NCBI GenBank assembly: GCA_001192655.1
Contig: BBVC01000036.1
Coordinates: 1-17,531, forward strand
Length of the DNA: 17,531 nt
Reading direction: 5' to 3'
Source: Caedimonas varicaedens
GTDB lineage: Bacteria > Pseudomonadota > Alphaproteobacteria > Caedimonadales > Caedimonadaceae
Each line of letters opens with the position of its first letter. The stretch's first letter is position 1. The notes below the pieces were generated by a model. That model made no database searches. It had not been told where the DNA came from and saw nothing but the letters and a program-made list of their open reading frames with translations. Below are positions 1 through 17,531 of the stretch, one piece after another. The translations under genes were made by a program, and so were the position numbers.

Positions 1-178
1 AAGCAATTGCTGAGGCAGGGCATATCGTGCTGTATCTGCCTCCTTATTCTCCAGACTTTAATCCCATCGAGCATAAATGGGCACAAGCAAAAGCAATTAG
101 ACGCAAAAAAAGGTGTTCTATCGAGCAATTATTTCAGGATAATAAAATATGACCGTTTTATATGTTGTTAGCTATACC
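1..178 (+). mobile_element. IS630-family insertion sequence, 3' part (transposase C-terminus; runs off the left edge)
   Basis: Frame 3 (3..152) reads AIAEAGHIVLYLPPYSPDFNPIEHKWAQAKAIRRKKRCSIEQLFQDNKI*. This contains the LPPYSPDxNPIE motif carrying the last acidic residue of IS630/Tc1-type DDE transposases. The stop TGA is at 150-152. Acyl-CoA dehydrogenase homology begins abruptly about 26 nt later. The right boundary (~171-178, GCTATACC) is approximate. Confidence 0.8.
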
Positions 179-1180
179 TGTGTAATGACTTTTGAAGAGG
201 CAGAAGGTTATCTCATCGGTGATCTTTATAAAGGCGTGACTAACATGTTCACTATGATGAACAGCGAGCGTGTCGCCGTGGGGAATCAGGGGTTGGGAGT
301 CGGTGAAGCCTCTTATCAAAATGCTGTTGCCTATGCGCGGGAACGCTTACAGGGCAGATCTCTCTCAGGCATAAAATGCCCGGACAAGCCTGCAGACCCT
401 ATTATATGGCATCCTGATGTTCGTCGTATGCTTTTGACCATGAAAGCCTTAAACGAAGGGAATCGTATGCTTGCTTCCTGGGTGGCCTTTCATTTAGATC
501 TTGCACATCGGGGAACAAATGAGGAGGAGAAAAAGGCAGCGGATGATTTTGTGCAATTGATGACCCCGATTGTTAAAGCCTATCTCACAGATTGCGGTGT
601 TGATATTACAAATCTGGGACTTCAGGTTTTTGGGGGACACGGCTATATTCGAGATTACGGAATGGAGCAATATGTCCGTGACGCCCGTATCGCCCAGATT
701 TATGAAGGAACGAACGGAGTGCAGTCTCTGGATTTGGCGGGACGAAAAATGCCGGCACATATGGGACGCTATTTACGTCCTTTTTTTCATCTTGTCAGCC
801 AATTTATTGAAGATCAGCAACAAGACAAAAGCTTACAGGAATTTATTGACCCTCTTGCCAAAGCATTCGGGCGTCTTCAGCAAGCGACTTTGACAATTGC
901 GCAAAAAGGGATAAAGGCTCCTGATGAAGCGGGTGCCGCCTCTACCGATTATCTGAAAATGTTTGGCCTGGTTGCTTCTGCCTATTTGTGGGTTCGTGCT
1001 GTCCTTGTCGCTCGACAAAAAACAGAAAGCAACGAAAAAGTTTTTTATGAGGGAAAAATTGCAACGGCACGTTTTTTCATGCAGAAATTACTCCCCCAGA
1101 CTTCTTCCCTGAACGCATCCATCATGGCCGGTGCTCATCCGTTGATGGACATACCCCAGGAAGCTTTTGGTCCTTTTTAA
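179..1180 (+). pseudogene. Acyl-CoA dehydrogenase (long FadE-type), 5'-truncated by the IS630 insertion
   Basis: In ORF 149..1180, from about codon 13 onward (MTFEEAEGYLIGDLYKGVTNMFTMMNSERVAVGNQGLGVGEASYQNAVAYARERLQGR ... IYEGTNGVQSLDL), the sequence matches the C-terminal helical domain plus C-terminal extension of ~600-aa acyl-CoA dehydrogenases. The N-terminal and beta-barrel domains are absent. The first 12 codons are IS-derived. Confidence 0.75.
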
Positions 1181-1198
1181 AAATAGAAGGAAGAGATT

Positions 1199-1759
1199 GT
1201 GAATCTTTTATTGCGCTTCATCCGTGTCATGATTCATGCTTTTTTTCGCTCCACTATTGATCTGAGTAAAGAATCTGTTGTTGTTTTCCGTGTTTTCCCT
1301 CATGACATAGACCTTAATATTCATATGACAAATTCTCGCTATCTGAGTCTTATGGATTTAGGACGCGTTGATTTAATGCTTCGAAGTCCCTTGGCAAAGC
1401 CGGTTATCACAGGTCAATGGAAAGCTGTTTTAGGATCAGTCACTCTTCAATTTCGACGACCGCTTAAATTGTTTCAAAAAATTTCTCTTCATACACGCGT
1501 TATTGGATGGGATCAGAAGTGGATTTATCTGGAACAAAAAACCATATCCAATCATCAACTCATGAGTACAGCTATCGCCAAATGTCTCTTTTTAGATCAC
1601 CATGGCATCATTGTGACGGAGCGACTATTAAAGATCTTTGGTTCTGAATCCACTTTTCCTGCCATGAATATAACCCCAGTGATTCAACATTGGAATGCTT
1701 TGGAAGAAACTTTCAAAACCGCTAAAAACCAAGAGAGCGATCAAAATGAACCATCGTGA
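1199..1759 (+). CDS. Acyl-CoA thioesterase-like protein (hotdog fold, 4HBT_2-type)
   Basis: 186-aa ORF with a GTG start preceded by GAAGGAAG. The motif VFRVFPHDIDLNIHMTNSRYLSLMDLGRVDL is typical of thioesterase-like hotdog proteins. It sits in a lipid-metabolism context (ACAD upstream, SDR downstream). Confidence 0.7.
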   Translation: MNLLLRFIRVMIHAFFRSTIDLSKESVVVFRVFPHDIDLNIHMTNSRYLSLMDLGRVDLMLRSPLAKPVITGQWKAVLGSVTLQFRRPLKLFQKISLHTRVIGWDQKWIYLEQKTISNHQLMSTAIAKCLFLDHHGIIVTERLLKIFGSESTFPAMNITPVIQHWNALEETFKTAKNQESDQNEPS

Positions 1760-2594
1760 AACCCTGAATCAGCAAGTTTCCCTTAGGGGGAAAACTCTTT
1801 TCATCACAGGTGGAAGTCGAGGAATAGGCCGCGCTATTGCCTTAAAGGCGGCACAAGATGGGGCACAAATCGTTATTGCTTCAAAGACTGCTGAACCTCA
1901 CCCCAAACTTGAAGGAACGATCTTTAGCGTTGCCGAAGAAATCAAAACTGCAGGAGGGAAAGCATTACCTCTACAAGTCGATATCCGCGATGAAGAGCAA
2001 ATTATAGAAGCTGTTGAAAAAACGATCCAAGCTTTTGGAGGGATTGATATTCTTATCAATAACGCAAGTGCTATCACCTTGACACCCATGCTTGAAACCG
2101 AAATGAAGAAATTTGACTTGATGTTTGATATTAATGTACGAGGAACTTTTGCCACTTCAAAAATATGTTTGCCTTATCTTAAAAAATCTAAAAATCCACA
2201 TATTTTGACGCTCTCTCCACCTTTAAACATGAATCCTAAATGGTTTGCCGCTCATTGTGCCTATACAATGTCAAAGTACGGCATGAGCATGTGTGTGCTG
2301 AGCATGGCAGAAGAATTTAAAGAGCAGGGAATCGCCGTTAATGCACTTTGGCCACGTACGGCAATTGCGACAGCAGCAATCAAAATGCTGGGGGGAGATA
2401 AATTGTTGGCGGCCTCTCGCAAACCCGAAATTGTTGCCGATGCAGCCTATTTCATAGTCACTAAACCCAGCCAAAACCGCACGGGCGTTTTTTTTATTGA
2501 CGAAGAAGTCCTGAAGGACGAAGGAATCGAAGATTTGAGCAGCTATGCTTTCCATCCGGGAACACCCCTGATGCCAGATTTTTTTCTGGATTAA
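1746..2594 (+). CDS. Short-chain dehydrogenase/reductase (HSDL2-like SDR)
   Basis: Contains the TGGSRGIG cofactor motif, NNAS, and the catalytic YTMSK (YxxxK). I prefer the ATG at 1746 (MNHRETL...) over the track start at 1695, which lies deep in the thioesterase gene. The overlap with the upstream gene is 14 nt. Confidence 0.85.
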   Translation: MNHRETLNQQVSLRGKTLFITGGSRGIGRAIALKAAQDGAQIVIASKTAEPHPKLEGTIFSVAEEIKTAGGKALPLQVDIRDEEQIIEAVEKTIQAFGGIDILINNASAITLTPMLETEMKKFDLMFDINVRGTFATSKICLPYLKKSKNPHILTLSPPLNMNPKWFAAHCAYTMSKYGMSMCVLSMAEEFKEQGIAVNALWPRTAIATAAIKMLGGDKLLAASRKPEIVADAAYFIVTKPSQNRTGVFFIDEEVLKDEGIEDLSSYAFHPGTPLMPDFFLD

Positions 2595-2625
2595 ATTCAG
2601 CAGAAATTTAAATTATTTCAATGTC

Positions 2626-2654
2626 TTGAAATGCAAGCTCTTTCTCTGCATAAT
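2626..2654 (+). promoter_or_regulatory. Putative sigma70-type promoter for the lipoprotein gene
   Basis: TTGAAA (2626-2631), an exact 17-nt spacer, then CATAAT (2649-2654), about 30 nt upstream of the AAGGAG RBS and the ATG at 2685. The background is AT-rich, so chance matches are possible. Confidence 0.35.
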
Positions 2655-2684
2655 TATTAGGTAACATTTTACAAGGAGTAAGCT

Positions 2685-3260
2685 ATGAAATATTGTGCAA
2701 CGCTAAAAATGATAGGGAGTGTGTTGATACTTCATGCCGTGACGTCCTGTTCAGAAAAAATTTTGGAAACACCAGGGATAAATTATGCCAAAAGCAGCCC
2801 CTTGAAATTGAATGTTCAGGATATTCAGGTGGTTTCCATTCCTGAAGTTCATCCCTCCAAAAATAAACATGCCCAAGAAGAAGCTGTGCTTTTAAGATCT
2901 GAGATAGAAAAATGGGCGCGAACCCGCTTGGTATCCGAAGGTGGAGCAGATCGAGCTGTGATGACAATCCACAAGGTCAATATTAAGGTTCTCAAAGATC
3001 CAAAAGCCGAAGTGGAAAGAGTAAAGCGTGATTTTTATGTAGGAAAAGTTGATATCAAGCTTGATATTCTCGATGATCGTGGGTTCGTGAAGGGGTCTGT
3101 TTCATCATCTGTTGAGCAAACAGTCGGCATTCCAGAAACCTACACGTATTATGAAAGAGAAGCGCAAATTAAACGATTGAGAGAAGAATTAATGAATTCG
3201 CTCGATGCACGAATGGTTAAGGAAATTTCTCAAAACTTGTCGCTGTATATGATGCAATAG
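2685..3260 (+). CDS. Hypothetical lipoprotein, function unknown
   Basis: AAGGAG RBS. The N-terminus MKYCATLKMIGSVLILHAVTSC has a hydrophobic core followed by a lipobox-like VTSC. The mature part is charged and hydrophilic. I recognise no family. Confidence 0.65.
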   Translation: MKYCATLKMIGSVLILHAVTSCSEKILETPGINYAKSSPLKLNVQDIQVVSIPEVHPSKNKHAQEEAVLLRSEIEKWARTRLVSEGGADRAVMTIHKVNIKVLKDPKAEVERVKRDFYVGKVDIKLDILDDRGFVKGSVSSSVEQTVGIPETYTYYEREAQIKRLREELMNSLDARMVKEISQNLSLYMMQ

Positions 3261-3272
3261 GAAGACTATTCG

Positions 3273-3304
3273 GAAGAAGAGTAAACAACAGTTTGCTCTT
3301 CTTC
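3273..3304. terminator. Bidirectional hairpin between convergent lipoprotein and hldE genes
   Basis: GAAGAAGAGTAAAC-aaca-GTTTGCTCTTCTTC forms a 14-bp stem (one G-U pair) with a 4-nt loop. It lies in the 47-nt gap between two convergent stop codons. No clear U-tract is present on either strand. Confidence 0.5.
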
Positions 3305-3307
3305 ACG

Positions 3308-4759
3308 TTATTTCATGCGCTGGATTGTGCTTGTCGTGCTTTGGTTGGGGATAAGGTTTGCTAAAACCACGTGCCCTCCCCAGCTTGCCACTTCTCGAGC
3401 GCCAACGACGTTTTCCAGGGTATAGTCTGCTCCCTTGATGAGAACATCAGGACGCAACTGCTGAATAAGGGAAGATGGTGTATCTTCTTCAAAAATAACC
3501 ACCATATCAACAGATTCAAGAGAAGATAAAACAGTTGAACGAGCTTCCTGATTTTGAACAGGACGTTCTTCTCCCTTTAGACGTTTAACGGATGCGTCAC
3601 TGTTAAGTCCCACGATGAGACGATCGCATTCAGCTTTGGATTGGGCAAGAAGGGCTATATGGCCGGGGTGAAGAAGATCAAAACAGCCATTGGTAAAGCC
3701 TATTTTCAACCCCCGCCGTTTCCAGGCAATAATCTGTTCAAGGGCATTAGGAAGCGTTAATATTTTTGCGGAAGATGCGCGCTTGGTTGTGGACAGAAGT
3801 TTCTCTCGCATTTCCTCAAGAGTTGTTATGGCTGTTCCTACTTTTCCAACAACGATACCCGCTGCAACATTAGCGAATTGAGCCGCTTGCAAAGCAGGGG
3901 TTTTTGCTGCACAGGCAGCCGAAAACATGGCAATGACTGTATCTCCTGCTCCTGAAACATCAAAAACTTCCAGCGCCTGGGTAGGAATATGTTCAGACAT
4001 TCCCTGCAAATCAACCAGCGTCATCCCACGCTCACCACGTGTGACCAGCATGGTTTCAACCTGACATTTCTCTAAAAGAGAACGAGCTGCTTTAACAATG
4101 TCGTCGTCAGTTTTCAGGGATTTTTGAGATGCCTGACTCAGTTCCTTAAGGTTGGGAGTCAGAACTGTCGCACCACAATAAAGCGTATAATCATGCCCTT
4201 TGGGATCGACAATAACAGATTTTCCTCGTTTCCGGGCACTTTGGATAAGAGAGGTCAATAAATCACGGTCAAAAAGACCTTTTCCATAATCGGAGAAAAT
4301 AACAACATCGACTTCATCCAGGTAATTTTCAAAGGTTTTCTTTAAATCTTCCTTAATCTCATGCGATAAATGGTGTGTCGTTTCATGATCCGCCCGCAAC
4401 AATTGCTGATTATGGGCAATATAGCGCGTTTTTACAGTTGTCGCGCGACTGACATCCTTTATCAGGAAAAACTGTGTTTGAGGAAGTTCTGAAAGAAGTT
4501 GTTCCACCATCTCGCTTTCTCGATCATGACCCACAACAGAAAGAAAAATAGTTTTGGCAGAAAAACCTGAAAGATTTCGGACGACATTTCCTGCCCCTCC
4601 TAATACACGCGTTTGTTGCGCTTTATGAAAAACGGGAACAGGGGCTTCGGGAGAAATACGATCAACATTGCCATAAACAAAGTAATCCAGCATAACATCT
4701 CCCACACATAAAATAGTCGTGTGGGGAATGCGTTGAAAAAGCATGTCAAGGGATTCCAT
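3308..4759 (-). CDS. hldE: Bifunctional D-beta-D-heptose 7-phosphate kinase / D-beta-D-heptose 1-phosphate adenylyltransferase
   Basis: 483 aa. The N-terminal domain is ribokinase-like (GAGDTV). The C-terminal domain is a cytidylyltransferase (GCFDLLHPGH). It starts 2 nt after the gmhA stop. Confidence 0.93.
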   Translation of the reverse strand: MESLDMLFQRIPHTTILCVGDVMLDYFVYGNVDRISPEAPVPVFHKAQQTRVLGGAGNVVRNLSGFSAKTIFLSVVGHDRESEMVEQLLSELPQTQFFLIKDVSRATTVKTRYIAHNQQLLRADHETTHHLSHEIKEDLKKTFENYLDEVDVVIFSDYGKGLFDRDLLTSLIQSARKRGKSVIVDPKGHDYTLYCGATVLTPNLKELSQASQKSLKTDDDIVKAARSLLEKCQVETMLVTRGERGMTLVDLQGMSEHIPTQALEVFDVSGAGDTVIAMFSAACAAKTPALQAAQFANVAAGIVVGKVGTAITTLEEMREKLLSTTKRASSAKILTLPNALEQIIAWKRRGLKIGFTNGCFDLLHPGHIALLAQSKAECDRLIVGLNSDASVKRLKGEERPVQNQEARSTVLSSLESVDMVVIFEEDTPSSLIQQLRPDVLIKGADYTLENVVGAREVASWGGHVVLANLIPNQSTTSTIQRMK

Positions 4760-4761
4760 CT

Positions 4762-5379
4762 TTAAACAAGTCCCAATTCAATTTCCAAGGCGCCACACAG
4801 CATTTGTCCTATTGTGATATGCATTTCCTGAATACGTCGTGTGGTCGCTGAAGGGACAACAAGCAAAAGGTCAGCAGCACCCGGAAGATCGCCAGCTGTT
4901 CCGCCCGTAAAAGCAATCGTATGCAGTCCTTGCGCTCTTGCTGCTTTAAAGCCTTCCATAACATTGGGGCTTTTACCAGAAGTTGTAATGCCAATAGCAA
5001 CGTCTCCTTTTTTCCCCAATGCTTCGATTTGTCGGGAGAAAAGATAATGAAATCCCAAATCATTACCGATCGCTGTCAGAGCTGAGGTATCTGTGGTCAA
5101 AGAAAGTGCGGAAATGGCCGTTCGATTTTTGATGAATCGCACGGTTAATTCTGTGGCAAGATGTTGAGCATCCGCAGCGCTTCCACCATTTCCAAAAAAT
5201 AAAATCTTTCCGCCGTTCTGAAGACTATTTCGGCAAAGTGAAACCGCTTTCAAGAAAGGATTTTGAAGTTTATCCAGAGTCGCTTTTACAACGTCCTGAT
5301 GTTCCTGGAATTCCTGATGAAAATAGGCAGAAAGGTCAAAACCCTGAGAAAGGGGGATAGTGGTGGAAGACGTCATCAT
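4762..5379 (-). CDS. gmhA: Phosphoheptose isomerase (SIS domain)
   Basis: 205 aa with GNGGSAADAQHLATEL and a TTSGKSPNV-type SIS motif. It is adjacent to and co-oriented with hldE. Confidence 0.93.
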   Translation of the reverse strand: MMTSSTTIPLSQGFDLSAYFHQEFQEHQDVVKATLDKLQNPFLKAVSLCRNSLQNGGKILFFGNGGSAADAQHLATELTVRFIKNRTAISALSLTTDTSALTAIGNDLGFHYLFSRQIEALGKKGDVAIGITTSGKSPNVMEGFKAARAQGLHTIAFTGGTAGDLPGAADLLLVVPSATTRRIQEMHITIGQMLCGALEIELGLV

Positions 5380-5385
5380 GTTATC

Positions 5386-6084
5386 CTAAAATTCAATGGA
5401 AATATCTGTAGCCCCTGTGACAGCTGGGCGGGGCGGTGTTTCAAAAATAATCTTTTCTCCTGGAAAGATTCGCGTTTCTGTAAGGCGATAATTCCACGTT
5501 TCCAAGATGCAAAGAGAATCCAGCTTGGAAGACTGATTCAAGAGCTTTGCTTTCACGCTTCTTATCAGACTATGTAATCGCGAAATGGGCCCTGCATATT
5601 TACAGTTCCCTTGCGCAATGATTTCAAACGTTGGAATAGTACGCACTTCATTTGCTTCATTGGAAAGTTCTCCCTTAAGAGCATAGGCTGGGCCATTAAT
5701 CTGATCGATCTGAAGGGGAATAACGCTTTCCAACATTAAACCCTCATGAGGAGAATAAACAGGTATTTTAAGAGCTGCAAAAATCTTTTCCGCTGTTGGC
5801 CACTCAGAAACGATAGGAACACGTGCAATATAAAAAGAAAAAGCGATCGTGAAAACTCCACCCAACAAAATCATCCAGGGAAATTTTTTTCTTTCCCGAA
5901 CTTCAGCCATATAGCCAGGATCAAAGGTGGCGGGTCTGGGAGGAATCGTCACCACAGTTTCTTCGATCGGATATTGCTGCCATGAATATCCGCAAGAAAC
6001 GCAACGTACCTGACGACCTTTAGAACCAATATCGTCTTTTTCAATCAAATAGCGTTTTTGACAAGTTTTACAAGTTACAATCAT
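5386..6084 (-). CDS. MJ0042-type zinc-ribbon protein with one TM helix and a DUF3426-like C-terminal domain
   Basis: The N-terminus MIVTCKTCQKRYLIEKDDIGSKGRQVRCVSCGYSW has a CxxC...CxxC zinc ribbon. It is followed by a hydrophobic helix (FPWMILLGGVFTIAFSFYIA) and a ~130-aa C-terminal domain. The stop is 6 nt before the gmhA start. Confidence 0.8.
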   Translation of the reverse strand: MIVTCKTCQKRYLIEKDDIGSKGRQVRCVSCGYSWQQYPIEETVVTIPPRPATFDPGYMAEVRERKKFPWMILLGGVFTIAFSFYIARVPIVSEWPTAEKIFAALKIPVYSPHEGLMLESVIPLQIDQINGPAYALKGELSNEANEVRTIPTFEIIAQGNCKYAGPISRLHSLIRSVKAKLLNQSSKLDSLCILETWNYRLTETRIFPGEKIIFETPPRPAVTGATDISIEF

Positions 6085-6344
6085 TGATTAGAACACACTT
6101 TATTATCATTCCTTTTTTATAGAATTTCCTTCACAAAAAGGCAAGAACTAACGAACGTGCTTATTTTTCTATTGTACAAAATGGCACATAAGCTTATACC
6201 AATTACAATAAACAGCAGATATATTTTCTCAAGGATTACTGACTGTCATGTCATTTCATGCTGCTGTGGAAATCTGGTCTGTTTCCCTATGAATCTCCAC
6301 CTGTGCGGAGATGATAAAGCATAGATAAATTGAGAGGAGAAACC

Positions 6345-7586
6345 ATGCATCATCTTCCAACTATTGATCATGTCGATGTCCAAGGCAAGACTGTTTTGGT
6401 GCGGGCAGACCTCAATGTTCCCATAAAGGAAGGGAAAATCCTTGACACTTCTCGCGTTGAGCGCGTCGTTCCCACTGTTGCGGAATTGATGCGAAAAGGC
6501 GCCAGTGTTGTTCTTCTTTCTCATTTTGGAAGACCGGAAGGGAAAGTCGTGCCTTCTCTGACTCTCCGTCCGATCGTACAGGTTCTCTCCCAGGCTTTAA
6601 AACAAGAAGTTTTTTTTGCCAACGATTGCATAGGAGAAAGTGCACGCACTACTATTACTTCCCTCAAGCCTGGTGAAGTTTGTCTGCTTGAAAATCTTCG
6701 TTTTGAGGCTGGAGAGGAAAAAAATGATTCTCTCTTTTCTGAAAAATTATCTCGGTTGGGAGATATCTATATCAACGATGGTTTTTCTGTGTCTCATCGT
6801 GCTCATGCTTCAGTTGAAGGCATTACTCACTTTCTTCCCAGTTATGCGGGGCGTCTTATGCAGGAAGAAGTTGAAGCGCTTCAACAATCTCTCGAACATC
6901 CTCAAAGACCTATCCTGGCTTGTGTGGCAGGTTCCAAGATTTCTACAAAGCTTGAGCTGCTGAAAAATCTTGTTTCCAAAGTGGACTATCTTGTTCTTGG
7001 CGGAGGGATTGCCAATACATTTCTTCTTGCCCGAGGAATTCCAGTAGGAGCATCACTTGTGGAAAAAGAGATGTTGCCTTTAGCCCAAAATATTGAGGAA
7101 GAAGCTCGGAAAAAAGGATGTACGCTTGTTTTGCCCATTGATGTTGTGGTGGCTATGGAACATGAAGATGCACTTTTTCATCAAGAGACAGGATTAAATG
7201 ATATTCAAACGAATCAGAAGATTTTTGATCTCGGACCATCTTCTTGCCAATTGATCAAAAATTTGTTGAAAGAAGTTAAAACGGTGGTCTGGAATGGCCC
7301 ACTTGGTGTTTTTGAACAGCCTCCCTTTGATACAGGAACCACAGACATTGCCATGGAAGTCGCACGCCTGACACGCGAGGGGAAAATTTTCAGCATTGCG
7401 GGTGGAGGAGAAACTGTAGCTGCTCTCAACTCTTCCGGTTCTGGTAAGGATTTCAGTTATCTTTCAACAGCAGGCGGAGCTTTTCTTGAATGGCTGGAAG
7501 GTAAAACACTTCCTGGTGTTGCAGCGCTTTTTGACGCTTCCCGGATCACGAGTAAAGAAGAGAACAAGATCAAAGAACCTGCTTGA
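6345..7586 (+). CDS. pgk: Phosphoglycerate kinase
   Basis: Contains VLVRADLNVP, LSHFGRP and a C-terminal GGGAFLEWLEGKTLPGVAAL. The ATG at 6345 is preceded by GAGAGGAGA. The track start at 6330 lacks an RBS. Confidence 0.95.
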   Translation: MHHLPTIDHVDVQGKTVLVRADLNVPIKEGKILDTSRVERVVPTVAELMRKGASVVLLSHFGRPEGKVVPSLTLRPIVQVLSQALKQEVFFANDCIGESARTTITSLKPGEVCLLENLRFEAGEEKNDSLFSEKLSRLGDIYINDGFSVSHRAHASVEGITHFLPSYAGRLMQEEVEALQQSLEHPQRPILACVAGSKISTKLELLKNLVSKVDYLVLGGGIANTFLLARGIPVGASLVEKEMLPLAQNIEEEARKKGCTLVLPIDVVVAMEHEDALFHQETGLNDIQTNQKIFDLGPSSCQLIKNLLKEVKTVVWNGPLGVFEQPPFDTGTTDIAMEVARLTREGKIFSIAGGGETVAALNSSGSGKDFSYLSTAGGAFLEWLEGKTLPGVAALFDASRITSKEENKIKEPA

Positions 7587-8536
7587 TGCAAAAGCGCAAG
7601 AAAAGTAGGAACCTGGTATAAAAGCGCTGCAATTCCAACACTCATCTGGACAACCACGAAAAATCCTGCTGCAAGTAATCCCTGTCGCTGGAAAAATGTC
7701 AGGGATTTTGACCAATTGCTCTTTATCATCACGCTAACAGAAACCACCAATGTGACGGCAAGAAGGCGATGTACCCATTGCACAGTAACAGGATTAACAA
7801 AAAGATTCAGCAACGTGGGTTTATAAAACCAGGCTTCTTCTGGCATCCATCGCCCTTCCATTAAGGGAAAGGTATTATAGAGCAGCCCGGCTTTATGTCC
7901 TGCGACCAAAGCACCATAAAAACTTGTCAAAACAAAAAGTCCCAAAATCCATGAGAGAGCAGGAAGGGTGATTGGAAATCCCTGCTTTTTAGGATATAGC
8001 CTGATAGCTGCGCTGAATGTCATGGCATAGGTAAGCAATGCCAATAAAAAATGAACCGCCAAAGCATAAGGACTGACGTGAGGATCATCGATCAAACCAC
8101 TTTTGACCATCAACCACCCCACGCACCCTTGAAGCCCTCCCAAAATCCAGATAGCTAGCAGAAAAGGAAGATAGGTTTGTCTCAGAAATGATTTGCGCCA
8201 CGCTAAAAAAAGAGGAAGCAGAAAATAGAGACCTATAAGGCGCCCCCAAAGTCGATGAATATACTCCAGCCAAAATATGTGCTTGAATCCTTCCAGCGTC
8301 ATTTCCTTATTAATTTTGAGATATTCAGGTGAGCGTTGATAGTTTTCAAAAAATACAATCCAATCCTCATGAGTCAAGGGCGGCAAAACTCCCGAAACAG
8401 GACGCCATTCCACCATGGAAAGCCCCGAGCCTGTTAAACGAGTCATCCCTCCCAGCACTACCATAACAAAAATAAAAAGACAGGCTCCAAACAAAAAATG
8501 GGATAACTCTCGATCAGATAGAACCGTTTGCTTCAT
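7457..8536 (-). CDS. ctaA: Heme A synthase (COX15/CtaA family)
   Basis: 359 aa and polytopic, with conserved His-containing helices (HRLWG, HFLLA, HRLLA, LHQAG). The N-terminus GGMTRLTGSGLSMVEW is typical of alphaproteobacterial CtaA. The last ~25 aa form a non-conserved tail that lies antisense to the pgk 3' end. Confidence 0.9.
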   Translation of the reverse strand: MKQTVLSDRELSHFLFGACLFIFVMVVLGGMTRLTGSGLSMVEWRPVSGVLPPLTHEDWIVFFENYQRSPEYLKINKEMTLEGFKHIFWLEYIHRLWGRLIGLYFLLPLFLAWRKSFLRQTYLPFLLAIWILGGLQGCVGWLMVKSGLIDDPHVSPYALAVHFLLALLTYAMTFSAAIRLYPKKQGFPITLPALSWILGLFVLTSFYGALVAGHKAGLLYNTFPLMEGRWMPEEAWFYKPTLLNLFVNPVTVQWVHRLLAVTLVVSVSVMIKSNWSKSLTFFQRQGLLAAGFFVVVQMSVGIAALLYQVPTFLALLHQAGSLILFSSLLVIREASKSAATPGSVLPSSHSRKAPPAVER

Positions 8537-8628
8537 ATAAAGAAATGCATCAGAAATTTACGTCCTTTTAATCTATTTCAGATTTCCTTATAAGAGAAGC
8601 TCAATATGTTTTTGTAAAAGGAGAATCT

Positions 8629-9570
8629 TTGGAATCCCTGATAAAATCTGAGAATTTTTTGGAAAATATTTTAGAGAAGTTTTTGGTGGAAACCAGTGGA
8701 AAGCTTCCCGCTTATATCCCCGAACTTTCTAAGGCCCGCCCTGAAAGTTTCGCCATCAGCATCGTGACGGTGGAAGGAAAAATTTTACAAGCAGGAGATA
8801 TCAAGACTTTTTTCACCATTCAATCCATTGCTAAACCTCTTGTGCATGGTTTGGCGCTTGAAACCCACGGAAGAGAAAAAATCTTGAATATGGTGGGGTT
8901 GGAACCGACAGGTGATAGCTATAACTCTATCAGGCTCCAGCCAGGGTCTCATCGTCCCTATAACCCGATGGTTAATGCTGGAGCTCTGGCTCTTTCAAGC
9001 CTTATTCCTGGTGAGAACCCTGAGTTGAGATTCCATACTCTTCAAAATCTCTTTGAAAGATATATCGGACACGTTCCTAACTTTGATGAACAAGTTTATC
9101 AATCAGAGAAAAAATTTGGCAACCATAACCGAGCTATGGGCTATTTAATGCTGAATTTTAAAGTATTACAAGGAGATGTTGAAGAGATTCTTGATGATTA
9201 TTGCAAGGAGTGCTCGTTTCTTGTCAATACAACAGACCTTGCCCTTATAGGGGCAACCCTTGCCAATGGTGGAAAGAATCCCCTGACTCAAAAACAAGCT
9301 ATTGATCCTGAATATCTCGCTGATATTCTTTCAGTCATGTTCACATGCGGTATGTATGATTTTGCAGGTGAGTGGGCCTATAAGGTTGGTATTCCTGCCA
9401 AAAGTGGTGTCAGTGGGGGAATTTTAGGGGTTGTTCCAGGAAAAATGGGGATCGGTGTTTATTCGCCACTCCTTGATAGTCGGGGAAATTCAGTCAGAGG
9501 CATTAAAGTATTTCAGGAACTTGCTGAAATCCTGCAATTTAATATCTTTAAATCGTCGAACCTTCTTTAA
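8629..9570 (+). CDS. glsA: Glutaminase A
   Basis: 313 aa with QSIAKP (Ser-x-x-Lys), NPMVNAGAL and PAKSGVSGGI motifs. The TTG start is preceded by AAGGAG. Confidence 0.92.
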   Translation: MESLIKSENFLENILEKFLVETSGKLPAYIPELSKARPESFAISIVTVEGKILQAGDIKTFFTIQSIAKPLVHGLALETHGREKILNMVGLEPTGDSYNSIRLQPGSHRPYNPMVNAGALALSSLIPGENPELRFHTLQNLFERYIGHVPNFDEQVYQSEKKFGNHNRAMGYLMLNFKVLQGDVEEILDDYCKECSFLVNTTDLALIGATLANGGKNPLTQKQAIDPEYLADILSVMFTCGMYDFAGEWAYKVGIPAKSGVSGGILGVVPGKMGIGVYSPLLDSRGNSVRGIKVFQELAEILQFNIFKSSNLL

Positions 9571-9830
9571 CGGGACTTGGACCTGGGAATAATAAGAAGA
9601 TGACCATGAGAAGTCGTTGCCTGGGAAGTGGTCGAAGCATTGGGAAGGACAGACTTTTTGGAAGAAGTTTCTGGATTTTTAAGATCCTCTATGCAATGAC
9701 ATGTTTGGGAGTTCTTATCTTGTGAAGACATTTGCTCCTTATCTTGTGAGGTCGTGTTTGAGGAAGAGTTTGTCTTCTCTGAATTTGATCTGCGCTTTGC
9801 CATAGATGAAGAAACCAACAAGGATACCAA
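9567..9830 (-). CDS. Questionable small Ser/Thr-rich ORF (possibly frameshifted secreted peptide, possibly non-coding)
   Basis: 87-codon ORF with a TTG start and low complexity (SSSNTTSQDKEQMSSQDKNSQ). It contains a 12-nt in-frame direct repeat, CTTATCTTGTGA, at 9714-9725 and 9738-9749. A second same-strand ORF (9862..9689, ATG start, MKIKYIIVF...) overlaps it in another frame. I recognise no family. Confidence 0.25.
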   Translation of the reverse strand: MVSLLVSSSMAKRRSNSEKTNSSSNTTSQDKEQMSSQDKNSQTCHCIEDLKNPETSSKKSVLPNASTTSQATTSHGHLLIIPRSKSR

Positions 9831-9840
9831 AATAAAAAAA

Positions 9841-10030
9841 CGATTATATATTTTATTTTCATGATGATAGATCTATTGAAAAAGTAAATTTTTGAGACAT
9901 ATTTTTTCTCTTTTTAATCTCGTCACATAAAATATCTTTTCAGATTATTATATTTTATTATTTAAAAATGTTAAACATTTTTGTCGTTTTTTCAATTTAA
10001 CTTTTTCTTTTTATATTATCTCATTTTTCA
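9841..10030. other. AT-rich putative DNA unwinding element of oriC
   Basis: About 83% A+T by direct count. It contains long A/T runs, AT-rich direct repeats and a 19-bp palindrome. Confidence 0.45.
9842..9960 (+). repeat. AT-rich direct repeat pair GATTA(T)TATATTTTATT
   Basis: 9842-9857 gattatatattttatt and 9943-9959 gattattatattttatt are identical apart from one extra T. They lie ~100 bp apart inside the AT-rich segment. Confidence 0.5.
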
Positions 10031-10057
10031 AAAGTTGTGGAGTTTTTACCAAAGAGG

Positions 10058-10066
10058 TGTGGATAA
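10058..10066 (-). promoter_or_regulatory. DnaA box, perfect consensus TTATCCACA
   Basis: The + strand reads TGTGGATAA, the reverse complement of TTATCCACA (9/9). Confidence 0.7.
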
Positions 10067-10124
10067 TTATGGGAAAGATCAATAACAGATCAAAAATTTT
10101 CTCTTTTCCCTCTTTTTCAAGATC

Positions 10125-10133
10125 TTTTCCACA
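10125..10133 (+). promoter_or_regulatory. DnaA box TTTTCCACA (8/9), head-to-head with weaker TGTGGTAAA at 10134-10142
   Basis: The + strand reads TTTTCCACATGTGGTAAA, two inverted boxes with no spacer. An AGATCT at 10120-10125 abuts it. Confidence 0.55.
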
Positions 10134-10218
10134 TGTGGTAAAAGCAGGGATAATCTGTGAGTAATTCTTCTCTATTAAAAAAATATAAGGATCTATATAT
10201 AGTTAATAATGGTAAAAA

Positions 10219-10227
10219 TGTTGATAA
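10219..10227 (-). promoter_or_regulatory. DnaA box TTATCAACA (8/9)
   Basis: The + strand reads TGTTGATAA, the reverse complement of TTATCAACA. Confidence 0.5.
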
Positions 10228-10252
10228 GGATATACACTCCACAGAGAGAAGT

Positions 10253-10261
10253 TTTTCCACA
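10253..10261 (+). promoter_or_regulatory. DnaA box TTTTCCACA (8/9)
   Basis: The + strand reads TTTTCCACA, the same variant as at 10125. Confidence 0.55.
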
Positions 10262-10286
10262 GGAACTACTATCCTCATCAATTATC

Positions 10287-10315
10287 TTAAGATAAAATAT
10301 ATTTAAGAGTATAGT
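10287..10315 (+). promoter_or_regulatory. Possible hemE promoter inside the origin region
   Basis: TTAAGA (10287-10292), a 17-nt spacer, then TATAGT (10310-10315), about 20 nt upstream of the ATG at 10337. This is weak evidence in an AT-rich background. Confidence 0.25.
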
Positions 10316-10336
10316 GTGGTATATTCATATCCTAAA

Positions 10337-11353
10337 ATGCTTAAAGTTTTGAAAGGAGAAAAAATTTCTCCCCCCCCCATCTGGCTTATGCGTCAGGCTG
10401 GAAGATACCTTCCTGAATATCGTACTCTTCGTCAAAAATGTCCTGATTTTCTTGAATTCTGCTTTACGCCAGATTTAGCTGTTGAAGCAACGTTACAACC
10501 CCTTCGACGATACGACCTTGATGCAGCTATTTTATTTTCTGATATTCTGGTCGTTCCCTATGCTTTGGGACAAAAAGTTGAATTTCATGAAGGAAAAGGT
10601 CCGCAACTCTCGCCTTTGCGATCCAGAAATGATATTTCAAATCTTGACCTTGATTCTTTTTTAGAAATACTTTTACCTGTTTTTGAATCTATCCGCAGGC
10701 TTCGTACTGTTCTTCCTACAGAAAAAGCGCTCATCGGTTTTGCGGGAGCTCCCTGGACAATTTTTGCGTATATGGTAGAGGGAAACACCAGTCGTACATT
10801 TTCTCAGGCTGTTCGATTTTTCTATCATAGCCCTGATGATGCACGTTATCTTATGGATTTCATTTGTGAAGCAACAGAAAGATATCTTTGCGCTCAAATT
10901 GAGGCAGGTGTTCAGGTCATTCAGCTTTTTGATTCGTGGGCGGGTGTTGTTCCTTATCCTTTGCTTGAAGATGCGGTTTATGCTCCTGTCCGCCGCCTAC
11001 TTCGTTTTCTTCAGCATAAATTTCCTCATATTCCCGTGATTTGTTTTCCGAAAGGTATAGGAGAAAAACTTCCCCTTTATTTGCAGACCACAGGCGCTAC
11101 AGCGCTTTCTATAGATTATCATGTTGATTTAAGTCTTCTTCTTCCTCAAATCCCTTCTCACATTATTCTCCAGGGAGCCCTTGATCCCCAGGTTCTAGTT
11201 GTCGGTGGTAAAACCCTCGAACAGGAAATTTCAAGACTCAAAAAAAGCTTGGCGGGACACCCTTATATCTTTAATCTGGGGCATGGAATTGTTCCGGAAA
11301 CACCGCATGAGCATGTCACGCAATTAATCCATATTTTGCATCATCAGGAATAA
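10337..11353 (+). CDS. hemE: Uroporphyrinogen decarboxylase
   Basis: Contains PPIWLMRQAGRYLPEY, FSDILVVP and a C-terminal FNLGHGI. I prefer the ATG at 10337 (MLKVLKGEK...) to the GTG at 10316. Confidence 0.93.
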   Translation: MLKVLKGEKISPPPIWLMRQAGRYLPEYRTLRQKCPDFLEFCFTPDLAVEATLQPLRRYDLDAAILFSDILVVPYALGQKVEFHEGKGPQLSPLRSRNDISNLDLDSFLEILLPVFESIRRLRTVLPTEKALIGFAGAPWTIFAYMVEGNTSRTFSQAVRFFYHSPDDARYLMDFICEATERYLCAQIEAGVQVIQLFDSWAGVVPYPLLEDAVYAPVRRLLRFLQHKFPHIPVICFPKGIGEKLPLYLQTTGATALSIDYHVDLSLLLPQIPSHIILQGALDPQVLVVGGKTLEQEISRLKKSLAGHPYIFNLGHGIVPETPHEHVTQLIHILHHQE

Positions 11354-11355
11354 AA

Positions 11356-12375
11356 ATGCCTCGAACCGCAGTTATTTTGTTAAATTTAGGAGGACCAGAT
11401 CAATTAAATTCGGTTCAGCCTTTTTTGCAAAATTTATTCAGGGATCCTGCGATTCTTCGTCTCTCCTGGATTTTTCGTGAGATTTTGGCTTGGCTTATTT
11501 CAAGAAAACGCTTGCACGAAGCTCAAAAGATCTACGCCTATCTAGGAGGGGGGTCTCCTCTTCTGAAAAACACCCAAATTCAGTCGAAAGCTCTGGAAAA
11601 AGCTCTTGGTAAAAACTTCCGTGTTTTTATTGCAATGCGTTATTGGCACCCTTTTACGCATGAAACGATCACTCAGGTTATAGCTTATCAACCTGATGAT
11701 GTTGTTCTTCTTCCGCTTTACCCTCAGTTTTCTACGACAACTACAGCTTCTTCTTTAAAATGCTGGATAGAAACAGCTTCTAAAATGGGTTTAAACATTC
11801 CTACGAGAATCATTGGATGTTACCCTATAGCCGAAGGCTTTATTCAAGCTATTTCTGAATTGTTGCACCATTCTCTTCAGGAATTTGAAGATTTATCGCA
11901 GACCCACATCCTTTTCTCTGCTCATGGTCTTCCTAAGCGCATTGTGGAAAGTGGTGATCCTTACCAGACACAAGTAGAGAAGACAGTTCATGCAGTAATA
12001 AACACTTTGAAAATAAAACTCTGTTCTTATTCTATCGCCTATCAATCGCGAGTAGGACCTTTGGAATGGATTGGCCCTGCAACAGAAAGCGAAATCAGGC
12101 GATTAGGGCTAGAAAAGAAAAATATCCTTCTTGTTCCCATCTCTTTTGTGTCTGAGCATTCTGAAACCTTGTATGAAATCGATTATCAATATAAAACTCT
12201 TGCAGAAGAGTCTGGTGTGAGGAAATTTCTGAGAACTCAAACAGTCGGTATCCATCCAAAATTTATCGGACAAATAGTAGAATTTTGTCATCAAAAGAAT
12301 CTTGTTGAAAATTTTATTTGTCCCACAAATGTTGAGAAATGTATATGTCGAGAGGTAATGAAAAAAAGTGTCTGA
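11356..12375 (+). CDS. hemH: Ferrochelatase (with C-terminal Cys cluster)
   Basis: 339 aa with LLNLGGP, SAHGLP and SEHSETL motifs. It starts 2 nt after the hemE stop. Confidence 0.93.
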   Translation: MPRTAVILLNLGGPDQLNSVQPFLQNLFRDPAILRLSWIFREILAWLISRKRLHEAQKIYAYLGGGSPLLKNTQIQSKALEKALGKNFRVFIAMRYWHPFTHETITQVIAYQPDDVVLLPLYPQFSTTTTASSLKCWIETASKMGLNIPTRIIGCYPIAEGFIQAISELLHHSLQEFEDLSQTHILFSAHGLPKRIVESGDPYQTQVEKTVHAVINTLKIKLCSYSIAYQSRVGPLEWIGPATESEIRRLGLEKKNILLVPISFVSEHSETLYEIDYQYKTLAEESGVRKFLRTQTVGIHPKFIGQIVEFCHQKNLVENFICPTNVEKCICREVMKKSV

Positions 12376-12817
12376 TTTTTTAACTTCCCACTATCTTGTT
12401 CTTAAAAGCTTACATATTATTTTTATGATTTTCTGGATGGCAGCTCTCTTTTATTTGCCTCGCCTTTTTCTTTACCATGCTCGTGTCTTGCCACATTCTG
12501 AAACAAGTGAGTTATTTAAAATCATGGAAAGAAGGCTTGTGCGGATTATTATGACGCCTTCGATGTTGTTGACATGGCTTTTTGGTTTTTGTTTATTGGG
12601 GGTAGGAGGAATGTTTTCAGCCCCATCAGGCTGGCTTCATGCTAAGATTTTTCTTGTTTTGATTATGTCTTCGTTTCATGGTGTGTTCGTGATGTGGATG
12701 AAAGATTTTTCTCAGGATAAAAATAGGTATTCTGAAAAATTTTATCGTGCTATCAATGAAGTTCCACCTCTTTTATTGATTTTAATTGTATTTCTTGTTG
12801 TATTGAAACCATTCTAG
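12368..12817 (+). CDS. hemJ: Protoporphyrinogen IX oxidase, HemJ type
   Basis: 149-aa protein with four TM helices. It has the HemJ signature LKSLHIIFMIFWMAALFYLPRLFLYH. The GTG start overlaps the hemH stop by 8 nt. Confidence 0.85.
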   Translation: MSDFLTSHYLVLKSLHIIFMIFWMAALFYLPRLFLYHARVLPHSETSELFKIMERRLVRIIMTPSMLLTWLFGFCLLGVGGMFSAPSGWLHAKIFLVLIMSSFHGVFVMWMKDFSQDKNRYSEKFYRAINEVPPLLLILIVFLVVLKPF

Positions 12818-12907
12818 GTATATAAGGGGGCATATGGCTGGTATCTGCTGATCCTTCTGTAACAAGTTTTCCCAAATTTAGCATTTAGAGTATAAAAAGA
12901 AAATTTT

Positions 12908-14182
12908 ATGAATATTCCTTCGAAGTTGACAATTCGTGAATTAAAGTTGAAATCCCCAGCTGAACTTCTTTCTTTGGCTGAAGAAAATGCCATTGAAAAT
13001 GCAAGTTCTCTTAAAAAACAAGATCTTATCTTTGCTATTCTTAAGCAATTAGCGAATAAGGATATCCCTATCTATGGCGGTGGGATTTTAGAGACTCTCC
13101 AAGATGGATTTGGCTTTTTGAGATCTCCTGAAATGAATTATTTGCCAGGTCCCGATGATGTTTATGTTTCTCCCAGCCAAATACGTCGATTTAGTTTACG
13201 CACCGGAGATTCTTTGGAAGGACAAATTCGTTCTCCGAAAGATGGTGAACGTTATTTTGCTTTATTGAAACTTAATACTATTAACTTTGAAGATCCAGAA
13301 AAAGCTCGTCATCGTATTAATTTCGACAATCTTACGCCTCTTTATCCCGATAAAAAATTCACGCTGGAAATTGAGGGTGAGCCTAATAATAATTTAACTG
13401 GTCGAGTCATTGATCTTGTAGCCCCTTTGGGAAAAGGTCAGCGTGCCTTGATTACAGCGCCCCCTCGCTCCGGAAAAACAGTCATGCTGCAACAAATTGC
13501 ACATTCTATTACGACAAATAATCCAGAGGTTTATCTTATTGTTCTTTTAATTGACGAACGTCCAGAAGAAGTGACGGACATGGCACGTTCGGTCAAAGGA
13601 GAAGTTGTGAGTTCAACTTTTGATGAACCTGCTTCTCGTCATGTTCAAATTGCGGAAATGGTTATTGAAAAGGCCAAGCGTTTGGTTGAGCATAAGCGTG
13701 ACGTTGTGATTTTGCTGGATAATATTACACGACTTGCTCGTGCATATAATACGGTTGTTCCTTCTTCAGGTAAAGTTTTAACGGGTGGTGTTGATGCGAA
13801 TGCTCTTCAACGTCCTAAAAGATTTTTTGGTGCGGCACGTAATATAGAAGAAGGTGGATCTTTGACAATCATTTCTACTGCTCTGGTAGAAACGGGTTCA
13901 CGTATGGATGAAGTGATATTTGAAGAATTTAAGGGGACAGGTAATTGTGAAATTATTCTGGATCGTAAACTTTCTGATAAGCGTACCTTCCCTGCGATCG
14001 ATATTACGCGTTCTGGAACCCGTAAGGAAGAACTTCTTGTAGACAAAGATACACTCAAGAAAATGTGGGTTTTACGTCGTATTTTGGCACCCATGGGGTC
14101 AACAGAAGCTCTTGAATTTCTTTTGGATAAATTAAGATTAACAAAAACAAATAATGATTTCTTTTCATCTATGAATACTTGA
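12908..14182 (+). CDS. rho: Transcription termination factor Rho
   Basis: 424 aa. It has the N-terminal Rho_N region, an RNA-binding GFGFLR, Walker [18 protein letters not shown] and a C-terminal [15 protein letters not shown]. Confidence 0.97.
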
Positions 14183-14184
14183 GA

Positions 14185-14799
14185 ATGACACCCGCAAGTT
14201 TTTTTCAAGAGAAAGGCATTAATGTTTCACGTGAAACATTTCATCGTCTTCAGCTCTATGAAGAGACTCTTTTGAAATGGCAGACCTCTCATAACCTCAT
14301 TTCTAACTCAACAATTTCCTCGATATGGAAGCGTCATTTCCTTGATTCGGCTCAGTTGATTCCTTATATTTCTCCTTCAATCAAAACAATTGCTGATCTG
14401 GGAAGCGGAGCAGGATTTCCAGGGATGGTGATCGCTCTTCTTACAGAGATCCCGACGATTCTTATTGAGTCCAATCAAAAAAAAGAGTCTTTTTTACGAG
14501 AAGTCCAAAGAATCACACAAGCGCCTGTTACAATTTTATCGAAACGTATTGAAGATACACCATCACTTCAAGTAGATTTGATAACAGCACGAGCAGTAAG
14601 TCAACTCTCTACGTTGATGGAATATGCTTTTCTTCATTTAAATACTCATGGGTTATGTCTTTTTTTAAAAGGTAAAGATATTGAAAAAGAAATAAACGAA
14701 GCTCATAAAAAATGGAATTTTTTAGAAAAACAATATCTGAGTATTACTGATTGCACTGGCGTTATTTTAGAGATACAAAAGATAAGAAGAAAGCAATGA
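14185..14799 (+). CDS. rsmG: 16S rRNA (guanine527-N7)-methyltransferase
   Basis: Contains the SAM motif DLGSGAGFPGMVIA and has GidB-family length. The ATG at 14185 is 2 nt after the rho stop (the track TTG at 14179 overlaps it). Confidence 0.9.
   Translation: MTPASFFQEKGINVSRETFHRLQLYEETLLKWQTSHNLISNSTISSIWKRHFLDSAQLIPYISPSIKTIADLGSGAGFPGMVIALLTEIPTILIESNQKKESFLREVQRITQAPVTILSKRIEDTPSLQVDLITARAVSQLSTLMEYAFLHLNTHGLCLFLKGKDIEKEINEAHKKWNFLEKQYLSITDCTGVILEIQKIRRKQ
14223..14238. promoter_or_regulatory. parS centromere site, perfect TGTTTCACGTGAAACA
   Basis: This is an exact 16-bp match to the canonical chromosomal parS palindrome. The palindrome extends perfectly to 20 bp (14221-14240, AATGTTTCACGTGAAACATT). 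It lies in the 5' end of rsmG, ~0.6 kb upstream of parA. Confidence 0.85.
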
Positions 14800-14814
14800 T
14801 AAAGGAAGTTGAAA

Positions 14815-15609
14815 GTGACTAAAATTATTGCATTTGCAAATCAAAAGGGAGGCGTTGGAAAAACAACAACAACAATTAATATTGCTACAGCGCTTGCAGC
14901 AGTTCATAAAAAAGTTTTACTCATCGATATGGATCCTCAGGGGAATGCGACGACAGGACTGGGACTTTATGGTCGTGATCGCAAAAAAGGGACTTATGAT
15001 CTTCTTCTTTCCAACATCACTCTTGATCAATTGACCATTCAAACCAAAATTCCAGGACTTGATTTAGTAATTGCTTCTCCTGATTTGGCAGGAGCAGAAG
15101 TAGAATTGGTTTCAGTTTTAGGACGTGAATTTCAACTTCAGTATGCCCTTAAAAAAAGTGGTTCCAAATATGATTATATTTTGATGGATTGTCCGCCTTC
15201 TCTGGGATTTTTGACCTTAAATGCTCTTGTTGCGGCTAGTGATGTGATTATTCCTCTTCAATGTGAATTTTATGCTCTTGAGGGATTAGCGCAACTGATC
15301 AATACCATTAAACGAATCCAGTCTCGCTTAAATCCCTCTCTTAACTTGTTTGGCATTGCATTGACAATGTATGATAAAAGAAATGCGCTATGTGACCAGG
15401 TAGCAGAAGATGTAAAGCAGCATTTTAAGGATTATGTTTTTGAGACGATGATTCCCAGAAATGTCAAGATTTCTGAAGCTCCCTCACATGGAACTCCTGT
15501 TCTTATTTATGATGTGATGAGTTCTGGTTCTCTTGCTTACATGCGCTTAACAAAAGAAATACTGAAGAAAAATGGAGGATGGCAAAATGTCTCAGTCGTC
15601 AATAGCTAA
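14815..15609 (+). CDS. parA: Chromosome partitioning ATPase ParA
   Basis: Contains the deviant Walker A KGGVGKTT. The AAGGAAG RBS sits 6 nt before the GTG at 14815. The track TTG at 14809 sits too close to the RBS. Confidence 0.93.
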   Translation: MTKIIAFANQKGGVGKTTTTINIATALAAVHKKVLLIDMDPQGNATTGLGLYGRDRKKGTYDLLLSNITLDQLTIQTKIPGLDLVIASPDLAGAEVELVSVLGREFQLQYALKKSGSKYDYILMDCPPSLGFLTLNALVAASDVIIPLQCEFYALEGLAQLINTIKRIQSRLNPSLNLFGIALTMYDKRNALCDQVAEDVKQHFKDYVFETMIPRNVKISEAPSHGTPVLIYDVMSSGSLAYMRLTKEILKKNGGWQNVSVVNS

Positions 15610-16480
15610 TAAACCATTAGGAAGAGGCTTATCTGCTCTTTTAGGTTCAGATTCTCTTATAAAAACAGAAGAAAAAAACCAATCTATCCAAACGCTCCCT
15701 ATTCATGAGCTTGCTGCCGGACGTTATCAACCCAGAGAGTCCTTTGATCAAGAGCCTCTTGATTCATTAATAGCGTCGGTACGTGAAAAAGGTGTTATTC
15801 AACCTATTTTGGTAAGACCCGTTTATCAGGGTTTAGCGAATTATGAAATTGTCGCGGGGGAACGTCGTTGGCGGGCAGCTCAGGAGGCAGGTTTTACTGA
15901 AATCCCTGCCATTGTGCGTGATATGACTGATTTGGAAGCTCTGGAAACAGGATTAATTGAAAATATTCAGCGTCATGATTTAAATCCTCTGGAAGAATCA
16001 CAAGGATTTAAACGTCTTATGGATGAATTTCAGTATACGCAAGATGATTTAGCGCGTTCTTTAGGAAAAAGTCGCAGCTATATTGCCAATTCTGTCAGAC
16101 TTCTTAGTTTGCATGATGAAGTTAAAAAAGCATTGAAAGAAGGAAGAATTACAGCAGGTCATGCACGGGCTCTTATAAATTCTGAATTTTCTCAAGAGCT
16201 TCTTCAAAAGATCATCCGAAATTCCTTAAATGTACGTCAAACTGAAAAACTGGTTCAGCGGACACACGCAAGACCTTCTCCACGAGTATCAATCTCTCCA
16301 TTCTCTGCACAGGATCATGATGAAGATAGTCAACAGCTGATTGAGAAATTAAGGGATAAGCTTCAACTTAAGATTGACCTTGATTTAAAAGATAATGGTT
16401 CTGGAGTGCTTAATATCCATTTCAATTCTTTTGAGGAATTAGACAATTTACTTTCAAAAATCATGTCTCAAGTTTCTTGA
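15587..16480 (+). CDS. parB: Chromosome partitioning protein ParB (parS-binding, CTPase fold)
   Basis: Contains GRGLSALLG, the ParB box IVAGERRWRAA, and an HTH region. The ATG at 15587 is preceded by GGAGGA. The alternative ATG at 15572 is possible. Confidence 0.93.
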   Translation: MSQSSIANKPLGRGLSALLGSDSLIKTEEKNQSIQTLPIHELAAGRYQPRESFDQEPLDSLIASVREKGVIQPILVRPVYQGLANYEIVAGERRWRAAQEAGFTEIPAIVRDMTDLEALETGLIENIQRHDLNPLEESQGFKRLMDEFQYTQDDLARSLGKSRSYIANSVRLLSLHDEVKKALKEGRITAGHARALINSEFSQELLQKIIRNSLNVRQTEKLVQRTHARPSPRVSISPFSAQDHDEDSQQLIEKLRDKLQLKIDLDLKDNGSGVLNIHFNSFEELDNLLSKIMSQVS

Positions 16481-16547
16481 AGTGTATTAACCTAGAAAAA
16501 TTGAGTTCGGAAGAGTGTGCAAGAAGTACGGGATAGAAATATTCTTA

Positions 16548-17362
16548 GGTATAGTGGTGAGCTTGTTTTTGACCATATTAGCTGCCTCAATCCACCACTG
16601 CCACGCCATGACGACTTTGAGAGATATGAAGGGAGATTTCTTTTAAATGCTGTTCTAAACTATAGTGATTGGCTGGGGCAAAACAAGAGTGGTGCATTCT
16701 CTCTAGGAAGGACACACAGCACCAAAATATATGAGGCGAGAAAAATTGCTGCTGTTTCGCCACACGAGGTCAGGTTCCCTTGCGCGGCCATATCCTTACC
16801 TCCCCTTGTTGTCCAACACGAGTTTCATCTTGAAACCAGACGTTCACGTTTTGAAGGTGAACCCCTTCGGGGAGGACGTCCTGCACAAGACTTACATACA
16901 AAAATTGAAACACGACCTCGTGTGGTTCGATCGCAACAATTCATGTATCACATACATTTATGGGAACATGTTCCCCCGACCACAATAAAGCTACAGTACT
17001 TACTTTATGCCAATATCCCCGCCATACAAGAATTTCTGGAAGAAATTTCCAAGAAATGTTGATTGAGGTAAACATGTTTTGGTTATGATGGATCGGGCGC
17101 CATGGTACACAACCGGTAAACTCCAAATACCTTTCCAACATCAGGTGTTATGGCTTCTCCCTTATGCTCCCTGCACTCAATCCTCAAGAAAGTGTTGGCG
17201 TGTTTTGAAAAATCGACATTTACACAATCGGGTCTTCAATTCAATGGACGATATTACTAAAGCTGTCTGTAATTCTTGAAACAATTTCATAAAAACTCAT
17301 GAACTTATAAATCTCTTTGCTCCAGAAAGTGGGCTAATTTATGATACTTACTTAATAAATTT
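16548..17362 (+). pseudogene. Decayed IS630-family (DDE_3) transposase relic, multiply frameshifted
   Basis: Transposase-like segments are spread over three + frames. They include TSFILKPDV and CITYIYGNMFP (16731 frame), LLYANIPAIQEFLEEISK (16517 frame), and VMMDRAPWYTTGKLQIP ... LPYAP ... WRVLKNRHLHNRVFNSMDDITKAVC (17079 frame). LNPQE is readable only in a shifted frame. The element is about 0.8 kb, shorter than an intact IS630. Boundaries are approximate. Confidence 0.75.
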
Positions 17363-17531
17363 GGTATAGCATACCCAAGAACTTTAAAAGATGAAGTCAT
17401 TGACTGCTCGGATGCAGTTCCGTTTCTTACCTTTTGGCAAGGGTAACCCTTTGTCTAACTATATATTTAAAAGAAATGTCAGAATTTTTCCACTGAAACA
17501 GTGATTTATTTCTACTCTGTTAGCGCCGGAG
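17363..17531 (+). mobile_element. Possible 5' end of a further IS630-family copy (degenerate N-terminal HTH region), runs off the right edge
   Basis: GGTATAGC at 17363-17370 is the exact reverse complement of GCTATACC at 171-178, the end of the left IS. Immediately downstream, YPRTLKDEVID resembles the conserved YSxDLRxKVID N-terminus of IS630 transposases. Stops and frame changes interrupt it, and there is no ATG (ATA at 17371). Confidence 0.4.

Follow-up and report, generated by a model that had tools for sequence, protein, structure and literature searches.

Where does chromosome replication begin in the Caedimonas-related group of the Holosporales, alphaproteobacteria that live as symbionts of protists? 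The window analyzed here is a stretch of 17,531 nucleotides from one such bacterium, and the initial annotation had proposed the gap between its glsA and hemE genes as a candidate chromosomal origin (oriC). Our search of the literature found no description of a replication origin in the Holosporales or the Caedimonas-related group. The origin of Caulobacter crescentus, Cori, has been mapped experimentally; it adjoins hemE, and hemE transcription start sites lie inside the origin region (PMC6393856, PMC1914354). The predicted origins of Rickettsia, Wolbachia, Ehrlichia and Anaplasma are AT-rich regions of 300-600 bp, and several of these species have few CtrA sites or none (Ioannidis et al. 2007, PMC1914354). 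We infer that the segment directly upstream of hemE, at positions 10028-10315, is very probably the oriC of this bacterium. An origin beside hemE is expected for an alphaproteobacterium, and for the specialist the result is solid but ordinary; only the fixed geometry of the DnaA boxes and the question of where the duplex melts go beyond routine annotation.

Genomic context of the gap

The gap is flanked on the left by glsA (8629-9570) and on the right by hemE, which is identified by a TIGR01464 match of 371 bits against a cut-off of 303:

10316-11353, + strand: hemE (uroporphyrinogen decarboxylase; TIGR01464), an origin marker gene in alphaproteobacteria

Gene calls place hemE-hemH-hemJ-rho-rsmG/gidB-parA-parB, to the right of the gap, on the + strand throughout, as had been proposed. 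Divergent coaE-dnaQ lies on the left in relatives L003, L004 and L169 (L numbers denote the loci compared), and the order hemE...rho-gidB-parAB with divergent coaE-dnaQ is the classical alphaproteobacterial origin neighborhood. The boundary gene seen in Caulobacter and Rickettsia, DUF299/COG1806, is missing, and glsA with a unique AT tract has taken over the left flank in the window. Six of the ten window genes left of the gap, and eight more in the gene map of a 44-kb sister contig, face the gap, so that the left-flank genes would mostly be head-on to a leftward fork. Co-orientation of genes with the fork thus holds on the right (hemE through parB), as claimed initially, but not on the left.

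The gap had been described as ORF-poor and 485 bp long, a figure that presumes that an 87-aa minus-strand ORF (9567-9830) is a gene. This low-complexity ORF matches no family, was left uncalled in sister contigs, bears no similarity to the upstream gene of L168 and has no homology outside its own species. It is doubtful as a real gene, so the glsA-hemE gap may really span 745 bp. At 30% GC, the gap is richer in AT than the window as a whole (41% GC).

A cluster of DnaA boxes upstream of hemE

All six DnaA-box matches of the initial annotation were located, and four further weak boxes were recognized:

10036-10044: further weak box, TGTGGAGTT, not previously listed
10058-10066, - strand: box B1, perfect, reading TGTGGATAA on the + strand; outermost on the left; 7 of 9 positions invariant in nine lineages
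10125-10133, + strand: box B3, TTTTCCACA, one mismatch; head-to-head with the array that follows; 7 of 9 positions invariant
10134-10164, - strand: array of three weak boxes in the same orientation with 11-bp phasing, abutting B3, the central box
10134-10142, - strand: first box of the array, TGTGGTAAA, two mismatches
10145-10153, - strand: second box of the array, CAGGGATAA, weak, not previously listed
10156-10164, - strand: third box of the array, TGTGAGTAA, weak, two mismatches
10219-10227, - strand: box B8, TGTTGATAA, one mismatch; 6 of 9 positions invariant
10235-10243: further weak box, CACTCCACA, not previously listed
10253-10261, + strand: box B9, TTTTCCACA, one mismatch; outermost on the right, pointing to hemE
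10269-10277: further weak box, CTATCCTCA, not previously listed

The gap holds four boxes with at most one mismatch, and none of 5000 dinucleotide-preserving shuffles of the 485-bp gap reached this number (mean 0.17, maximum 2). At up to two mismatches, seven boxes were counted where the shuffles predict 2.2 (P=0.005). Across the whole window the excess is mild, with ten boxes of at most one mismatch against 4.8 expected (7/200 shuffles); four of these ten fall within 204 bp. The densest 250-bp box window coincides with the gap, both here and at each related locus tested (L001, L003 and L004), in a comparison that covers 17.5 kb for the window and about 13 kb for related loci. A repeat search of the gap returned the box palindrome at 10125-10142 and otherwise short AT-rich chance pairs.

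Box enrichment was also measured in the 450 bp upstream of hemE at more distant loci. Seventy-two other alphaproteobacterial loci carried 1.1-1.2 boxes against a background of 0.06-0.08. A metagenome scan with a HemE profile brought up distant alphaproteobacteria only (at most 52% identity), of use as a control but unsuited to footprinting. The control set of 71 Bacteroidota loci was not enriched (0.20 boxes, background 0.16).

A conserved scaffold in nine lineages

Family-level relatives were gathered by protein search and contig look-ups, giving nine lineages: the window together with L168, L003, L004, L169, L170, L171, L173 and L174, with HemE 62-86% identical. Homology detected by blastn with the closest relative, L168 (HemE 86% identical), starts exactly at 10028 and extends into hemE, which delimits the following element:

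10028-10315 (288 bp): conserved origin core with the DnaA-box scaffold, common to the window and the eight other Caedimonas-related lineages

Five boxes upstream of hemE recur across the nine lineages in the orientation - + - - +, with spacings of 31, 63-64 and 33-34 bp. In every relative, B1 falls within the range -231 to -282, counted from the start of hemE. Eight lineages carry both B3 and the third array box at no more than two mismatches, and in these the two boxes are 31 bp apart (30 bp in L174); L170 is the exception. The distance from the third array box to B8 is 63-64 bp in the eight lineages where both score, and that from B8 to B9 is 33-34 bp in seven of the nine, with no box of at most two mismatches scored there in L003 and L170. 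Array spacing is 11/11 bp in the window and L003, and 10/12 bp in L004. Individual boxes differ in strength between lineages: B3 reads TTATCCACA in L004, L169, L171 and L173, and the third array box, degenerate in the window, is a perfect TGTGGATAA in L004, L169, L171, L173 and L174. Tandem boxes that flank B1 in L003, L004 and L169 have been lost from the window.

Invariant alignment columns are concentrated in the boxes (28/63, or 44%, against 19/210, or 9%, elsewhere; Fisher P=1.8e-9). Between strains, the core accumulates 0.36 differences per 100 bp, the pace of coding DNA, compared with 2.4 in the tract to its left and 2.4-2.9 in other non-coding DNA. When all loci compared were searched with an nhmmer profile of the core, matches came from the family only, with no homologue outside it. 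One further conserved block lies between the array and B8:

10165-10190: T-rich/A-tract block, TTCTTCTCTATTAAAAAAATATAAGG, a candidate bending, accessory-protein or promoter element

Its A5 run does not vary among the nine lineages, which also conserve the T positions flanking it; no IHF consensus match was found in it.

parS and strand asymmetry

Four kilobases from the box cluster and 0.6 kb upstream of parA lies a palindrome of 16 nucleotides:

14223-14238: perfect parS palindrome, TGTTTCACGTGAAACA, with no mismatches; predicted ParB loading site within the 5' end of rsmG/gidB

By chance, 0.1 matches with up to three mismatches would be expected. An identical palindrome sits at the corresponding position in L001-L004; the other 158 loci compared lack it. 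As a predicted ParABS partition site, it marks an origin-proximal domain.

Total GC skew over the 17.5-kb window is flat and has no V shape, the range being too short to judge. Third-codon-position GC skew, read on the + strand, changes from -0.05 left of the gap to +0.21 right of it (P=0.0015, or 0.011 when restricted to + strand genes), and its sign also flips at the gap in L003 (-0.10/+0.15) and L004 (-0.04/+0.04); these values span the window and related loci, a range too short to replace a whole-replicon analysis.

The origin proposed in the initial annotation is well supported because box statistics, a conserved scaffold and an alphaproteobacterial origin context (synteny, parS and third-position skew) agree, and the Bacteroidota control points the same way. 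The locus largely conforms to the published criteria for hemE-linked origins, as set out by Ioannidis et al. 2007 after Brassinga et al. (PMC1914354) and in the description of Cori (PMC6393856): it lies beside hemE, has a box cluster above chance, is AT-rich and is more conserved than neighboring non-coding DNA. CtrA TTAA-N7-TTAA sites and an IHF site are lacking.

Alternative explanations

The boxes could instead serve DnaA-dependent transcriptional control of the hemE-hemH-hemJ operon, or titrate DnaA there, with replication starting elsewhere, for example by dnaA. The core, which stops at the hemE ribosome-binding site, has to include the promoter of hemE, boxes are overlapped by several promoter-like matches, and conservation by itself cannot tell an operator from an origin; the flat total skew and the head-on genes of the left flank also fit this explanation. 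Five boxes and a phased array held in fixed geometry over 200 bp are, however, origin-like rather than operator-like, and a regulatory role at hemE is at odds with the lack of box enrichment at the Bacteroidota hemE loci, outside the alphaproteobacteria, as well as with the origin-type synteny, the parS site and the switch in third-position skew. Caulobacter has its mapped origin at the same hemE-adjacent locus; transcription of hemE starts within that origin, and replication there requires one of the hemE promoters (PMC6393856). We consider control or titration without an origin unlikely.

It is less probable still that the core is the relic of an ancestral hemE-linked origin, inactivated after rearrangement of the left flank, with another site now firing. 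The left flank was rearranged exactly at the core boundary, 10028, and both the degenerate third array box, perfect in five relatives, and the loss of the tandem boxes around B1 could be read as decay. Set against this are the slow divergence of the core between strains, the four strongest boxes, all of which are intact, and L168, which retains the same core beside a different left flank; moreover, the switch in third-position skew is strongest in the lineage of the window.

Chance build-up of box-like words in an AT-rich spacer, suggested by the many weak TTAT/ATAA-type words that such DNA yields, by the two mismatches in each of the two weakest boxes first listed and by the mild excess over the whole window, is refuted by the composition-matched shuffles, by position, orientation and spacing kept in nine lineages and by the preferential invariance of box columns.

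Proposed mechanism and site of duplex opening

If the core acts as an origin, DnaA would first bind the strong boxes B1, B3, B8 and B9, and DnaA-ATP would then cooperatively fill the phased weak boxes, in the manner of the DnaA-oligomerisation regions of E. coli oriC. The oligomer so formed would open an adjacent AT-rich segment for helicase loading. Bidirectional forks would follow, the rightward one co-oriented with hemE through parB, and ParB at parS would segregate the new origins. Two segments could be the one that melts:

9831-10027: extremely AT-rich, lineage-specific tract, 17% GC, containing the previously suggested unwinding element (9841-10020)
10273-10312: hemE-proximal AT-rich 40-mer, about 17% GC, conserved candidate unwinding site

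A recount of 9841-10020 gave exactly the 31 G/C in 180 nucleotides first reported, and by nearest-neighbor energy no other 100-bp segment of the window is as unstable as 9927-10026 (13% GC), in the left tract. The case for unwinding there is weakened by position and conservation, since the tract is outside the core, was found only in the window and strain L001, has no counterpart in L168, L003 or L170, and diverges seven times faster between strains than the box region.

GC content is 17% in the 40 bp that precede hemE (10276-10315), and the final 40-bp bin before the gene ranges from 15 to 25% GC in the six lineages profiled. A 40-mer ending 3-4 nucleotides before hemE is the least stable of the gap in L168, L003 and L170. 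The AT block next to hemE includes the conserved TTAAGAGTAT, and the hemE ribosome-binding site AAGAG (10305-10309) falls inside the 40-mer. We slightly favor melting inside the conserved core, chiefly at 10273-10312, over melting in the left tract.

Between B9 and this 40-mer lies a short element reminiscent of the basal unwinding system (BUS) of B. subtilis and other bacteria, in which a DnaA box is followed by a GC spacer, DnaA-trios and an AT-rich region:

10262-10272: GGAA, a G-rich spacer of 4 nt, then CTA CTA, which read on the lower strand as two consensus DnaA-trios (3'-GAT-5'); possible single-strand DnaA-binding element, as read from the letters

The orientation of B9 is that required in a BUS, and the 4-nt G-rich spacer, CTA CTA and an AT-rich 40-mer follow in turn. 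Three trios are the minimum for B. subtilis origin activity (PMC8287927, PMC6669920, PMC7561715), and the two consensus trios of the window are below this threshold; a strict run of at least three trios was not found after B9. Two consensus trios at a spacer of 4 arise by chance at a rate of 0.17. A permissive published search pattern, which asks for a DnaA box with up to two mismatches and, within 16 nucleotides, three or more trios having A in the middle on the strand whose 5'->3' direction leads to the box, is present after B9 (ATC CTC ATC, spacer 9), at a chance rate of 0.40. CTACTA also occurs in L168, L169 and L174, and L003 has CTACTACTA, three consensus trios beside a box with three mismatches. 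A G/C-rich spacer and CNA triplet periodicity are seen in the relatives, where, unlike in a BUS, the middle base of the triplet is variable. Left of B1, even the loose trio pattern fails in the window, and a BUS reading there was rejected.

Taken jointly, these features allow a tentative proposal, unlikely to hold in all of its parts: the origin of Caedimonas-related Holosporales is a streamlined version of the alphaproteobacterial one that does not depend on CtrA. A rigid scaffold of five boxes would combine high-affinity boxes of the E. coli type with weak ones in helical phase; the duplex would unwind at the 40-bp AT block overlapping the hemE translation-initiation region; and a deviant DnaA-trio following a G/C spacer, with conserved outer bases and a free middle one (3'-GNT-5'), would guide the opening. 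Were this so, origin firing would be physically coupled to hemE expression, and the left origin boundary would be a recurrent rearrangement breakpoint.

Comparison with known origins

The strong end boxes of E. coli oriC point outward, and its weaker boxes form same-orientation arrays with a phasing of about 11 bp, or one helical turn. The window resembles its DnaA-oligomerisation regions in the outward strong end boxes and the weak array phased at about 11 bp, and resembles E. coli oriC in the AT-rich tract beyond a box reading TGTGGATAA. It differs in genomic location, in the lack of sequence homology and of an IHF site, and in a GATC enrichment that is mild and unconserved.

With Caulobacter the likeness extends to the other flank, which in relatives leads into coaE-dnaQ, presumably the Caulobacter gene order beyond DUF299-maf-aroE. 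Both the predicted origin and Cori lie directly beside hemE and have several DnaA boxes and an AT-rich segment (PMC6393856; PMC1914354). The boxes of the window are, unlike those of Cori, near the E. coli consensus (one perfect and three with one mismatch, with up to three perfect in relatives), whereas Caulobacter has weak W and moderate G boxes. Unlike Cori, too, the window lacks conserved CtrA sites, GANTC (no relative has more than one in its gap), an IHF consensus site and DUF299/COG1806, and its left flank is now glsA with the unique AT tract.

The origins of Rickettsia, Wolbachia, Ehrlichia and Anaplasma are likewise those of intracellular alphaproteobacteria, with the hemE boundary retained, the other boundary rearranged and the sequence alignable among close relatives only (PMC1914354). 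The predicted Caedimonas-related origin differs in belonging to another order of bacteria (Holosporales-like, nearest to a Caedimonas MAG), in more and better DnaA boxes (4-7 against 2-4), in a strictly conserved five-box spacing and in having no IHF match.

The linkage of alphaproteobacterial origins to hemE thus persists despite repeated rearrangement of the other flank and missing CtrA/CcrM control sites. Placing a likely origin therefore yields a likely replichore layout for this uncultured, protist-associated group, and the compact 288-bp core is a candidate for use in replicating vectors or in estimating growth rate from metagenome read depth.

Regulator sites and promoter-like matches

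No CtrA site of the form TTAA-N7-TTAA was found in the window; such sites are sporadic and not positionally conserved in relatives, and no conserved CtrA half sites were seen. Eleven matches to the loose TTWW-N7-TTWW occur in the gap, as expected in AT-rich DNA. CtrA sites are not strictly defining, since a published survey found alphaproteobacterial origins without them (PMC1914354). GANTC is likewise absent from the window gap, and the predicted origin seems able to dispense with the layer of CtrA and CcrM/GANTC control described in Caulobacter. The strict IHF consensus WATCAANNNNTTR had no match in the window or any of the nine family gaps, nor did the looser WATCAN5WTR in the window gap. 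A terminator scan of the gap returned none, and a single sub-threshold miRNA match from an Rfam search of the gap was discarded as meaningless. Seven GATC sites were counted in the 745-bp gap. The best sigma-70-like promoter match in the gap, by consensus match only, points left, away from hemE:

9947-9974, - strand: TTAACA-16-TATAAT, 11/12 positions

DnaA boxes in the glsA-hemE gap

The 485-bp gap at 9831-10315, flanked by glsA on the left (8629-9570) and hemE on the right (10316-11353, + strand), is very probably a chromosomal origin of replication. A predicted oriC is the best-supported explanation of the DnaA-box cluster upstream of hemE, in view of a box number above chance, a conserved scaffold, synteny, a parS site and the direction of third-codon-position skew. 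DnaA boxes were scanned for with the pattern TTATCCACA, and the stretch 9600-10500 was also read directly. The initial annotation had proposed this origin from six boxes, all of which were recovered at exactly its coordinates, and its names for both flanking genes were confirmed.

DnaA boxes of the gap (coordinates, strand, description)
10058-10066, -, TGTGGATAA, perfect match, B1
10125-10133, +, TTTTCCACA, B3
10134-10142, -, weaker box TGTGGTAAA, first of a three-box array
10156-10164, -, weaker box TGTGAGTAA, third of the array, B4c
10219-10227, -, TGTTGATAA, B8
10253-10261, +, TTTTCCACA, B9

Of the window's ten boxes with at most one mismatch, four fall in this gap, inside a stretch of 204 bp. 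The region upstream of hemE is the densest 250-bp interval for DnaA boxes of the whole locus, both here and in L001 (a second strain, ~1% different), L003 (a Caedimonas sp. MAG, HemE 72% identical) and L004 (another MAG, HemE 64% identical).

The boxes could instead form a DnaA-controlled hemE operator without origin function, which we consider improbable. The 450 bp upstream of hemE showed a 15-20-fold box excess in 72 other alphaproteobacterial loci, but none in 71 Bacteroidota loci (0.20 boxes against a background of 0.16), indicating that DnaA boxes are no general trait of hemE regulation. That the gap is a relic origin, since inactivated, is very improbable. Chance clustering is hardly credible, since none of 5000 dinucleotide-preserving shuffles of the gap attained four boxes with at most one mismatch (mean 0.17); with two mismatches allowed, seven boxes were found against 2.2 expected (P = 0.005).

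Conservation of the box scaffold

Relatives were L003, L004 and six further family loci (L168, L169, L170, L171, L173 and L174; HemE 62-86% identical) obtained by protein search and contig look-ups. Sister metagenome contigs (JGI) carrying a Rho protein identical to that of the window were also used. These relationships place the window in a Caedimonas-related (Holosporales) alphaproteobacterium whose GC content is ~40%.

Alignments of nine lineages, together with box positions counted from the hemE start, revealed a five-box scaffold of constant orientation and spacing. From B1 (10058, -) to B3 (10125, +) there are 58-78 bp. B3 is followed after 31 bp (30 in L174) by B4c (10156, -), and B4c after 63-64 bp by B8 (10219, -), in the same eight lineages, L170 being the exception. 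B8 lies 33-34 bp from the last box, B9 (10253, +), in seven lineages, this interval being unscored in L003 and L170. Boxes of one orientation at 10134, 10145 and 10156 form an array that B3 adjoins head-to-head, phased at 11/11 bp in the window and L003 and at 10/12 bp in L004. Invariant columns made up 28 of 63 box positions and 19 of 210 elsewhere (Fisher P = 1.8e-9); setting box columns from the window sequence makes this count somewhat circular, while conservation in independent lineages is non-circular. Between the window and L001 the core differs at 0.36 positions per 100 bp, a coding-like value, against 2.4-2.9 for ordinary non-coding DNA. Precise core limits (10028-10315), the conserved arrangement of five boxes and the phased array are added to the initial annotation.

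Alongside B1, one or two extra boxes of the same orientation occur at exactly 11-bp spacing in L004 (5727-5757), L169 (-274 to -252 from hemE) and L003 (5728-5747). Neither the window nor L168 has kept this second phased array, which reads TTGGGATAA / TGTGGATAA / AGGGGATAA.

Comparison with described origins

Of the features described for hemE-linked origins (PMC1914354), the locus has the position adjoining hemE, the DnaA-box cluster, the AT content and the conservation; it lacks CtrA and IHF consensus sites. Compared with the Caulobacter crescentus origin, Cori (PMC6393856), its boxes are nearer the E. coli consensus, no conserved CtrA sites occur in the window or its relatives, and GANTC is absent from the window's gap, while no relative has more than one in its gap. 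Origins without CtrA sites have already been noted in Ehrlichia and one Wolbachia strain (PMC1914354). A profile search found no homologue of the core outside the family among the loci compared, in agreement with the published observation that ori sequences can be aligned only among close relatives. The literature searched contained no description of a Holosporales origin.

AT-rich tract and melting site

An unwinding element had been proposed at 9841-10020. Its 31 G/C were counted exactly, and the least stable 100 bp of the window lie at 9927-10026 (13% GC). Its AT-richness thus stands, but its membership in the conserved origin does not, as homology to L168, the closest relative, begins exactly at 10028 (3950 on the L168 side). 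The AT tract (9831-10027) and the adjacent ORF87 region are confined to the window's species, and the tract diverges fast between strains. No comparable left-side tract was found in L168, L003 or L170. Of all promoter-like matches in the gap, the best lies within this tract (9974-9947), directed leftward.

We somewhat favour a melting site inside the conserved core, which offers a conserved alternative candidate and leaves the AT tract as a lineage-specific feature. B9 is followed by a G/C-rich 4-nt spacer, CTA repeats and an AT-rich 40-bp block. In all six lineages profiled, the last 40-bp bin before hemE has a GC content of 15-25%; a 40-mer there is the least stable of the gap in L168, L003 and L170. 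CTA CTA after B9 reads as two DnaA-trios of the consensus type (3'-GAT-5'), oriented as a basal unwinding system of box, spacer and trios requires (PMC8287927, PMC6669920, PMC7561715). A DnaA-trio reading next to B9 is only a lead: the window does not attain three consensus trios, the permissive pattern from the literature would match by chance at a rate of 40% here, and the hemE ribosome-binding site occupies the same block.

Gap limits and gene order

The left limit of the gap is ORF87 (9567-9830, - strand, 87 aa), which is low-complexity and S/T-rich, matches no family, lacks a homologue in the closest relative and is uncalled in sister contigs. It is therefore doubtful, and the non-coding gap may be 745 bp instead of 485 bp. 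The ORF87 region differs by one substitution in 260 bp between strains, as conserved as coding DNA. Within it, the 12-nt sequence CTTATCTTGTGA is directly repeated, at 9714 and 9738. ORF87 could encode a small secreted protein or be a remnant; alternatively, the region could give rise to a non-coding transcript driven from the promoter-like site at 9974-9947.

On the right, hemE is followed by hemH, hemJ, rho, rsmG/gidB, parA and parB, all on the + strand, an order common to every family locus of sufficient length. In alphaproteobacteria, mnmE and mnmG usually lie between rho and rsmG/gidB. Throughout the family they are absent from this site, rho directly preceding rsmG/gidB (window 12908-14799, L003 8590-10463, L004 8597-10468, L170 3316-5204). 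Within hemE, a run of nine C (10371-10379) encodes the Pro-Pro-Pro of a conserved SPPP motif, a slippage-prone homopolymer in an essential haem gene.

Left flanks fall into three types: the window has glsA; L168 has a trpR-like gene and an ABC transporter; and L003, L004 and L169 have coaE-dnaQ, then secB and tim44, transcribed divergently. Brassinga and co-workers are said to have described in 2001 coaE-dnaQ as the gene order past DUF299-maf-aroE at the Caulobacter origin. Farther left in the window, pgk (+, end 7586) and ctaA (-, end 7457) converge with an overlap of ~130 nt (7457-7586), called likewise in sister contigs; either the overlap is unusually long or one 3' end is mis-set.

Strand bias and skew

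Co-orientation of genes with the replication fork, which the initial annotation gave for the right side, holds there but fails on the left, where six of ten window genes point at the gap. Eight further genes do so in a sister 44-kb contig, whose gene map places a + strand beta-oxidation block left of the window start (fadL-like porin, acyl-CoA ligase, thiolase, FadB-like, acyl-CoA dehydrogenase, thioesterase, SDR and a 191-aa protein of no named function). This block is head-on to a leftward fork from the putative origin, which suggests that it was recently moved or acquired. Together, the three left flanks and the head-on genes indicate repeated rearrangement in the family, with a predicted breakpoint at the origin's left edge (10028).

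Third-codon-position GC skew (+ strand) was -0.05 left and +0.21 right of the gap (Mann-Whitney P = 0.0015; P = 0.011 for + strand genes only), with the same sign change in L003 and L004. The switch has the direction expected of an origin, over a short range only. Total GC skew showed no V shape across the window. GATC occurs seven times in the 745-bp gap (9571-10315), a density of 9.4 per kb where the window as a whole has 4.3 per kb; relatives do not show this enrichment, which makes a Dam/SeqA-type signal improbable.

Partition locus

A perfect parS, TGTTTCACGTGAAACA, lies at 14223-14238 in the 5' end of gidB, 38 nt past its start. In L001-L004 both its sequence and its position are identical, so that these 16 nt would serve at once as codons and as a predicted ParB site; this parS was absent from the remaining 158 loci examined. 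Beyond parB (window 16481-17531; L001 13574-21275) a 177-nt indel and 14 substitutions separate the two strains, and transposase genes come next (DDE_3, IS110 and DDE_Tnp_1; Y1_Tnp in a sister contig), marking an IS-rich variable zone that adjoins the partition locus.
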